The notes below the pieces were generated by a model. That model saw only the letters and a list, made by a program, of their open reading frames with translations. It had not been told where the DNA came from and ran no database searches. Both the position numbers and the translations under genes were made by a program. A stretch of DNA of 63,954 bases, the filler included, from an uncultured bacterium (lineage in GTDB: Bacteria > CAZDME01 > JAYEMH01), in NCBI GenBank assembly GCA_964506785.1. It is 3 parts of 3 records of this genome, joined end to end, with 100 filler letters (N's around TTAATTAATTAA, not from the genome) between each part and the next. Parts side by side here need not be neighbours in the genome. Positions count along the whole stretch, not along the records: positions 54,930 to 63,954 come from CAZDME010000052.1; 2 more parts are not named here. The stretch is one strand, 5' to 3'. How positions within the stretch are numbered: the first letter of the stretch is position 1; every line of letters begins with the position of its first letter. Below, one piece after another: positions 1-63,954 of the stretch.

Positions 1-85
1 CAAATTTTTTTACTTCAATGGGTAAACCAGACAACTCTCCCGTAGGGAGAGTTGTCTGGTTTACCCATTGAAGTAAAAAAATTTG
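1..85. repeat. Perfect fold-back inverted repeat (41-bp arms, GTA loop) at the window start; probable amplification/assembly chimera
   Basis: 1-41 is the exact reverse complement of 45-85. It replaces the upstream part of prmC and gives an in-frame TAG at 43-45. Confidence 0.9.
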
Positions 86-315
86 ACCCCGTTCAAAGTC
101 TTGATGGTGGAGGCGATGGCTTTTGCCTTTACCGGAACCTTTTTTTCCAGGCAGGGTTTTATCTGAAAAAAAGAGGTTTCCTTGTAATAGAAATCGGCCG
201 GGGACAACTCAATTTAGTGAAAGATATACTCACACAGAATGAAAAACTTGAATTTATAAAAGTAATCCAGGATTACCGCGGAGAAGACCGGGTAGTTGTC
301 ATAAGGGGTACGTAA
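46..315 (+). CDS. prmC: Release factor glutamine methyltransferase PrmC/HemK, C-terminal fragment (5' truncated)
   Basis: EVKKFDP..LDGGGDG, LVIEIG.GQ and DYRGEDRVV match the HemK C-terminus; lies directly upstream of murA. Confidence 0.85.
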   Translation, partial: GELSGLPIEVKKFDPVQSLDGGGDGFCLYRNLFFQAGFYLKKRGFLVIEIGRGQLNLVKDILTQNEKLEFIKVIQDYRGEDRVVVIRGT

Positions 316-320
316 TTCAA

Positions 321-1580
321 ATGGACCAGATAATTGTTAACGGCGGTACGCCGCTCGTAGGGGAAGTAGAAATTAGCGGTTCAAAAAATGCGAGTCTGCC
401 TATTTTAGTCGCTTCTATTTTAGCTGATGGCTCGTCCGAGATTGAAAATGTGCCCCATCTCAGGGATGTTCGTACTATCTGCGAAGTTTTAAAAACCCTC
501 GGAGTTAAAGTAGCTTTTAAGGGTGACAGTAGAGTAGAAATTGACCCTTCTTGGCTTTCTGGATATGAAGCGCCGTATGATTTAGTCAAAACGATGCGGG
601 CTTCTATCTATGTTTTAGGGGCTCTTTTAGCCAAACGCGGTCAGGCTAAAGTTTCTCTGCCCGGAGGTTGCGCTATTGGTTCGCGGCCGTTAGATTTACA
701 TCTTAAGGGGTTAGAAAAATTAGGGGTAAGGTTTTCTCTGGAACACGGCTATATTTATGGGCAGGCCAAAAAGCTGGTGGGAAAAGAAATTTATCTGGAT
801 GTTCCCAGTCTTGGGGCGACTGTAAATATTATGTTGGCGGCGGTTCTGGCGGAAGGTGAAACCCAGATTAAAAACGCTGCTCGCGACCCGGAAATAGTTG
901 ATTTAGCTGAATTTTTAAAAAAAATGGGGGCACGGATTTCCGGTGAAGGTACCGACCAGATTGATATTACCGGGGTGAAAAGTTTAAAAGGGACTAGTTA
1001 TCAAGTTATCCCGGACAGGATTGAGGCGGGCAGTTATTTGGTTGCTGCCATTATTACCCGGGGAAAGATAAAAATAAAAAACTGCCGGCCGGAACATTTA
1101 ACCGCCATAATTGACAAAATGGAAGAGATGGGGGCATCCCTGGATTTAGGCCCGGACTATATTACCCTTGTCGGGAGGGATAAACTTTCTCCAACGGAAG
1201 TTATTACCCGTCCGTATCCCGGTTTTCCTACCGATATGCAGGCTCAAGTCGTTGCGCTGCTGACGGTTACTCCCGGGACCAGCGTGGTTACTGAAACTGT
1301 CTGGGAAAACCGTTTTATGCATGTCGAAGAACTGGAGCGGATGGGAGCCAGGATTTATCAAAAGGGCGCCAGTGCCATTATTGAAGGGGTAAGTAGTTTA
1401 AGCGGAGCCCAGGTTATGGCCACTGATTTGCGAGCCAGTGTGGCCTTAATTATTGCTGGATTAGTGGCTGGCGGCGAGACAACAATTTCCCGGGTTTATC
1501 ATCTGGACCGGGGATACGAAAACTTGGTGGATAAACTAAAGAAATTGGGAGCAAAGATAGAAAGAAGACAAAGCAAATAG
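321..1580 (+). CDS. murA: UDP-N-acetylglucosamine 1-carboxyvinyltransferase
   Basis: SGSKNASLP, LPGGCAIGSRP (catalytic Cys), PGFPTDMQAQ, HLDRGYE. Confidence 0.98.
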   Translation: MDQIIVNGGTPLVGEVEISGSKNASLPILVASILADGSSEIENVPHLRDVRTICEVLKTLGVKVAFKGDSRVEIDPSWLSGYEAPYDLVKTMRASIYVLGALLAKRGQAKVSLPGGCAIGSRPLDLHLKGLEKLGVRFSLEHGYIYGQAKKLVGKEIYLDVPSLGATVNIMLAAVLAEGETQIKNAARDPEIVDLAEFLKKMGARISGEGTDQIDITGVKSLKGTSYQVIPDRIEAGSYLVAAIITRGKIKIKNCRPEHLTAIIDKMEEMGASLDLGPDYITLVGRDKLSPTEVITRPYPGFPTDMQAQVVALLTVTPGTSVVTETVWENRFMHVEELERMGARIYQKGASAIIEGVSSLSGAQVMATDLRASVALIIAGLVAGGETTISRVYHLDRGYENLVDKLKKLGAKIERRQSK

Positions 1581-1588
1581 GAGGAGAA

Positions 1589-1828
1589 ATGGCTTTAGTT
1601 ATGCGTTTGCGTCGGGCGGGGGCGAAGAAGAAGGCATTCTACAAAATCGTGGTTATTGATTCCCGTTATAAACGGGAAGGCAGATTTACCGATGAAATTG
1701 GGTTATATAATCCGGTTAAGAATCCTTCGCTGATTAAAATAGATAAGGAAAAAGCCTCTCGCTGGCTGAAAAAGGGGGTCAGACCTTCAGCGACGGTCAA
1801 GAAACTTTTAAGAATTTTGGAAAAGTAA
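1589..1828 (+). CDS. rpsP: 30S ribosomal protein S16
   Basis: RLRRAGAKKKAFYKIVVIDSR..REGRF; AGGAG RBS. Confidence 0.97.
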   Translation: MALVMRLRRAGAKKKAFYKIVVIDSRYKREGRFTDEIGLYNPVKNPSLIKIDKEKASRWLKKGVRPSATVKKLLRILEK

Positions 1829-1832
1829 TTCA

Positions 1833-2585
1833 ATGAAAATAGATGTTTTAACCTTATTCCCTGATATGTTCCGCGGGCCTCTGGAGGCGAGCATTCTCAA
1901 GCGGGCCAGAGTCAAAAAAATCGTTAATATCCGTATTTTTGACATCCGCCATTTCAGCAAAGGCAAGCATTATCTTACAGACGATTATACTTATGGAGGT
2001 GGTTCTGGGATGATTATGAAGCCCGAACCGATTTTTGAAGCGGTCCGGGCTGTCTCGAAAAAACCGCTTTCCTGGGTAAAAAAAAGAGGAAGGAAATCGC
2101 CTTGGATAACTCTCTTGAGTCCGCAAGGGGATAAATTCAATCAAAAAAAAGCGCAAGATTTATCTAAGAAGAAGCATCTGATTTTTATTTGTGGCCGTTA
2201 CAAAGGAGTGGATGAAAGAATACGAAAGTATTTGGCAAATGAGGAAATTTCGATTGGTGATTATGTTTTAAGCGGCGGGGAGGCGGCCGCCTGGGTGATT
2301 ATAGAATCAATCGTTCGCTTAGTTCCCGGCGTTGTCGGTGACAAAGAATCGGTCACGACCGATTCTTTTTATCAAAAAGATATTTTTGATTATCCTCACT
2401 ACACCCGCCCGTTTAATTATTTGGGTTGGAAAGTGCCTGAAATTTTAATCTCTGGGGATCACCAAAAGATTCAACTTTGGCGGCGGAAGAAAGCCCTGGA
2501 AAAAACCTTCTACCAGAGACCGGAGCAGTTTGACAAACTAAATTTATCAGAAAAGGAGAAACGGCTAATTAAAAAAAAGGAATAA
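1833..2585 (+). CDS. trmD: tRNA (guanine-N1)-methyltransferase
   Basis: IDVLTLFP, YGGGSGM, CGRYKGVDER, SIGDYVLSGGE, YPHYTRP. Confidence 0.97.
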   Translation: MKIDVLTLFPDMFRGPLEASILKRARVKKIVNIRIFDIRHFSKGKHYLTDDYTYGGGSGMIMKPEPIFEAVRAVSKKPLSWVKKRGRKSPWITLLSPQGDKFNQKKAQDLSKKKHLIFICGRYKGVDERIRKYLANEEISIGDYVLSGGEAAAWVIIESIVRLVPGVVGDKESVTTDSFYQKDIFDYPHYTRPFNYLGWKVPEILISGDHQKIQLWRRKKALEKTFYQRPEQFDKLNLSEKEKRLIKKKE

Positions 2586-2598
2586 GAGGAGAAGAACG

Positions 2599-2994
2599 AT
2601 GAAAAAATTAGAAAATTTAGAGAAAGAATATATGAAGAAAGAAGTGCCTCTGTTTCAAATTGGAGATACCGCCGAGGTCGATTTTACCATCCGGGAGGGG
2701 GGGAAAGATAGGATTCAAACCTTTGTGGGCACTATTATTCGCCGGCGGGGAAAAGGATTAGGTAAAACATTTACTGTCCGGAAGATTTCTTACGGAGAAG
2801 GGGTAGAAAGAACCTTCTTGCTTCATTCACCCATTCTTAAGAATATCAAGGTGGTAAAAAAGAGCAAAGTTAGGCGGGCCAAGCTTTATTATCTTCGAAA
2901 AAAGATAGGCAAGAAAGGTCGCCTCAAAGATTATCGTGGAATAGGAGAATTTCAGACGGAAGAGGCAGATTTAGCGAAATCTTCTAAGGAATAA
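2599..2994 (+). CDS. rplS: 50S ribosomal protein L19
   Basis: RIQTFVG, TFTVRKISYGEGVERTF, VRRAKLYYLR. Confidence 0.97.
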   Translation: MKKLENLEKEYMKKEVPLFQIGDTAEVDFTIREGGKDRIQTFVGTIIRRRGKGLGKTFTVRKISYGEGVERTFLLHSPILKNIKVVKKSKVRRAKLYYLRKKIGKKGRLKDYRGIGEFQTEEADLAKSSKE

Positions 2995-3018
2995 GATAAC
3001 CCCGAGTCGTGACGGCAA

Positions 3019-3660
3019 ATGGTTAAAATGGGAAGCTTGTATTTACCCCGGGTGGATTTTTACGAAAAAAATCTTTTCAGTTCAGGTTATCGTTTAATTG
3101 CCGGAGTCGATGAAGCTGGACGAGGTCCCTTAGCCGGGCCGGTAGTTGCGGCCGCGGTCATTTTACCGGAGGAATTTAATCCTCATGGAATAAAGGATTC
3201 AAAAAAACTGACCCAACAGAAAAGAGAAGAGTTTTACCATCTAATTCTGAAAGAGGTAATTAGTTTTGGGCTGGGGATAGTTAACGAACGGGTGATTGAC
3301 TATCTTAATATAAAAGAGGCTACTTTTAAAGCGATGGAGAGAGCAATACTAAATTTAAATCCACAGCCGGAGATAGTTTTGATTGACGGCTTGGCTATTT
3401 CCGGAAGCAATATTCCGCAGATTGCCATAATTCAAGGGGATAATTTAAGCATTTCAATTATGGCTGCTTCCGTTATTGCCAAAGTAGTTAGAGATTACCT
3501 TATGAACATTTACGATAAAGTTTTTCCTCAATATCGGTTTGCGACCAATAAGGGGTATGGTACAGAAGACCACCTTAGATTTATAGAGCGTTTTGGCCGC
3601 TCGATTATCCATCGAAAAAGTTTTCAAATTAAAAAATGGGAAGAGAAAAGAATAAATTAG
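3019..3660 (+). CDS. rnhB: Ribonuclease HII
   Basis: AGVDEAGRGPLAGPVVAAA, DSKKL, AASVIAKV.RD, NKGYGT. Confidence 0.97.
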   Translation: MVKMGSLYLPRVDFYEKNLFSSGYRLIAGVDEAGRGPLAGPVVAAAVILPEEFNPHGIKDSKKLTQQKREEFYHLILKEVISFGLGIVNERVIDYLNIKEATFKAMERAILNLNPQPEIVLIDGLAISGSNIPQIAIIQGDNLSISIMAASVIAKVVRDYLMNIYDKVFPQYRFATNKGYGTEDHLRFIERFGRSIIHRKSFQIKKWEEKRIN

Positions 3661-4019
3661 GAAAATTAGGGGAGGATATTGCCGCTAGATTTCTCACCCA
3701 GAAAGGCTGGCAGATTCTCGAAAGGAACTACCGAAGCCGTTTTGGCGAAATTGACATTGTTGCCAAAGATAAAGATTTTATTGTTTTTGTCGAAGTAAAA
3801 AGCGCGAAGCTCTATTCGTCCAGTTTTCCTAAAGAGTCAATTACCAGAAGAAAACAGATGCAGATAAGCAAGATGGCTTTAGCTTTTCTTAAACATTTTA
3901 GCCTCTTTGGAAGGAACGCCCGTTTTGACGTTATGGCGGTTTACCTGGGAAGAGAAAATTTTTCAACTCCAAAAATAGAGTTAGTCAAAAATGCCTTTCC
4001 CTTACCGGTTGGTTTTTAA
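3636..4019 (+). CDS. yraN: YraN/UPF0102 family nuclease-like protein
   Basis: LGEDIAARFL, RNYR.RFGEIDIVA, VFVEVK, RFDV. Confidence 0.92.
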   Translation: MGREKNKLGKLGEDIAARFLTQKGWQILERNYRSRFGEIDIVAKDKDFIVFVEVKSAKLYSSSFPKESITRRKQMQISKMALAFLKHFSLFGRNARFDVMAVYLGRENFSTPKIELVKNAFPLPVGF

Positions 4020-4039
4020 TTTTAGAGAAAGGGTAAAAT

Positions 4040-5572
4040 TTGTTAGCTAAGGTTTATTCTGGTGCGATTTTTGGCATTAATGCCGACAAAGTAGAAATTG
4101 AAGTGGATATTGCCCGGGGACTGCCTCTTTTGACTATGGTTGGTCTTCCCGATAAGGCCGTTAAGGAAAGTAAGGATAGGGTTAAAGCAGCCATCAAGAA
4201 TTCCGGGTTTGATTATCCAACCTCGCATATCACCGTAAATTTAGCCCCGGCTGATGTGGCAAAGGAAGGGACGGCTTTTGATTTGCCTATTGCTCTGGGA
4301 ATTTTAGCTGCCCGGGGAGAATTGTCACAAAATGACCTGAAGAATTTTATTATTTTGGGAGAACTTTCTTTAGATGGAGGGATTCGTCCGGTTAAAGGTG
4401 CTCTTCCGATAGGGATTCTTACGCGGAAATTGAGGAAAAAAGGACTAATTCTTCCCTGGAAAAATGCTAATGAAGCCTCGGTGGTGGAGGATATAAAGGT
4501 TTACGGGATAAATAGCCTGCGCCAGACGGTGAATTTACTTAAAGGTGCAGGGGAATTTCATTCCCATCGAGTTGACCGGGACAAACTTTTTAGCGAAAAT
4601 TGCCGCTATTCGCTGGATTTTCAGGAAGTCAAGGGGCAGGAATATGCGAAACGGGCTTTAGAGGTAGCTGCCGCCGGCGGGCATAATCTTTTAATGATTG
4701 GCCCTCCCGGAGCCGGCAAGACGATGCTTGCCCGGCGCCTGCCGAGTATCACTCCTCCTTTAAGTTTAGAGGAAGCCTTGGAAACAACTAAGATTCACAG
4801 CATTCTCGGTTTGCTCCCTTCGGAAAAGCCTATTCTGGCTACCCGTGCCTTTCGTTCTCCGCATCATACTATTTCTGATGCCGGATTAATTGGGGGTGGA
4901 AGCTATCCCCGGCCGGGTGAGGTAAGTTTGGCTCATTATGGCGTTCTTTTTTTGGATGAATTGCCAGAATTCCATCGTAATGTCTTAGAGGCGCTGCGTC
5001 AACCCCTGGAGGAAGGGAAGGTAACTATTTCTCGTGCTTCGGCCAGCCTTCAATATCCAGCGCAGTTCATGCTGGTGGCGGCTATGAATCCTTGCCCCTG
5101 CGGTTATTTTGGCCATCCTCGTCGAGAATGCCGCTGTAATTCGGCCCAAATCTATCGTTATCGGGCAAAAATATCCGGCCCCTTGCTCGACCGGATTGAC
5201 CTTCATATTGAAGTTCCTGCTTTGAATTATAAGGAACTTTCTGAAGAGCGGCAGGCGGAAAACTCCGATTCTATCAGAAAAAGGGTCATTGAAGCCCGTC
5301 GGATTCAAGAAGAACGTTTCCAGAATAGCCGGATTTTCTGCAACGCTCATATGGGAAAAAGAGAAATAAAGGAATTTTGCTTGCTCAATAACGAAGGACA
5401 CTATATCCTTAAACAGGCCTTTTTAGAGATGGGGATTAGTGCCCGTGCTTATGACCGGATTTTAAAGGTAAGCCGGACGATTGCTGATTTGGAAAGAAAA
5501 GAAAATATTCAGGTTCAACATTTAGCCGAAGCCATTCAATACCGAATCTTAGACAGAGACCCACTTAATTAA
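4040..5572 (+). CDS. comM: YifB/ComM family Mg-chelatase-like AAA+ ATPase
   Basis: [45 protein letters not shown] start. Confidence 0.95.
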
Positions 5573-5582
5573 AGGGACTAAA

Positions 5583-6719
5583 ATGATGAAAACTAAAAAA
5601 AATATAATTTTTGTTTCTCTATGTTTTTTGTTGCTCAGTGCCTTTTTGGCGGGTTTCTTTCTTTTAATGCAGCGCCATATTGAAAGGCGGATTGCTCAGA
5701 GGTTTTATCTGGGAGAGAATTTGGTGAAGGAAGGGAAATGGGAAGAAGCGGCAGTTCTTTTTGAAGAACTATCTGCTAATTATCCAAAGAGCAGAAAAAC
5801 CCCGGCGGCAATTTTTTATCAGGCTTTTTCTCTGGAGAAACTTGGCCGGAGGCCGGAGGCCTATGTTCTTTTGAATAAAGTTATAGATGAGTTTCCCGAA
5901 AGTGATTGGGTGGTTCCTGGCCTATTGCTTCAGGCCAGAATTGAGAAGCTTAATGGAGAGTTTCTAAAGGCCCAAAAGCTTTATGAAAGGGTAACTGCCG
6001 ATTTTAAAGAATCTCCTTTTCTGGAAGAGGCCTGGCTGGGTTTAGGTGAAATTTATGAGGAGAAAGGAGAATTAGCCGAAGCCAAAAGCTTTTATGAGCG
6101 GGTCATCGAGGGATTTCCTGAAGGGGCCATTGATGAGTCCGCCCGCGAACATTTAGGTAATCTCCAGATAAAAATGATTTTTTCTTCTTATCCCAGCATC
6201 GGCAGTTTTGTCTATAAAGTTAGTTCAGGGGATTCTTTGGAAGGTGTCGCCCGAAGGTTCAATACGACCGTCGATTTACTTAAAGAAGCCAATCATCTAA
6301 AGTCAAAATACCTTTCTGTCGGACGCCGCCTTAAAATTACCCCCTGTCAGTTCAATATTTTGGTCTCTAAATCGAAAAATATATTAGTTCTTAAGTATAA
6401 AGATGAAGTAATAAAAATTTATTCGGTAGCCACGGGAAAATTTAATTCCACCCCCGTCGGGGATTTTAAGATCGTCAATAAGCTTAAAAATCCGGTATGG
6501 TTCCGTCATGGAAGGAAAATCCCCAGCGGCCATCCGGACAATATTTTAGGAAGCCATTGGTTAGGAATTTCTGAGCCCAGCTATGGCATCCATGGTACCA
6601 CCCAGCCGGAATCCATCGGTCAGCAGTCTACCGAAGGTTGTATCCGTATGCTGAATAAAGAAGTCGAAGAATTGTTTAAACTGGTGACCATCGGGACGCC
6701 GGTAAAAATTATTGATTGA
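5583..6719 (+). CDS. Membrane-anchored L,D-transpeptidase (TM, TPR repeats, LysM, YkuD domain)
   Basis: N-terminal TM helix; TPR-like repeats; LysM YKVSSGDSLEGVARRFNTTV; catalytic YGIHGT...STEGCIRM. Confidence 0.9.
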   Translation: MMKTKKNIIFVSLCFLLLSAFLAGFFLLMQRHIERRIAQRFYLGENLVKEGKWEEAAVLFEELSANYPKSRKTPAAIFYQAFSLEKLGRRPEAYVLLNKVIDEFPESDWVVPGLLLQARIEKLNGEFLKAQKLYERVTADFKESPFLEEAWLGLGEIYEEKGELAEAKSFYERVIEGFPEGAIDESAREHLGNLQIKMIFSSYPSIGSFVYKVSSGDSLEGVARRFNTTVDLLKEANHLKSKYLSVGRRLKITPCQFNILVSKSKNILVLKYKDEVIKIYSVATGKFNSTPVGDFKIVNKLKNPVWFRHGRKIPSGHPDNILGSHWLGISEPSYGIHGTTQPESIGQQSTEGCIRMLNKEVEELFKLVTIGTPVKIID

Positions 6720-7698
6720 GGCAGAGATGAACGGCAGCGGTTTAGATTTCGAACAGCCGATTAACGAATTGGAAAGGAAAATCGAAGAGCTGAAAAAAAT
6801 CTCTTCAAAGGAGCGTTTGAATATTCAAGGAGAAATAGACCAGTTGGAAGAAAGGGCGCGCAAGCTTAAAAGCGAGATTTTTTCCAATTTAAACGCCTGG
6901 CAGAGAACCCAATTGGCCAGACTTCTCCAGAGGCCTTCCAGTCTGGATTATATAAAGTTTATGATGGATGATTTCGTCGAGTTACATGGAGATAGATTAT
7001 TTTCCGATGATCGGGCGGTTGTCGCTGGTTTAGGGAGGCTTGGGGGAAATTCCATAATGGTTATTGGGCACCAGAAAGGGAAAAATACTAAAGAAAACCT
7101 GAAGCGTAATTTTGGTATGCCGCATCCGGAGGGTTACCGGAAGGCTTGGCGGGTAATGAAAATGGCAGAAAAATTTTCTTTTCCTGTGCTTACCCTGATT
7201 GATACCCCCGGCGCTTATCCGGGGATTGGGGCGGAGGAGCGGGGTCAGGCCGAAGCCATTGCCCGAAACCTATGGGAGATGTCACGGCTTAGAACTCCGA
7301 TAATTGCCGTTGTCATTGGAGAAGGAGGAAGCGGCGGCGCTTTAGGTATTGGAGTAGGAGATAGAGTTTTAATCTTAGAAAATGCTATTTATTCCGTAAT
7401 TTCCCCGGAAGGATGTGCCGCTATTCTCTGGAAAGACCGTAAAAAGGCAGCGTTGGCGGCGGAGGCGATGAAACTGACTTCTTTTGACCTTTTACGTTTA
7501 GGCGTGGTTGATGAGATTGTCCCGGAACCTTTAGGCGGTGCGCATCGGGACAAGGAGGAAGCCGCTTCTATTCTTAAAGAAGTTTTTCTTCGCCATCTGG
7601 ATGAACTCAAAGGATTATCTATTGATGAATTATTGTTTTCCCGTTATAACAAATATCGGCATTTAGGCAGTTTTAAAGAGAAAGGAGAAATTTCGTGA
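6712..7698 (+). CDS. accA: Acetyl-CoA carboxylase carboxyltransferase alpha subunit (start may be ATG 6727)
   Basis: ELHGDR, RNFGMPHPEGYRKA, IDTPGAYPG, GEGGSGGALG, YSVISPEGCA. Confidence 0.97.
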   Translation: MIEAEMNGSGLDFEQPINELERKIEELKKISSKERLNIQGEIDQLEERARKLKSEIFSNLNAWQRTQLARLLQRPSSLDYIKFMMDDFVELHGDRLFSDDRAVVAGLGRLGGNSIMVIGHQKGKNTKENLKRNFGMPHPEGYRKAWRVMKMAEKFSFPVLTLIDTPGAYPGIGAEERGQAEAIARNLWEMSRLRTPIIAVVIGEGGSGGALGIGVGDRVLILENAIYSVISPEGCAAILWKDRKKAALAAEAMKLTSFDLLRLGVVDEIVPEPLGGAHRDKEEAASILKEVFLRHLDELKGLSIDELLFSRYNKYRHLGSFKEKGEIS

Positions 7699-7967
7699 GT
7701 CTTCATAAAAGTTTAGCTGAAAAAAGCCGGGGGTTCCATCGAAATGTCTTAAAGCGTTTTGAACGGATAAAGTTTCTTAAGGAAAAGGATAAATGGGATG
7801 AGGAAAACCCGAAATATTATGGACTCCCCAAGGTGAAATCTTTGAAGGTTAAGGTAAAAAAGGTGAAGGAGGAGAAGCCGGCTGAAGGTGAAGCTGCGGC
7901 GGCTGCTCAAGAGACAACCGACGCGGCTCCACAGACAAAAGAAACGCGAGGGAAAAATAAAAGTTAA
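7695..7967 (+). CDS. Small basic protein, PVC superphylum signature protein
   Basis: MSLHKSL...HRNVLKRFERI..LK...W....YGLPKVK matches the PVC small basic protein pattern; Ala/Glu-rich tail. Confidence 0.85.
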   Translation: MSLHKSLAEKSRGFHRNVLKRFERIKFLKEKDKWDEENPKYYGLPKVKSLKVKVKKVKEEKPAEGEAAAAAQETTDAAPQTKETRGKNKS

Positions 7968-8028
7968 TATCTGCTGTAGACAAGACCTCCCGCATAAGCC
8001 TGAGACAAAAAGAGCATATTTTGGTTAA

Positions 8029-9345
<1,317 letters not shown>

Positions 9346-9357
9346 AGTAGAATTGCT

Positions 9358-9391
9358 TTGACAAACAGTTCAATCTTTGATAGCCTATAAA
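9358..9391 (+). promoter_or_regulatory. Sigma70-type promoter for the tRNA pair
   Basis: Consensus TTGACA at 9358-9363 with candidate -10 hexamers (TAGCCT, TATAAA) upstream of tRNA-Lys. Confidence 0.5.
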
Positions 9392-9402
9392 GCCTCGTTA
9401 TT

Positions 9403-9478
9403 GGGCCGCTAGCTCATCCGGTAGAGCACCGCCCTTTTAAGGCGGGTGTGGAAGGTTCGAGTCCTTCGCGGCTCACCA
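9403..9478 (+). tRNA. tRNA-Lys(TTT)
   Basis: Cloverleaf; anticodon arm CCGCC-CTTTTAA-GGCGG; GTTCGAGTC T-loop; encoded CCA. Confidence 0.96.
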
Positions 9479-9482
9479 TTGC

Positions 9483-9557
9483 GTCCCCATCGTCTAGTGG
9501 TTAGGACATCACTCTTTCAAGGTGACGACATGGGTTCGACTCCCATTGGGGACGCCA
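9483..9557 (+). tRNA. tRNA-Glu(TTC)
   Basis: Anticodon arm TCACT-CTTTCAA-GGTGA; GGTTCGACTCCC; encoded CCA. Confidence 0.96.
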
Positions 9558-9700
9558 TTTATTTGTCTATTGCGATTATCCAGCCAAAGGTATGCTTTCC
9601 CAAAAAAATTCCTCATTTTTCCCTTGATAATTATCCATAAATAGGATAAATTGAATATCAGAGAGGAATTACATATGCATTCTTGGAGATGTATGCGGTG

Positions 9701-10096
9701 ATGAGAAATAAAAGAGGCATGACTTTAATCGAGATTATGGTTTCGGTTATTTTATTCGTTTTGTGCATCGCAGGAGTAATGGCCTTGATTTATCATAGCA
9801 CCGTAGCCAGCTATAGCGTTTATTACACCTATCTGGCCACAAACTTGGCGAAAAATAGGATAGAATGGATTCGGGAACATCGTGCCAATAAAGGGTATCT
9901 ATCCCTAGGTGATTTACCAGCCGAACAAATTGATATGATTGACCGTTATGGAAACTCTGGCGAAGATTTTGAGAGAACCACTCAGGTTGAATATTCTCCG
10001 GAGCAAAGCAAGATAACCGTAATGGTAGATTTTAAAAGAAGAGAAGTAAACGTCCCGATTAAAGTAGAATTAGTAACCCTGCTGCAGAACTATTGA
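9701..10096 (+). CDS. Minor type IV pilin/pseudopilin, PilV/GspI-like (start could be 9689)
   Basis: Class III signal peptide RNKRG|MTLIE, hydrophobic helix, ATNLAKNRIE. Confidence 0.85.
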   Translation: MRNKRGMTLIEIMVSVILFVLCIAGVMALIYHSTVASYSVYYTYLATNLAKNRIEWIREHRANKGYLSLGDLPAEQIDMIDRYGNSGEDFERTTQVEYSPEQSKITVMVDFKRREVNVPIKVELVTLLQNY

Positions 10097-12249
10097 GGGT
10101 TACGCAAGAAAGGGCAGCGGTGGGAAAAAGAAAAAAAAGTCGGGGATTTTCGATAACTGAGCTACTCGTTGCTTTAATTGTTGGATTTATCGTTTTGACG
10201 GGAATTGTTCTGGCTTGGAATACTGTGGAAAAAGCCTGGCTTATTGAACGCATTCATTCTGTATTGCTCGGTGAGCTAGAGACGTTTGCCGAAAGGTTTA
10301 AAAAGGAAATAAGTGCTTCAGACGCTAATCAGATCTTTTTTTACCCAGAAACTAGCCTGACTTATGAAGCGATAAGTTTTCCGGCGGCGGTAGACGATGA
10401 TAATGATGGTTTTATTGAGCTTGATACCGACGGTATTATCATCTGGGATGAAACAATTATTTATCACGTTTTTGTAACGCCGGAAGGAGAGACGCAGCTG
10501 AGACGGACTGTATTTGCGCCACGCATTGATTTGTCGAAGGAGGACCGCCAAATACAGATTAACCAAGTTGTTTCGAATGGTCAAGCTATTGAGACTACCC
10601 CTAATTTCCAGAATGCTGAAACCAGATTTCTATTTACCTGTACGGCGTCCTATCCGGCCGAGCCGGTTGAGTTAATTATTGAACCAAGCGCCCGGGAATT
10701 TGATGCTTATAGTTTGGAAACGGCCCGGAGCAAAGAAATATCTTTCGGCAACACGACCCTAACCGCTGGCGAGCACTATATTACATTTCAACTTGCCGGC
10801 ACCTCTCATGGTGGATATGAATTAGGTCTTGACTCTTTTGCTTTTTCTCCCAGTGGGTGCCATCGGGAAGCTGAAGAGTGTCTGGTGCATAGTGATTCCG
10901 GAAAAACTAAGATAAATGAAGATATGGTTAGTTGCGGCAGCTGGAATGCCAATCGCCACCTTGAATACCAGTCTAACCAAGAGGATGATTTCATCAGTCT
11001 AAATTTTTACTATGACGAATGGATTGAAACCAATTTCCATCGATGTTCGCCGGCAAAAACCTTAATAGATTATAGCAATACCGATGGTGACGGCGGGACC
11101 GCCAGCAATAAAGACTATATTGTCAGACTTTCCGGTTATGGTGAGACTTGGAATGTCCAGGAGCAGGTAGGCGCAGGTGTTTCGGAGGAAGCCCTCGATA
11201 TTGAAAGCCCGGTTGTAGGCAGAAACTATCGAAATGTTATCTCTTACCAGATAACCGATACCGATGGTAGTGCCGTCAGGTTTAAATTCAAAAATTGCAG
11301 CGCAATCTATGATTTGCATCTGGAATCAGCTACTTTATTCGAACGTTCCGACGGGCCGGATGGAGATGAGGGTACCAAAAAAATAATTACTTTCTCCGGG
11401 AATCCATCCGTGACGATCACTAAGGGGAATTCATTATGGTCCGACTGGATCAATATGTTAGACATAAATGATTTCAAGAAAGACGAGGATTATCTGCTGA
11501 GTATTTTCGTTAGCAAGGCCAATCCCATAGGCCTTTCGATTTGGCCAGGGTCAGCCGGGGCGGCGCACGCTTATTATATCGAAAGTGATACGAATTTTTC
11601 CGAAGAAGCTGATTGGTCGGCTGCTGGCGAAAGTAATGCTATTTATGCTCTTGAAGCTATTGAGGTGAGCTATTATGCTTCGGGTACCCTAACTTCGCAG
11701 ATTTACGATACCGATCTTGATAATCCTTCTTTCAGCACTCTTTCCTGGAATATTGCCAAAAATAATTATGGCAATTATGCCGGCGGCGGACTAGGGGCGG
11801 ATTTAATTTTAAAAGTGAGAAGCGATGACGACAAAAATGCTATTTTAAGCGATAACGACTGGAGTGATGAATTAGCCATCGATACCCAATCGACTACCTC
11901 CGGGAGTGCGGACATAAGCGGGGTTAGTGGCGGTCGCTATGTTCAATTCCAGGCCGAATTTTATTCACAGCCTTCATCAGGCAGCTACGATTATATTAAA
12001 TCCTGTGTCTTAAAGAATGTAAGTATCAAGTGGCCGGGTGAATCTACTCCGGGAGGTACTAATCTGGTCGATATAAGTGGTTATATTACCACCCGCCCAG
12101 ATTACGGCAGATTTTCTGTAGAGGTGGATGGAAAACCTTTAACTAAAGGGTTAGAATTAAGTTTAACCTTAACTAAGAATATCTTTGGCGTTGGTCCGGT
12201 TTCCCGTTCGGTTAGCGCCGTAATACAGCCAAGAAATACCGCCAGATAA
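10093..12249 (+). CDS. Very large minor pilin, PilW/GspJ-like, with extra beta-rich acidic domains
   Basis: KSRG|FSITELLVAL prepilin motif; C-terminal VIQPRN typical of PilW/GspJ-like ends; 718 aa. Confidence 0.8.
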   Translation: MRVTQERAAVGKRKKSRGFSITELLVALIVGFIVLTGIVLAWNTVEKAWLIERIHSVLLGELETFAERFKKEISASDANQIFFYPETSLTYEAISFPAAVDDDNDGFIELDTDGIIIWDETIIYHVFVTPEGETQLRRTVFAPRIDLSKEDRQIQINQVVSNGQAIETTPNFQNAETRFLFTCTASYPAEPVELIIEPSAREFDAYSLETARSKEISFGNTTLTAGEHYITFQLAGTSHGGYELGLDSFAFSPSGCHREAEECLVHSDSGKTKINEDMVSCGSWNANRHLEYQSNQEDDFISLNFYYDEWIETNFHRCSPAKTLIDYSNTDGDGGTASNKDYIVRLSGYGETWNVQEQVGAGVSEEALDIESPVVGRNYRNVISYQITDTDGSAVRFKFKNCSAIYDLHLESATLFERSDGPDGDEGTKKIITFSGNPSVTITKGNSLWSDWINMLDINDFKKDEDYLLSIFVSKANPIGLSIWPGSAGAAHAYYIESDTNFSEEADWSAAGESNAIYALEAIEVSYYASGTLTSQIYDTDLDNPSFSTLSWNIAKNNYGNYAGGGLGADLILKVRSDDDKNAILSDNDWSDELAIDTQSTTSGSADISGVSGGRYVQFQAEFYSQPSSGSYDYIKSCVLKNVSIKWPGESTPGGTNLVDISGYITTRPDYGRFSVEVDGKPLTKGLELSLTLTKNIFGVGPVSRSVSAVIQPRNTAR

Positions 12250-12296
12250 TAAATCGCCCTAGAGGATTTCTTCTGAGGGTAATAACGATACACCCG

Positions 12297-13499
12297 ATGA
12301 TAATGCCAGGAAAGATACGATTTAAGAAAGCCAATTCAAAAGGAGTAGTTTTACTAACCACCTTGGTAGTTTTGAGTCTGGTTATTTTTGCCTGTGTTTC
12401 TATGACGGCTATGCTTTTAAACGATACCTATACCGTCAGGAAAATTATCTTTTCTACCCAGGCAAATTATTTAGCCGAAACCGGCCTTGAAGAAGCTTTG
12501 AAAGAGCTGCATGATGATTTTAATTATATCCCCGATGGTTTTCCCAAAGAGTTGGGTAAGGGCGAATATGATATTACCATTACCACTCATCCGGATGATC
12601 CCAATATGAAATTGATAATTTCCACCGGACAGGTTAAAGAAGTATCTAAAACTATTAAGGTTCAGGTAGTTTATGAAGGATTGGAGGCCTTTGATTTTCT
12701 AGCTTTGGGTGGGGGGAGTCTGAAAATTGCTGGAGGCTCGACCATAGGCACTTCGGGTAATCCAAGCAAGGTACACTCGAATAGTACTGATATTAGAGAG
12801 TGGGTTTGGATTTGGGAACCTATCTGGGGTTATTGGAAGGATCCGGCTGTTCAAATAGGGACAGATTTTTCAGAGGCAACGGTTTTTGGTGACGCCAGTG
12901 GGTGTGGACAGGTATATGTCCATCCGGATAATGGAACAGTAACCGGAGATGTTACTTCCAGCGCCTCTTATGTAGAATTGCCCTCTTTTGACGATAACTT
13001 CTTCCAATACTATTATGATTTAGCCTCTGAAGATGGCGCCGTTTATACTCCGGGCTGGCCTTATATAAAGGTGTTTACCTCTGACCCTTGTGCCGGGACG
13101 GAAAATCATGTTGTCTATGTTCAGGGGGAGGTTCGTCTAGTCGGTACCTGGGAGATGACCGGATGCATTGTTGCCACCGATAAGGTTGTTGTTAATAAAT
13201 GGGCCCATGGAGAGATTACCCAGCATCAGTGGGAAAATCTGCCGGCTTTTATGAGCAAGAATTCAGATATCGAAATCTGGGATCCAACCAATATAGAAGG
13301 GATGCTCTATGCCGGAGATGAGATTTTTATCGAATCGCTTTTTGGTGAGTACGGCCCGACAAATATAACCGGAAGCGTCTATGGCCGGGGGCAAGTCAGA
13401 CTCTCTGCCCAAACCGATATAAATTATGTAAGGCCGAATCCGCCTGGCTTGCCCGAAGAAGAAGGGAGCCTAAAAATTGTCTACTGGGGCGGAGGATAA
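12297..13499 (+). CDS. PilX/GspK-like minor pilin with a C-terminal beta-helix-like region
   Basis: SKG|VVLLTTL lacking Glu5; QANYLAETGLEEA (PilX N-terminal motif); IISTGQV. Confidence 0.8.
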   Translation: MIMPGKIRFKKANSKGVVLLTTLVVLSLVIFACVSMTAMLLNDTYTVRKIIFSTQANYLAETGLEEALKELHDDFNYIPDGFPKELGKGEYDITITTHPDDPNMKLIISTGQVKEVSKTIKVQVVYEGLEAFDFLALGGGSLKIAGGSTIGTSGNPSKVHSNSTDIREWVWIWEPIWGYWKDPAVQIGTDFSEATVFGDASGCGQVYVHPDNGTVTGDVTSSASYVELPSFDDNFFQYYYDLASEDGAVYTPGWPYIKVFTSDPCAGTENHVVYVQGEVRLVGTWEMTGCIVATDKVVVNKWAHGEITQHQWENLPAFMSKNSDIEIWDPTNIEGMLYAGDEIFIESLFGEYGPTNITGSVYGRGQVRLSAQTDINYVRPNPPGLPEEEGSLKIVYWGGG

Positions 13500-13502
13500 A
13501 AA

Positions 13503-13700
13503 ATGGCTAAAAATAAAATGAGGGAACAGATTAATGTCTGGTTAGGCGGTTTGTTAGGGCAGGTTTCCAGGAAGGAATTGATGCATATTGCCCGACGCTA
13601 TCATGTGCCTCTGGCTAATCGTTTGGACAAAGAGAATTTAATTAAAGAGATTATTGAAGTAGAAAATTTATTAGAAGAAACCCTTAATCATCAAAAATAA
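13503..13700 (+). CDS. Small helical protein resembling the Rho N-terminal (HeH) domain
   Basis: KELMHIARRYHVPLANRLDKENLIKEI fits the ELxxIAkxxgI....lxKxeLI pattern; GGAGG RBS. Confidence 0.5.
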   Translation: MAKNKMREQINVWLGGLLGQVSRKELMHIARRYHVPLANRLDKENLIKEIIEVENLLEETLNHQK

Positions 13701-15066
13701 ATTTCCCGCTTAATTCCTTGGAATAAATTCTCCTGAGTTTGGTTTTTAAATTTTCCGGAATGCTTTCCATGGAGTAAGGTTTCAAAAAATCCTTTCTCAG
13801 TGTTTTTTCTCTTCTTCTTGCTTCGGGTAAAAACTTTTTCGCAAACTTATCTATCAAATATCCTTTTGTTCCTTTTTTGTAGGCTAAATAAAAAGCCAAT
13901 AGCTGCTCGTCCCGGGCCGCTTTGCTTTTTTCGTAATTATCGGTGTCTCTTCCGGAAAATAATCGGTACAACTTTTCATTATTCTTTCCTAAAAGTTCCT
14001 TGGTGAATCCTAACTTTTTTGTATCTATTCCCCAGGCTTTCATAAAGATGTAAAGCCGGGCGCATTTAGAACAGTCTAAACACCAGCGCTGCCGTTTTTT
14101 CAAAGTGTTAATGGCATCGCAGGAAATCTGGAATTGGGCTAAATCCGGATAACGGCAGTTTAAAATTTTGGTAATCGTTAAATTTGTTAAAGGTTCGATT
14201 AAACTAATTACGCTTACTTTATTCTCCGTGGCCACATTTATCGCCGTATTTAAGGCAGCCATTCCTTCAAGACTCTGGTCAAAAGAGGGAAGGGCGCGAT
14301 AGCCTTCCTTATTTTGAAAAGAAAAATTCATATTCTGCTGATTGCCGAAGGCAATATATTTAGCTTTGAAAAAAAAGGCAAAGGGCAGGCTTAAAAAAGA
14401 AAATCCGGCAATCATGTGGGAATAACCAAGCGAAGATTCATCCTTTCTCCAGTATTCAAAATCATTTATTTTTTCGATTTGGTTATTAACGACAAATATC
14501 TTCATTCTGAATTTCCGGGAAATTTTTTTTGCCAGCTCGAGTTTCCATCTATTTTCCAGGCCGGAGACTGTATCGTTTATGTAGACACCGATGGGTTCAA
14601 GTCCTATTCCCCGGGCGAGGGCCAAAGTTAAAAGGCTGTCTTTACCGAAAGATAAAGGAATTATTACCCGGCTGGCTCTGGGCGTAATTGGAAAAGAAGG
14701 ACTTTTGCTTCTATTATCTTTAAAGCAAACTTCTAAATTCAAAAATTCTTTTAACGTTGTAGCGGTTGAAAAAGAATAATCCTCGGTAGATGATGGGATG
14801 TCGCGGACGACCATCTGCTGGAAGTAAGATTTAAACAGAGGATAGGAGGTGTTATATTGAATTTTCTTAAACCCTGAGATGAGCGGAAAAGTAATGGTAG
14901 AAAGATAAGATAAATTGTCTGCCAGAAACTCTTTCTGCCTTCCGGGGTAGTTTTTCCAGATTTTTTTCGGATAAGAAAGCCGAAAAATTCTATTCCGCAA
15001 TTTCAACTTAAGGCCTTCGCCTGTTTCTGAAAAAATCAGTTTTGCCCGGTAATTTTTATTTTTCAT
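13684..15066 (-). CDS. PP-loop (HUP) adenylating enzyme, distantly MurL epimerase-like
   Basis: IPLSFGKDSLLT PP-loop; C-terminal SC...WCLDCSKC metal motif; overlaps the yqeY stop. Confidence 0.65.
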   Translation of the reverse strand: MKNKNYRAKLIFSETGEGLKLKLRNRIFRLSYPKKIWKNYPGRQKEFLADNLSYLSTITFPLISGFKKIQYNTSYPLFKSYFQQMVVRDIPSSTEDYSFSTATTLKEFLNLEVCFKDNRSKSPSFPITPRASRVIIPLSFGKDSLLTLALARGIGLEPIGVYINDTVSGLENRWKLELAKKISRKFRMKIFVVNNQIEKINDFEYWRKDESSLGYSHMIAGFSFLSLPFAFFFKAKYIAFGNQQNMNFSFQNKEGYRALPSFDQSLEGMAALNTAINVATENKVSVISLIEPLTNLTITKILNCRYPDLAQFQISCDAINTLKKRQRWCLDCSKCARLYIFMKAWGIDTKKLGFTKELLGKNNEKLYRLFSGRDTDNYEKSKAARDEQLLAFYLAYKKGTKGYLIDKFAKKFLPEARRREKTLRKDFLKPYSMESIPENLKTKLRRIYSKELSGKFIFDD

Positions 15067-15529
15067 TTCTCTTTTTTTCTTCTTTTTTTGCTAATTCTTT
15101 GGCCACCAGAAAGCTGGCTGTTTTTCCGTCGATTCTTCCTTTGGCCTCTCTCATAAGGAGTTTCATCACTTTTCCCATTTCTTTCCGGTCCTGGACGCCG
15201 GTGTCTTCAAGGGCTTTTAAAACCATTTTAATAATTTCCTCTTCGGGAAGTTCTTCAGGCAGATATTTTTTTACGATGGTTAATTCCGCTTCTTCTTTTT
15301 TAACCAGGTCGGGTCGATTTCCTTTTTGAAAGGCTTCGATTGACTCTTTTCGTTGTTTACTTAGTCTCTTTAAGACCGTGATTACTTCTTCGTCCGTCAG
15401 CTCTTTTCCTTTTTTTTCGATGGCCGCATTTTGTAAAGCAGCCTGGATGAAGCGAAGTGTTTCCCTGGTCAGTTCGTCTTTTTGTTTTATTGATTTTTTC
15501 AGGTCGGTTTTTATTTTTTCTCTAAGCAT
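15056..15529 (-). CDS. yqeY: GatB/YqeY domain protein
   Basis: KQRKESIEAFQKGNRPDLVKKEEAEL..YLP; MGKVM; GRIDG. Confidence 0.93.
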   Translation of the reverse strand: MLREKIKTDLKKSIKQKDELTRETLRFIQAALQNAAIEKKGKELTDEEVITVLKRLSKQRKESIEAFQKGNRPDLVKKEEAELTIVKKYLPEELPEEEIIKMVLKALEDTGVQDRKEMGKVMKLLMREAKGRIDGKTASFLVAKELAKKEEKKRNEK

Positions 15530-15603
15530 TTTTTCTCCTTTGGCGAAAAATGTTCGATGTCAATCGGCCCCGGCCATGCCATCGCAGCCGGTTTATCTAT
15601 TTT

Positions 15604-15654
15604 TATTTTATCATAGGTTTCCAGCTTGACAAAATATTTTTTTATGATAAAATA
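15604..15654. promoter_or_regulatory. Dyad-symmetric divergent promoter pair (yqeY and ferredoxin)
   Basis: TATTTTATCATA (15604-15615) and TATGATAAAATA (15643-15654) are inverted copies centred on TTG-A-CAA (15626-15632). Confidence 0.65.
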
Positions 15655-15694
15655 TGGCCAGGTTTTAATCTTAACGTTAGGAGGAAAAATTAAA

Positions 15695-15880
15695 ATGAAA
15701 GCCAGAGTAGATAAAAACGTCTGTACGGGTTGCGGACTCTGTGTTAATAACTGTCCGGATGTTTTTGAAATGCAGGGTGATGTTGCCGGGGTAAAGGGCG
15801 AGTCAATCCCTGATTCAGCGGTCGAGTGTGCTAAAGAAGCAGCGGGGAATTGCCCTCTTGATGCCATTGTTGTCGAATAG
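15695..15880 (+). CDS. Single-cluster ferredoxin
   Basis: CTGCGLC..NCPDVF...CPLDAI; AGGAGG RBS before ATG 15695. Confidence 0.93.
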   Translation: MKARVDKNVCTGCGLCVNNCPDVFEMQGDVAGVKGESIPDSAVECAKEAAGNCPLDAIVVE

Positions 15881-15902
15881 AGAATAAATCCAAAAAAGCT
15901 TT

Positions 15903-15936
15903 AGGCCAGAGATAACGCTCTGGCCTTCTTATTTTT
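15903..15936 (+). terminator. Rho-independent terminator after the ferredoxin gene
   Basis: AGGCCAGAG-ataacg-CTCTGGCCT hairpin followed by a T-rich tract. Confidence 0.8.
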
Positions 15937-16013
15937 AATTGAGCTTTACGCCTAAATATGCTAAAATATCATAAATATGGGTTAAGCCGAAGTCTTTATA
16001 AGAGGGAGGTTGT

Positions 16014-16967
16014 TTGTATAAAAAGGTTGCTGTAATTTTATTTTTTGTTAGTTTTTTCGGAAGCGGTCTTTCTTTCGCTGAGCCTGGAATAAGGGCTTTA
16101 TCAATAGGTGGGGCTTTTGTTGGTTTGGCTGACGATGCTGAAGCGGTTTATTGGAATCCGGCCGGGTTGGGTTTATTAGGCCGTCCCGAAATGGATTGTA
16201 GTTTATTATTATACAATCGCGATGAGACCGGTTATGACGACTGGTTTAGTTTCGTTTACCCTCTTCATCGCTTTCAAGATTTTGATTTGGGAGTCATTGG
16301 ATTTTCTCTTGTGAATGATGTTGACAAGGGGATAATAGACTACCAGTCAGTTTTGTCTCTCGATTCTAAATTTACTGAGCGCTGGTATGTATTTTCCTAC
16401 GGAAGGAAGGTTCTTTTAGAAAATTTAGCTTTTGGGGCTAATTTTCGCTTTGCGACTTATGAGTCAGCCCTTGATAAATTAAGCGTAATTAACGGAATCG
16501 ATTACCCGCAAGGAACCTCGGATAGTGATAACTCACTTGCCTGTGACCTGGGCGGATATTTCCGTTGGGATAGACTATCTTTAGGTTTTTTGCTTCAGAA
16601 TCTAAACGAGCCTGAAATTACCCTCTATGGGAGTGATATAACTTATGATTTAAACGTAAAGGCCGGTTTAACCTTTCATCCGGATGAACAAACAAATTAT
16701 TCGTTTGAAATTAATAATTTTTTTGATGCTAATCAAATCCGGCTCGGCGGTGAATACTGGATTGCGCCTTATTTAGCCCTTCGTCTTGGCGCCTATAATT
16801 TGAATAAAAAGGATAATCGGGCTTTGACTTTTGGCTGCGGGTTGAATTCCGCAGAGATTTTTGCGTATACCGACATAGAAATTGATTATGCTTTGCTTTA
16901 CTGGACAAACAATTCCGCAGGTGAAGATGATTTTTCCCATTTGGTAGGAATCAAAATGAAGTTTTAG
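16014..16967 (+). CDS. Outer-membrane beta-barrel, PorV/PorQ (FadL-like) family
   Basis: Signal peptide; GIRALSIGGAFVGLADDAEAVYWNPAGL plug motif; C-terminal Phe. Confidence 0.8.
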   Translation: MYKKVAVILFFVSFFGSGLSFAEPGIRALSIGGAFVGLADDAEAVYWNPAGLGLLGRPEMDCSLLLYNRDETGYDDWFSFVYPLHRFQDFDLGVIGFSLVNDVDKGIIDYQSVLSLDSKFTERWYVFSYGRKVLLENLAFGANFRFATYESALDKLSVINGIDYPQGTSDSDNSLACDLGGYFRWDRLSLGFLLQNLNEPEITLYGSDITYDLNVKAGLTFHPDEQTNYSFEINNFFDANQIRLGGEYWIAPYLALRLGAYNLNKKDNRALTFGCGLNSAEIFAYTDIEIDYALLYWTNNSAGEDDFSHLVGIKMKF

Positions 16968-16997
16968 GGAGCATTAAACCAAAAAGGAGGGAATTCC

Positions 16998-17483
16998 ATG
17001 GACCAGATTTTAGAAATTTTAGAAAAAGATGCCCGTATTTCGCCGGAAGAAATCGCCAAAATGACCAGAAAGAAATCGGGTAAAATAAAACAGGCCATAA
17101 AGAAGTATGAAAAAGAAGGGGTGATTTTGAAATATAAGACAGTTATCAATAAGGAGCTGTTGGGGAATAAATCCGGTGAGGTAAACGCTTTGATTGAAGT
17201 ACAGGTGGCTCCTCAGAAAAACGTCGGTTTTGACCGGGTAGCCGAGCGTGTCTACCGCTTCCCCGAAGTAAAAAACTGTTATCTTCTCTCCGGAGGGTAC
17301 GATTTGCTCATTATTGTCTCCGGTAAAGATATTCATACCGTTGCCAGTTTTGTTGCCGAGAAACTGGCGCCAATGGAAAATATTAAAGGCACGGTAACCC
17401 ATTTCTTGTTAAAAAAATATAAGGAAGATGGCGATATCTTGGAATCGGGCGAAAAAGATAAAAGAATCGCCATGTCATTTTAA
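16998..17483 (+). CDS. Lrp/AsnC family transcriptional regulator
   Basis: ILEILEKDARIS HTH; PEV..CYLLSGGYDL; THFLLKKYK. Confidence 0.92.
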   Translation: MDQILEILEKDARISPEEIAKMTRKKSGKIKQAIKKYEKEGVILKYKTVINKELLGNKSGEVNALIEVQVAPQKNVGFDRVAERVYRFPEVKNCYLLSGGYDLLIIVSGKDIHTVASFVAEKLAPMENIKGTVTHFLLKKYKEDGDILESGEKDKRIAMSF

Positions 17484-17485
17484 TT

Positions 17486-18631
17486 ATGAAGATCTCGAAA
17501 AAAGTCGACCGTTTACCGCCTTCGGGCATAAGGGAGTTTTTTGATTTAGTTATTGGGATGAAAGAAGTTATCTCTCTCGGGGTAGGCGAACCGGATTTTA
17601 CTACCCCCTGGAATATTAGGGAGACAGCTATCTACTCTCTGGAGCAGGGTTACACCTCTTACACCTCTAACCGGGGTCTTTATGAATTACGCTTAGAGAT
17701 CTCCCGCTTTCTCAAATCGCATTATTCTTTGGATTATTCCCCGGATGAAGAAATCCTAATTACCGTAGGGGTTAGTGAAGCTTTTGATTTAGCTTTAAGA
17801 GCCTTAATAAATCCAGGGGACAAGGTTATTGTTCCCGAGCCCAGCTATGTTTCTTATGCGCCGGTAAGCATTCTGGCCGGGGGCGAGGTATTATATTTAA
17901 AAACCGATAAAGAAGGGGGATTTAAAATTGATCCTCAAAAATTGGATAAAATTTGCGACCGAAAGGCCAAATATTTAGTTTTGAATTATCCCTGTAACCC
18001 AACCGGTGTTTCTTATACCAAAAAGGAACTCAATGATATTAAAAAGGTAGTTATCAAAAAAAATCTGACCGTTATCAGCGATGAGGTATATGACGAACTG
18101 ACCTACGACTTTTCTCATATTCCCTTGGCTAAATTAGACGGGATGAAATCACGGACGATTTATCTGAATGGTTTTTCTAAGGCTTATGCCATGACCGGAT
18201 GGAGGGTAGGTTTCGCTGCCGGGCCCGCCAAGGCTATTGCCGGAATGACTAAGATTCATCAATATACCATGCTTTGCGCCCCGATTACGGGGCAGATTGC
18301 TGCCCGCGAGGCTTTAAAAAACGGGACGAAATCAGTTGAACAAATGAGAAATGAATATCGCCGCCGGAGAGATTTTATTGTCAAAGAGCTTTGCCGCATC
18401 GGGCTTGATTGCCACCGGCCTCAGGGGGCTTTTTATGTGTTTCCTTCGATAAAAAAGACGGGTATGAAATCAGTGGAATTTGCTAAAGAACTGTTAAAAA
18501 GGGAAAAGGTGGCGGTCGTGCCTGGGGTAGCTTTTGGGCCTTCCGGCGAGGGTTATGTCCGGATGTCCTATGCAACCAGTCTATCCAATATTAAAGAAGC
18601 CGTTAGCCGGATTGAGCATTTTCTTAAATAA
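17486..18631 (+). CDS. Class I/II PLP-dependent aminotransferase
   Basis: SLGVGEPDF, NYPCNPTG, SDEVY, GFSKAYAMTGWRVG. Confidence 0.95.
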   Translation: MKISKKVDRLPPSGIREFFDLVIGMKEVISLGVGEPDFTTPWNIRETAIYSLEQGYTSYTSNRGLYELRLEISRFLKSHYSLDYSPDEEILITVGVSEAFDLALRALINPGDKVIVPEPSYVSYAPVSILAGGEVLYLKTDKEGGFKIDPQKLDKICDRKAKYLVLNYPCNPTGVSYTKKELNDIKKVVIKKNLTVISDEVYDELTYDFSHIPLAKLDGMKSRTIYLNGFSKAYAMTGWRVGFAAGPAKAIAGMTKIHQYTMLCAPITGQIAAREALKNGTKSVEQMRNEYRRRRDFIVKELCRIGLDCHRPQGAFYVFPSIKKTGMKSVEFAKELLKREKVAVVPGVAFGPSGEGYVRMSYATSLSNIKEAVSRIEHFLK

Positions 18632-18633
18632 AT

Positions 18634-18720
18634 TGGTGCCGAAGGAGAGAGTTGAACTCTCATGGACCGAAGCCCATACGGCCCTGAACCGTACGCGTCT
18701 GCCAATTCCGCCACTTCGGC
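18634..18720 (-). tRNA. tRNA-Leu(CAG)
   Basis: Minus strand GCCGAAGTGGCGGAATTGGCAGACGC; anticodon arm TACGG-TTCAGGG-CCGTA; long variable arm; CCA. Confidence 0.96.
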
Positions 18721-18734
18721 ATTTTTCTTCGTTT

Positions 18735-18763
18735 ATACTATCGCAAAATTAAGCAAAAGTCAA
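18735..18763 (-). promoter_or_regulatory. Sigma70 promoter for tRNA-Leu
   Basis: Minus strand TTGACT-N17-TAGTAT. Confidence 0.7.
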
Positions 18764-18812
18764 TGAATAGTTAAAGAATCATATTAGTGGGGAGCTATTT
18801 GATAATTTTTTA

Positions 18813-18841
18813 TTGATAAGCCTATGTTTATATGATAAAAT
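18813..18841 (+). promoter_or_regulatory. Sigma70 promoter for smpB-ssrA
   Basis: TTGATA-N17-TAAAAT with an extended TG motif; ends 6 nt before the smpB ATG. Confidence 0.65.
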
Positions 18842-18847
18842 CCACCC

Positions 18848-19300
18848 ATGGTATCCCGGAAGATTATTACCGTTAATCGCCAGGCCAGACACGAATATTT
18901 TATTTTAGAGGTTTTTGAAGCCGGGATAAAACTTAAGGGCAGTGAGGTTAAGTCTCTGAGGCTTGGCCGGGCAAATTTAAAAGATAGTTTTGCCAGAATT
19001 AATAAAGGGGAAATATTCTTATTCAATGCCCATATCAGTCCCTATCAACATGACCGGGAGAGAAGTTTTGAGCCAAGAAAGACGCGCAAGCTTCTCATGC
19101 ATCGGGTGGAAATTAACCGTCTGACCGGTCGGGTAGGGGAAAAAGGGTTGACCCTGATACCGCTTCGGATGTATTTCAAGCGGGGAAGAGCCAAGGTGGA
19201 AATCGCTTTGGCTAAAGGAAAAAAGTTCTATGATAAAAGGGAAACCCTTAAACGGCGGGTGGCCGAAAGGGAAATTAGAAAGGCGATAAAAGGAAGGTAG
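18848..19300 (+). CDS. smpB: SsrA-binding protein
   Basis: NRQARHEY, EAGIKLKGSEVKSLR, RKLLMHR.EI, AKGKKFYDKRE. Confidence 0.98.
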   Translation: MVSRKIITVNRQARHEYFILEVFEAGIKLKGSEVKSLRLGRANLKDSFARINKGEIFLFNAHISPYQHDRERSFEPRKTRKLLMHRVEINRLTGRVGEKGLTLIPLRMYFKRGRAKVEIALAKGKKFYDKRETLKRRVAEREIRKAIKGR

Positions 19301-19307
19301 CAATTTC

Positions 19308-19663
19308 GGGGGCGAATTAGGTTCGACCAGGGTAATGCCAGCTAAAGAGGCATGCCGAGTTTGTCAGGTAACTCGTGAAAAACTTGACACAAAACTAACA
19401 GCTGACTTTGCGAAAGCAGCTTAAGATTACTCACGGGTAATCTCGTTCTTCTCGACCTCGTCTGTGAGTTGAGAAAGGGCGTCGACTTAGCAGACTGGCT
19501 TTAGTTCTTGCCTGAGGGGCTGGAGTAAGATTTAATTAGGCTAGTCACTTTAAAATCCTGCTTATGGGAGTTTTGAGTGATGAAATTTAAAATATAAGCT
19601 ACGCATGTAAAATCTTTGGCAGCATCCTGTGGCACCCGGGTGCAATTCCCGGCGCCTCCACCA
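19308..19663 (+). ncRNA. ssrA: tmRNA; tag reading frame 19401-19424 encodes ADFAKAA*
   Basis: 5' GGGGGCG...GTTCGAC; 3' CCGGGTGCAATTCCCGGCGCCTCCACCA; directly follows smpB; tag ends in AA. Confidence 0.95.
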
Positions 19664-19670
19664 AATAAAA

Positions 19671-20933
19671 ATGAAAAAACTGGCGATAGTGTTATTTTTA
19701 CTGTTAATAAGCAGCATCTGGCTGAGCACTGCGCAAGCAGAGACTGTAACTGTTCTTATTGACGGGAAGAAACATACCGATAATTTCTTCATTTATAACC
19801 TGGAAGGGAAAGATTATGTTTCGTTAGCCGATACGCGAGATTTACTGAATCTTTCCGTTAGCTGGAATGCTGTGGCTCAACGGGTGGTAATAGAAAGCCA
19901 AAAGGGGAAAATTTCTTTTCTCGTTAATAATCCTCGGGTAGTTGTCAAGGAGAAAATTAGATATTTAAATTACCCGGCCCGTCTTTTTAATGGCGGTATT
20001 ATTGTCCCCATGGAGTTTTTAACCGAGATTATGCCGGAAATTTTGGATTGCCGGATTGACTGGGATTTGGCCGGCCGTTGCTTACAGGTTACCTCAAAAG
20101 GGAAAGTAATCATTGGGGATAAAGAAGATAACCCTGCGGTTAAGTTATCGTCGCGTGATTTAAAAAAGGGTGCCTCAGATAAAACAGGTAGTTATTTAAG
20201 GAAGAAAAGGAAAAGTTCGACTTCCAAAAGTTACCGTATTGATTTAGTGGTGATTGATCCCGGGCATGGCGGCCGGGATCCCGGAGCGATTGGCCGCAAA
20301 GGGCTGAAAGAGAAGGATGTTGTTTTAGATATTGCCAATCGGCTGAGTAAGAAACTAAAGCAAAAAGGAATTAAGGTAATCTTGACTCGTTCCCGGGATG
20401 AATTTATTCCCTTGGATGAGCGTACTGCCATAGCAAACCGCAATCGCGCCGATTTATTTCTCAGTATTCATGCCAATGCTGCTTTCACCCGGCGGGCAAA
20501 TGGCTTCGAGACTTACTATGTTTCTGAAGCAGTTGACGATCACGCCAGGGCAGTGGCGGCCATAGAAAATTCGGTTTTAGAGCTGGAACGAAAAGGCGTA
20601 CGAAAAAAAATGGACGATACCTTGCATGCCATCCTCTGGGATTTGGCCTATACCGAATTTCGGGTAGAAAGCATCGAATGGGGAGAAATAGTCCAGCAGG
20701 AATTAAACAGAAAGATTAGAGGAGAGAATAGAGGGGTAAAGCCCGGTCCTTTTTATGTCTTGAAGGGTGCGCAGATGCCGTCACTTTTGGTTGAAGTCGG
20801 TTTTATCAGCAATGTTGTTGAAGAAAACCGCCTGCGGAAAAGCTCCTACCGGGAAAAGATTACCGAAGCTCTGGCGGACAGTATCCTTCGCTATAAGCGG
20901 CTATATGAAAAGAAGGCTGGTTTTACCCGATAG
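19671..20933 (+). CDS. N-acetylmuramoyl-L-alanine amidase (Amidase_3) with an N-terminal accessory domain
   Basis: Signal peptide MKKLAIVLF; VIDPGHGGRDPGA, SIHANA, LVEVGFISN; the ORF-track start at 19629 lies inside tmRNA. Confidence 0.93.
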   Translation: MKKLAIVLFLLLISSIWLSTAQAETVTVLIDGKKHTDNFFIYNLEGKDYVSLADTRDLLNLSVSWNAVAQRVVIESQKGKISFLVNNPRVVVKEKIRYLNYPARLFNGGIIVPMEFLTEIMPEILDCRIDWDLAGRCLQVTSKGKVIIGDKEDNPAVKLSSRDLKKGASDKTGSYLRKKRKSSTSKSYRIDLVVIDPGHGGRDPGAIGRKGLKEKDVVLDIANRLSKKLKQKGIKVILTRSRDEFIPLDERTAIANRNRADLFLSIHANAAFTRRANGFETYYVSEAVDDHARAVAAIENSVLELERKGVRKKMDDTLHAILWDLAYTEFRVESIEWGEIVQQELNRKIRGENRGVKPGPFYVLKGAQMPSLLVEVGFISNVVEENRLRKSSYREKITEALADSILRYKRLYEKKAGFTR

Positions 20934-20948
20934 ACGAAAGATATAAAT

Positions 20949-21557
20949 ATGGCTAGACGAAAAAAGAGAAAGAAAGCCCGTCGGACAAGAAAGACAAACG
21001 TCTTGAGGCCTTTTCTTATTATTCTTTTTGGTTTCATTTTGATTGCCGGCTCTTATTGGATTTATAAAAGGTTTTCTCAAAGAGAGGTGGTTTCTCTGCC
21101 TAAAGTTAAAGCAAGCCGGGAGATGACCAGGGAAGTTAATCTATATTTTGCCGATGGTGATGCTCAAAAATTAGTCGGGGAAAAAAGGGAGATTTTGGAA
21201 AGTCCTAACTTAGTCAAAGAGATAAGAGAATTGCTCGATGAATTAATTCGAGGCCCGAGGAATAAAAATTTGGCTAGAACCATTCCGCCGCAGGCAAGGA
21301 TTCGCTCCCTGTATCTTGATTATAATGAAGCCGTTGCCTATGTTGATTTCACGGACAATATTACTAAATATTCTTCCGGAGGCAGCACCGGAGAAATTCT
21401 TTCAATATATTCGGTAGCCAACAGTATTATTGGCAATTTCGCTGAAGTGAAAGAAGTAAAAATTCTGATTAATGGAGAAGAGGCCCAAACTTTAAGCGGG
21501 CACATTGATTTAACCCGAGCTGTCGGGTTTAGCGAAGGAATTATTAAAGGAAGATGA
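20949..21557 (+). CDS. GerMN domain membrane protein
   Basis: TM helix; VNLYFAD, LIRGP, VDF, GGSTGE..SIYSVANS, GHIDL. Confidence 0.88.
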   Translation: MARRKKRKKARRTRKTNVLRPFLIILFGFILIAGSYWIYKRFSQREVVSLPKVKASREMTREVNLYFADGDAQKLVGEKREILESPNLVKEIRELLDELIRGPRNKNLARTIPPQARIRSLYLDYNEAVAYVDFTDNITKYSSGGSTGEILSIYSVANSIIGNFAEVKEVKILINGEEAQTLSGHIDLTRAVGFSEGIIKGR

Positions 21558-22348
21558 ATAATGGGCCGATTGGTATATTTGATTCCGGCGTTGGCGGCTT
21601 AACGGTTTTTCGTGAAATTAGCCGTTTCTTTCCTCACGAAGACATTATTTACTTCGGCGATACCGCTCGTGTTCCTTACGGCAGTAAATCTTCCGATACA
21701 ATACATCGTTTTGCCATCGAAGACATAAATTTTTTAAAAAGGCAAAAGGTCAAAGTAATTGTCGTTGCTTGCAACACTGCCTCGGCTGTTCTTCTTGAAC
21801 TTAAAAAAAAATTTAACCTGCCCCTTGTCAACGTAATTCAACCGGGCATAAAAGAGGCTCTTTTTTATTCGAAGAATAAAAGAATAGGTGTCATCGGGAC
21901 TGAAAGTACTATACGAAGCCGTGCCTATCAAAGGCTTCTCCGTCGTTATAATCCCTCGGTAAAAATATTTTCCCAAGCCTGTCCCTTGTTTGTCTCTTTG
22001 ATTGAAGAAAATTGGGTGAAACGGAAAGAGACGAAACTTATCGTCAAAAGGTATCTCTCCGTCCTTAAAGATAAAGGGATTGACACCTTAATTCTGGGCT
22101 GCACCCATTATCCACTTTTTAAGCCCTTAATTCAAAAGGAGATGGGGAAAAAGGTTAAATTGGTTGATTCGGCCCGGGCGGTGGCAAAAGAGTTAAAAAA
22201 TGTTTTTAAGGAAAACGGGTTGCCCCTTAAAGAAAAAGGGCAGCCGAAATACAAATTTTTTGTCAGCGATTTACCGCCAAAATTCAGAAAAATTGGTGAA
22301 AGGTTTTTGGGGAAAAAATTAGGGAAAATCCAGCTTCATCACCTTTAG
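21554..22348 (+). CDS. murI: Glutamate racemase
   Basis: FDSGVGGLTV, VACNTAS, ILGCTHYP. Confidence 0.97.
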   Translation: MNNGPIGIFDSGVGGLTVFREISRFFPHEDIIYFGDTARVPYGSKSSDTIHRFAIEDINFLKRQKVKVIVVACNTASAVLLELKKKFNLPLVNVIQPGIKEALFYSKNKRIGVIGTESTIRSRAYQRLLRRYNPSVKIFSQACPLFVSLIEENWVKRKETKLIVKRYLSVLKDKGIDTLILGCTHYPLFKPLIQKEMGKKVKLVDSARAVAKELKNVFKENGLPLKEKGQPKYKFFVSDLPPKFRKIGERFLGKKLGKIQLHHL

Positions 22349-22359
22349 GTGAAAATGAT

Positions 22360-22731
22360 ATGTATGAAATAATGGTTGAAGACAATTTTAGCGCTGCTCA
22401 TCGGCTGAAAGGTTATAAAGGTAAATGCGAAGAATTGCATGGCCACAATTGGAAGGTTCAGGCTTTTCTTAAAGGAAGGAAACTTGATAAATCGGGCCTG
22501 CTTTTTGACTTTAAAAAGCTTAAAGGGGCCCTTAAAGAAATTGTGCAAAGATTAGACCATCATTATCTAAACGAGATATCGCCTTTTGAGCGGCTTAATC
22601 CTACCTCAGAAAATCTGGCTCATTTTATTTTCCGGGAATTGAAGAAAAATTTTACCAAAACCCAGTTTAAAGTTTCTAAAGTAACTGTTTGGGAAGGAAA
22701 CTCGGCTTCCGCCAGTTATACCGAAATATAG
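22360..22731 (+). CDS. queD: 6-carboxy-5,6,7,8-tetrahydropterin synthase
   Basis: FSAAHRL, KCEELHGHNW, LDHHYLN, NPTSENLA. Confidence 0.95.
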   Translation: MYEIMVEDNFSAAHRLKGYKGKCEELHGHNWKVQAFLKGRKLDKSGLLFDFKKLKGALKEIVQRLDHHYLNEISPFERLNPTSENLAHFIFRELKKNFTKTQFKVSKVTVWEGNSASASYTEI

Positions 22732-22781
22732 TTTTCCCCATTCTTTAAAAACTTCATGTGTAATTCCAGAGGCTAAACGGT

Positions 22782-23447
22782 ATGAAAAAAGCCGTCGTTT
22801 TACTTTCCGGAGGATTAGATTCGACCACGACGCTATACCTGGCGAAGAAAAAAGGTTATAAGTGCCTTGCGCTTACTTTCGACTACGGTCAACGGCATAA
22901 AAAAGAAATTGAAGCGGCGAGAGAAATCTCCCGCCAGGCCGCCTCACCTTTAAAGGTTATCCCGCTAAATCTTCCCTGGGCAAAAGATGCTATAATTGAC
23001 AAGCGGAAGATGCTGCCTAAAAGGCGCTTAAAAAAAATCCCTCAGCATATTCCTTCGACCTACGTTTCTGGCCGCAACACGATTTTTTTAAGTCTGGCTT
23101 TATCTTATGCCGAATCAATTGGTGCCCGGGCCATATTTATTGGCGCTAACGCCCTTGATTGGAGCGGTTATCCAGATTGCACCCCTGATTATTTTAAGGT
23201 TTGGACGAAGCTCATAAAAGAAGGCACCAAAGCCGGCCGTCAGGGGAAAAAGATAGAAATAAAAGCCCCTTTAGTGGATAAAACTAAAAAAGAGATTGTT
23301 GAATTAGGGAAAAAGTTAAATGTTCCTTTTTCCTTAACCTGGTCCTGCTATACGGGCGGAAAATTTCCCTGCGGCTGGTGTGATGCCTGTCAGCTAAGGG
23401 CGAAGGGGTTTAAAGAAGCAGCAGTTGCTGATCCTCTTATAGCCTGA
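22782..23447 (+). CDS. queC: 7-cyano-7-deazaguanine synthase
   Basis: LSGGLDSTT, YGQRH, GYPDC, TWSCY...CGWCDAC.LR. Confidence 0.97.
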   Translation: MKKAVVLLSGGLDSTTTLYLAKKKGYKCLALTFDYGQRHKKEIEAAREISRQAASPLKVIPLNLPWAKDAIIDKRKMLPKRRLKKIPQHIPSTYVSGRNTIFLSLALSYAESIGARAIFIGANALDWSGYPDCTPDYFKVWTKLIKEGTKAGRQGKKIEIKAPLVDKTKKEIVELGKKLNVPFSLTWSCYTGGKFPCGWCDACQLRAKGFKEAAVADPLIA

Positions 23448-23481
23448 CTAATACCTTTCCCTAAATAGAGTTAGAAAAAAG

Positions 23482-24177
23482 ATGCCTGTTCAGGCCAAGG
23501 TTCTTGAAATTTTTCCCAGCCTTCAAGGCGAAGGCCCGTATGCCGGGATAAAACAGCTTTTTATCCGCTTTGCCGGCTGTAATCTGACTTGTTCTTTCTG
23601 TGATGTTGCCGGGCAGAAATATTCTCAAATCAGAATTTTTGACTTTTTAAGTTTACTGAAGGAACTTGAAAAAATAGGGGAATTTAGGTTCTTTCACTCT
23701 CTAAGTTTAACCGGGGGAGAACCCTTGCAACAGGTGAAATTTTTAAAGGAGTTTCTCCCTCGTCTAAAGAAGCTTAAGATATATTTAGAGACGAACGGCA
23801 CCTTGCCAGAGGCATTTCGAGAAATTTCTCCCTGGATTGACTTTGTCAGTATTGATTTTAAGCTGCCTTCATCAACGGGATTGAACAGTTTCTGGGAGGA
23901 GCATCGCTATTTTTTAGAATTAGCCCGGAAGAAAAGCACCTTTGTTAAGATGGTTATTACCGGTAAAACTATCGATGACGATTTTAAAAAAGCCTTTCAG
24001 ATAATTGCCGAAATTGACAGAAATATTCCTTTAATTCTTCAGCCGGTTACGCCTACCGGAAGCTTTAGCGACACTGCCTCTTTTTCAAAACTCGCTGATT
24101 TTCAAAGAGAGGCTTTAAGTTACCTCAAAACGGTGAGAATTATTCCTCAGATTCATAAATTAATGGGCTGGCGATAA
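23482..24177 (+). CDS. queE: 7-carboxy-7-deazaguanine synthase (radical SAM)
   Basis: EIFPSLQGEG, RFAGCNLTCSFCD, LTGGEP, ETNGT, PQIHK. Confidence 0.95.
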   Translation: MPVQAKVLEIFPSLQGEGPYAGIKQLFIRFAGCNLTCSFCDVAGQKYSQIRIFDFLSLLKELEKIGEFRFFHSLSLTGGEPLQQVKFLKEFLPRLKKLKIYLETNGTLPEAFREISPWIDFVSIDFKLPSSTGLNSFWEEHRYFLELARKKSTFVKMVITGKTIDDDFKKAFQIIAEIDRNIPLILQPVTPTGSFSDTASFSKLADFQREALSYLKTVRIIPQIHKLMGWR

Positions 24178-24211
24178 AAATAAATAAAAACTTGTTATTT
24201 CGAAAACTTAA

Positions 24212-25411
24212 ATGATTAAACTTAAAAAAACGCTGAAAGTAATCGTCAAAATACTTTCGATTTTTTTAATAATTAGGTTTTCACTAAAAACTCGTGAGGG
24301 TTTTGCAACCGAGGCCATTTCAGGCGAGGCAGATTCCCCTAAATTATTTTTAGTTAAAAAAGTCCGCGGGTTTCGAATAAAAGATGAGAATAAAATCATT
24401 ACCCCCTGTGTATCAATTGTAAAGGGAGATGATTTGTATTCAATGACAAAAAAGGCCTTAGATTTAATCGGCGGTATGCGAGAGATAGTAAAACCCGGCC
24501 AAAAAGTGTTTATAAAACCTAATTATATATCCGGTGGCCTTGACGGGCATGATGCGGTAACTGCTGGCGAAATCGCCCATCCCGAAGTAGTTGCTGCTGT
24601 AAGTGAAGAATGCCTTAAAGCCGGGGCTAAACAAGTAATAATTGGTGAATGGGTTGAACGACCCCTTAAAATAAATTTCGGCGGAAAAGAAAATAAAGAA
24701 GGGGCGCAAATCAAAGGATTAATAGATATTTTGAATAAAAAATATGGGGAGAAAATTTATTTATTGAATTTAATGGAACATACCACTTACTTCCAATACG
24801 TTCCGTCAAAAACTGAATTGAAATTTCTAGCCATACCCAACTTAGTTACTGAAGCCGATGTGATTATTTCTATCCCTTCTTTAAAGACACACCATAAGCC
24901 GTGCCCGGTGAGCTTGGGCATGAAAAATTTCATGGGCATTATGCCGGCTATTTTTTATGGGGAGCCTCGTTACAAACTTCATGAAGCCGGAGTTCATCAG
25001 GTAATCGTGGATATCAATAAAGCCTTAAATCCGGATTTGGTTGTAATTGATGGTTCCTTCGGCATGGAAGGTCGGGGGGCCTCTCTTTTTTTAGGGGGAA
25101 AACCGGTAAATGTAGAAGATCGAATTGGTGGATTTTTAGTCATTGCCGGAAGGGACCCGGTGGCTACTGATGCAACGGCAACAAGAATAATTACCAAGGG
25201 ATGGAATCCTCTCCCCGAAGGGTTAGAATTAGGAAGCCCCTGGTATATCCACCATATCCGAATGGCTTCTGAGCAGGGCTTAGGTATTTTAGACAGCTCT
25301 AAAATATCCATATTGGGTGAAGAATTAAAGAATGTCGAGATGAAGTGGGAACAATCAGATGATAATGTTTATCCGGAAATCCCCGATGAAGGTCTAACCG
25401 ATGAAAAATAA
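24212..25411 (+). CDS. DUF362 domain protein with a possible N-terminal signal/anchor
   Basis: ALDLIGGM..IVKPGQKVFIKPN, HPEVV, LKTH...SLGMKN.MG, DPVATDA. Confidence 0.8.
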   Translation: MIKLKKTLKVIVKILSIFLIIRFSLKTREGFATEAISGEADSPKLFLVKKVRGFRIKDENKIITPCVSIVKGDDLYSMTKKALDLIGGMREIVKPGQKVFIKPNYISGGLDGHDAVTAGEIAHPEVVAAVSEECLKAGAKQVIIGEWVERPLKINFGGKENKEGAQIKGLIDILNKKYGEKIYLLNLMEHTTYFQYVPSKTELKFLAIPNLVTEADVIISIPSLKTHHKPCPVSLGMKNFMGIMPAIFYGEPRYKLHEAGVHQVIVDINKALNPDLVVIDGSFGMEGRGASLFLGGKPVNVEDRIGGFLVIAGRDPVATDATATRIITKGWNPLPEGLELGSPWYIHHIRMASEQGLGILDSSKISILGEELKNVEMKWEQSDDNVYPEIPDEGLTDEK

Positions 25412-26339
25412 TTTCAAATCCTGCTTCATATACGTATTTATAGCCTTAAGCAGTATTTTACTTCCCGTAGATTTTATCTATGCCCAGGATTTTTTTATAA
25501 AGAAAGCGATAGAAGCGGAGGGCGTATGGAAAATGGGAAGCATCGGGCAGAGAAAGGCACTTTATACAGAGGTACGGAATGATGTCTCAGAAATAGAACT
25601 TTATGTTTCCAAGAAAGGGAGATACCATTTACTCGCACATATCTATTACAATTGGCACGACTTTTCCCCTTTTATACATGTGGAAGCCACAGATTCTAAG
25701 GGGAAAATACATAGAGGAGAAATAGGTTTTGAAAACATTTGGTACTTAAACAATACTAAAGGAAGATGGTTTGTGAAATCCTTCACAGATTCTTTCTGGG
25801 AATTGCCGAAGGGTAAACTAACTATCCGTTTTTGGGCGGTTGGCAAAACTTCTGTTTGGGATTTATCAGATAAACCTATGGAGGGTATAATCGCCCTGGA
25901 CTATTTCTTTTTGTTACCGGGTTCTTATAAAAAATCTAAAGATGGTCTCTTTTTTTATTTTATCCAGCCTGAATCCGGGTATGGCAAATGGCATCTATCC
26001 GAATATTCGGATAAATATTTTTGCAACTTGGTTTCGAATGAAAATATCGATAGCCCTTTTTATTTCGATTTTTATTGCCCTTCTTATGGTAAATATGTAA
26101 TCGGCGTTTCGATGCTTTCTTCTGATTCCGGTTTTTTGAAGTTTCATTTTCAAAAAGGTAAATTCACCAAAGATTTAGTATTCCATGACAAATCCAATGA
26201 TAATCTCTGGCATTTAATTCTTTCAGATCCGGTCATTTTAAAGGAAGGGAATTATACGGTTAATCTGCAGGCAGAAGGAACAAGTAAAGAGACTGCCGAT
26301 TTATCTATCGGTTATATACTGTTTATCAAGACAGACTGA
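25401..26339 (+). CDS. Secreted hypothetical protein with two probable beta-sandwich (CBM-like) domains
   Basis: Signal peptide ending IYA|Q; repeated G.Y...L..G.....DY/GY patterns; aromatic-rich. Confidence 0.55.
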   Translation: MKNNFKSCFIYVFIALSSILLPVDFIYAQDFFIKKAIEAEGVWKMGSIGQRKALYTEVRNDVSEIELYVSKKGRYHLLAHIYYNWHDFSPFIHVEATDSKGKIHRGEIGFENIWYLNNTKGRWFVKSFTDSFWELPKGKLTIRFWAVGKTSVWDLSDKPMEGIIALDYFFLLPGSYKKSKDGLFFYFIQPESGYGKWHLSEYSDKYFCNLVSNENIDSPFYFDFYCPSYGKYVIGVSMLSSDSGFLKFHFQKGKFTKDLVFHDKSNDNLWHLILSDPVILKEGNYTVNLQAEGTSKETADLSIGYILFIKTD

Positions 26340-26400
26340 ATAAATTCGTCTTTAGCTTTTTATTATAAGACTGTCTAGTGATAGAGAAGCTTTATAAAGA

Positions 26401-27900
26401 ATGCATATGCGGAAGTTAGATAAATCAATCCTTTTTGTTATAATTTTACTGGGCGCCTTTTTGAGGTTATACCGCTTGGGTTTCCAAGGCATATGGCTTG
26501 ATGAAGCACATACCTGGCTTATGGCTTCAAAAGGGCCTGTTTGGTTATGGAGGGAACAAATTTTCAGTGCTTCTCCTCCTCTTTATTTTATCTTTATGCA
26601 TTACTGGATTAATTTGCTGGGTAAAAGTGCTTTTATAATGCGTTTACCGTCTGCTATATCTGGCATAATTTCTATCCCGATAGTTTACTACATCGGGAGG
26701 AAGATGTTTGATGGTAAAACAGCGCTTATCTCAAGTTTCCTTGTAGCCATTTCTTGTCCACACATTTACTATTCCCAGGAAGCAAGATGCTATGTAATGC
26801 TGGCAATCTCAAGTTTAATTTCGGGTTTTTATTTTTACCAAATGTTACTGGATGATAATAAAAAAACAAGGCTATCTTATGTAATAGCCACGCTTTTATG
26901 TCTATATTTACATAATTACGGAATTTTTATCTGGTTGGCACAGTTTCTTTATCTTTTTTTTAAGGGTTTTTTGAGAGAAACGAAATTTTTGATTATACAG
27001 CTAATAATTCTTTTAATCTTTAGCCCCCGGATTATTATATTTATGCAGCAGATTCAAATGGACATTAGTGCCTTTCTTACAAAGCCGGGATTGATTGATT
27101 TTTTCCATACCTTTGCACGCTTAGTTTTTTTAAGCCGTAATTTGCCTTTATTTGCTCTAACGCGGGTTGTTATGGCTATTAACGTTTTTCTTTTTCTATT
27201 TATTTTTGTCATTGCTTTCGGGAGGACAAAAGGCCCGCAGGCTAAATTTTCTCTTTCAATTTGCACCTGGCATTTAGCCATTCCTATCGTAATCCCTTTT
27301 TTTATCTCTTTTTTTAAACCTATATATCTTCCGGGAAGATACGAGTTTATTTCCTATCTATTTTTTATTTTAATTATTGGCAAAGGAATATCTGTTTTGA
27401 CTGAAAGAAAAATTTTGTATCCGGTTTTAACCATTATTGTCTTCAGCGCTCTGGTTTGTCTGCCTCATTATTTTTTTGTGTACTCTAAATGCAATACCCC
27501 CGTTTTGAACGATTATATAAAAAAACATGTAAGAGGCAGAGATATTATAATTTTTACAAATCTTGCGATTCTTCCTTATCGTTATTACTTTGGGAAAGAC
27601 ATATATCGTTATGTTTTTCCCTATCCTGAAGGTGAGGAGCTATTAGATCATCCCAAAGAAGTAATTGAAGAACGGGAGGATTTTGCACAGGATGAGGCAG
27701 CCAAAATAAACCAAAAAATTACTCCGCTTATGAGAGGGGACCGGAGGCTTTTTTTATTTTTCAATTCCGGTATGAAAATAGATAGAATGTTAGTTAACCG
27801 GTTTAGAAAAAAATATAATCTTGAAGAGGAGATCTCTTTCCATGAACGGGACTATGATAAATTCGAAATAATGAAGGTTATGGTTTTCCGTAAAGAATAG
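26401..27900 (+). CDS. GT-C fold membrane glycosyltransferase (PMT_2/ArnT-like)
   Basis: LRLYRLG..GIWLDE, SPPLYF, MRLPSA, YYSQEARCY; many TM helices. Confidence 0.88.
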   Translation: MHMRKLDKSILFVIILLGAFLRLYRLGFQGIWLDEAHTWLMASKGPVWLWREQIFSASPPLYFIFMHYWINLLGKSAFIMRLPSAISGIISIPIVYYIGRKMFDGKTALISSFLVAISCPHIYYSQEARCYVMLAISSLISGFYFYQMLLDDNKKTRLSYVIATLLCLYLHNYGIFIWLAQFLYLFFKGFLRETKFLIIQLIILLIFSPRIIIFMQQIQMDISAFLTKPGLIDFFHTFARLVFLSRNLPLFALTRVVMAINVFLFLFIFVIAFGRTKGPQAKFSLSICTWHLAIPIVIPFFISFFKPIYLPGRYEFISYLFFILIIGKGISVLTERKILYPVLTIIVFSALVCLPHYFFVYSKCNTPVLNDYIKKHVRGRDIIIFTNLAILPYRYYFGKDIYRYVFPYPEGEELLDHPKEVIEEREDFAQDEAAKINQKITPLMRGDRRLFLFFNSGMKIDRMLVNRFRKKYNLEEEISFHERDYDKFEIMKVMVFRKE

Positions 27901-27996
27901 GGTCTACATTTATTCAAGTTCCACAAACTGGCTTTAAGGCGGCTCAAAGAAGTAAAAATTATCCCTCAGATTCACAAAATAATGGAGTTGAGATAA
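27901..27996 (+). pseudogene. Diverged duplicate of the queE 3' end (about 30 codons)
   Basis: Translates FHKLALRRLKEVKIIPQIHKIMELR*, compared with queE FQREALSYLKTVRIIPQIHKLMGWR*; no start codon before the motif. Confidence 0.8.
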
Positions 27997-28024
27997 GTTT
28001 TTTGAGGAAACGAAATAAAGAAAG

Positions 28025-28079
28025 TGTCATACCAAAATGATAATGTCGTATTTAGCCAAATTAGAAATGTCGCATTCTA
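28025..28079 (+). mobile_element. Probable IS terminal inverted repeat at the contig end (IS21- or IS1202/ISNCY-like)
   Basis: Starts TGTCA; internal direct repeats AATGTCG at 28042 and 28066; assembly breaks here. No transposase is visible. Confidence 0.5.
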
Positions 28080-28179
28080 NNNNNNNNNNNNNNNNNNNNN
28101 NNNNNNNNNNNNNNNNNNNNNNNTTAATTAATTAANNNNNNNNNNNNNNNNNNNNNNNNNNNNNNNNNNNNNNNNNNNN
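28080..28179. other. Artificial contig-joining spacer
   Basis: N44-TTAATTAATTAA-N44, with stop codons in all six frames. Confidence 0.97.
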
Positions 28180-28198
28180 CTATAGCCAATAAGAGGTT

Positions 28199-28558
28199 GT
28201 GTTTTTGTGGTTTTTGCCGATTATGATAGGAAGACCCCCCCGGACTAAAACTTATAAAAGGCGGCCGACCCGAAAAGATAAGGTTCAAGTCTTTTCATTT
28301 TTTAAAATGGTCTTCTTAGTAATTTTATTAGGATTTACCTTTATCTTTATCTATGTTTGGCTGAATCTGGCGCTAGTAAGGAAGGGTTACCTTCTTTCCG
28401 CCGGGGAGGCAAAAAGAGAATATCTGGATAAAAGAAATAAGGAATTGAAGTTAGAGGTAGGCAAGCTCAAATCTTTGGATAGAATTGAAAAAATTGCTCG
28501 AGAAAAAATAAAGCTAAGTGATCCCAAGAAGCATGAAGTTATCTGGATAAACCGATGA
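28199..28558 (+). CDS. ftsL: Cell division protein FtsL-like (start uncertain, possibly ATG 28223)
   Basis: Basic N-terminus, one TM helix, coiled coil, SLDRIEKIAREKI; directly upstream of ftsI. Confidence 0.8.
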   Translation: MFLWFLPIMIGRPPRTKTYKRRPTRKDKVQVFSFFKMVFLVILLGFTFIFIYVWLNLALVRKGYLLSAGEAKREYLDKRNKELKLEVGKLKSLDRIEKIAREKIKLSDPKKHEVIWINR

Positions 28559-30492
28559 AAAGAAACCAGCTTATCTTCCGTTCGTACCTAATTGTAGTTT
28601 TTTTTATAATTTTGTTTTTCGCCCTTTTTTTTAAACTTTACTATTTACAATTTGTTGAACATTCGCGGTTTTCTAAAAAAGCACAAAGGCAGCATCATAT
28701 CACCATTAATCCTCAGAGGGCACGCGGCATGATTTTTGACTGTCAAGGGAAACCCTTAGCCATCAGTGTCGAAGTCGATTCAATTTATGCCGCGCCTAAA
28801 CAAATAAAAGACCCGTCTTCTTATGCCAGAAGAATAAAAAGTTTAATTAAAAAAGATTCCCGCTGGATAAAGAAGCAGCTGTCTAAAGATTGTTATTTTG
28901 TCTGGCTGGCAAGAAAAGTCTCCCCTGAATGCTCAGAGGCTGTCCAGAGGCTAAATTTAGAGGGGATATCTATTCTCAAAGAGTACCGCCGTTTTTATCC
29001 TCAAGGGACTCTGGCCGCTAATCTTTTAGGTTTTGTCGGTATGGATAATCAAGGGTTGGAAGGTTTGGAGAGATATTATGAAAGTGAACTTTCTCCAACT
29101 TTGCGTAAGTCTCTGGTGCAGAGGGATGCTTTGGGACAAAAAATAACTTTGGATAAAGAGGAAATTTTCTCAAGAAGACCTTTTAATTTAACCCTGACGA
29201 TTGATAGCACTATTCAACACATTGCCCAGAAAGAAGTAGATAAAGTTTTTCAAAAGACAGAGGCTAAAGGGGCTCAGTTAGTGGTGATGCGTCCCTCTAC
29301 CGGGGAAATTTTAGCTTTAGTTAATCGTCCGACTTTTAATTCTAATCAACCTTCCGATTATTCGCCGCTTCATTGGCGCAATCGGGTAGTAACCGATTGC
29401 TATGAACCTGGTTCTTCATTTAAAGTCATTCCTGCCGCCGCCGCGTTAGAAGAAAACGTTGTTACTCCCCAAAAAATCTTTTTTTGCGAAAATGGTTCAT
29501 TCCAATTTTGCCGTCGCGTTATCCATGACCATGAACCTAGGGGATGGCTTACTTTCCGCCAGATTTTAGGTTACTCCAGCAATATTGGTATGACTAAGGC
29601 ATCTTTGCTTTTAGGCAAGCACAAACTATATAAATACATCCAGCAATTCGGCTGCGGCCGATATACGGATGTTGATATGCCTGGTGAAATTAAAGGGAAC
29701 CTGCGCCCAATAAAAGAATGGACAAAGTCTTCTCTAGGGGCGATTCCCTATGGCCAGGAGATTTCCGTAACCTCGATGCAACTTATTAATATTTTTTCCA
29801 CCATTGCTAATGGCGGCTTAATGATGCAGCCTTATGTACTCAGGGAAATTCGTGATAAAAAAGGTGCTTTAATCAAGAAATTCAATCCTCACATCAAAAG
29901 AAGGGTTATTTCTCCTCAGACAGCCCTGACTTTGACAGAAATGCTTGAGGGGGCAGTTATCTCAGGCACAGGAACGCTGGCTCAAGTTTCCGGTTATCGA
30001 GTAGCCGGAAAAACTGGCACTGCTCAGAAATTTGATGTAGAGAAAAACCAGTATTCTAAAGAAAAATCTATTGTTTCTTTTGTTGGTTTCGCCCCGGTTG
30101 AAGAACCGGCTATTGCCGTATTAGTAATGGTTGATGAGCCTCGCGGTGTTGCTTGGGGAGGAACTGTTGCCGCCCCAATTTTCAGCCGCGTTGTCGGGAA
30201 AACCTTGAGTTATTTACAAATTTCTCCTCAAGAAGAAAGAAAAGCAAAAAAAAGGGGAAAGCAGTTTTTATCTTCATTAGAAGTTTTGCCTAAAGCTGAA
30301 AAACTAATTGGGCAAACTATGCCAGATCTTAAAGGGGCGAGCATTAGAGAAAGTTTAGAGAATCTTTCTAGGTTTAATTTAGAGATTAACATTCAAGGTT
30401 CTGGTTTTCTCTATTGGCAGAGGCCCTCACCCGGAGAAAAACTTAATCAGGGCGATTATTGTCTTCTAAAATTTATGCCCGGTTGTTATTAA
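28555..30492 (+). CDS. ftsI: Penicillin-binding protein 3 with a C-terminal PASTA domain
   Basis: RGMIFD, YEPGSSFK (SxxK), SSNIG, GKTGTAQK. Confidence 0.95.
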   Translation: MKRNQLIFRSYLIVVFFIILFFALFFKLYYLQFVEHSRFSKKAQRQHHITINPQRARGMIFDCQGKPLAISVEVDSIYAAPKQIKDPSSYARRIKSLIKKDSRWIKKQLSKDCYFVWLARKVSPECSEAVQRLNLEGISILKEYRRFYPQGTLAANLLGFVGMDNQGLEGLERYYESELSPTLRKSLVQRDALGQKITLDKEEIFSRRPFNLTLTIDSTIQHIAQKEVDKVFQKTEAKGAQLVVMRPSTGEILALVNRPTFNSNQPSDYSPLHWRNRVVTDCYEPGSSFKVIPAAAALEENVVTPQKIFFCENGSFQFCRRVIHDHEPRGWLTFRQILGYSSNIGMTKASLLLGKHKLYKYIQQFGCGRYTDVDMPGEIKGNLRPIKEWTKSSLGAIPYGQEISVTSMQLINIFSTIANGGLMMQPYVLREIRDKKGALIKKFNPHIKRRVISPQTALTLTEMLEGAVISGTGTLAQVSGYRVAGKTGTAQKFDVEKNQYSKEKSIVSFVGFAPVEEPAIAVLVMVDEPRGVAWGGTVAAPIFSRVVGKTLSYLQISPQEERKAKKRGKQFLSSLEVLPKAEKLIGQTMPDLKGASIRESLENLSRFNLEINIQGSGFLYWQRPSPGEKLNQGDYCLLKFMPGCY

Positions 30493-30502
30493 GGGGATTT
30501 TT

Positions 30503-32044
30503 ATGGGAAAAACCTGGATCCTAAACAAACTTCTTCAAGGCCTTTCGCTGGAAAAAACTAATGGTGACCTTCTCCAAAATATTCGGGGAGTAGACTATGA
30601 TTCTCGTCGGGTCAATAGAGATTTTCTTTTCGCCGCTATCCCGGGCATACATTACAATGGGGCGGATTTTATTGAAGAAGCCATCAGCCGGGGTGCTAAA
30701 GCCATACTAACCCAGGAAGATTTAATTGACCGTCCTGTCCACAAGGGAGTATCGTATATTAGAGTGAGAGACAGCCGGGAAGCACTTTCTAAAATATCGG
30801 CGGCATTTTATGATTTCCCCTCCCGGCAACTTAAAGTTATTGGTATTACCGGCACAAATGGGAAAACTTCAACTACTTATCTTCTTGAATCCATTCTTAA
30901 AGCAGCTCATTTTGCCGTTGGGGTAATTGGCACGGTTAATTATCGAATTAGAGACCGGATTATTCCTTCGGTTCGCACCACCCCTGAATCTTTAGAGCTT
31001 CAATTTCTTCTCAAGGAGATGGTTGAAGCCGGTATTACCCACGTCATTATGGAGGTTTCTTCCCATGCTCTTACCCAAAGGCGTGTTTCCCAGATAGATT
31101 TTGATATCGGGTTATTTACCAATTTAAGTCAGGACCACCTGGATTATCATAAAACTATGGGGAATTATTTTGCCAGCAAGAATCTTCTTTTCGAATCTTT
31201 AGGAAGACTTTCTCAAAAAAACGGAGAGAAATATGCCATAGTCAATGGCGATGATCAAGCTTCTACAGGCATTCTAAAAACGCTGGAAAATTCTCCCGGT
31301 GTCAAAATCTTATCTTTTGGACTGGGCGATAAAAATTTATGCCGGGCTGAAGCGATTGAGTCAAAGTCAGATAACAATCGTTTTATCATAAGTTATCCGT
31401 CAGCGGATATAGAGGTAAATCTTTCCCTTTTCGGCCGGCACAATGTTTATAACGCCTTGGCGGCTGCTTCTTGCGGTTTTAGTTTGGATATAGAGCCCGG
31501 GTTTATAAAGGAAGGTTTGGAAAAGCTAAAGAATATCCCCGGCCGATTTGAATTTATCGGGAAGCATTTACCTTTTGAAATAGTCGTTGATTACGCCCAT
31601 ACCGAAGCCGCCTTAAGAAATATCTTAGAATCAGCCGGAAAAATGAGCCCAAAGCGAATAATTTTAGTTTTTGGCTGTGGCGGTGATCGGGATAAAGGGA
31701 AGCGCCCCTTAATGGGAAAGGCAGCCGAAGAACTGGCTGATTTTTCTATTCTTACATCTGATAATCCCAGGAGTGAAGAGCCGGAAGAAATTATTAACCA
31801 TATCAAGACGGGTTTTACCCTTAAAAGAAACTATCAGGTAATTTTAGACCGCTATCAGGCGATAGAATCGGCCATAAAGAAGGCTGTGCCCGGTGATATG
31901 ATAATTATCGCCGGTAAAGGCCACGAAACTTATCAAATCTATAAAGACGGGGTAGAGCCTTTTGATGATAGAAAAGCGGTTGAAAAGATTTTACGAGCAA
32001 TGGGAATATCAGGCGCTCAGGGTATCAGGCGTCAGGATAACTAA
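30503..32044 (+). CDS. murE: UDP-MurNAc-dipeptide:meso-DAP ligase
   Basis: GITGTNGKT, MEVSSH, VDYAHT, SDNPR (DAP-specific motif). Confidence 0.97.
   Translation: MGKTWILNKLLQGLSLEKTNGDLLQNIRGVDYDSRRVNRDFLFAAIPGIHYNGADFIEEAISRGAKAILTQEDLIDRPVHKGVSYIRVRDSREALSKISAAFYDFPSRQLKVIGITGTNGKTSTTYLLESILKAAHFAVGVIGTVNYRIRDRIIPSVRTTPESLELQFLLKEMVEAGITHVIMEVSSHALTQRRVSQIDFDIGLFTNLSQDHLDYHKTMGNYFASKNLLFESLGRLSQKNGEKYAIVNGDDQASTGILKTLENSPGVKILSFGLGDKNLCRAEAIESKSDNNRFIISYPSADIEVNLSLFGRHNVYNALAAASCGFSLDIEPGFIKEGLEKLKNIPGRFEFIGKHLPFEIVVDYAHTEAALRNILESAGKMSPKRIILVFGCGGDRDKGKRPLMGKAAEELADFSILTSDNPRSEEPEEIINHIKTGFTLKRNYQVILDRYQAIESAIKKAVPGDMIIIAGKGHETYQIYKDGVEPFDDRKAVEKILRAMGISGAQGIRRQDN
32006..32036 (+). repeat. 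Tandem 8-mer (nnnTCAGG) array at the murE 3' end
   Basis: ATATCAGG CGCTCAGG GTATCAGG CGTCAGG; 15 bp identical to 57626-57640. Confidence 0.7.
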
Positions 32045-32097
32045 TTTGCCGATTTGCTGCTTTATTGAGTATCCGGTTAACAGGATAATAGGGGACA

Positions 32098-33489
32098 ATG
32101 AAATTCAGGCTTAGTGAAATTTTAGAATGGACGGGAGGAAAACTTCTTGCTTCGACAGTAGAATCTTCTCTTTCATTTGGGGATATCGGCATAGACTCCA
32201 GAAAGAGCAAAGCCGGAGAATTATTTATTGCTATCCGCGGCAGGCGCTTTGACGGCCATGATTATCTTGCCCAGGCTTTTCGAAAGGGAGTAAAGGCAGC
32301 CCTTGTCTCCAAAATTCCTGAAGGCTTCTCTCGAGATTCCAATTTAAAGGATGCGGTTTTAATTAAAGTTAAAGATACAGTCAGGGCCCTTCAGGATATT
32401 TCCGCTCATTACCGGAGAAAATTTAAGTTAAAGGTGATTGCTGTAACCGGCAGTAACGGTAAAACCACCACGAAGGATTTAATTGCCCATATTCTTCAAA
32501 CTAAATTTTCAGTTTTGAAATCAGCCGGTAATTTCAATAATCAAATCGGCATTCCTTTAAGTTTACTAAGGATTAAAGAGTATCACCAACTGGCCGTTTT
32601 AGAGTTAGGCGCCAGTGCCCTGGGAGAAATAAAGCTGCTTTCCCGGTTAGTTCAGCCTCACTTCGGAATTATTACCAATATAAGCCCGGCCCATCTTGAG
32701 TTTTTTGGCACCCTTGATAATGTAGCTAAAGCCAAAGCCGAATTAATCGAATCTTTAGATAAAGAGGGGGTAGTTTTTTTAAATAATGACGATCCTTATC
32801 TCGGCCGGATGAAAAACAAGATAAGAGGCGAGTTTGCAACCTTTGCCATAAAAGAAAAAGCGGATTTTCAGGCTCGGAATATTGCCTTTGTGAATTTTTC
32901 TAATTCAACCTTTAAAATTAACGGGCAAATTGAAGTTTCTCTTCCTCTTTTAGGGAGGCACAATATCTATAATGCTTTGGCTGCTTCTGCCGTCGCTCGC
33001 ACTTTAGATATAAGTTGGGATTCAATAAAATCTGCTTTGGCCGATTTTTCGCCTCCCCCTATGCGCATGGAAGTTAAAGAAACCGGGGGCCTAAAGGTTA
33101 TTAACGATGCCTATAATGCCAATCCCTATTCGGTAAAAGCGGCGGTTGAATCCTTATTGAATTTAAAAAGCCGGGGGAGAAAAATTTTAGTTCTGGGTGA
33201 TATGTTAGAACTGGGGGATTCAACCCGGTATTTTCATCGTCAGCTGGGAGAGGAAATAGGCGCCTCGGGGATTGATTATTTGCTGACCGTAGGTGATTTC
33301 TCCCGTTTCACCGCTAAAGGCGCGCGCCGTTCGGGCATGGCTGATAAATACATTTTTCATTCTGATTCGATAAAAGATGTTCTCTCAGTTTTAAAAAATA
33401 TTGTCAAAAAGGAAGATATTCTTTTAATCAAAGGCTCCAGGGCGATGAAATTGGAGCGGATAATAGAGGGGATTAATCATGCTTTATAA
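32098..33489 (+). CDS. murF: UDP-MurNAc-tripeptide:D-Ala-D-Ala ligase
   Basis: TGSNGKTTTKD, GNFNNQIG, NDAYNANP, LGDMLELG, KGSR. Confidence 0.97.
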   Translation: MKFRLSEILEWTGGKLLASTVESSLSFGDIGIDSRKSKAGELFIAIRGRRFDGHDYLAQAFRKGVKAALVSKIPEGFSRDSNLKDAVLIKVKDTVRALQDISAHYRRKFKLKVIAVTGSNGKTTTKDLIAHILQTKFSVLKSAGNFNNQIGIPLSLLRIKEYHQLAVLELGASALGEIKLLSRLVQPHFGIITNISPAHLEFFGTLDNVAKAKAELIESLDKEGVVFLNNDDPYLGRMKNKIRGEFATFAIKEKADFQARNIAFVNFSNSTFKINGQIEVSLPLLGRHNIYNALAASAVARTLDISWDSIKSALADFSPPPMRMEVKETGGLKVINDAYNANPYSVKAAVESLLNLKSRGRKILVLGDMLELGDSTRYFHRQLGEEIGASGIDYLLTVGDFSRFTAKGARRSGMADKYIFHSDSIKDVLSVLKNIVKKEDILLIKGSRAMKLERIIEGINHAL

Positions 33490-34573
33490 TTGGCTTTATC
33501 CACTTCGCGACCAGTGGTTTATTTTCAATATATTCCGGTACATTACCTTTCGGGCGGCCGGGGCAACGGCTACCGCTCTCCTTATCAGCGTCATTTTAGG
33601 CCCTTTTATAATTAAATTTCTTAAGGCCTTTTCACTCGAAGAGAAAATTCGCAAAGGCGATGTATTTCCTCTTTATGAACTGCATAAAGGCAAAGAAGGC
33701 ACGCCTACCATGGGGGGGATTTTGATTTTAATTGCCATGGTTACCTCCACCCTTCTCTGGGCGAATCTTGAGGCGCGCAGCATCGGGTTAGTTTTATTTT
33801 CTACGATTTCTTTAGGGGCCATCGGTTTTATTGACGATTATCTTAAAATTAAAAAATCACCGACTGGTTTAGGGGCGCTCACCAAATTTATCGGCCAGTC
33901 TATTCTGGGGATACTTATCGGGCTTTATCTTTTTAAACTTCCTTTGATTGCCGGATATGCCAGTAAAATCAATATTCCTTTTTTTAAAGATCTCTGGGTT
34001 CAACTGGGGATTTTTTATGTTTTATTCGTTGCTTTAGTAATTGCTGGCACTTCTAACGCGGTTAACCTTACCGACGGACTGGATGGATTAGCCATTGGCT
34101 GCCTGATTATTGCCGCCTTAGCCTTTACCGCCATTGCCTATCTTTGCGGTAATTTCCAGTTTGCCGATTATCTAAAAATTGCTTATGTGCCTGGCGCCGG
34201 CGAATTAGCCGTTTTTTGTGCCAGTCTCATCGGGGCCGGTTTAGGTTTTCTCTGGTATAACTCTCATCCGGCTCAAGTTTTTATGGGCGATACCGGTTCT
34301 TTGGCTCTGGGCGGCGCTTTGGGGACAGTCGCCGTGATTATTAAACAGGAGTTAGTTTTAATTATTGTCGGCGGTATTTTCATTCTCGAGGCGATTTCAG
34401 TAATCCTGCAGGTAATTCACTTCCGTTTTAAAAAAAGAAGACTTTTTCTTATTGCCCCGTTACATCATCATTTTGAAGCTCAGGGTTGGCCCGAATCCAA
34501 AATAATTATTCGCTTCTGGATTATTGCCGCTATTTTTGCTTTATTGAGTTTAAGCACGCTCAAAATACGATAA
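33479..34573 (+). CDS. mraY: Phospho-N-acetylmuramoyl-pentapeptide transferase
   Basis: GTPTMGG, NAVNLTDGLDGLA, VFMGDTGS, APLHHHFE. Confidence 0.98.
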   Translation: MLYNWLYPLRDQWFIFNIFRYITFRAAGATATALLISVILGPFIIKFLKAFSLEEKIRKGDVFPLYELHKGKEGTPTMGGILILIAMVTSTLLWANLEARSIGLVLFSTISLGAIGFIDDYLKIKKSPTGLGALTKFIGQSILGILIGLYLFKLPLIAGYASKINIPFFKDLWVQLGIFYVLFVALVIAGTSNAVNLTDGLDGLAIGCLIIAALAFTAIAYLCGNFQFADYLKIAYVPGAGELAVFCASLIGAGLGFLWYNSHPAQVFMGDTGSLALGGALGTVAVIIKQELVLIIVGGIFILEAISVILQVIHFRFKKRRLFLIAPLHHHFEAQGWPESKIIIRFWIIAAIFALLSLSTLKIR

Positions 34574-34620
34574 TACCTGGGCAATGGCGGCCAGAGTGCC
34601 TTTATAAAACTTTATAGAAA

Positions 34621-36003
34621 ATGATAGGAAATTATAAAAATAAAAAAGTTACCGTTGTGGGTCTGGGGAGAAGCGGCCGGGCAGCGGCAGAGTTCCTGAA
34701 GGATTTAGGGGCCGAGGTCAAAATAACCGAAATAAAAAAAGATTTCGAGCTTGAATCTAAAATAGATAAGCTTAAAAAAAAGAATATCCGGGCAGAATTG
34801 GGAAGACATAGTAAAAATTTTATCCAAGAGGCAGATTTAATTGTGGCTAGTCCTGGTGTTAGTGAGGCATCTCTTCCTTTAGTTTGGGCCAGGGAAAAGG
34901 GTATCCCGGTTACGGGCGAGTTAGAGCTGGCCTCCCGGTTTGTTCCCTGCCCGGTTATTGCCGTGACCGGGACTAATGGGAAAACCACTACCGCCAGCCT
35001 CCTCGGAGAAATTCTCAAAAAGAGGCATAAGGTAGAAGTGGCCGGAAATATCGGCCGGCCGCTATCCAGCCTCGTCCCAAAGTTAAACAAGGAGAACCTT
35101 TTGGTTTTAGAGGTTAGCAGTTTTCAGTTGGATAGGATAAAAAAATTCCATCCTTACATCTCCGTTATTTTAAATATTACTCCCGACCATCTTGACCGTT
35201 ACCCCAATTTCGAAGCTTATCTATCGTCCAAAAAAAGGATTTTTCTTAATCAGGGCCCGGGTGATTATGCGATTTTTCCCGCCGGCGCTTCTTATACAGA
35301 ACTTTTAATAAAGGAATCCCGGTGTTCTCATATTTTGTTTGGCAACGATTTAGGATTGAACCCGGGTATTTTTTATCGAGATAGTTCTATCTGGTCCAGC
35401 AGCAATGGTTCCCGTCGGAAGATTTTAGATGGAAGCGTTCTTAAATTAAAGGGCGATCATAATCGCCAAAACATTATGGCGGCCCTTGCGGTGGCGGTTA
35501 TCCTTGGAGAAACCGCAGAAAACATTTCCGGGGTGATAAAAAATTTCTCCGGACTTGAGCACCGGATAGAAATAGTTTCAAAGTCCGGCGGAGTGGTCTT
35601 TATTAACGATTCTAAAAGTACCAATGTCGATTCCCTGATTAAAGCCGTTCAAAGCTTCTCCTCGATTATTCTTATTGCCGGCGGGCGAGATAAAGGAGCC
35701 GATTTTACTCCCGCCGGGGTTTCTATAAAAGAAAGGGTTAAGCAAATTATTCTTTTAGGTGAGGCGAAAGAAAAGCTCAAAGATCTTTGGCAGAATATCC
35801 GCCCTGTTCATTTAGCTAAAGATTTGGAGGAGGCGGTGATTCTTGCCCAAGATATTGCTCAGCCTGGTGACTGCGTTCTTTTTTCTCCGGGCTGCAGCAG
35901 TTTTGACATGTTTAGGAATTTTGAGGAAAGAGGCAAATCTTTCAAGGAGATAGTTTCAAAGCTTCACCTTACCCGGTTAACCAATAAGCCAAACGATGAT
36001 TAG
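34621..36003 (+). CDS. murD: UDP-MurNAc-L-Ala:D-Glu ligase
   Basis: GLGRSG, TGTNGKTT, EVSSFQL, NDSKSTN, SPGCSSFD. Confidence 0.97.
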   Translation: MIGNYKNKKVTVVGLGRSGRAAAEFLKDLGAEVKITEIKKDFELESKIDKLKKKNIRAELGRHSKNFIQEADLIVASPGVSEASLPLVWAREKGIPVTGELELASRFVPCPVIAVTGTNGKTTTASLLGEILKKRHKVEVAGNIGRPLSSLVPKLNKENLLVLEVSSFQLDRIKKFHPYISVILNITPDHLDRYPNFEAYLSSKKRIFLNQGPGDYAIFPAGASYTELLIKESRCSHILFGNDLGLNPGIFYRDSSIWSSSNGSRRKILDGSVLKLKGDHNRQNIMAALAVAVILGETAENISGVIKNFSGLEHRIEIVSKSGGVVFINDSKSTNVDSLIKAVQSFSSIILIAGGRDKGADFTPAGVSIKERVKQIILLGEAKEKLKDLWQNIRPVHLAKDLEEAVILAQDIAQPGDCVLFSPGCSSFDMFRNFEERGKSFKEIVSKLHLTRLTNKPNDD

Positions 36004-37081
36004 AACCAGTATGTTTCTTTTCATTATCGTCCTTACTTTAGTGGCTGTCGGATTGGTAATGGTTTTTAGCACCAGCGGCATTTATGTTCAGGGGAAATGC
36101 CAGGATTCATTGCATTTTTTAAAAAGGCAGCTTCTCTGGGCGGGTTTAGGTTTTCTCGCTTTGGTAACGGCAATGCATTTTGACTATGGTTTTTTCCGCC
36201 GCTTTAGTAAATTAGCTGTTCTTATCAGTCTGGCATTGCTGATTTTAGTTCTTTTCCCGCAGTTTGGCCGTCTTGCTGGAGGAGCCCGCCGTTGGCTGGG
36301 CTGGCGAGGTCTAAGTTTTCAGCCCGGAGAATTAGCTAAACTTAGCCTGGTCCTTTATTTGGCTGATTTTTGCTCCCGGAAGGGAAAGGTTTTAGCCAGA
36401 TTTTCTTTCCGCAGCCTTATTCCTTTTATTCTGATAAGCGTTTTCTTCCTTTTATTGATTAAACAGCCGGATTTTGGCACCGGTCTGGTTATTATTTTTA
36501 CCGCTGGAAGCATTTTATTTCTGGGAGGAATGAGGATAAAATATTTATTAACGGCGGCTTTTATAATTGCACCTTTGCTTTTTATGCTGATATTCAGTGT
36601 TGGTTACCGTCGAGAAAGATTCCTGGCTTTTCTTAATCCCGGCGAGGAAAATACCGCCGTTAGCTACCAGACGAAGCAGTCTCTTATCGCTTTAGGTTCC
36701 GGAGGCTGGAAAGGAGTCGGCTTAGGTAAAGGACTGCAGAAACTTTTTTACCTGCCTGGCTCCCGGACAGATTTTATCTATTCCATAATCGGAGAGGAAA
36801 CAGGTTTTATTGGAACCGCATTTATCCTTTTGCTATATTTAGGCCTGTTTCTATCCATTTTTCGTGTTTCCATAAGGGCGCCTGATAAGTTCGGTTCTCT
36901 CCTCAGTCTGGGGATTGGCGTACTTTTAACCCTTCAGGTAGTCATTAATTTAGGCGTGGTTATGGCTTTATTGCCAACCAAGGGAACGCCGTTACCTTTT
37001 ATAAGCGTGGGTGGTTCGGCGTTATTCTTTAATCTTTTAGCTGTCGGTATGGTTCTAAGTGTTGCCAGGCAAGGGCAATGA
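35996..37081 (+). CDS. ftsW: SEDS peptidoglycan polymerase FtsW
   Basis: GARRWL, FQPGELAK, QPDFGT, GEETGFIG, PTKGTPLPFIS.GGS. Confidence 0.96.
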   Translation: MIRTSMFLFIIVLTLVAVGLVMVFSTSGIYVQGKCQDSLHFLKRQLLWAGLGFLALVTAMHFDYGFFRRFSKLAVLISLALLILVLFPQFGRLAGGARRWLGWRGLSFQPGELAKLSLVLYLADFCSRKGKVLARFSFRSLIPFILISVFFLLLIKQPDFGTGLVIIFTAGSILFLGGMRIKYLLTAAFIIAPLLFMLIFSVGYRRERFLAFLNPGEENTAVSYQTKQSLIALGSGGWKGVGLGKGLQKLFYLPGSRTDFIYSIIGEETGFIGTAFILLLYLGLFLSIFRVSIRAPDKFGSLLSLGIGVLLTLQVVINLGVVMALLPTKGTPLPFISVGGSALFFNLLAVGMVLSVARQGQ

Positions 37082-37170
37082 ATTGTGTTATGTGTAAAGA
37101 GTCATGTATTTTTTACAGATTTTTCCAGTTTTTCATTACACATTACACATTACACATCTAACATTACACA
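37082..37170. repeat. Intergenic heptamer (CATTACA) repeat element with inverted arms
   Basis: Left arm TGTGTTATGTGTAA; right arm CATTACA x3, CATCTAA, CATTACA; an inverted homolog lies at 59180-59222. Confidence 0.85.
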
Positions 37171-37190
37171 GAAAAACTTAGGTTAGAACA

Positions 37191-38309
37191 ATGAGAGTGA
37201 TACTTACTGGCGGCGGCACCGGGGGGCATTTTTTCCCCTTAATTGCTCTGGGACAGAACCTAATTGCCCGCCATATTGAGGTTTTAATTCTTGGCCGGAA
37301 GCACAGCTGGGAAGAGAAAAATTGTCTTAAATTAAGCTTGCCTTTTAAGGGCATTACCACCGGCCGGCGGATTGGCAAATTCTCTTTACAGAACGTTCAA
37401 GCTATGCTAAAATTAGGCAAAGGGTTCTTTGAGACATTAAAGATTTTTAGGGATTTTTCTCCAGAGGTTATTGTAGCCACTGGCGGCTATGTTTCTCTTC
37501 CGGTGATGCTGGCGGGATTTTTTTCCGGGTGTCCTTTACTGATTCATGAACAGAATATTCTCCCCGGTCTCGCCAACAGGATTTTTGCTCCGGCGGCTCG
37601 GGAAATTAGCTTAAGTTTTGGGAAAACCGGTGAATATTTCCCCAAGCGGTTTAAAAACAAACTTTTTATAACCGGTTGTCCCTTACGAAAGACGGTAGAA
37701 TTAGCTGAGGCTCGAGGTTTAAATCAAGAGCCGTTTCTTCTCCTGGAGGAGAATAAATTCACCTTATTGGTTATGGGTGGCAGCCAGGGTGCTCATCGGC
37801 TGAATGATTTGGTCCTTCAGGCCCAAAAAATCTGGCAAAAAGAGAATTCTCCCATTCAGGTCATTCATCTGACCGGAGAGAAAGACCGCGTTTTTATCAA
37901 AGAAGCCTATGCTCGTCTAGGAATTAAAAGTTTGGTATTTCCTTTTTACTATGATATGGGGGCGATATATAGTATAGCTGATGTGGCCTTAGTCCGGGGC
38001 GGTGCCGGAACTTTAGCTGAGCTGGCTCTTTGGGGGATTCCGGCGATAATTATTCCTTATCCTTATGCTGCCGGCAGGCATCAGGAGTTTAATGCCCGGT
38101 TTTTTGCTCAAGAAGGGGCGGCTGAAGTTTATCGCCAGGCAGATTTAAATCCGCTGATTCTTTCCCAGGCGGTTGTTTCTTTGGTAAAAGATGAAAAAAA
38201 ACTCAGGCAGATGGCTCAAGCGAGCAGGAATTTGGGAAAGAAGGAGGCTGCCGATCTTCTGGTTGAGAGGATAATTCGTCTGGCGGCAAGTTCTAAACCC
38301 GGGAGTTGA
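37191..38309 (+). CDS. murG: Lipid II GlcNAc transferase
   Basis: GGGTGGH, TGGYVS, HEQN..PGLAN, GGSQGA, HQEFNA. Confidence 0.97.
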   Translation: MRVILTGGGTGGHFFPLIALGQNLIARHIEVLILGRKHSWEEKNCLKLSLPFKGITTGRRIGKFSLQNVQAMLKLGKGFFETLKIFRDFSPEVIVATGGYVSLPVMLAGFFSGCPLLIHEQNILPGLANRIFAPAAREISLSFGKTGEYFPKRFKNKLFITGCPLRKTVELAEARGLNQEPFLLLEENKFTLLVMGGSQGAHRLNDLVLQAQKIWQKENSPIQVIHLTGEKDRVFIKEAYARLGIKSLVFPFYYDMGAIYSIADVALVRGGAGTLAELALWGIPAIIIPYPYAAGRHQEFNARFFAQEGAAEVYRQADLNPLILSQAVVSLVKDEKKLRQMAQASRNLGKKEAADLLVERIIRLAASSKPGS

Positions 38310-38315
38310 AAAGGT

Positions 38316-40616
38316 ATGTTCGAAAAAATTAAACGTATTCATTTTGTCGGTATTGGTGGCTCGGGCATGGCCGGTATTGCCCAGGTACTGCACACCCTGG
38401 GATATACGGTTTCTGGTTCGGATTTAAAATCTTCCGAGACTACCCGCAGACTTTCTCATTTGGGGATAAAGCTTTTTCTGGGACATCGTTCTTCACAGGT
38501 TAAAGGGGTAGATGTGGTTGTTGCCTCTACCGCCATTCCTTCATCCAACCCGGAGCTAAAAGAGGCCAAGCTTGAGCATATCCCTATTATTCCCCGGGCG
38601 GAGATGCTGGCTGAATTAATGCGTTTAAAATACGGTATTGCTGTCGCCGGAACCCATGGGAAGACGACCACCACATCTTTAATTTCTTTAATTCTCGCTA
38701 AGGGCAATATTGATCCCACCGTTATTGTTGGCGGCAAGGTTAACCACCTCAACAGTAATGCCAAATTAGGCGAAGGGAAATATTTAGTTGCCGAAGCCGA
38801 TGAAAGCGACGGTTCCTTTTTAACCTTGAATCCAACAATTGTTGTCGTCACCAACATTGATAACGACCATCTTGATTATTACGGCAGCTTAGAAAATATA
38901 AAACGGGATTTTCTTAAATTTATCAACAAAATTCCTTTCTATGGTGTTGCCTTGCTTTGTTACGATGACGAGAAAATCCGCCGTTTACTTCCTCAGGTGA
39001 AACGCAAATATTTTACTTACGGCCTTAATCCTCAGGCGGACATTACCGCCAAAGAGATTACTCCTTTTGCCAGAGGTTCCTTCTTCAGGCTTTTTTATCA
39101 GGGTAAAGATTTCGGGAAATTTAAAATAAACCTGATGGGAAGGCATAATCTTACCAATGCCTTGGGGGCAATCGGCGTGGGCATTGTCCTCGGGATTTCG
39201 CCGGATAGGATTAAAGAAGCCCTGGCTGAGTTTAGAGGGGTAGAAAGAAGGCTCCAGATTCTCGGAAGGATTGGTGGGGCAATTATCCTTGATGATTATG
39301 GACACCATCCTACCGAGATTGCCGCTACCTTAGCGGCGGTAAAAGCGCGCTGGCCAAAAAAAAGAATAAAGGTTATTTTCCAGCCTCACCGTTATTCCCG
39401 CACCCGATTACTTCACAAGGAATTTGCCCGGGCTTTTAAATTAACGGATGGCCTGATTATCACCGATATTTATCCGGCTGGAGAGAAAGCTATCCCGGGG
39501 GTAGATTCCCAGCTTATCGTTAAAGATTTTCAAAACGCCGGCCGGCCGGTTATCTATCATCCGCAGGTAGATGAAGGTTTGAAGAATTCTATTTTATCTG
39601 AATTGTCAGCTAACGATGTTTTACTTACCTTGGGGGCGGGTGATATCGTGAAATTAGGAAAAGCCGTTCTTGGCAAAACCGAACTTAGCCAGGGGGGTAA
39701 AGCTAATTGGAAAGAAGAACTTTCTTGTCTGGTCAGAGGCAAGTTAAAATTTGATGAACCAATGGGAGACCATACTACTTTTGGTGTTGGTGGCCCAGCC
39801 GAAGCCTGGGTTGAACCGCGGGATATAGAAGATTTAAAAAACATCATGGTTTTTATCAAAAAGCATCAGCTTAATTATTTTATTGTGGGAAGGGGCAGTA
39901 ACCTTCTGGTCAAAGATAAAGGGATTCGGGGTTTAGTGGTTAATTTAGGCCGGTATTTCCGCAGGCTCCGGTTTGGCCGTTTTGACAGTTTATCCGGTCG
40001 GGTTGAGGTGCAAGCGGGTCTGGATTTAACTGATTTGCTTTGGGAGTTAGAAAAGAACGGCTTAACCGGGCTTGAGATTCTAAAGGGAATCCCCGGCACC
40101 GTCGGAGGGGCCGTTTGGATGAATGCCGGCTTAGCCGAGGAAAATATTGGCCGATTTATTGAAAAGGTAAAGGTAATTAACCAAGAAGGAGAACTAAAGG
40201 AATTCCGTTCAGACGAATTCTATTTTTCTTATCGGAGATTAAACTTACCCGAACCGGCGATAATCTGTGAAGTAACCTTAAAGTTGGCCCGGGCCTCTCA
40301 AAAGGAGATTAAGCAGAATGGAAAACTTCGTCTGAGGCGTAAAATGGAGCGCCAGCCGCTTTCATTTCCGTCGGCCGGATGCATTTTTAAGAACCCTGAA
40401 GGCAAAAAAGCCTCTATTTTGATTGACCAGTTAAATCTCAAAGGTTTCACCCTTGGAGGAGCGGAGATTTCCACTCAACACGCCAATTTCATTGTTAAGA
40501 AGGGAGAGGCGAAGGCATCCGATATTCTCGGTTTAATCCAGGTCATACAAAGAGAGGTAAAAGAAAAACAGGGTGTCAAGCTTGAAAAGGAGATTGTTGT
40601 CGTTGGAGAGGACTAA
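38316..40616 (+). CDS. murC: MurC-MurB fusion (L-Ala ligase plus enolpyruvylglucosamine reductase)
   Basis: N-terminal part: GIGGSGM, GTHGKTTT, EADESD, DDYGHHPTE. C-terminal part: HTTFGVGGPA, GRGSNLL, IPGTVGGA..MNAG, SAGCIFKNP, HANFI. One continuous ORF. Confidence 0.95.
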   Translation: MFEKIKRIHFVGIGGSGMAGIAQVLHTLGYTVSGSDLKSSETTRRLSHLGIKLFLGHRSSQVKGVDVVVASTAIPSSNPELKEAKLEHIPIIPRAEMLAELMRLKYGIAVAGTHGKTTTTSLISLILAKGNIDPTVIVGGKVNHLNSNAKLGEGKYLVAEADESDGSFLTLNPTIVVVTNIDNDHLDYYGSLENIKRDFLKFINKIPFYGVALLCYDDEKIRRLLPQVKRKYFTYGLNPQADITAKEITPFARGSFFRLFYQGKDFGKFKINLMGRHNLTNALGAIGVGIVLGISPDRIKEALAEFRGVERRLQILGRIGGAIILDDYGHHPTEIAATLAAVKARWPKKRIKVIFQPHRYSRTRLLHKEFARAFKLTDGLIITDIYPAGEKAIPGVDSQLIVKDFQNAGRPVIYHPQVDEGLKNSILSELSANDVLLTLGAGDIVKLGKAVLGKTELSQGGKANWKEELSCLVRGKLKFDEPMGDHTTFGVGGPAEAWVEPRDIEDLKNIMVFIKKHQLNYFIVGRGSNLLVKDKGIRGLVVNLGRYFRRLRFGRFDSLSGRVEVQAGLDLTDLLWELEKNGLTGLEILKGIPGTVGGAVWMNAGLAEENIGRFIEKVKVINQEGELKEFRSDEFYFSYRRLNLPEPAIICEVTLKLARASQKEIKQNGKLRLRRKMERQPLSFPSAGCIFKNPEGKKASILIDQLNLKGFTLGGAEISTQHANFIVKKGEAKASDILGLIQVIQREVKEKQGVKLEKEIVVVGED

Positions 40617-40620
40617 GAAA

Positions 40621-41559
40621 ATGAAAGAACGCGTGGCGGTTTTAATGGGCGGCCAGACCAGTGAAAGGGATATTTCTCTTGTTTCCGGGAAAGCGGTTGC
40701 TGAGGCTTTAGCTTCTCGAAACTATCAGGTTTCCTCTATTGACATAAACGGCAGGATTAAGCTGGAGGAGAGGCTTTCAGATGAGAAAATTGATGTTGCC
40801 TTTATCGCCCTGCATGGCCGCTATGGCGAAGATGGTTCGGTTCAGCGGTTGCTGGAAAAGTTAAAGATTGCCTATACCGGTTCAGGCGTGACCGCCAGCT
40901 TCCTGGCGCTCAACAAAATTGAAGCCAAGAAAATTTTTCAGGCAAAAAATATTTCTACCCCGCCTTTTTTCAGTTTAAATAATCCGCAAAGTTACAAGTT
41001 TTTTCTGAAAAGGGCGCCTTTTGAATTTCCCTGGGTGATTAAACCGGCGGCCGAAGGCTCGAGTATCGGGCTTTCCGTTATAGAAGAGGCGGAATCATTA
41101 GATAAGGCAATTAAATTTGCTTCATCCTACGGAGAAAAAATTTTAGTAGAAAAATATATCGCCGGCCGGGAAATTACCGTAGGCATTTTAGATGAATATC
41201 CTTTACCTGTTCTTGAGGTAATCCCCAAAAGGAAATTTTATGATTATAAAGCTAAATATACCAAAGGGGAAAGTGAGTATTTGGTTCCGGCGCCTATTGA
41301 GCTTAAGATTTATCAAGAGATACAGATGGTTGCTCTGGCCGCTCACCAGGCCCTGGGTTGTGAAGGGATGTCCCGGGTGGATATGAGGTTGGATTCGCAA
41401 AATAAGCCTTACGTGCTGGAGGTAAATACTATTCCCGGATTAACCGAATTAAGTTTACTGCCCAAAGCGGCCCGGGCCATAGGTGTTTCTTTCCCTGATT
41501 TATGCTGCATTTTAGTTAAGCTGGCAAAAAACAGGCAACTTACCGATGAAAAGGAATAG
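40621..41559 (+). CDS. ddl: D-alanine-D-alanine ligase
   Basis: GGQTSERDISL.SG, ALHGRYGEDG, FYDYKAKY, LEVNTIPG; GGAGAGG RBS before ATG 40621. Confidence 0.96.
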   Translation: MKERVAVLMGGQTSERDISLVSGKAVAEALASRNYQVSSIDINGRIKLEERLSDEKIDVAFIALHGRYGEDGSVQRLLEKLKIAYTGSGVTASFLALNKIEAKKIFQAKNISTPPFFSLNNPQSYKFFLKRAPFEFPWVIKPAAEGSSIGLSVIEEAESLDKAIKFASSYGEKILVEKYIAGREITVGILDEYPLPVLEVIPKRKFYDYKAKYTKGESEYLVPAPIELKIYQEIQMVALAAHQALGCEGMSRVDMRLDSQNKPYVLEVNTIPGLTELSLLPKAARAIGVSFPDLCCILVKLAKNRQLTDEKE

Positions 41560-42328
41560 AGAGCTTAAAAAACATTCCCGGCGGAAATTGGTGCGGATGA
41601 TTAAGCTAACGGGGCTTCTCTTCATTATTTTCGGCGTTTACTGGTTATCTCTTGAAGCCAGAAGATTTCTTAAGACCGATTCACTTTTTCAGACTGGGCA
41701 TATTTTCTTTGAAAAGAGCAATTTGCTTAACCATCCCGAAGTGATGAAAATTTCAGAGGCTAATTATAATTTGAATATTTTCGCCTTTAACCTCTGGAAG
41801 ATAAAAAAGACTCTTGAGAACATTCCCCAGGTTAGAAAGGTAATTGTCAAAAGGAAATTTCCGAATATAGTAGAGATAAGATTAGAAGAAAGAAAGCCGC
41901 TTTTCCTCCTCAACTGGAAAGAATCTTTTTACGGGGTAGATAAAGATGGTTATATTTTCCCTCAATTGGAGGGGAATCCCTGCTGGGACTTACCGGTAAT
42001 AACCGGCTTGAAAGATAAATATTTAGAGAATTTTTTCTCCGCCGGGGAGATTTTGCCGGAGATTATCCTCGCTTTGAAAATAAACGATTATTTTAAAGGC
42101 AATCGGCCGGGGCCTCTAAAACTTTCCGAGGTTCATTTTGGAGACTTTGATGAATTTTCGCTTTATACCTTTAATCCCCGCATGGGACTTCGTTTCACTA
42201 AAGATGGTTTTAAAAAGGGATTCGAAAACCTAGATTTGGTATTGGCTGATTTCGACAGAGGCGCCGGCTCTATAGACTCTATGGATTTGCGTTTCCCGGA
42301 AAAGGTTTTCATACACTTAGAAGGATAA
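41546..42328 (+). CDS. ftsQ: Cell division protein FtsQ/DivIB
   Basis: TM helix, POTRA-like VIVKRKFPNIVEI.LEERKP, C-terminal DLRF; between ddl and ftsA. Confidence 0.88.
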   Translation: MKRNRELKKHSRRKLVRMIKLTGLLFIIFGVYWLSLEARRFLKTDSLFQTGHIFFEKSNLLNHPEVMKISEANYNLNIFAFNLWKIKKTLENIPQVRKVIVKRKFPNIVEIRLEERKPLFLLNWKESFYGVDKDGYIFPQLEGNPCWDLPVITGLKDKYLENFFSAGEILPEIILALKINDYFKGNRPGPLKLSEVHFGDFDEFSLYTFNPRMGLRFTKDGFKKGFENLDLVLADFDRGAGSIDSMDLRFPEKVFIHLEG

Positions 42329-42329
42329 A

Positions 42330-43559
42330 ATGATGAGACGAGACGATTTAATTATCGGTTTAGATGTTGGTACCACAAAAATCTGTGCCTTATTGGGACA
42401 GATTAACGACAAAGGGAAAATCGAATTACGGGGTATGGGTTTAGTCCCTTCAGTCGGATTGAAAAAAGGGGTGGTGGTAAATCTAGAGGAGACTATTGAT
42501 TCCATCAGCAAAGCCTTGAATATTCTCGAGAAATCCTCTCAGGAAGGGGTGAGCCAGGTGGTGGCCGGCATTGCCGGCAGGCATATCCACGGTTTAAACA
42601 GCCGCGGAGCCATCGGTATTTCTCGAACCGACCATGAAATAACCACTAAAGATGTCAATCGGGTTATCAATGCGGCTAAAGTAGTCGCTATCCCTCCTGA
42701 CCGTCAGCTTATTCATGTCCTCCCTCAGGAATTCATTATTGACGAACAAAATGGGATTAAGGTTCCCCTGGGTATGTCCGGGGTGAGATTGGAAGCCGAG
42801 GTTTTTTTAGTTACCGGAGCGGCCACTTCTATTCAAAATATTATGAAAAGTATCAACCGGGCGGGTTTTAGTGTTGAAGAGATGGTTCTGGGGCCATTGG
42901 CTTCCAGCGAGGCGGTGCTGACCGAGGACGAGAAGAAATTAGGGGTAGTCTTGGTTGATATCGGCGGAGGAACGACTGATCTGGTTATTTATACTGACGG
43001 TATCATTAGGCATATAAAGATTATTCCGGTCGGCGGCGAACATGTCACCAATGATTTGGCTGTGGGTCTTAGAACCTCGACAATTCTGGCTGAGGGGCTT
43101 AAGAAAAAAGAGGGTTCGACCTTGCGGACTTTAACTAAAGATGACCAGGTTACCATTTTAACCAGTCTTGGAGGCAGAGAACATCAATTCCCCCGGCATC
43201 TCCTTTGCGAAATTATCGAAGCCCGGATGGAAGAGATTTTTAATTTGGTCAAAAAAGAGATTATGAAGAGCGGTTTTATGGATTTAATTGCCGCTGGAGT
43301 TGTTCTTACTGGAGGCGGTTCTTTACTAAAAGGCTTGCCCGAAATGGCTGAAGAAATTTTTAACCTTCCGGTAAGGATCGGGATTCCGGGCGGTCTTATC
43401 GAAAAAGAAAAATCGACCAATAATCCGATGTTTTCTGTCGGAGTGGGTCTTTTACTCCACGCTTTAAAATCAAGGCAGCTCGGAAGAACCAGCCTAAAGG
43501 GCGGCATTTTTAACCGAGCCCTGGGAAGATTTAAAGAGAAGGTGGAGGATTTATTTTAA
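42330..43559 (+). CDS. ftsA: Cell division protein FtsA
   Basis: GLDVGTTKI, VDIGGGTTD, GGEHVTNDLA, VLTGGGS. Confidence 0.97.
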   Translation: MMRRDDLIIGLDVGTTKICALLGQINDKGKIELRGMGLVPSVGLKKGVVVNLEETIDSISKALNILEKSSQEGVSQVVAGIAGRHIHGLNSRGAIGISRTDHEITTKDVNRVINAAKVVAIPPDRQLIHVLPQEFIIDEQNGIKVPLGMSGVRLEAEVFLVTGAATSIQNIMKSINRAGFSVEEMVLGPLASSEAVLTEDEKKLGVVLVDIGGGTTDLVIYTDGIIRHIKIIPVGGEHVTNDLAVGLRTSTILAEGLKKKEGSTLRTLTKDDQVTILTSLGGREHQFPRHLLCEIIEARMEEIFNLVKKEIMKSGFMDLIAAGVVLTGGGSLLKGLPEMAEEIFNLPVRIGIPGGLIEKEKSTNNPMFSVGVGLLLHALKSRQLGRTSLKGGIFNRALGRFKEKVEDLF

Positions 43560-43562
43560 TCA

Positions 43563-43641
43563 GTTCTTAGTTTTTGGCTCTTTACTTTTAGTCAAAACAT
43601 TTATGTTTACCATGAGCCATGAACCAAGAGCCATAAGCTAC
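43563..43641. repeat. Intergenic heptamer (CATGAGC-type) repeat element with inverted arms
   Basis: CATGAGC CATGAAC CAAGAGC CATAAGC at 43611-43638; complementary left arm GTTCTTA GTTTTTG GCTCTTT. Confidence 0.75.
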
Positions 43642-43665
43642 TAGTTAATTAGAGCCGAAAATGGA

Positions 43666-44808
43666 GTGACCATGCTGGAATTTGACGAAAAAGAATATCA
43701 TTCTTTTGCTAAAATAAAAGTTTTAGGTTTGGGCGGCGGGGGGAGTAATGCGGTTAATCGAATGATTAATTCGGGAATGAAGGGAATAAAATTTTTTACT
43801 TTAAATACCGATGCCCAAGCTTTGGCTACTTCTATCGCTTCCCAACGGATCCAAATTGGCAGTAAACTTACCAAGGGGTTGGGTTCCGGGGCCAATCCTG
43901 AAATCGGACGTCAAGCCGCTTTGGAAGACAGGAAAATAATAAAAGAGGCCTTAAAGGACACCGATATGATTTTTCTTACCGCCGGTTTAGGCGGAGGAAC
44001 AGGTACCGGTGCCACCCCGATTGTTGCCGAGATTGCCAAGGAACTCAATATTCTTACGATTGCCGTAGTCACCAAGCCTTTTTCTTTTGAAGGAAGAAAA
44101 AGAGCCATAGTAGCCGAAGAAGGGCTTAAAACGTTAGCTGATAAGGTAGACACTTTAATCTGTATTCCTAACCAAAAACTGTTTGATGTGGTCGATAAAG
44201 CCACTCCTATTCTTGATGCCTTTAAGGTTGCTGACGATGTTTTGGCTCGCGGCGTTGAGGGTGTTTCTGATTTAGTAATTGAGTCCGGCCTGATTAACTT
44301 GGATTTTGCTGATGTTAAAACAGCTATGTCTGAAGGCGGCAAATCCCTTTTGGGTGTTGGCTGCGGCCGGGGTAAATCAAGAGCCGTTGAAGCGGCCGGT
44401 GCGGCTATCTCCAGCCCCCTTTTAGAATACCCCGGTATAGAAGGAGCCAAAGGGGTTTTGATGAACATTACCGGCGGTAAAGACCTCACCCTTTTTGAGG
44501 TTAAGGAAGCCAGCACCATAATTTACGAAAGTGCCGACCGGCAGGCCAATATAATTTTCGGGGCTATTATCAAACCGCAGCTTAAGGAAGAGGTTAAAGT
44601 TACCATTATTGCCACCGGGATGGATGAGGTCGATCCGAAGAGAATATTTTTACCTCGTTCTTCCCGGAGGGCCCATCCCAATTTTGACACTCCGGCTTAT
44701 CGCCGGGGACGTCGGGAAAGGACTTCAATCTCCCAGGATTCCGACTTTATTGACGAGGATAATTTAGATATTCCTACTTTTCTTCGCAATAAACCGTCCC
44801 GGCATTAA
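43666..44808 (+). CDS. ftsZ: Cell division protein FtsZ
   Basis: GGGGSNAVN, GLGGGTGTG, INLDFADV, C-terminal LDIPTFLR. Confidence 0.98.
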   Translation: MTMLEFDEKEYHSFAKIKVLGLGGGGSNAVNRMINSGMKGIKFFTLNTDAQALATSIASQRIQIGSKLTKGLGSGANPEIGRQAALEDRKIIKEALKDTDMIFLTAGLGGGTGTGATPIVAEIAKELNILTIAVVTKPFSFEGRKRAIVAEEGLKTLADKVDTLICIPNQKLFDVVDKATPILDAFKVADDVLARGVEGVSDLVIESGLINLDFADVKTAMSEGGKSLLGVGCGRGKSRAVEAAGAAISSPLLEYPGIEGAKGVLMNITGGKDLTLFEVKEASTIIYESADRQANIIFGAIIKPQLKEEVKVTIIATGMDEVDPKRIFLPRSSRRAHPNFDTPAYRRGRRERTSISQDSDFIDEDNLDIPTFLRNKPSRH

Positions 44809-44811
44809 AAT

Positions 44812-45519
44812 ATGAAATATGCGAAAGTTTTTCCTAATTTAGGAGTAATTGAATTTGACCCGCTCAAGAATTTTTCGGAGATAACCCATTTTTTCACCAC
44901 GCGTCAATTTGGCAATATGGCCCTGCACGTGGCGACTACAGAAAGTAATTTGAGGGGAGCCTTAGTTCATAGGGAAAGGGCCTGTCAAACTTATGCTATT
45001 GATTCTAACCATTTAGTCACCGCCCAGCAGGTTCATGGCGACCGTCTTGTCCGGGTAAGGCCGGGAATGAGAGGTATGGGCGCCAAAGATTATAGTCAGG
45101 CTATTCCTGATTGTGACGGCTTACTAACCGCTTATAACCAAGTGCCTTTGGCTATTTTCGTTGCCGATTGCCTGCCTTTGTATATTTATGACTACCGGAA
45201 TCAAGCCATTGCTTTGGTTCACGCCGGGAAGAAGGGAACGCAGTTAGAAATAGCCAGGAAGGCCCTTAAAATGATGGAGGAGGAGTATCAGACCGACCCC
45301 AAAAAATGCCTTGCTCTTTTGGGCCCGGCCATTGGCCCTTGCTGTCTGGATTTGGATCTTTACGATTTAAACCGAAAACAGCTATATCAGGCTGGTTTAA
45401 TGGAGGAATGTATTTATTCGGTAGATACCTGCACCTCCTGTGAGAGTCAGCTTTTTTATTCTTATCGCCGGGAAAAGGAAAAAGCCGGCCGGATGATGGC
45501 TCTTTTAATGATCAAGTAG
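44812..45519 (+). CDS. pgeF: Peptidoglycan editing factor PgeF/YfiH
   Basis: QVHG, DGLLT, VADCLP, VHAG, CTSC, YSYRRE, GRM. Confidence 0.92.
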   Translation: MKYAKVFPNLGVIEFDPLKNFSEITHFFTTRQFGNMALHVATTESNLRGALVHRERACQTYAIDSNHLVTAQQVHGDRLVRVRPGMRGMGAKDYSQAIPDCDGLLTAYNQVPLAIFVADCLPLYIYDYRNQAIALVHAGKKGTQLEIARKALKMMEEEYQTDPKKCLALLGPAIGPCCLDLDLYDLNRKQLYQAGLMEECIYSVDTCTSCESQLFYSYRREKEKAGRMMALLMIK

Positions 45520-45534
45520 TTTCTTCTATTTTTC

Positions 45535-45563
45535 TTGCTAAGCCTATTCTCTTGGGTTATAAT
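45535..45563 (+). promoter_or_regulatory. Sigma70 promoter upstream of proC-recA
   Basis: TTGCTA-N17-TATAAT. Confidence 0.7.
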
Positions 45564-45613
45564 ACTCAAATTATGCTAAAAAGCTGGTACCACAAGGAAG
45601 GCAGTCCCTAAAG

Positions 45614-46432
45614 ATGCTTAAAGAGAGAATCGGTATAGTTGGCCTGGGGAATATGGGTGGCGCGCTTCTCCGGGGTTTAAAGAAAGCCAAACTTATTTCC
45701 GGCCGGCAGGTAATCCTTTTTGATAAAGAGCCCTTTCGTCTTGATCAAATGGCCAAAGAATTAGGTTTTCCCAAGGCCTCCGGTAATCGGGAGCTTGTTC
45801 AAAAAAGCCAGGGGGTGATTTTGGCGGTCAAACCTCAAGATATCAGTCAGGTATTAAAGGAAACGGCGGAGGATTGGAGGGGGGATAAATTTATAATCTC
45901 TATTGCCGCCGGAATAACGATTGCCTTTATTGAAAAAAAAGTTAAACAAGCCTTGGGGGTAATTCGGGCAATGCCCAATACCCCGGCGAGAATTGGTGCC
46001 GGCATTACCGCTATTAGTTCCAATCGACTGGCTGATTTTCAACCTAAAGAAGCGGCTAAAAGTATTTTTCGGGCCTTTGGTGAAGTAATCGAGGTTGAAG
46101 AAAGCGCCATGGATTTAGTCACTGCTTTAAGCGGCGGCGGCCCGGCTTACTTCTTTCTAATTATGGAAGCCTTAATAGAGGCCGGCCAGAGTTTAGGTTT
46201 GGCGAAGATTACCGCCGAGAAACTAATTAAAGAGACTGCTTTGGGAGCGGCGGGATTAGCCAAAGAAATTCCTGGAAGCCTTTCCGAATTAAGAGAAAAC
46301 GTAACTTCACCCGGGGGAACAACCGAAGCCGCCTTAGAGGTTTTTAAGAAGGCTGACCTAAAGAAGATTATTTTCCAGGCGGTAAAAGCCGCCCGGGAGA
46401 AGGCAAAAATATTAAGTCTAAATAGCGAATAG
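45614..46432 (+). CDS. proC: Pyrroline-5-carboxylate reductase
   Basis: GLGNMG, AVKPQ, SIAAG, RAMPNTP, VTSPGGTT. Confidence 0.96.
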   Translation: MLKERIGIVGLGNMGGALLRGLKKAKLISGRQVILFDKEPFRLDQMAKELGFPKASGNRELVQKSQGVILAVKPQDISQVLKETAEDWRGDKFIISIAAGITIAFIEKKVKQALGVIRAMPNTPARIGAGITAISSNRLADFQPKEAAKSIFRAFGEVIEVEESAMDLVTALSGGGPAYFFLIMEALIEAGQSLGLAKITAEKLIKETALGAAGLAKEIPGSLSELRENVTSPGGTTEAALEVFKKADLKKIIFQAVKAAREKAKILSLNSE

Positions 46433-46477
46433 CAAGATTTTAACCGTAATTCAGGAAATGAAAGGGAGGGTTGAAAA

Positions 46478-47482
46478 ATGGCAGAAGAAAAAAAGGCAGA
46501 AAAATCGAGAGCTTTGGATTTAGCCATTACCCAGATTGAACGTCAATTTGGTAAAGGGGCGATTATGAAGCTGGGTAAAGCCAGCGCCGGAGTGAAGATT
46601 TCGGTTATCCCCACCGGAGCCCTGTCTTTGGATTTGGCTTTAGGCGTGGGCGGTTTTCCCCGGGGGCGGGTAACGGAAATTTTTGGCCCGGAGATGTCTG
46701 GGAAGACCACTCTTTCTTTGACGGCTATTGCCAATGTTCAAAGGAACGGGGGCACGGCCGCTTTTATTGACGCCGAGCACGCCCTGGATCCGAAGTATGC
46801 GAAACTTTTGGGGGTAAACATTGATGAACTTTATATTTCCCAGCCCGATACCGGCGAGCAGGCTTTAGAAATTGCCGAAACTTTGGTCAGGAGCAATGCC
46901 ATCGATTTAATTGTTGTCGATTCGGTTGCCGCTTTAGTCCCCCGGGCAGAAATTGAAGGGGAGATGGGTGATGTCCATATGGGTCTTCAAGCCCGGCTTA
47001 TGTCTCAAGCCTTGCGAAAACTTTCCGCGGCTATCAGTAAATCTCTCACCAGCGTTATTTTCATTAATCAGCTGCGGGAGAAGATTGGAGTGATGTTTGG
47101 CAATCCCGAGACCACCCCGGGCGGCCGCGCTCTTAAATTTTATGCCTCGGTGCGGCTGGACATGCGCAAAATTAATACCATAAAGGAAGGAGAGGTTTTT
47201 GTTGGCAACCGGGTTAGGGTTAAAGTAGCCAAAAACAAAGTTGCCCCTCCTTTTCGCACCGCTGAGTTTGACATTCTTTTTAAAGAAGGCATTTCTAAAG
47301 AGGGAAACATTTTGGATCTCGGGGTAGACCTAAATTTAGTCGATAAATCCGGCGCCTGGTTTACCTATAAAGACGAAAAGTTAGGGCAGGGACGGGAAAA
47401 TGCCCGCGTTTATCTTAAAGAGCATCCTAAAATCAGCAGTGAAATTGAAAAACAGGTTTTAGCCGGCAAGCCCGGTATTTAA
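46478..47482 (+). CDS. recA: Recombinase A
   Basis: [34 protein letters not shown]; no intein. Confidence 0.99.
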
Positions 47483-47579
47483 AATAGGACTGGAACACGG
47501 AATATCTGCCGGCCGGGAGAGGAGCATATCGGCCGACAGCCAGGCGGACGGCAAGATAGCGAATAAAGGGAGGGAAAGA

Positions 47580-49151
47580 ATGAAAAATAGGGGAAGGGTT
47601 ATTATTGCCTTACTGATTATCTTAATTCTTTTTGGGCTGGTTTTGCTCATTTTACAGCGAAAAGGCAATTTAAGTTTGTCGTCTCAAATTATCTCTCCGT
47701 TTCAATTGCAAGGAGAGACGCGGCCAAAGCTGCCTGCCGGGGAGGAAAAACTTAAGAAGTTTAAACTCATCAGAGAAGAGGCCAAGCCGGTAATAAGCCC
47801 TGAGGCGCTCTCTTTAGAAGAGTGTTTTATCCGCATCGCTGAGGAGGTTAAACCGGCCGTAGTCAACATCAGCACCGTCCATGTGATTAAAGGGAAAAGA
47901 ATCTTTCGTGGCTTCGAAGACGATTTATTCAAGGATTCGCCCTTCGAAGATTTTTTTAAGGATTTTTTTGAATCTCCCCATCAAGGCGAACGAGACTGGA
48001 AACAAAAAAGTCTGGGTTCCGGGATAATCATCGATAAAAGCGGCTATATCCTCACCAATAATCACGTTATTGCCGGGGCTTCCGAGATAAAGGTTGTTTT
48101 AGCCAAAAATGAAGAGTATGAAGCTAAAGTTATTGGCCGGGATCCTAAAACCGATTTAGCCATAATAAAGATAGAGGCTAAAAAAGATTTACCGGTGGTT
48201 ATTTTAGGAGACTCGGATAATCTGCGGGTTGGCCAATGGGCCATTGCCATTGGTAATCCTTTTGGTTTGGATCGCACCGTTACCGTGGGCGTAATCAGCG
48301 CCACGGGGCGTTCGGAATTAGGCATAACCACCTATGAGAATTTTATCCAGACCGATGCCTCCATTAACCGGGGCAACAGCGGCGGTCCTCTCTTAAACAT
48401 TCACGGTGAGGTAATTGGTGTCAGCACGGCTATTGTTGGTGGTGCCAGCGGCATCGGTTTTGCCATTCCTGTCAATATGGCCAGGGATATTTTAGGCGAT
48501 TTAATTGATAAGGGGAAGGTAGTCAGAGGCTGGCTCGGGGTAATTATTCAGCAAATCACTCCCGAGTTAAAAGAATCTTTCGGCTTAGTTTCCGAAGAGG
48601 GCGCTTTGGTTAGTGATGTTCTCAAGGATAGTCCGGCGGAAAAAGCGGGGATAAAGAGAGGCGATGTTATTGTTGCCTTTGACGGCAAGAAGGTAGGCGA
48701 TGTCCGGGAACTACAGCGCACCGCCGCCAAAGCCGAAGTGAACAAAACTATTCAGCTGGATATCATTCGGGATAAAAAAAATCTTTCCTTGAAGGTAAAG
48801 ATTGGGGAGATGCCCCGGGAATTAGCTCCGGAGGAAGAAAAATCGCTTGAAGAGGCCGAATCCTGGCTGGGCATTAAGGTTCAGGATATCACTCCCGATT
48901 TAGCCCGCCAGCTTAATCTCAAAGATACGCAAGGGGTAATTATTACCCAGGTAGAATTTGACAGTGTCGCTGAACTGGCCGGGCTCAGGGTTCGGGATGT
49001 TATTTTGGAGATTAACGGCCAGAAAATCAAAAATATAAGCGAGTACGAAAAAACCGTAAAGGCCTTAGACAAAGATAAAAATGTTACCCTTTTAATCAAA
49101 CGAGGCACCTACTCCAGCTTTCTGGTAATAAAACCCGAAGGAAAGAGATAA
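47580..49151 (+). CDS. DegP/HtrA (Do) serine protease with two PDZ domains
   Basis: TNNHV, DLA, QTDASINRGNSGGPL; N-terminal TM helix. Confidence 0.95.
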   Translation: MKNRGRVIIALLIILILFGLVLLILQRKGNLSLSSQIISPFQLQGETRPKLPAGEEKLKKFKLIREEAKPVISPEALSLEECFIRIAEEVKPAVVNISTVHVIKGKRIFRGFEDDLFKDSPFEDFFKDFFESPHQGERDWKQKSLGSGIIIDKSGYILTNNHVIAGASEIKVVLAKNEEYEAKVIGRDPKTDLAIIKIEAKKDLPVVILGDSDNLRVGQWAIAIGNPFGLDRTVTVGVISATGRSELGITTYENFIQTDASINRGNSGGPLLNIHGEVIGVSTAIVGGASGIGFAIPVNMARDILGDLIDKGKVVRGWLGVIIQQITPELKESFGLVSEEGALVSDVLKDSPAEKAGIKRGDVIVAFDGKKVGDVRELQRTAAKAEVNKTIQLDIIRDKKNLSLKVKIGEMPRELAPEEEKSLEEAESWLGIKVQDITPDLARQLNLKDTQGVIITQVEFDSVAELAGLRVRDVILEINGQKIKNISEYEKTVKALDKDKNVTLLIKRGTYSSFLVIKPEGKR

Positions 49152-49166
49152 GCGCAATCATATGGT

Positions 49167-51791
49167 ATGGAATCAATTGAAATCAGGCAGACCTTTCTAG
49201 ATTTTTTCAAAAAAAAGAAACACCGGATTTTTGCCAGTGATAACCTTATCCCTTCGGGTGACCCTACCTTACTTTTTACTTCAGCCGGTATGGTTCGCTT
49301 CAAAGGCTGTTTTTTAGGGGCTGAGGAGCTTTCTTTCCGCCGGGCTGCTTCCTGTCAGAAGTGTCTTAGAACCTCCGATATCGACCAGGTTGGGAAAACC
49401 AGCCGACATCTTACTTTTTTCGAGATGTTAGGTAATTTTTCCTTTGGCGATTATTTCAAAGAAGAGGCTATTCTTTGGGCCTGGGAATTTCTCACCCGGC
49501 ATTTAAAAATACCCGAGGCATCTCTCTGGGTCAGTATTTTCCGGGAAGATGATGAAGCCGCCCGGATTTGGGAGCGTAAGGCAGGATTCCCTAAGGAAAG
49601 GATTGTCCGTCTGGGTAAAGAAGATAATTTCTGGTCGATGGGTGAAACCGGCCCCTGCGGGCCGTGTTCGGAGATACTTTTTGACCGGGGAGAAGATAAA
49701 GGCTGCCGGAGGGAAAGTTGCCGGGTCGGCTGCGATTGCGGCCGCTTTTTAGAAATTTGGAATTTAGTTTTTACCCAGTATGACCGTCAAAAAGACGGAA
49801 GTCTTCTTTCCTTACCGCAGAAGAATATTGATACCGGAATGGGTTTGGAAAGGCTGGCCGCTCTCCTTCAAGGCAAAGATTCGAACTTTGAGACCGATTT
49901 AATCGAACCGATAATTGACGAGCTGCACGAGTTTACCGATTTCCGTTATGGAAAAGACAAAATTAAGGATATTTCTTTTCGGATAATTGCCGATCATATC
50001 CGGGCGGTAACTTTTCTAATCAGCGAGGGGATATATTTTTCGAATGTCGGCCGGGGATACATTGCCCGCCGGCTTCTCCGCCGAGCCTCCCGGCACGGCC
50101 GTCTTCTGGGGATAGACGAATCTTTCCTTTATCGTTTATCTGGTGTTGTCGGGGAGATTTTTAAGTCTATTTATCCTGAAGTAAGGCAATTCCGGGAAGA
50201 GCTAAGCGGGATTATTTTAGAAGAGGAGAAACGATTTAACGAAACTTTGAATATCGGCTTAAATGAATTAGGGGAGATTATACGGGAGGTGAAATCGAAA
50301 GGGGAGAAATTCATCGATGGTGAAAGCGTTTTTAAGCTATACGATAGTTTTGGTTTTCCCATGGAGATGACCGAAGAAATTGCCGCCTCATCCGGTTTAA
50401 AGATTGATAAAGAAAAATTCGAATTATCTATGGAAAAGCACAAAAATCTTGCCCGCCGTTCCTGGAAAAAGGGAGCTTTAGACCTTCCGGCGACAATTAC
50501 CGTATCGAAAAAGATTCCCCAGACGGAATTCACCGGCTATAAAAAAACTAAAGATTCGTCTTTAATTAAAGGGATTATTGAAGGGGGGACAAGCGTCCCG
50601 GAGGCGGACGCCGGCAAAACCGGCCGGGATATCGGTGTAATTCTTGATAAAACCCCTTTTTATGCCGAAGCCGGAGGTCAGGTGAATGATACCGGAGATA
50701 TCCGTGGCCTTTCTTTTTTAGTTGAGGTAAAAAAGGTAATAAAAAATGCTCAAGGCCAGGTTATACATTTTGGCAGACTTTTAAGCGGAGAGATTAAAGA
50801 GGGGGATAAGGTTACCGCCCAGGTTGATACGAAAAGGCGGCGGCAGATTACCCACAGCCATACTGCCACTCATCTTTTGCAGGCCGCCCTGAGGACTCTA
50901 ATCGACAAAAACATTCACCAGGCCGGTTCCTGGGTAGAGCCGGACCAGTTCCGTTTTGATTTCAATTATTTTAAAAAGTTAACTCCGGATGAAATTAAAT
51001 CTGTCGAGGATTGGGTCAATCAAAGAATAAAGGAAAAGATTCCCTTAAAGATTATCTGGCAGCGCCGGGATGAAGCCATAAAATCCGGGGCGACGGCTCT
51101 TTTTGGCGAGAAATATAAAGATGAGGTAAGGGTGGTAACTATTCCCGGCTATAGCTCTGAGTTATGCGGAGGGCTGCATGTTAAAAACACCGCGGAGATT
51201 AAAATCTTCAAAATTATAAAAGAGGCATCAGTTGCTTCTGGCATAAGGAGGATTGAGGCAATCATGGGAAAAAATGGATTAGATAGGTTAAGAGAAGAAA
51301 GCCGGCTTTTAAAAGAGGCCGCCAGGAACTTAGGGACGGCCATCGAAGAGGTTCCGAAGGAAGTCAAGCATTTACTTGAGGCAATTAAGGATTTAGAGAA
51401 GGAAAAGAAAAGGAAGTCCGATTCACTTCCGGATTTAGATACCTTGCTTAAAGAAGCCGAAGAAGTAGGCGGCATAAAACTTTTAAGGAAGCGTTTTGAG
51501 GGTTTAAGCCGGAAAAATCTACTTTCGTTAATTGATAATCTGAGAAAAAAGATGGATTCGGGTATCGTCGTTTTACTATCCCGGCATCCGGAGAAAATCG
51601 AGCTGGTAACCAGTGTCAGTATTGATTTAGTTAAAAAGGGTTATAAAGCCGATGAGTTAGCTAAGGGGATATCCAGGATACTGGGTGGCAGCGGCGGCGG
51701 CCGTCCGGATTTAGGCCAGGGCGGCGGCCAGGATTTCAGCCGGATTGAGAAGGCTTTAGGTTATCTCGATAAGGTACTTATCAGCTCATAG
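49167..51791 (+). CDS. alaS: Alanine-tRNA ligase
   Basis: LLFTSAGM, HLTFFEMLGNFSFGDYFK, HTATH, ELCGG.H, GGGR. Confidence 0.98.
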   Translation: MESIEIRQTFLDFFKKKKHRIFASDNLIPSGDPTLLFTSAGMVRFKGCFLGAEELSFRRAASCQKCLRTSDIDQVGKTSRHLTFFEMLGNFSFGDYFKEEAILWAWEFLTRHLKIPEASLWVSIFREDDEAARIWERKAGFPKERIVRLGKEDNFWSMGETGPCGPCSEILFDRGEDKGCRRESCRVGCDCGRFLEIWNLVFTQYDRQKDGSLLSLPQKNIDTGMGLERLAALLQGKDSNFETDLIEPIIDELHEFTDFRYGKDKIKDISFRIIADHIRAVTFLISEGIYFSNVGRGYIARRLLRRASRHGRLLGIDESFLYRLSGVVGEIFKSIYPEVRQFREELSGIILEEEKRFNETLNIGLNELGEIIREVKSKGEKFIDGESVFKLYDSFGFPMEMTEEIAASSGLKIDKEKFELSMEKHKNLARRSWKKGALDLPATITVSKKIPQTEFTGYKKTKDSSLIKGIIEGGTSVPEADAGKTGRDIGVILDKTPFYAEAGGQVNDTGDIRGLSFLVEVKKVIKNAQGQVIHFGRLLSGEIKEGDKVTAQVDTKRRRQITHSHTATHLLQAALRTLIDKNIHQAGSWVEPDQFRFDFNYFKKLTPDEIKSVEDWVNQRIKEKIPLKIIWQRRDEAIKSGATALFGEKYKDEVRVVTIPGYSSELCGGLHVKNTAEIKIFKIIKEASVASGIRRIEAIMGKNGLDRLREESRLLKEAARNLGTAIEEVPKEVKHLLEAIKDLEKEKKRKSDSLPDLDTLLKEAEEVGGIKLLRKRFEGLSRKNLLSLIDNLRKKMDSGIVVLLSRHPEKIELVTSVSIDLVKKGYKADELAKGISRILGGSGGGRPDLGQGGGQDFSRIEKALGYLDKVLISS

Positions 51792-51832
51792 CTTTGGGCT
51801 GGTGGTTTCTGGTTGATGGCTAATGATTGATG
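51789..51832 (+). repeat. Heptamer (TGGyTnn) tandem array starting at the alaS stop codon
   Basis: TAGCTTT GGGCTGG TGGTTTC TGGTTGA TGGCTAA TGATTGA; resembles the reverse complement of 43610-43640. Confidence 0.55.
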
Positions 51833-51883
51833 TACATCATTTGCCAAAACCCTCCTGTCCTCTATGGTTGAACAAGGAGAAAA

Positions 51884-52303
51884 ATGAAAATAATTGCTTT
51901 AGATTGGGGAGAAAAAAGAATCGGGGTAGCAATTAGTGACGATCTGGGTAAAATTGCCCGGGGATTGACCGTTATTGACGATGCTGATTATGCCAGCCGT
52001 TTAAGAAAGATGGGAACGATTATAGAAGACTATCAGGTTAAAGAGATGGTTATAGGCCTGCCTTTTAGGTTAGCGGGGAACCGAGGCGAAGAAGCTAATC
52101 AGATAGAGCGTTTGGCCGAAAAATTAAAGGACGAGTTTCAAATACCCGTTCATCTTCAGGATGAAAGGCTTTCGACCAAAGAAGTGGAGCGGTTGCTTGT
52201 TTCTTTTGACCTTTCCCGCGGGAAGCGCAAAAAAATCCGGGATAAATTAGCCGCCCAGATAATCCTTCAGACTTTTCTGGATAAGAAAAATGTCCATAAA
52301 TAA
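51884..52303 (+). CDS. ruvX: YqgF/RuvX pre-16S rRNA nuclease
   Basis: ALDWGEKRIGVAISD, VIGLP, DERLST, DKLAAQIILQ. Confidence 0.95.
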   Translation: MKIIALDWGEKRIGVAISDDLGKIARGLTVIDDADYASRLRKMGTIIEDYQVKEMVIGLPFRLAGNRGEEANQIERLAEKLKDEFQIPVHLQDERLSTKEVERLLVSFDLSRGKRKKIRDKLAAQIILQTFLDKKNVHK

Positions 52304-53345
52304 AAGGTCACTTTTTATTATTCTGATTATTTTATCAGCCTTCTGGGTTCATTTTTGGTGGTTCTGTCTGCATCCTGTTTCTCGTTCAGGCCGCAATGGG
52401 GAGGTTGTTTACATTCGCTCGGGCCTTTCTAGCGGTAAAATCGCCGGTTTTCTAAAGGGGAAAGGCCTCATTAAGAATAAGTTTTATTTTCTCCTTATTG
52501 CCAAAATCTTTGATGTTGATAAAGGGCTGAAATCCGGTGAATATCTTTTTAATAAAAATATGAGCACTTTAAATATTCTTCATCGCCTTAAAAACGGCAT
52601 GGTTTTGACCCATCCCGTAGTTATTCCCGAAGGTTATAATATTTATCAGGTCGCCCGGGTCTTGGAACAGAAAGGCATCCTTTCAAGTTTTTCTCTCTTA
52701 AAGGTTTGTAACGACAAAGAATTATGCCGCCGGCTCAATATTGAAGCCGACAGTGTCGAAGGATATCTTTTCCCCGACACCTATTTCCTGGCTAAGGATA
52801 TGAACCCAGAGCAGATTATCATGCTTATGGTTAATCGTTTTTATGAAGTTTTGCCCGAAGATGCTGAAACCCTGGCCAAGGCGAGGAATATGTCTTTACA
52901 TGAAATAGTTATCCTTGCTTCTTTGATTGAAAAGGAAACCTCCGATAGAAAAGAAATGCCGCTCATTGCCGCGGTCTTTTATAACCGCTTGCGCAAGGGT
53001 ATGCCTCTCCAGTGCGACCCCTCTGTTCTTTATGCCATCGGTGAAGTAAGCAAGCGGCTGACTAAGAAAGACCTGCAGATTGATTCCCCATATAACACTT
53101 ATCTTAATCGGGGCCTTCCTCCCGGCCCGATTGCCAACCCCGGGTTAAAGGCGGTTAAAGCCGCTTTAAACCCGAGCGAGTTGGATTATCTCTATTTTGT
53201 TTCCCAAAATAACGGCACCCACTATTTTTCCAAAAGTTTACCTGAACACAATTATGCCGTTTTGAAATATCAAATTAGGGGCGAAAAACCGCCGATTCCG
53301 GATTCCAAAGAGATTCCGCCAGCAGGTGAAGAAGCGACAAATTAA
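52290..53345 (+). CDS. mltG: Endolytic transglycosylase MltG
   Basis: IPEG, EGYLFPDTY, LASLIEKE, SPYNTY...GLPPGPI.NPG. Confidence 0.96.
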   Translation: MSINKRSLFIILIILSAFWVHFWWFCLHPVSRSGRNGEVVYIRSGLSSGKIAGFLKGKGLIKNKFYFLLIAKIFDVDKGLKSGEYLFNKNMSTLNILHRLKNGMVLTHPVVIPEGYNIYQVARVLEQKGILSSFSLLKVCNDKELCRRLNIEADSVEGYLFPDTYFLAKDMNPEQIIMLMVNRFYEVLPEDAETLAKARNMSLHEIVILASLIEKETSDRKEMPLIAAVFYNRLRKGMPLQCDPSVLYAIGEVSKRLTKKDLQIDSPYNTYLNRGLPPGPIANPGLKAVKAALNPSELDYLYFVSQNNGTHYFSKSLPEHNYAVLKYQIRGEKPPIPDSKEIPPAGEEATN

Positions 53346-53379
53346 AATTTTACCCGTTTATTTGTAACAGGAGGTTATT

Positions 53380-53601
53380 ATGGCAAAAGTGGAAGTGGAG
53401 CTTATCTTTCCCAAAGAATTAAAGAACCACCCGGTAATTTACCAAATGGTCAAAGACTTCGATATTATCCCTACCATAATCGAAGCCTCATTTTCTACTG
53501 ATATGGGTTGGGCTTATTTAATTCTTGAGGGGAAAGAAAAGGAGTTGGAGAGATTATTTGAGTATTTGAAGTCTAAAAGGGTAACCATTAACAAGAAATA
53601 A
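53380..53601 (+). CDS. Stand-alone NIL domain protein
   Basis: LIFP......PVIYQMVKDFDI.PTI.EA.....GW..L.LEG; GGAGG RBS. Confidence 0.8.
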   Translation: MAKVEVELIFPKELKNHPVIYQMVKDFDIIPTIIEASFSTDMGWAYLILEGKEKELERLFEYLKSKRVTINKK

Positions 53602-53808
53602 TTGCTCATTACTAAGTTAGCCGACCTATTATAAACGGCTGGTATATCTCCCGGGTTTTACTTTCCCATTACTTATATTCAAAAGACATTTTTAAGAGCG
53701 GAATTACCTCCAGATACAAAAGCCGGATTATTCAATCTATTACTCCCATATGAGAGGATGCTATAAAAAAGCGGGGAAGGCTACAGAAATTTTTATGGCC
53801 ATATTGAA

Positions 53809-54829
53809 ATGAGTAAACGCGCTTATTTATATCCTATATTAGCTTTATCGATTATTTTTTTTGCTTTAGCCTCTAATTATTTTTGGCTTAAAGGAGATGA
53901 TTCTATTTGCGGAATGGGTTCAATCCTTATCCTTCGTTCTTCCATTGAATTTTTTTATGATTTTTCGGATATTTTTAAAGAAAATACGACGTCGATATGG
54001 ACAAAGCTAAAAGAGGTTATTGGTCTATCAGGCCGGCCGGTAAGGCATAGCAGTCTTTATTGGCCAAACGGGCTCAATTTAGGCGCTTCGATATTTTACT
54101 TTTTTCTCGGAAACTCCCTTCTTTCGGCGAAGTTAAGTTTACTTCCTTACCTTTTTATTCTTCTTTTTTCCACTTATTTGATTGGCCGGTTAATCTATTC
54201 GGATTTTGTCGGGATTCTGGCTTTATTTTTTCTTTTTAGTTATCCTCTTATTTTTCAAAGCTCCCGGCAGTTTCAATTGGATTTTCCTTTAACGGCGATG
54301 GTAAGTTTGAATATATTACTGCTTTTAAAATGCGATAATTTCAAAAATAGGCTCTATAGTTTTTTATTCGGGCTTGCTTTAGGCTGGGCAATGTTGATAA
54401 AGGGGCAGGTGATGCTATTCATTATCTGGCCGCTTTTTTTTGTTTTGTATCGGACATTTGCTAATTCGCGGAAGGGGATTTGGAATTCTCATTCGAGGCA
54501 ACTGAAGAATATAGTTATTTTTGCCATAACAGCCGGTTTGCTTGCTTCAATTTGGTGGAAGTCTCAGACAAGTTTTCTAATAAGGGGATTAAAAAATCAT
54601 ATTTTTGTTTTTCAGGGAGTGATGGCACCATTTTGCCCATTCACTTCAAAATACTCTTTTGAGAGTATATTCTTTTATTTCAAAAGTTTTTATTTTTCCT
54701 TAAGTTATCCTTTGTTCGGGACATTTTTAATTTCTTTTTTATTTTTTCTAAGGGAGAAAGGAAAATATAGAGGTATACTTTTTAGCTGGTTGGTTTTCCC
54801 TTTTTTAGTCTTTAGTTTGGCATTTATTG
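53809..54829 (+). CDS. GT-C membrane glycosyltransferase (ArnT/PMT_2-like), 3' truncated by the contig end
   Basis: Many TM helices; SRQFQLDFPLTAM, GWAMLIK. Confidence 0.75.
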
Positions 54830-54929
54830 NNNNNNNNNNNNNNNNNNNNNNNNNNNNNNNNNNNNNNNNNNNNTTAATTAATTAANNNNNNNNNNNNNNN
54901 NNNNNNNNNNNNNNNNNNNNNNNNNNNNN
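54830..54929. other. Artificial contig-joining spacer
   Basis: N44-TTAATTAATTAA-N44. Confidence 0.97.
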
Positions 54930-54930
54930 A

Positions 54931-55653
54931 ACCAGGAAATCACTCAGGCAGGCCCAGGTGATTTTACATAATTCTGGTTTAGAGATTGGAAATGTAACTA
55001 AGGTTTTTTCCAGCCAGGAGATGAAAGGCCTGGTTTTTAATCAGGATCCGCTGCCTAATGCAGAGGTTAAGAGGTACAGCCAGGTAAATCTTTTAGTCAG
55101 TAAAGGGCCGCGTTATCCTAATCTAATCATGCCGGATTTGATTGGATTGAAGATGGATTTGGTAAATCGGATGCTGGACGATATCGGATTGAATATTGAA
55201 GATATTGTTACCCAAAAGAGTGATATAGCCGAAGGAACGGTTTTAATGCAAAAGCCGCTACCCGGGTCAGCAGTAAGTTTTGGCGATAAAATTAGTCTGG
55301 TGATTAGCGGGGAGGAAGGGATACTTGCTTTTCAATCCGGCCTGAGTTATAAGGTGCTAAAGTATAAAGTGCCGCGCGGTTTTTTTCGCAAAAAAGTTAA
55401 AATTGTTCTTGATGACGAAGCCGGCTTCCGGGAAATCTACAATCGTATTATGCGGCCTAATGCTGATTTAATCTTGACTTTCGGCATCCAGGGGAAAGCC
55501 AGGGTGCAAATATTTGTTGATGACCGCCTGCAGGAAGAAAGGCTTTTTGAGGCAGATGAAGAAGCGAAAGCAGGGATAAAAGAAGCTGCTCCCCAAAAGG
55601 AAATTTTTGACCTGGAGATAAACGAAAGAGAGGAGGAAGTTTACGGTGATTAA
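54931..55653 (+). CDS. PASTA-repeat protein, 5' truncated
   Basis: Frame is open from the contig start; VFNQDP.P...VNLLVSKG, MPDLIG, VLMQKP.PG. Confidence 0.85.
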   Translation, partial: TRKSLRQAQVILHNSGLEIGNVTKVFSSQEMKGLVFNQDPLPNAEVKRYSQVNLLVSKGPRYPNLIMPDLIGLKMDLVNRMLDDIGLNIEDIVTQKSDIAEGTVLMQKPLPGSAVSFGDKISLVISGEEGILAFQSGLSYKVLKYKVPRGFFRKKVKIVLDDEAGFREIYNRIMRPNADLILTFGIQGKARVQIFVDDRLQEERLFEADEEAKAGIKEAAPQKEIFDLEINEREEEVYGD

Positions 55654-56293
55654 AGTTGCCCCTTCAATCTTATCGGCTGATTTTAGCAATTTGCTTAATG
55701 AAGTTAAGAAAGTGGAGGCGGCTGGAGCAGATTTTCTTCATCTGGATATTATGGATGGCCATTTTGTTCCTAACTTGACCTTTGGCCCGGTGGTTCTCAA
55801 ATCTCTTTTAGGAAAGACTGATTTGGGATTTGACGTTCATTTAATGGTAAATAATCCCCGGAAATTCATTGATTATTTCCTTCCGCTTAGACCTTCCTAT
55901 ATTACCTTTCATGTAGAAGCGGAGAAAGATATAGATAGGGTAATTTCTCAAATAAAGAAGTTGGGAATAAAGGCCGGTTTATCGATTAATCCGGGCACTC
56001 CAGTAGATTCATTATTTAAATATCTGGAGAAGATAAATCTGGTTTTAATAATGACGGTTAACCCAGGCTTTGCCGGGCAGAAGTTTATGCCCGAAATTTT
56101 ACCTAAGATAAAGGAGTTAAGGAAAGAGATTGAATCAAGAAAACTAAATCTTGACATTGAAGTTGATGGAGGGATAGATAGCAATAACGTCAGGCTGGTT
56201 AAAGAGGCCGGGGCCAATATAATCGTTGCCGGCTCGGCAATTTTTGGTTCAAGCGATATTGCTTCGACGATTGCTACCTTGAAAGCGAAATGA
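55646..56293 (+). CDS. rpe: Ribulose-phosphate 3-epimerase
   Basis: APSILSADF, HLDIMDGHFVPN, MTVNPGFAGQ, EVDGGI. Confidence 0.98.
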   Translation: MIKVAPSILSADFSNLLNEVKKVEAAGADFLHLDIMDGHFVPNLTFGPVVLKSLLGKTDLGFDVHLMVNNPRKFIDYFLPLRPSYITFHVEAEKDIDRVISQIKKLGIKAGLSINPGTPVDSLFKYLEKINLVLIMTVNPGFAGQKFMPEILPKIKELRKEIESRKLNLDIEVDGGIDSNNVRLVKEAGANIIVAGSAIFGSSDIASTIATLKAK

Positions 56294-57606
56294 GACAACT
56301 AAAATACCGCGAAAACAAAAAAGATGTTGAAATTCTTCTATCTCCTAAGAGACTGGCCGGTGCTTTCTTTGACGAGACGGCACAGAAGGCAGCAGAAATC
56401 TGCAGCCAAGTATTTAAAGAGGGAATAAAGGCGGTTCTTGCTTATACCAGAGAGTTTGATGGAGTAAGCTTAAATAAAGGAGATGTACTGGTTAAAAAAG
56501 ATGATATTAAATCTGCCTACCGGATGCTTGATAAGAATTTTATTAATGCTTTAAAGATGGCTATCCAGAATATTGAGAGGTTTCATCGCCGCCAGAGGTT
56601 TCGCAAAAAAGATTGGTATAAGAAAAAGAAAGGGAGCCTTTTGGGTGAAAAATATACTTCCCTGGAACGGGTAGGAATTTATATCCCGGGCGGACGGGCG
56701 CCGTTATTTTCTACTGTCCTGATGCTGGGGGTTCCGGCCAGATTGGCCCGGGTGGGCGAGGTGCTTATGGTTACTCCTCCCCGAAAAGATGGGACAATTG
56801 ATCCTCATCTGTTAGCCGCGGCCGATTTAGTCGGGATAGCAAAAATCTATAAAATGGGCGGGGCACAGGCTATTGCCGCTTTGGCTGCAGGGACAGAGGT
56901 GAACCCAGCCGTCGATAAAATTGTCGGCCCGGGGAATATCTATGTCACTGCTGCCAAGAGACTGGTTTCCGGATTTGTCGGCATAGATTTTGAAGCTGGC
57001 CCCAGTGAGGTAATGATTGTAGCTGAAGAAGATTCAGAGGCGGCTTTTATTGCCGCTGATTTATTAGCCCAGGCCGAACACGACCTCTTAGCCAGTTGTA
57101 TTCTTATTACCGATTCGCCAAAATTAGTTAATAAGGTCGAAGAAGAGATTTCTCAACAGTTGAAATATTTCTCTCTCAGGGAGAATATCAAGAAAGCCTT
57201 GGAAAATGAATCCTCCGGGATTATTCTGGTTAAAAATGTAGCTGAGGCAATCGAGCTGGTTAACCAGAAGGCCCCGGAACATTTAGAACTTTTTGTAAAG
57301 GATGCCCAGAGGTGGCTTAAAAGAATAAAGAATGCCGGGGCAATTTTTCTTGGCGTTTATTCACCGGCGGCCTTAGGCGATTACTGGGCCGGGCCTAATC
57401 ATGTTCTGCCTACAGCCGGTGCGGCCAGATTCTCGTCGCCGTTTTCTGTTGACCAGTTTTTGAAGAAATCTAGCGTCATTTTCTATAATCGAGAGAAGTT
57501 AGAGAAGGATTCAGCAGAGATTATCAGGCTTATTCAAGCAGAGGGCTTGGAAGCCCATAAGGCGTCTATAAAGGTAAGGTTTAAAGGGAAAAAGTTTAGC
57601 AATTAA
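56290..57606 (+). CDS. hisD: Histidinol dehydrogenase
   Basis: GIYIPGG, IVGPGNIYV, AGPSE, QAEHD, APEHLE, GPNHVLPT. Confidence 0.97.
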   Translation: MRQLKYRENKKDVEILLSPKRLAGAFFDETAQKAAEICSQVFKEGIKAVLAYTREFDGVSLNKGDVLVKKDDIKSAYRMLDKNFINALKMAIQNIERFHRRQRFRKKDWYKKKKGSLLGEKYTSLERVGIYIPGGRAPLFSTVLMLGVPARLARVGEVLMVTPPRKDGTIDPHLLAAADLVGIAKIYKMGGAQAIAALAAGTEVNPAVDKIVGPGNIYVTAAKRLVSGFVGIDFEAGPSEVMIVAEEDSEAAFIAADLLAQAEHDLLASCILITDSPKLVNKVEEEISQQLKYFSLRENIKKALENESSGIILVKNVAEAIELVNQKAPEHLELFVKDAQRWLKRIKNAGAIFLGVYSPAALGDYWAGPNHVLPTAGAARFSSPFSVDQFLKKSSVIFYNREKLEKDSAEIIRLIQAEGLEAHKASIKVRFKGKKFSN

Positions 57607-57614
57607 AGGAGATT

Positions 57615-57706
57615 AAAATAGGATATCAGGGTATCAGGCGAGTAAGCTTAAATTATAGGATATCGGATATCCTATAAGTGGCTATTGGGCGAGCAAGATA
57701 CCAAGA
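57615..57706. repeat. 8-mer (ATATCAGG-type) repeats plus a perfect 25-bp palindrome between hisD and hisB
   Basis: ATATCAGG GTATCAGG; TTATAGGATATC-G-GATATCCTATAA at 57653-57677. Confidence 0.75.
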
Positions 57707-57731
57707 TAAAATTAAAAAGGGAGAGGCGGAA

Positions 57732-58316
57732 ATGAGAAAGGCAATCATAAAGAGAAAAACTAAAGAGACAAAGATTGAATTGAAATTGAATTTGGACGGA
57801 CAGGGTAGAAACAAAATAAAATCAGGCATACCTTTTTTTGACCACATGCTTACCCTTTTCAGCCAGCACAGTTTAATTGATTTGGAGATTGTTGCCAAGG
57901 GGGATCTTAAAGTCGATTATCACCACACCATTGAAGATATTGGCCTTTGTTTGGGTGAAGGACTTAAAAAAGCCCTGGGGACTAAACGGGGAATAAACCG
58001 CTACGGCTCAAAAATATTACCGATGGACGAGTCTCTTATCTCAATAAGTCTAGATATAAGCAATCGGCCGCTTCTGGTTTTTAATGTTCCTCTAAAGAAA
58101 AAACAAACCAAAGGTTTTGATATCGATTTAATCGAGGAGTTTCTTCAAGCTCTGGTCAGCCGGGCAGGCATTACCCTGCATGTCAATTTAGTCTATGGGC
58201 GGAACTCGCATCACATAATCGAGTCAATTTTTAAAACCCTGGCTAAGGCTTTAGCCGAGGCCATAAGTTTGAATAAAAGGGTAAAAGGTGTTCCTTCTAC
58301 TAAAGGGAAACTATAA
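57732..58316 (+). CDS. hisB: Imidazoleglycerol-phosphate dehydratase
   Basis: RKTKETKI, FFDHML, HHTIED, PMDE, NSHHIIE, PSTKG; RBS before ATG 57732. Confidence 0.96.
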   Translation: MRKAIIKRKTKETKIELKLNLDGQGRNKIKSGIPFFDHMLTLFSQHSLIDLEIVAKGDLKVDYHHTIEDIGLCLGEGLKKALGTKRGINRYGSKILPMDESLISISLDISNRPLLVFNVPLKKKQTKGFDIDLIEEFLQALVSRAGITLHVNLVYGRNSHHIIESIFKTLAKALAEAISLNKRVKGVPSTKGKL

Positions 58317-58360
58317 TACAGGGATTAGCGCTGATTTAATAACCGACTTTCAGTGATAAA

Positions 58361-59176
58361 ATGTTAATTATTCCCGCCATTGACCTAAAAGGGGGACGTT
58401 GTGTTCGTCTCCGTCAGGGAAAAGCAGATAGTGTTGAAACCTTTTCCAATGACCCCGTAAGCGTGGCCCAAACTTGGGAAACCCTGGGTGCAAAACTAAT
58501 TCATCTGGTCGATTTGGATGGCGCCTTTAAGGGGAAACTCCAGAATTTACCGCTGATTAAGGCGATTGTTAAGGCGGTCAGGATTCCGGTCCAATTAGGG
58601 GGAGGATTAAGGGATTCCCGGGAGATTAACCGGGCTTTCAAGGCAGGTGTTGAGCGGATAGTCCTGGGAACCCGGGCATTTGAATCCCCGGATTTAATAA
58701 AAAAGCTTATTAAGAAATATGGCCAGAAGATATTGGTTGCGGTAGACAGTTCTAACGGTAAATTAGCTGTTCGCGGTTGGGAAAAAAAGGTAAATCTGGG
58801 GATTATCGACTTTATTAAAGAGATGAAAGATTCAGGTGTAAAAAACTTTGTTTTTACCGACATTAAGCGGGATGGAATGATGAGGGGTCCGAATATTGCC
58901 CTGGTCAAGGAGATTCTTTCTAAAGTAAATCCCGTTAGAAAAGGAAGTTCTCTAATGACCGGCGGCGGCGGTCATACCCAACGATTAAAATCGCTGGCTT
59001 TTTCTAACGGGGTGAAGGTTAAATTGATTGCTTCCGGCGGTATTAGCTCTAAAGGAAATTTGAAGAAACTTAAAAGATTAGAGAAAAAGGGTCTGGCGGG
59101 AGTAATTATCGGCCGGGCTTTATATACGGGCGCCCTAAAATTGGAAGAGGCAATAGAGATAGGCTCCCGCTCCTAA
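58361..59176 (+). CDS. hisA: ProFAR isomerase HisA containing a 29-aa in-frame insertion
   Basis: IPAIDLKGGRCVRL.QG, HLVDLDGA, GGGLR, TDIKRDG, IASGG, GRALY. Confidence 0.96.
   Translation: MLIIPAIDLKGGRCVRLRQGKADSVETFSNDPVSVAQTWETLGAKLIHLVDLDGAFKGKLQNLPLIKAIVKAVRIPVQLGGGLRDSREINRAFKAGVERIVLGTRAFESPDLIKKLIKKYGQKILVAVDSSNGKLAVRGWEKKVNLGIIDFIKEMKDSGVKNFVFTDIKRDGMMRGPNIALVKEILSKVNPVRKGSSLMTGGGGHTQRLKSLAFSNGVKVKLIASGGISSKGNLKKLKRLEKKGLAGVIIGRALYTGALKLEEAIEIGSRS
58928..59014. mobile_element. 87-nt palindromic miniature element inserted in frame in hisA
   Basis: Terminal inverted repeats CCCGTTAGAAAA (58931-58942) and TTTTCTAACGGG (59000-59011); two internal hairpins; length is a multiple of 3. 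Confidence 0.8.
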
Positions 59177-59179
59177 AAT

Positions 59180-59222
59180 TGTGTAATGTTAGATGCGTTA
59201 TGTGTAATGAAAAATCGGAAAA
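59180..59222 (-). repeat. Second copy of the CATTACA heptamer element (inverted) between hisA and hisI
   Basis: Reverse complement TTTTCCGATTTTT CATTACA CATAACG CATCTAA CATTACA CA aligns to 37121-37170. Confidence 0.85.
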
Positions 59223-59249
59223 CGTTATTAAATTTATAGAGGAAAAATT

Positions 59250-59633
59250 ATGGATATTTTAAAAGAAATAAAATTTGACCCATCGGGACTTATCCCGGTA
59301 ATTATTCAGGATGCTGAAACCAATGAAATCCTGATGCAGGCCTATATGAATGAAGAGGCCTTGAAAATTTCCTTAGACACCGGGTTGGTACATTTTTTTA
59401 GCCGCAGCCGCAAAAAGCTCTGGCGTAAAGGGGAGACTTCCGGGCATATCCAGGAAATAAAGGAAATATTTTTAGATTGTGATGGCGATAGTTTGCTGAT
59501 TAAAGCCGAACAAAGAGTGGCTGCCTGTCATTTAGGATATAAATCCTGTTTTTTCAGGAAATTAGATAAAGGGAAATGGGGTATCGTTGCCGCCAAGGTT
59601 TTTAATCCAGAAAAAACCTATGAAAAAGAATAG
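59250..59633 (+). CDS. hisI: Phosphoribosyl-AMP cyclohydrolase
   Basis: GLIPVIIQD, SRSRKKLWRKGETSG, DCDGD, ACHLG..SCF. Confidence 0.96.
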   Translation: MDILKEIKFDPSGLIPVIIQDAETNEILMQAYMNEEALKISLDTGLVHFFSRSRKKLWRKGETSGHIQEIKEIFLDCDGDSLLIKAEQRVAACHLGYKSCFFRKLDKGKWGIVAAKVFNPEKTYEKE

Positions 59634-61101
59634 TTATAATCTAACTTTTGAAGAATTCGAAAAATTGACCCTTAAAGGGAATCTTATCCCGGTTTACCGG
59701 GAAATTCTGGCTGATTTAGAAAGCCCTGTTTCAGCTTTTATGAAAATAGGGACGCATCCTTATTCTTATCTTTTAGAAAGTGTCGAAGGAGGAGAGAAAT
59801 GGGCGCGTTATTCTTTTCTGGGCACTCAACCCTCCCTTATTTTTCAGGCTAAAGGGAAGAAAGTCGAGATAAGAGAAGGCAGGGATAAAAAAGTTTTCGA
59901 GTCAGATAAACCTCTTGAAGAGGTAAAAAAGATTATGGCCGGATTCCGGCCGGTTCCCATCGAAGGGCTGCCTCGTTTTTACGGAGGGCTGGTTGGATAT
60001 CTCAGCTATGATGCTATCCGGGATTTCGAGAAGATTCCCGATAAAAATCCGGATGATTTAAAACTGCCCGATTATTTTTTTATGTTGACCGATACTCTTC
60101 TCATATTCGATAATCTCAAGCATTCAATAAAAATTGTCTCCAATGCCTTTGTGAGCGGCGATAACGAAAAGGCTTATCAGAAGGCAATAGGAAAAATTGA
60201 ATCAGTCGAAAAATTCTTAAAGAGGCCTTTGCCTTCAAAAACAAAACAGAAAATAAAGAAACCAAAAGAGAATTTAACTTCTAATTTTACTTCCAAGCAG
60301 TTTGAGGATATTGTTATCAGGGCAAAAGAGAATATTTACCAGGGTGAAGCTATTCAAATTGTGCTCTCGCAGCGTTTAAAAGAAGCTGCTCCTCCTCCGG
60401 CTTTGGATATCTATCGAGCGCTGAGGCGGATTAATCCTTCTCCCTATATGTACTATTTAAACGGAGAGGATTTTCAAGTTATTGGTTCTTCCCCGGAGAT
60501 TTTAATCAGAAAAGAAGGGGATAAGGTGGAGCTGAGGCCGATTGCCGGGACGCGCCGGAGAGGAAAAGATAAGGAAGAAGACGAAAAATTAGAGAGGGAG
60601 TTACTTTCTGACCCCAAGGAAAAAGCCGAACATATTATGCTGGTTGACCTGGGAAGAAATGATGTTGGCCGGGTGAGTCGGTATGGTACGGTTAAGGTTC
60701 CAGAGCTAATGGTTATAGAGAAATATTCTCATGTGATGCATATTGTCTCCCATGTGCAGGGAAAACTTGATCCGGCAAAAGATGAATTCGATGTTTTAAA
60801 AGCCTCTTTCCCGGCGGGGACAGTAAGCGGGGCGCCCAAGATTCGGGCCATGGAAATCATCGATGAATTAGAAAAGGTGAAAAGAGGGCCTTATGCCGGG
60901 GCTTTAGGCTATTTTAGCTTTTCCCATAATATGGATATGGCCATTATTATCCGGACGATAATCATCAAGAATAATTCCGCCTATATTCAAGTTGGAGCGG
61001 GAATCGTCGCCGATTCTATCCCTCAAAGGGAACATCAGGAAACAATGAATAAAGCCCGGGCGATGATTGAGGCGATTGAATTAGCCAGAGAAGGGTTTTA
61101 G
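59620..61101 (+). CDS. trpE: Anthranilate synthase component I
   Basis: LLESVEGGE, NPSPYMY, PIAGTR.RG, EHIMLVDLGRND, GTVSGAPK. Confidence 0.96.
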   Translation: MKKNSYNLTFEEFEKLTLKGNLIPVYREILADLESPVSAFMKIGTHPYSYLLESVEGGEKWARYSFLGTQPSLIFQAKGKKVEIREGRDKKVFESDKPLEEVKKIMAGFRPVPIEGLPRFYGGLVGYLSYDAIRDFEKIPDKNPDDLKLPDYFFMLTDTLLIFDNLKHSIKIVSNAFVSGDNEKAYQKAIGKIESVEKFLKRPLPSKTKQKIKKPKENLTSNFTSKQFEDIVIRAKENIYQGEAIQIVLSQRLKEAAPPPALDIYRALRRINPSPYMYYLNGEDFQVIGSSPEILIRKEGDKVELRPIAGTRRRGKDKEEDEKLERELLSDPKEKAEHIMLVDLGRNDVGRVSRYGTVKVPELMVIEKYSHVMHIVSHVQGKLDPAKDEFDVLKASFPAGTVSGAPKIRAMEIIDELEKVKRGPYAGALGYFSFSHNMDMAIIIRTIIIKNNSAYIQVGAGIVADSIPQREHQETMNKARAMIEAIELAREGF

Positions 61102-61665
61102 ATGATTCTTGTTATTGATAATTTTGACTCCTTTACCTACAATCTGGTCCAATATCTGGGAGAATTCGGGGAAGAAATTAAGGTTTTTCGAAACAATGCC
61201 TTTGATTTAGAAGGGATAGAAAAATTGAATTTTCAAAAGATTATTATTTCTCCTGGACCGGGACGGCCGGCTAAGGCCGGCTTAAGTTTCCAGCTGGTAA
61301 AAAAAATGGCGGGAAAAATTCCCGTACTTGGCGTTTGCCTGGGACATCAAGTAATCGGCGAGGCCTTTGGCGCCGAAATAATCCAGGCCGACCGGGTAAT
61401 GCATGGGAAAATCTCCCTCATCCATCATAACGGGAAGGCCATTTTTAAAAACCTATCCAATCCCTTTGAGGCAGTGCGTTATCATTCTCTAATCATTAAA
61501 AAAGATAACCTCCCGGATTGTTTGGAGGTAACTGCCGAAACAGAAGAAAAAGAAATTATGGGGATAAAACACCGCCAGTATCCTCTTTTTGGCCTGCAGT
61601 TTCACCCGGAATCAATATTTTCTCCCGAAGGAAAAAAACTTTTAAAAAATTTCCTGGAGATATAA
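61102..61665 (+). CDS. trpG: Anthranilate synthase component II (glutamine amidotransferase)
   Basis: IDNFDSFTYN, SPGPG, GVCLGHQ, RYHSL, QFHPES. Confidence 0.95.
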   Translation: MILVIDNFDSFTYNLVQYLGEFGEEIKVFRNNAFDLEGIEKLNFQKIIISPGPGRPAKAGLSFQLVKKMAGKIPVLGVCLGHQVIGEAFGAEIIQADRVMHGKISLIHHNGKAIFKNLSNPFEAVRYHSLIIKKDNLPDCLEVTAETEEKEIMGIKHRQYPLFGLQFHPESIFSPEGKKLLKNFLEI

Positions 61666-61666
61666 A

Positions 61667-62440
61667 ATGAATTTTTACGAAGCCTTACTTGAACCCAGTT
61701 TAATAATTTTAGGAAAGATCGGCGTTTTTTTCTTAATTTTACTTACGGTTTTTCTATTCCTTCTTTTTGGCTGGTTTTTGGCCCTTGTGGTGAAAAAAAT
61801 CCTTCTTAAGGTTTTCAGGAAAATAGATTTAGATAGATATTTTAAAAATACCTGGATGGGAAAATTCTTAAGCCGCGGAGGCATAACTAAAATGCCGGCA
61901 GAGTTATTAAGCGGTTTTTTCTATTGGCTAATAATCGTTATTTTCGTAGTTATTGCTTCTCAGAGTTTAGGGATAGAATCGACCGGTGATTTGCTGGACC
62001 GCTTTCTAATTTTTCTTCCCCGGGTGCTTGCCTTCGGATTAATTCTAATCTTTGGTATCGTTTTTGCCGGGTTTATAGGAAAGTTATTTCAGATAATTTC
62101 GGGAAATCTGGGCATAAAGGAGGCGAAAACCATCGGTCGCCTTCTTCAGGGGATAATAATCATCTATGCGGTAATTATGGCTCTGGAGCAATTGGGTATT
62201 GCCGTTTTTGCGGTAGCGGCTTCTTTCAATATTTTCTGGGCAGCTATTTGCCTTACCCTGGTTTTAGCTTTAGGCTTGGGAGGAAAAGATTTAGTGAAAG
62301 GTTTTCTGGATAATTTTGCAAAAAAATTAGGAGGCAATCAAGGCCCTAAAAAACAAAATACCCGGAGCCGAAATAGAAAGAAAGAAAGAAAAAATAAAGA
62401 TTTACAGGAGATGTTTCCTTATGATCAAAGAGGCGATTAG
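61667..62440 (+). CDS. Membrane protein with TM-helix repeats (CmpX / MscS-associated TM type)
   Basis: Five or six TM helices; [27 protein letters not shown]. Confidence 0.7.
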
Positions 62441-63461
62441 CAAGGTTATTGAGAAAATAGATTTGAGCCAAAGCGAGATGGAATCGGTGATGAATGAAAT
62501 TATGAGCGGCGGGGCGACCCCGGCTCAGATTGGGGCGTTTCTTACGGCTCTCAGGCTTAAAGGAGAAACGGTCGAGGAAATTACCGGAGCGGCCCGGGTG
62601 ATGCGAGAAAAAGCGAGCCGGATAAGAAATTTAGAGGAGCTGAGGATTAATCGGGTAGAAATTGTTGATACCTGCGGGACAGGAGGTAGCGGCACCAATG
62701 CTTTCAATATTTCTACTGCCACGGCCTTTGTGGTTGCCGGGGCCGGACTTAAGGTAGCCAAACACGGTAATAAATCCGTCTCCAGTCTCTGCGGCAGTGC
62801 CGATATTATCGAGGGTCTGGGTGTTAGTTTAAAACTTTCGCCGGAGGCGGTCGGTGAATGTATCAAAGAGGTGGGTATCGGTTTCCTTTTCGCGCCGCTT
62901 TTTCATGGGGCCATGAAACATGCCATTGGCCCGAGACGGGAAATCGGCATAAGAACAATTTTTAATATTTTGGGGCCTTTAACCAATCCGGCCGGAGCTA
63001 CCTCTCAGGTAATGGGCGTTTATGATGGGAGCCTTACCGAAACATTAGCTCAGGTTTTAGGCAACCTCGGGGTCAGACATGCTTTGGTCGTCCACGGAAT
63101 GGACGGCCTTGATGAAATTACGATAACAAAAGAATCTAAAATTTCTGAGGTTAAAGAAGGCAAGATTAAAACTTTCTTTCTAAAACCAGAGGATTTTGGA
63201 ATCAGTCGCGCTCAGATGGAGGATATAAAAGGGGGAACGATTGAGGAGAATGTAAAAATTATTCAAAAAATTTTAAAGGGAGAAAAGGGCCCCTTCCGGG
63301 ATATAGTTCTGCTTAATGCCGCCGCCGCTTTTATGGCTGCCAATAAAGCCAGGGATTTTTCCGGAGGAATTAAAATAGCCGAGGATTCTATCGAGCAGGG
63401 CAGAGCCCTAAATAAACTTGAACACCTTAGAAAAAAATCAGAGGAGCTGGAACGAAAATAG
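62421..63461 (+). CDS. trpD: Anthranilate phosphoribosyltransferase
   Basis: [35 protein letters not shown]. Confidence 0.97.
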
Positions 63462-63500
63462 GCCTCTCAAAGTCAAAAGGTCAGACTGACAGAGTGAAAA

Positions 63501-63954
63501 ATGTTTTCTTTAGATAAAATTTTGAAAACAACCAGAAAGAAAGTAGAAGAAGCAAAACGCCGCCTGCCTCCGGATGTGCTTAAAAAAAGATTAAAGGATG
63601 CCGCCCCTATCCGCAGTTTACAAAAAGCCTTGGATTTCTCCTCAGGTCTTGCTTTAATCGGCGAGATTAAAAAGGCCTCACCCAGCGCTGGTCTTATCCG
63701 GAAAGATTTTTTTCCGATAGAATTGGCTAAAGCTTATTTGGAAGGTGGGGTTACTGCAATATCTGTTTTAACCGAGGAAGAATTTTTTCAGGGGAAGCTG
63801 GATTATCTTTTAAAAATAAAAAAATCAGTTGACCTGCCTTTGTTACGGAAGGATTTCATAATTGATGAATATCAAATCCTTGAGTCGCGTCTTTTCGGGG
63901 CAGACGTCGTTTTACTAATTGCTTCCATTCTAAACGATGAAGAAATAAATAGGT
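63501..63954 (+). CDS. trpC: Indole-3-glycerol phosphate synthase, 3' truncated by the window end
   Basis: Manual translation: LDKIL...LIGEIKKASPSAGLIR...ISVLTEEEFFQG...LLRKDFIIDEYQI. Confidence 0.95.
   Translation, partial: MFSLDKILKTTRKKVEEAKRRLPPDVLKKRLKDAAPIRSLQKALDFSSGLALIGEIKKASPSAGLIRKDFFPIELAKAYLEGGVTAISVLTEEEFFQGKLDYLLKIKKSVDLPLLRKDFIIDEYQILESRLFGADVVLLIASILNDEEINR

Follow-up and report, generated by a model that had tools for sequence, protein, structure and literature searches.

The window, by which we mean the whole 63,954-nucleotide stretch of DNA that was analysed, covers several contigs of the genome of an uncultured bacterium (GCA_964506785.1; G000), with N runs at 28080-28179 and 54830-54929 as the joins. 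Its third part (CAZDME010000052.1) contains a hisA gene whose product matches the HisA family TIGR00007 above the cut-off (257 bits), the match being split in two stretches. The gene carries an 87-base insertion with the following features.

58361-59176, plus strand: hisA host gene, 271 residues, with the insert at residues 190-218
58926-58929, plus strand: left copy of the 4-bp target duplication, TAAA; the empty site of G001 reads TAAG here
58930-59012, plus strand: whole non-autonomous element, 83 bp, equivalent to G000:C52:4001-4083
58930-58942, plus strand: left terminal inverted repeat, 13 bp; the same end also flanks GIY-YIG genes
58943-58999, plus strand: variable loop, with homology to that of copy L055 from another genome
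58950-58961, plus strand: putative degenerate inner right end, which with the left repeat would close a nested minimal unit of ~31 bp
58955-58975, plus strand: inner hairpin 1, overlapping 13 bases that are extra relative to L055
58973-58999, plus strand: inner hairpin 2 (58978-58997) and a stretch like the 3' end of the GIY-YIG gene
59000-59012, plus strand: right terminal inverted repeat, 13 bp
59013-59016, plus strand: right copy of the 4-bp duplication, TGAA; its difference from TAAA on the left is synonymous (Val)

The hisA insertion is real, 29 codons long and in frame, as the initial annotation had recognized. An exact, single and clean 29-residue gap sets this HisA apart from every one of the 22 orthologues that were retrieved (with G000 itself counted, 23 of 41 genomes gave a match), and the empty sites exposed by this alignment include that of G001, with TAAG at the site. 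The HisA proteins of the same-family genomes G001 and G002 are 74% and 69% identical to that of G000 and both lack the insert, and Asp8 and Asp129 are invariant in the alignment (A1). A DNA contig from a sequencing run of an independent study (X5) spans the insert with no gap, and the insertion is therefore not an assembly artefact. No joint that skips the insert was found in the DNA contigs of the sequencing runs, an observation that does not bear on removal from RNA. Run X5 also contains a strain variant, T>C at window position 58926 in the left duplicated 4-mer, with the insert retained. In an AlphaFold model of HisA based on a nine-row alignment, 199 of the 271 residues reach a pLDDT of at least 90, and residues 196-216 fall below 50 in a loop between helix 179-189 and strand 221-225. 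The predicted structure fits a tolerated surface loop, as had been proposed from the sequence.

The perfect 12-bp inverted repeat and both inner hairpins lie where the initial annotation placed them. The flanks GTAAA and GTGAA had been read as a short target duplication; a duplication is present, but it comprises 4 bp (TAAA/TGAA) and not 5 bp, and the unit that it encloses has 13-bp ends with an outer T-G pair (83 + 4 = 87 bases). The insert region is more stable than all 200 shuffles (RNA fold z -4.35, DNA fold z -5.56), and a search of 58300-59300 returned no Rfam match up to E 5. The hisA loop aligns with the L055 loop (local score 40, maximum 28 in 200 shuffled sets), the 13 extra bases being the main difference, and on this homology the two copies are assigned to one subfamily. 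Intact 31-bp minimal units of the nested type are present in G001 and G085. The last 27 bases of the loop are similar to the 3' end of the full-length nuclease gene described below (score 10.5, maximum 9.5 in 300 shuffles), a modest, post hoc resemblance that was first spotted by eye and concerns one of four ends tested.

A relaxed census of G000 yields 23 units, one of which, a 24-bp match, is probably due to chance; 11 have an exact 4-bp duplication, and three shuffled genomes yield none. The half-sites face inward in 24 cases and outward in 2, and a reading as integron attC sites was dropped on that ground. In an earlier list of 23 units, with one weak pair dropped, 4 bp is the only register with a duplication (9/23 exact, permutation mean 1.6), and nothing appears at 2, 3, 5 or 6 bp. 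The units are 26-126 bp long, and their loops share almost nothing with each other. Nine units lie within frames of at least 120 aa, and eight of these have lengths divisible by three (3n) after 4 bases are added; the ninth is in an antisense frame. In-frame hosts besides hisA include folK (HPPK), Memo/AMMECR1, NfeD, a GATase_2 protein and others, and two gene starts also carry a unit. At the position of the folK copy, G002, G005 and G009 each show the empty site; for the GATase gene, the third host, the orthologue search found none for an empty-site comparison. The proposal that a non-autonomous mobile palindrome enters housekeeping genes in frame with target duplication is supported.

Three further observations concern individual copies in G000 and, in one case, other genomes. 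Insertions recur at the prepilin GFTL motif (G000:C23:8751-8824, L068, L069, L130, L346, L358, L480), which the element rebuilds. The copies at G000:C30 near 13500-13584 and C8:295-376 share their loop and one flank and therefore arose by a larger duplication. How longer copies can grow is shown by G000:C1:20494-20538 and C17:16989-17048, where a single 4-bp duplication encloses two minimal units or a doubled left end.

Further copies of the inverted repeat occur well outside G000 and in other phyla. A species-genome scan gave at least 125 loci, and Patescibacteria, Omnitrophota, Planctomycetota, Desulfobacterota, Nitrospirota, Cloacimonadota and Bacteroidota are among the matches listed. Fifty genomes selected for matching hold 1-88 copies each, with 0 in reversed-pattern controls; in samples not picked by a match, the carriers are 28 of 151 Omnitrophota and 3 of 38 distant bacteria. 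A viral scan returned 24 loci, many of which are terminator-like chance matches.

What is conserved among these copies? We analysed a set of 130 copies from which nothing was dropped, so that one copy is counted twice and a few terminator-like matches are kept. The search pattern held the outer 10 bp of the stem fixed. At stem positions 11-13, at least 12 triplets occur, yet the two arms are complementary in 119/130, 113/130 and 83/126 copies (permutation maxima 73, 100 and 55). Position 14 is unpaired, with complementarity in 19/108 copies against 31.7 expected, which is below chance and marks a sharp stem boundary. The outer 10 bp also show paired double changes in the GIY-YIG metagenome loci. 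The conserved structure is the 13-bp closing stem only, with fixed ends and free loops, and this does not support the multi-branched fold of the initial annotation as the defining feature. Loop content ranges from ~3 to ~280 bases, and the short units are from 26 to more than 150 bp long. Against the hairpin reading given below, the paired variation at positions 11-13 could also reflect separate enzyme subfamilies that bind double-stranded ends.

The duplication is a 4-bp Y-N-N-R word. Exact 4-bp duplications surround 57 of the 130 copies (permutation mean 8.7, maximum 21) and are present even around 28-33-bp units. No palindromic word was found among 103 exact duplications, against 29.7 expected, in a pooled sample to which one genome contributes 37. 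The other 73 copies are without an exact duplication; many of them have two different Y-N-N-R words, so that one word may be carried rather than duplicated, and a minority class has inverted-type flanks. Among mismatched copies within ORFs, 15 of 16 still fit a net gain of 4 bases, and G-T versus A-C mismatches on the sense strand (11 to 5, p 0.21) give no strand signal. In G052, 38 of the 44 copies examined (of 88) have exact duplications, and near-identical loops lie in different duplications; a 53-bp subfamily of this genome keeps its ends and length, with a consensus of only 40-50% at the loop centre. Many copies in G043, G075 and G045 have fixed, non-matching flanks, and in these copies the hairpin rides in larger composite repeats. 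These composites (L181-L219 in G043 and G075, L235-L249 in G045) contain short tandem units and are often located just upstream of start codons. A possibly composite unit is also seen at L092:3685-4802 and L100:295-506, where repeated left ends occur at neighbouring gene starts with a common TTCA flank; the gene that they enclose is presumably phosphomannomutase-like.

Copies in genes keep the reading frame. Among copies in long ORFs, 35 of 38 are 3n in length and stop-free, compared with 36 of 92 outside (p 1.5e-8), which answers in the affirmative the question raised at the outset of whether intragenic copies are enriched for 3n lengths. In-ORF copies read the repeat in no frames other than its two stop-free ones. 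Such copies are therefore most likely translated, not spliced, and for the hisA copy itself translation is very probable.

Which enzyme mobilizes the element? The mobilizing gene is not in the window, as was noted from the sequence, and a GIY-YIG nuclease gene is the sole gene found between element ends. In the complete genome of Ca. Velamenicoccus archaeovorus LiM (G085), one inward pair among all half-sites lies 307 bp apart, and this element has an exact TGAA duplication around a 96-codon GIY-YIG gene (Pfam PF01541, E 6.3e-14). The same genome holds both gene-bearing and short forms. Full-length elements measure 265-307 bp and encode GIY-YIG proteins of 83-96 residues. The best-match loci for the G085 protein include 15 of 30 with a repeat pair and 9 with an exact duplication. 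The same-family genome G002 has an intact 279-bp element that is fused in frame to a prepilin at the GFTL motif. The GIY-YIG gene is fused in frame to pilin in both G002 and G152, and prepilin peptidase could thus release the nuclease. G000 is without an intact GIY-YIG element and contains only a stop-interrupted relic at C41 (score 67, null maximum 42); the gene directly after this relic begins, by our assumption, like feoB.

A metagenome search returned 80 loci, and 76 of the 77 scorable loci have the repeat pair, a proportion that is inflated because the query pattern is encoded by the repeat itself and hence biased. Exact duplications are present in 56 of these loci (permutation mean 35.8, maximum 43), 48 of them TGAA. 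A profile trimmed of nearly all repeat-coded residues gave 18 top loci, of which 15 have the canonical pair and 1 has a variant, and only 4 of the 15 have an exact duplication. In 50 of 76 loci the gene ends with a stop codon immediately at the right repeat, which means that the gene and the ends are fused, and one full-length subfamily uses the host ATG as its start and rebuilds a start for the host gene. Pairwise differences at the three codon positions of the gene (0.26/0.16/0.49, 23 copies) have the pattern of a gene that is under purifying selection.

Pfam detects GIY-YIG only in the full form, with no DDE, HUH, serine, tyrosine or Cas1 enzyme. The protein is modelled as a single domain (pLDDT 92.5), and Tyr, Arg, His and Glu positions that we take to be the catalytic residues are invariant in alignment A2. 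Its nearest solved structures are UPF0213 and the branched-DNA nuclease Slx1; NCBIfam gave no match above its cut-off, and an ESM Atlas search returned generic GIY-YIG names only. Related GIY-YIG clades are bracketed by other inverted repeats (L349, L352, L353, L356, L362, L364, L366-L369, L467, L477), which suggests a set of enzyme-repeat pairs. Other small GIY-YIG genes lie beside tRNA-like genes with partial duplications of the tRNA end (L348, L363, L468, L469, L472, L478; G000:C43 near 643-894). Short copies or extra ends are also seen within or beside full-length elements, with the gene sometimes broken (L344, L358, L381, L382, L453).

Among Omnitrophota, close GIY-YIG homologues occur in 9 of the 28 genomes with the element and in 9 of the 123 without it (Fisher p 0.0012), at a cut-off of E 1e-31 that was picked after the scores had been seen and among genomes that are related, not independent. 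Of 18 gene-bearing genomes, nine yield no short copy when the strict pattern is applied. Furthermore, five copy-rich genomes (50-88 copies) are without an intact gene of the clade (the best match has E 3.8e-28, and G083 gives no match), and among 20 loci in these genomes a single broken gene is bracketed by the repeats. This missing gene is the main result against assigning the element to the GIY-YIG protein. The five genomes are fragmented assemblies, and loss of the autonomous partner is common for MITEs. Searches for another partner found no recurrent enzyme among clustered ORFs within 2.5 kb of short copies, which are housekeeping neighbours only, nor did any of the long repeat pairs whose flanks match, among the first loci, enclose a mobile gene; a motif regex search of the G000 proteome gave mostly noise.

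We propose, at a probability of about 0.7, that the hisA insert is a gene-less, MITE-like derivative of an element composed of an inverted repeat, a GIY-YIG gene and a second inverted repeat, which acts on single-stranded hairpins. Within this proposal, derivation of the insert from the GIY-YIG element is very probable, the GIY-YIG protein probably initiates mobility, and the odds of the single-strand hairpin route in particular are about even.

An ordinary MITE moved in trans by a DDE transposase, with the GIY-YIG gene as a passenger caught between the ends, is the strongest alternative and in our view an unlikely one. A short duplication next to terminal inverted repeats is the hallmark of DDE enzymes (PMC11602168, in the portion used here). 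The IS4/IS5 family DDE_Tnp_1 (PF01609), found in 0 of the 5 first genomes, is present in 7 of 15 element-bearing genomes of a wider set, including G052, which is without the GIY-YIG clade gene. However, no DDE gene lies between the ends in any locus scanned. For the two DDE families covered, PF01609 had no match in the complete genome G085 and none in G000, G001 and G002, and IS1380 (PF13701) was found in 0 of 5 genomes. A unit of 28-33 bp is too short for the two ends of one duplex to meet, yet exact duplications surround such units. The absence of palindromic targets also counts against a DDE enzyme, and a passenger would not need the stop codon that is formed at the right repeat in most full-length loci. 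A DDE enzyme acting on a cruciform was considered and dropped, as was a piggyBac-like TTAA element, TTAA never being an exact duplication.

Could the hairpin instead be copied from RNA? In retro-type copying, the GIY-YIG protein would nick the target and a reverse transcriptase acting in trans would copy the hairpin RNA, much as the nuclease of Penelope-like elements nicks the target. Of five genomes tested, three have RVT_1 genes, G085 and G052 among them, and the loops diverge fast while the duplications stay exact, although copy-to-copy turnover equally predicts loop divergence. There is no RVT_1 match in G000 or G002 (both about 90% complete), and G002 nonetheless has an intact element. 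Neither a poly(A)-like tail nor one-sided truncation is seen, and SsnA, a related nuclease discussed below, does not bind RNA (PMC11893778, as far as the parts of that paper cited here extend). We regard the retro-type route as improbable.

A Y1/RAYT tyrosine transposase had been suggested as a possible partner, in which case the element would be a REP-like repeat that carries one flanking tetranucleotide. Y1 genes were detected in all five first-tested genomes, and the fixed, non-matching flanks in G043, G075 and G045 would suit a carried tetranucleotide. Nevertheless, Y1 genes do not discriminate, being as common in element-free (25/33) as in element-rich (16/17) Omnitrophota; none of nine inspected Y1 loci is bracketed by the repeat, and one has an element copy inserted in a broken gene. 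The fixed flanks belong to the larger composite repeats that carry the hairpin. Copy-specific exact duplications do not fit either, Y1 chemistry being incompatible with them, and we consider this partnership very improbable. Two RAYT-like Y1 genes in G000 (C1 near 10929-11723; C23:7146-7805) are likewise not bracketed by the element repeat.

A tiny intron or translational bypass, by which the hairpin would be removed from or skipped on the mRNA as the initial annotation had entertained, could draw on the conserved closing stem and direct repeats for precise removal and on the 3 of 38 long-frame copies that are not 3n, but it is the least probable of these readings because in-gene copies keep frame (including 8 of 9 in G000, the exception being antisense), only two stop-free repeat frames are in use and there is no Rfam match.

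The preferred reading, an element mobilized by its GIY-YIG protein, must accommodate the features of the copies, which require a process that reads the 13-bp stem whatever the length of the loop between ~3 and ~280 bases, avoids flanks by which the stem would be lengthened and leaves 4 additional bases. We envisage that the element would become single-stranded during replication, during transcription or as incoming DNA, allowing its two ends to pair as the 13-bp stem. The nuclease, acting in trans, would recognize the outer 10 bp and cut in the unpaired flank. Host polymerase and ligase would then join the freed strand at a non-palindromic 4-mer (Y-N-N-R), leaving the 4-mer on both sides. Cutting of single-stranded DNA beside paired ends is proposed because of the relatives UPF0213 and Slx1 and the behaviour of SsnA; these steps of cutting and joining, like the origin of the second 4-mer, are inferences on our part. 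To our knowledge, no GIY-YIG nuclease has strand-transfer activity. The hisA copy would be kept in the mRNA and, once translated, would form a disordered loop that connects helix 179-189 to strand 221-225 and leaves the barrel intact.

The closest precedent is Ssn, a group of single-domain, ~90-residue GIY-YIG nucleases that are accompanied by NTS/SRM hairpin repeats (Chenal et al. 2025, PMC11893778; comparisons refer to the parts of that paper cited here). SsnA requires single-stranded DNA to bind its hairpin and makes its cut a few bases upstream, and the authors liken the architecture of GIY-YIG gene plus hairpin to an insertion sequence (PMC11893778). The present family likewise has a small GIY-YIG gene flanked by a genome-scattered repeat, with hairpin DNA as the likely substrate. 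However, Ssn genes are flanked by complete 20-50-nt hairpins, whereas each flank here is half of one stem, and NTS copies are rarely in genes (2%), whereas the present element often is (PMC11893778). The published degenerate SRM motif is absent from our copies (0/130 short copies, 0/76 and 0/80 loci). The nearest structures of the present protein are UPF0213 and Slx1, and SLX1-like proteins are a sister clade of Ssn in the supplement of PMC11893778. The 4-bp duplications and empty sites are seen in the present family, and the wording 'target site' is absent from the main text of that paper. Thus, compared with the Ssn paper in these parts, the half-site ends, duplications, empty sites and gene-less derivatives are new.

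Rickettsia palindromic elements are palindromic mobile DNA that enters unrelated housekeeping genes without shifting the frame and is presumably translated (PMC10969869, in the part cited here). The present element resembles them in its in-frame entry into unrelated genes (hisA, folK, Memo/AMMECR1, NfeD, GATase_2). By their description in PMC10969869, the Rickettsia elements are set apart from it: they measure about 150 bp and have a conserved peptide, whereas the present units range from 26 to more than 150 bp, keep only the end peptides PVR..SNG or PLE..LTG and have a coding full-length form.

Insertion sequences and MITEs have terminal inverted repeats of 10-15 bp, target duplications of 2-10 bp and both autonomous and non-autonomous forms (PMC11602168, PMC10969869, in the sections drawn on here). 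The 13-bp inverted ends, fixed 4-bp duplication and empty sites (hisA, folK) agree with such elements. In contrast, the full form is shorter than 310 bp, no recognised transposase lies between its ends and its targets are never palindromic; the smallest units, 26-33 bp, are shorter than the 50-800 bp of prokaryotic MITEs (PMC11602168, same limits). In small hairpin repeats and nesting into composites, the family is like REP/RAYT and IS200/IS605 (Y1) systems. In those systems, small hairpin repeats are spread by a small protein that acts on single-stranded DNA. Unlike them, the present family has no constant tetranucleotide tag, its duplications are copy-specific and Y1 genes do not track it.

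We know of no recognised bacterial transposase that is a stand-alone GIY-YIG nuclease. Our literature searches, with thin coverage of subscription journals, found no description of this element family or of a stand-alone GIY-YIG transposase; among the papers listed for it, the repeat sequence gave chance primer matches only, and the main text of an Omnitrophota preprint (10.64898/2026.06.07.730766) contains no 'palindrom', 'inverted repeat' or 'MITE'. In-frame palindromic insertions in Rickettsia, MITE ends with duplications, and small GIY-YIG genes with hairpin repeats are already known (PMC10969869, PMC11602168 and PMC11893778, in the parts cited).

If the GIY-YIG protein moves these elements, it would represent a new enzyme class in transposition and a source of very small autonomous elements. 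The insertion-sequence suggestion of Chenal et al. (PMC11893778, main text) can thereby be put to the test on a family whose ends, targets and empty sites are defined. The family also offers a concrete origin for translated insertions of the Rickettsia type in essential proteins, and it accounts for the unusual PVR..SNG and PLE..LTG peptides that annotated proteomes of uncultured bacteria contain. In its broadest form, for which the chances are balanced, our proposal is that a GIY-YIG nuclease of ~85 residues alone may mobilize insertion sequences of less than 310 bp, that, because it would act on the single-stranded 13-bp stem whatever the loop, any content between half-sites, be it 3 bases or an entire gene, would be mobile and that the gene-less progeny may be a main source of translated palindromic insertions in uncultured bacteria.
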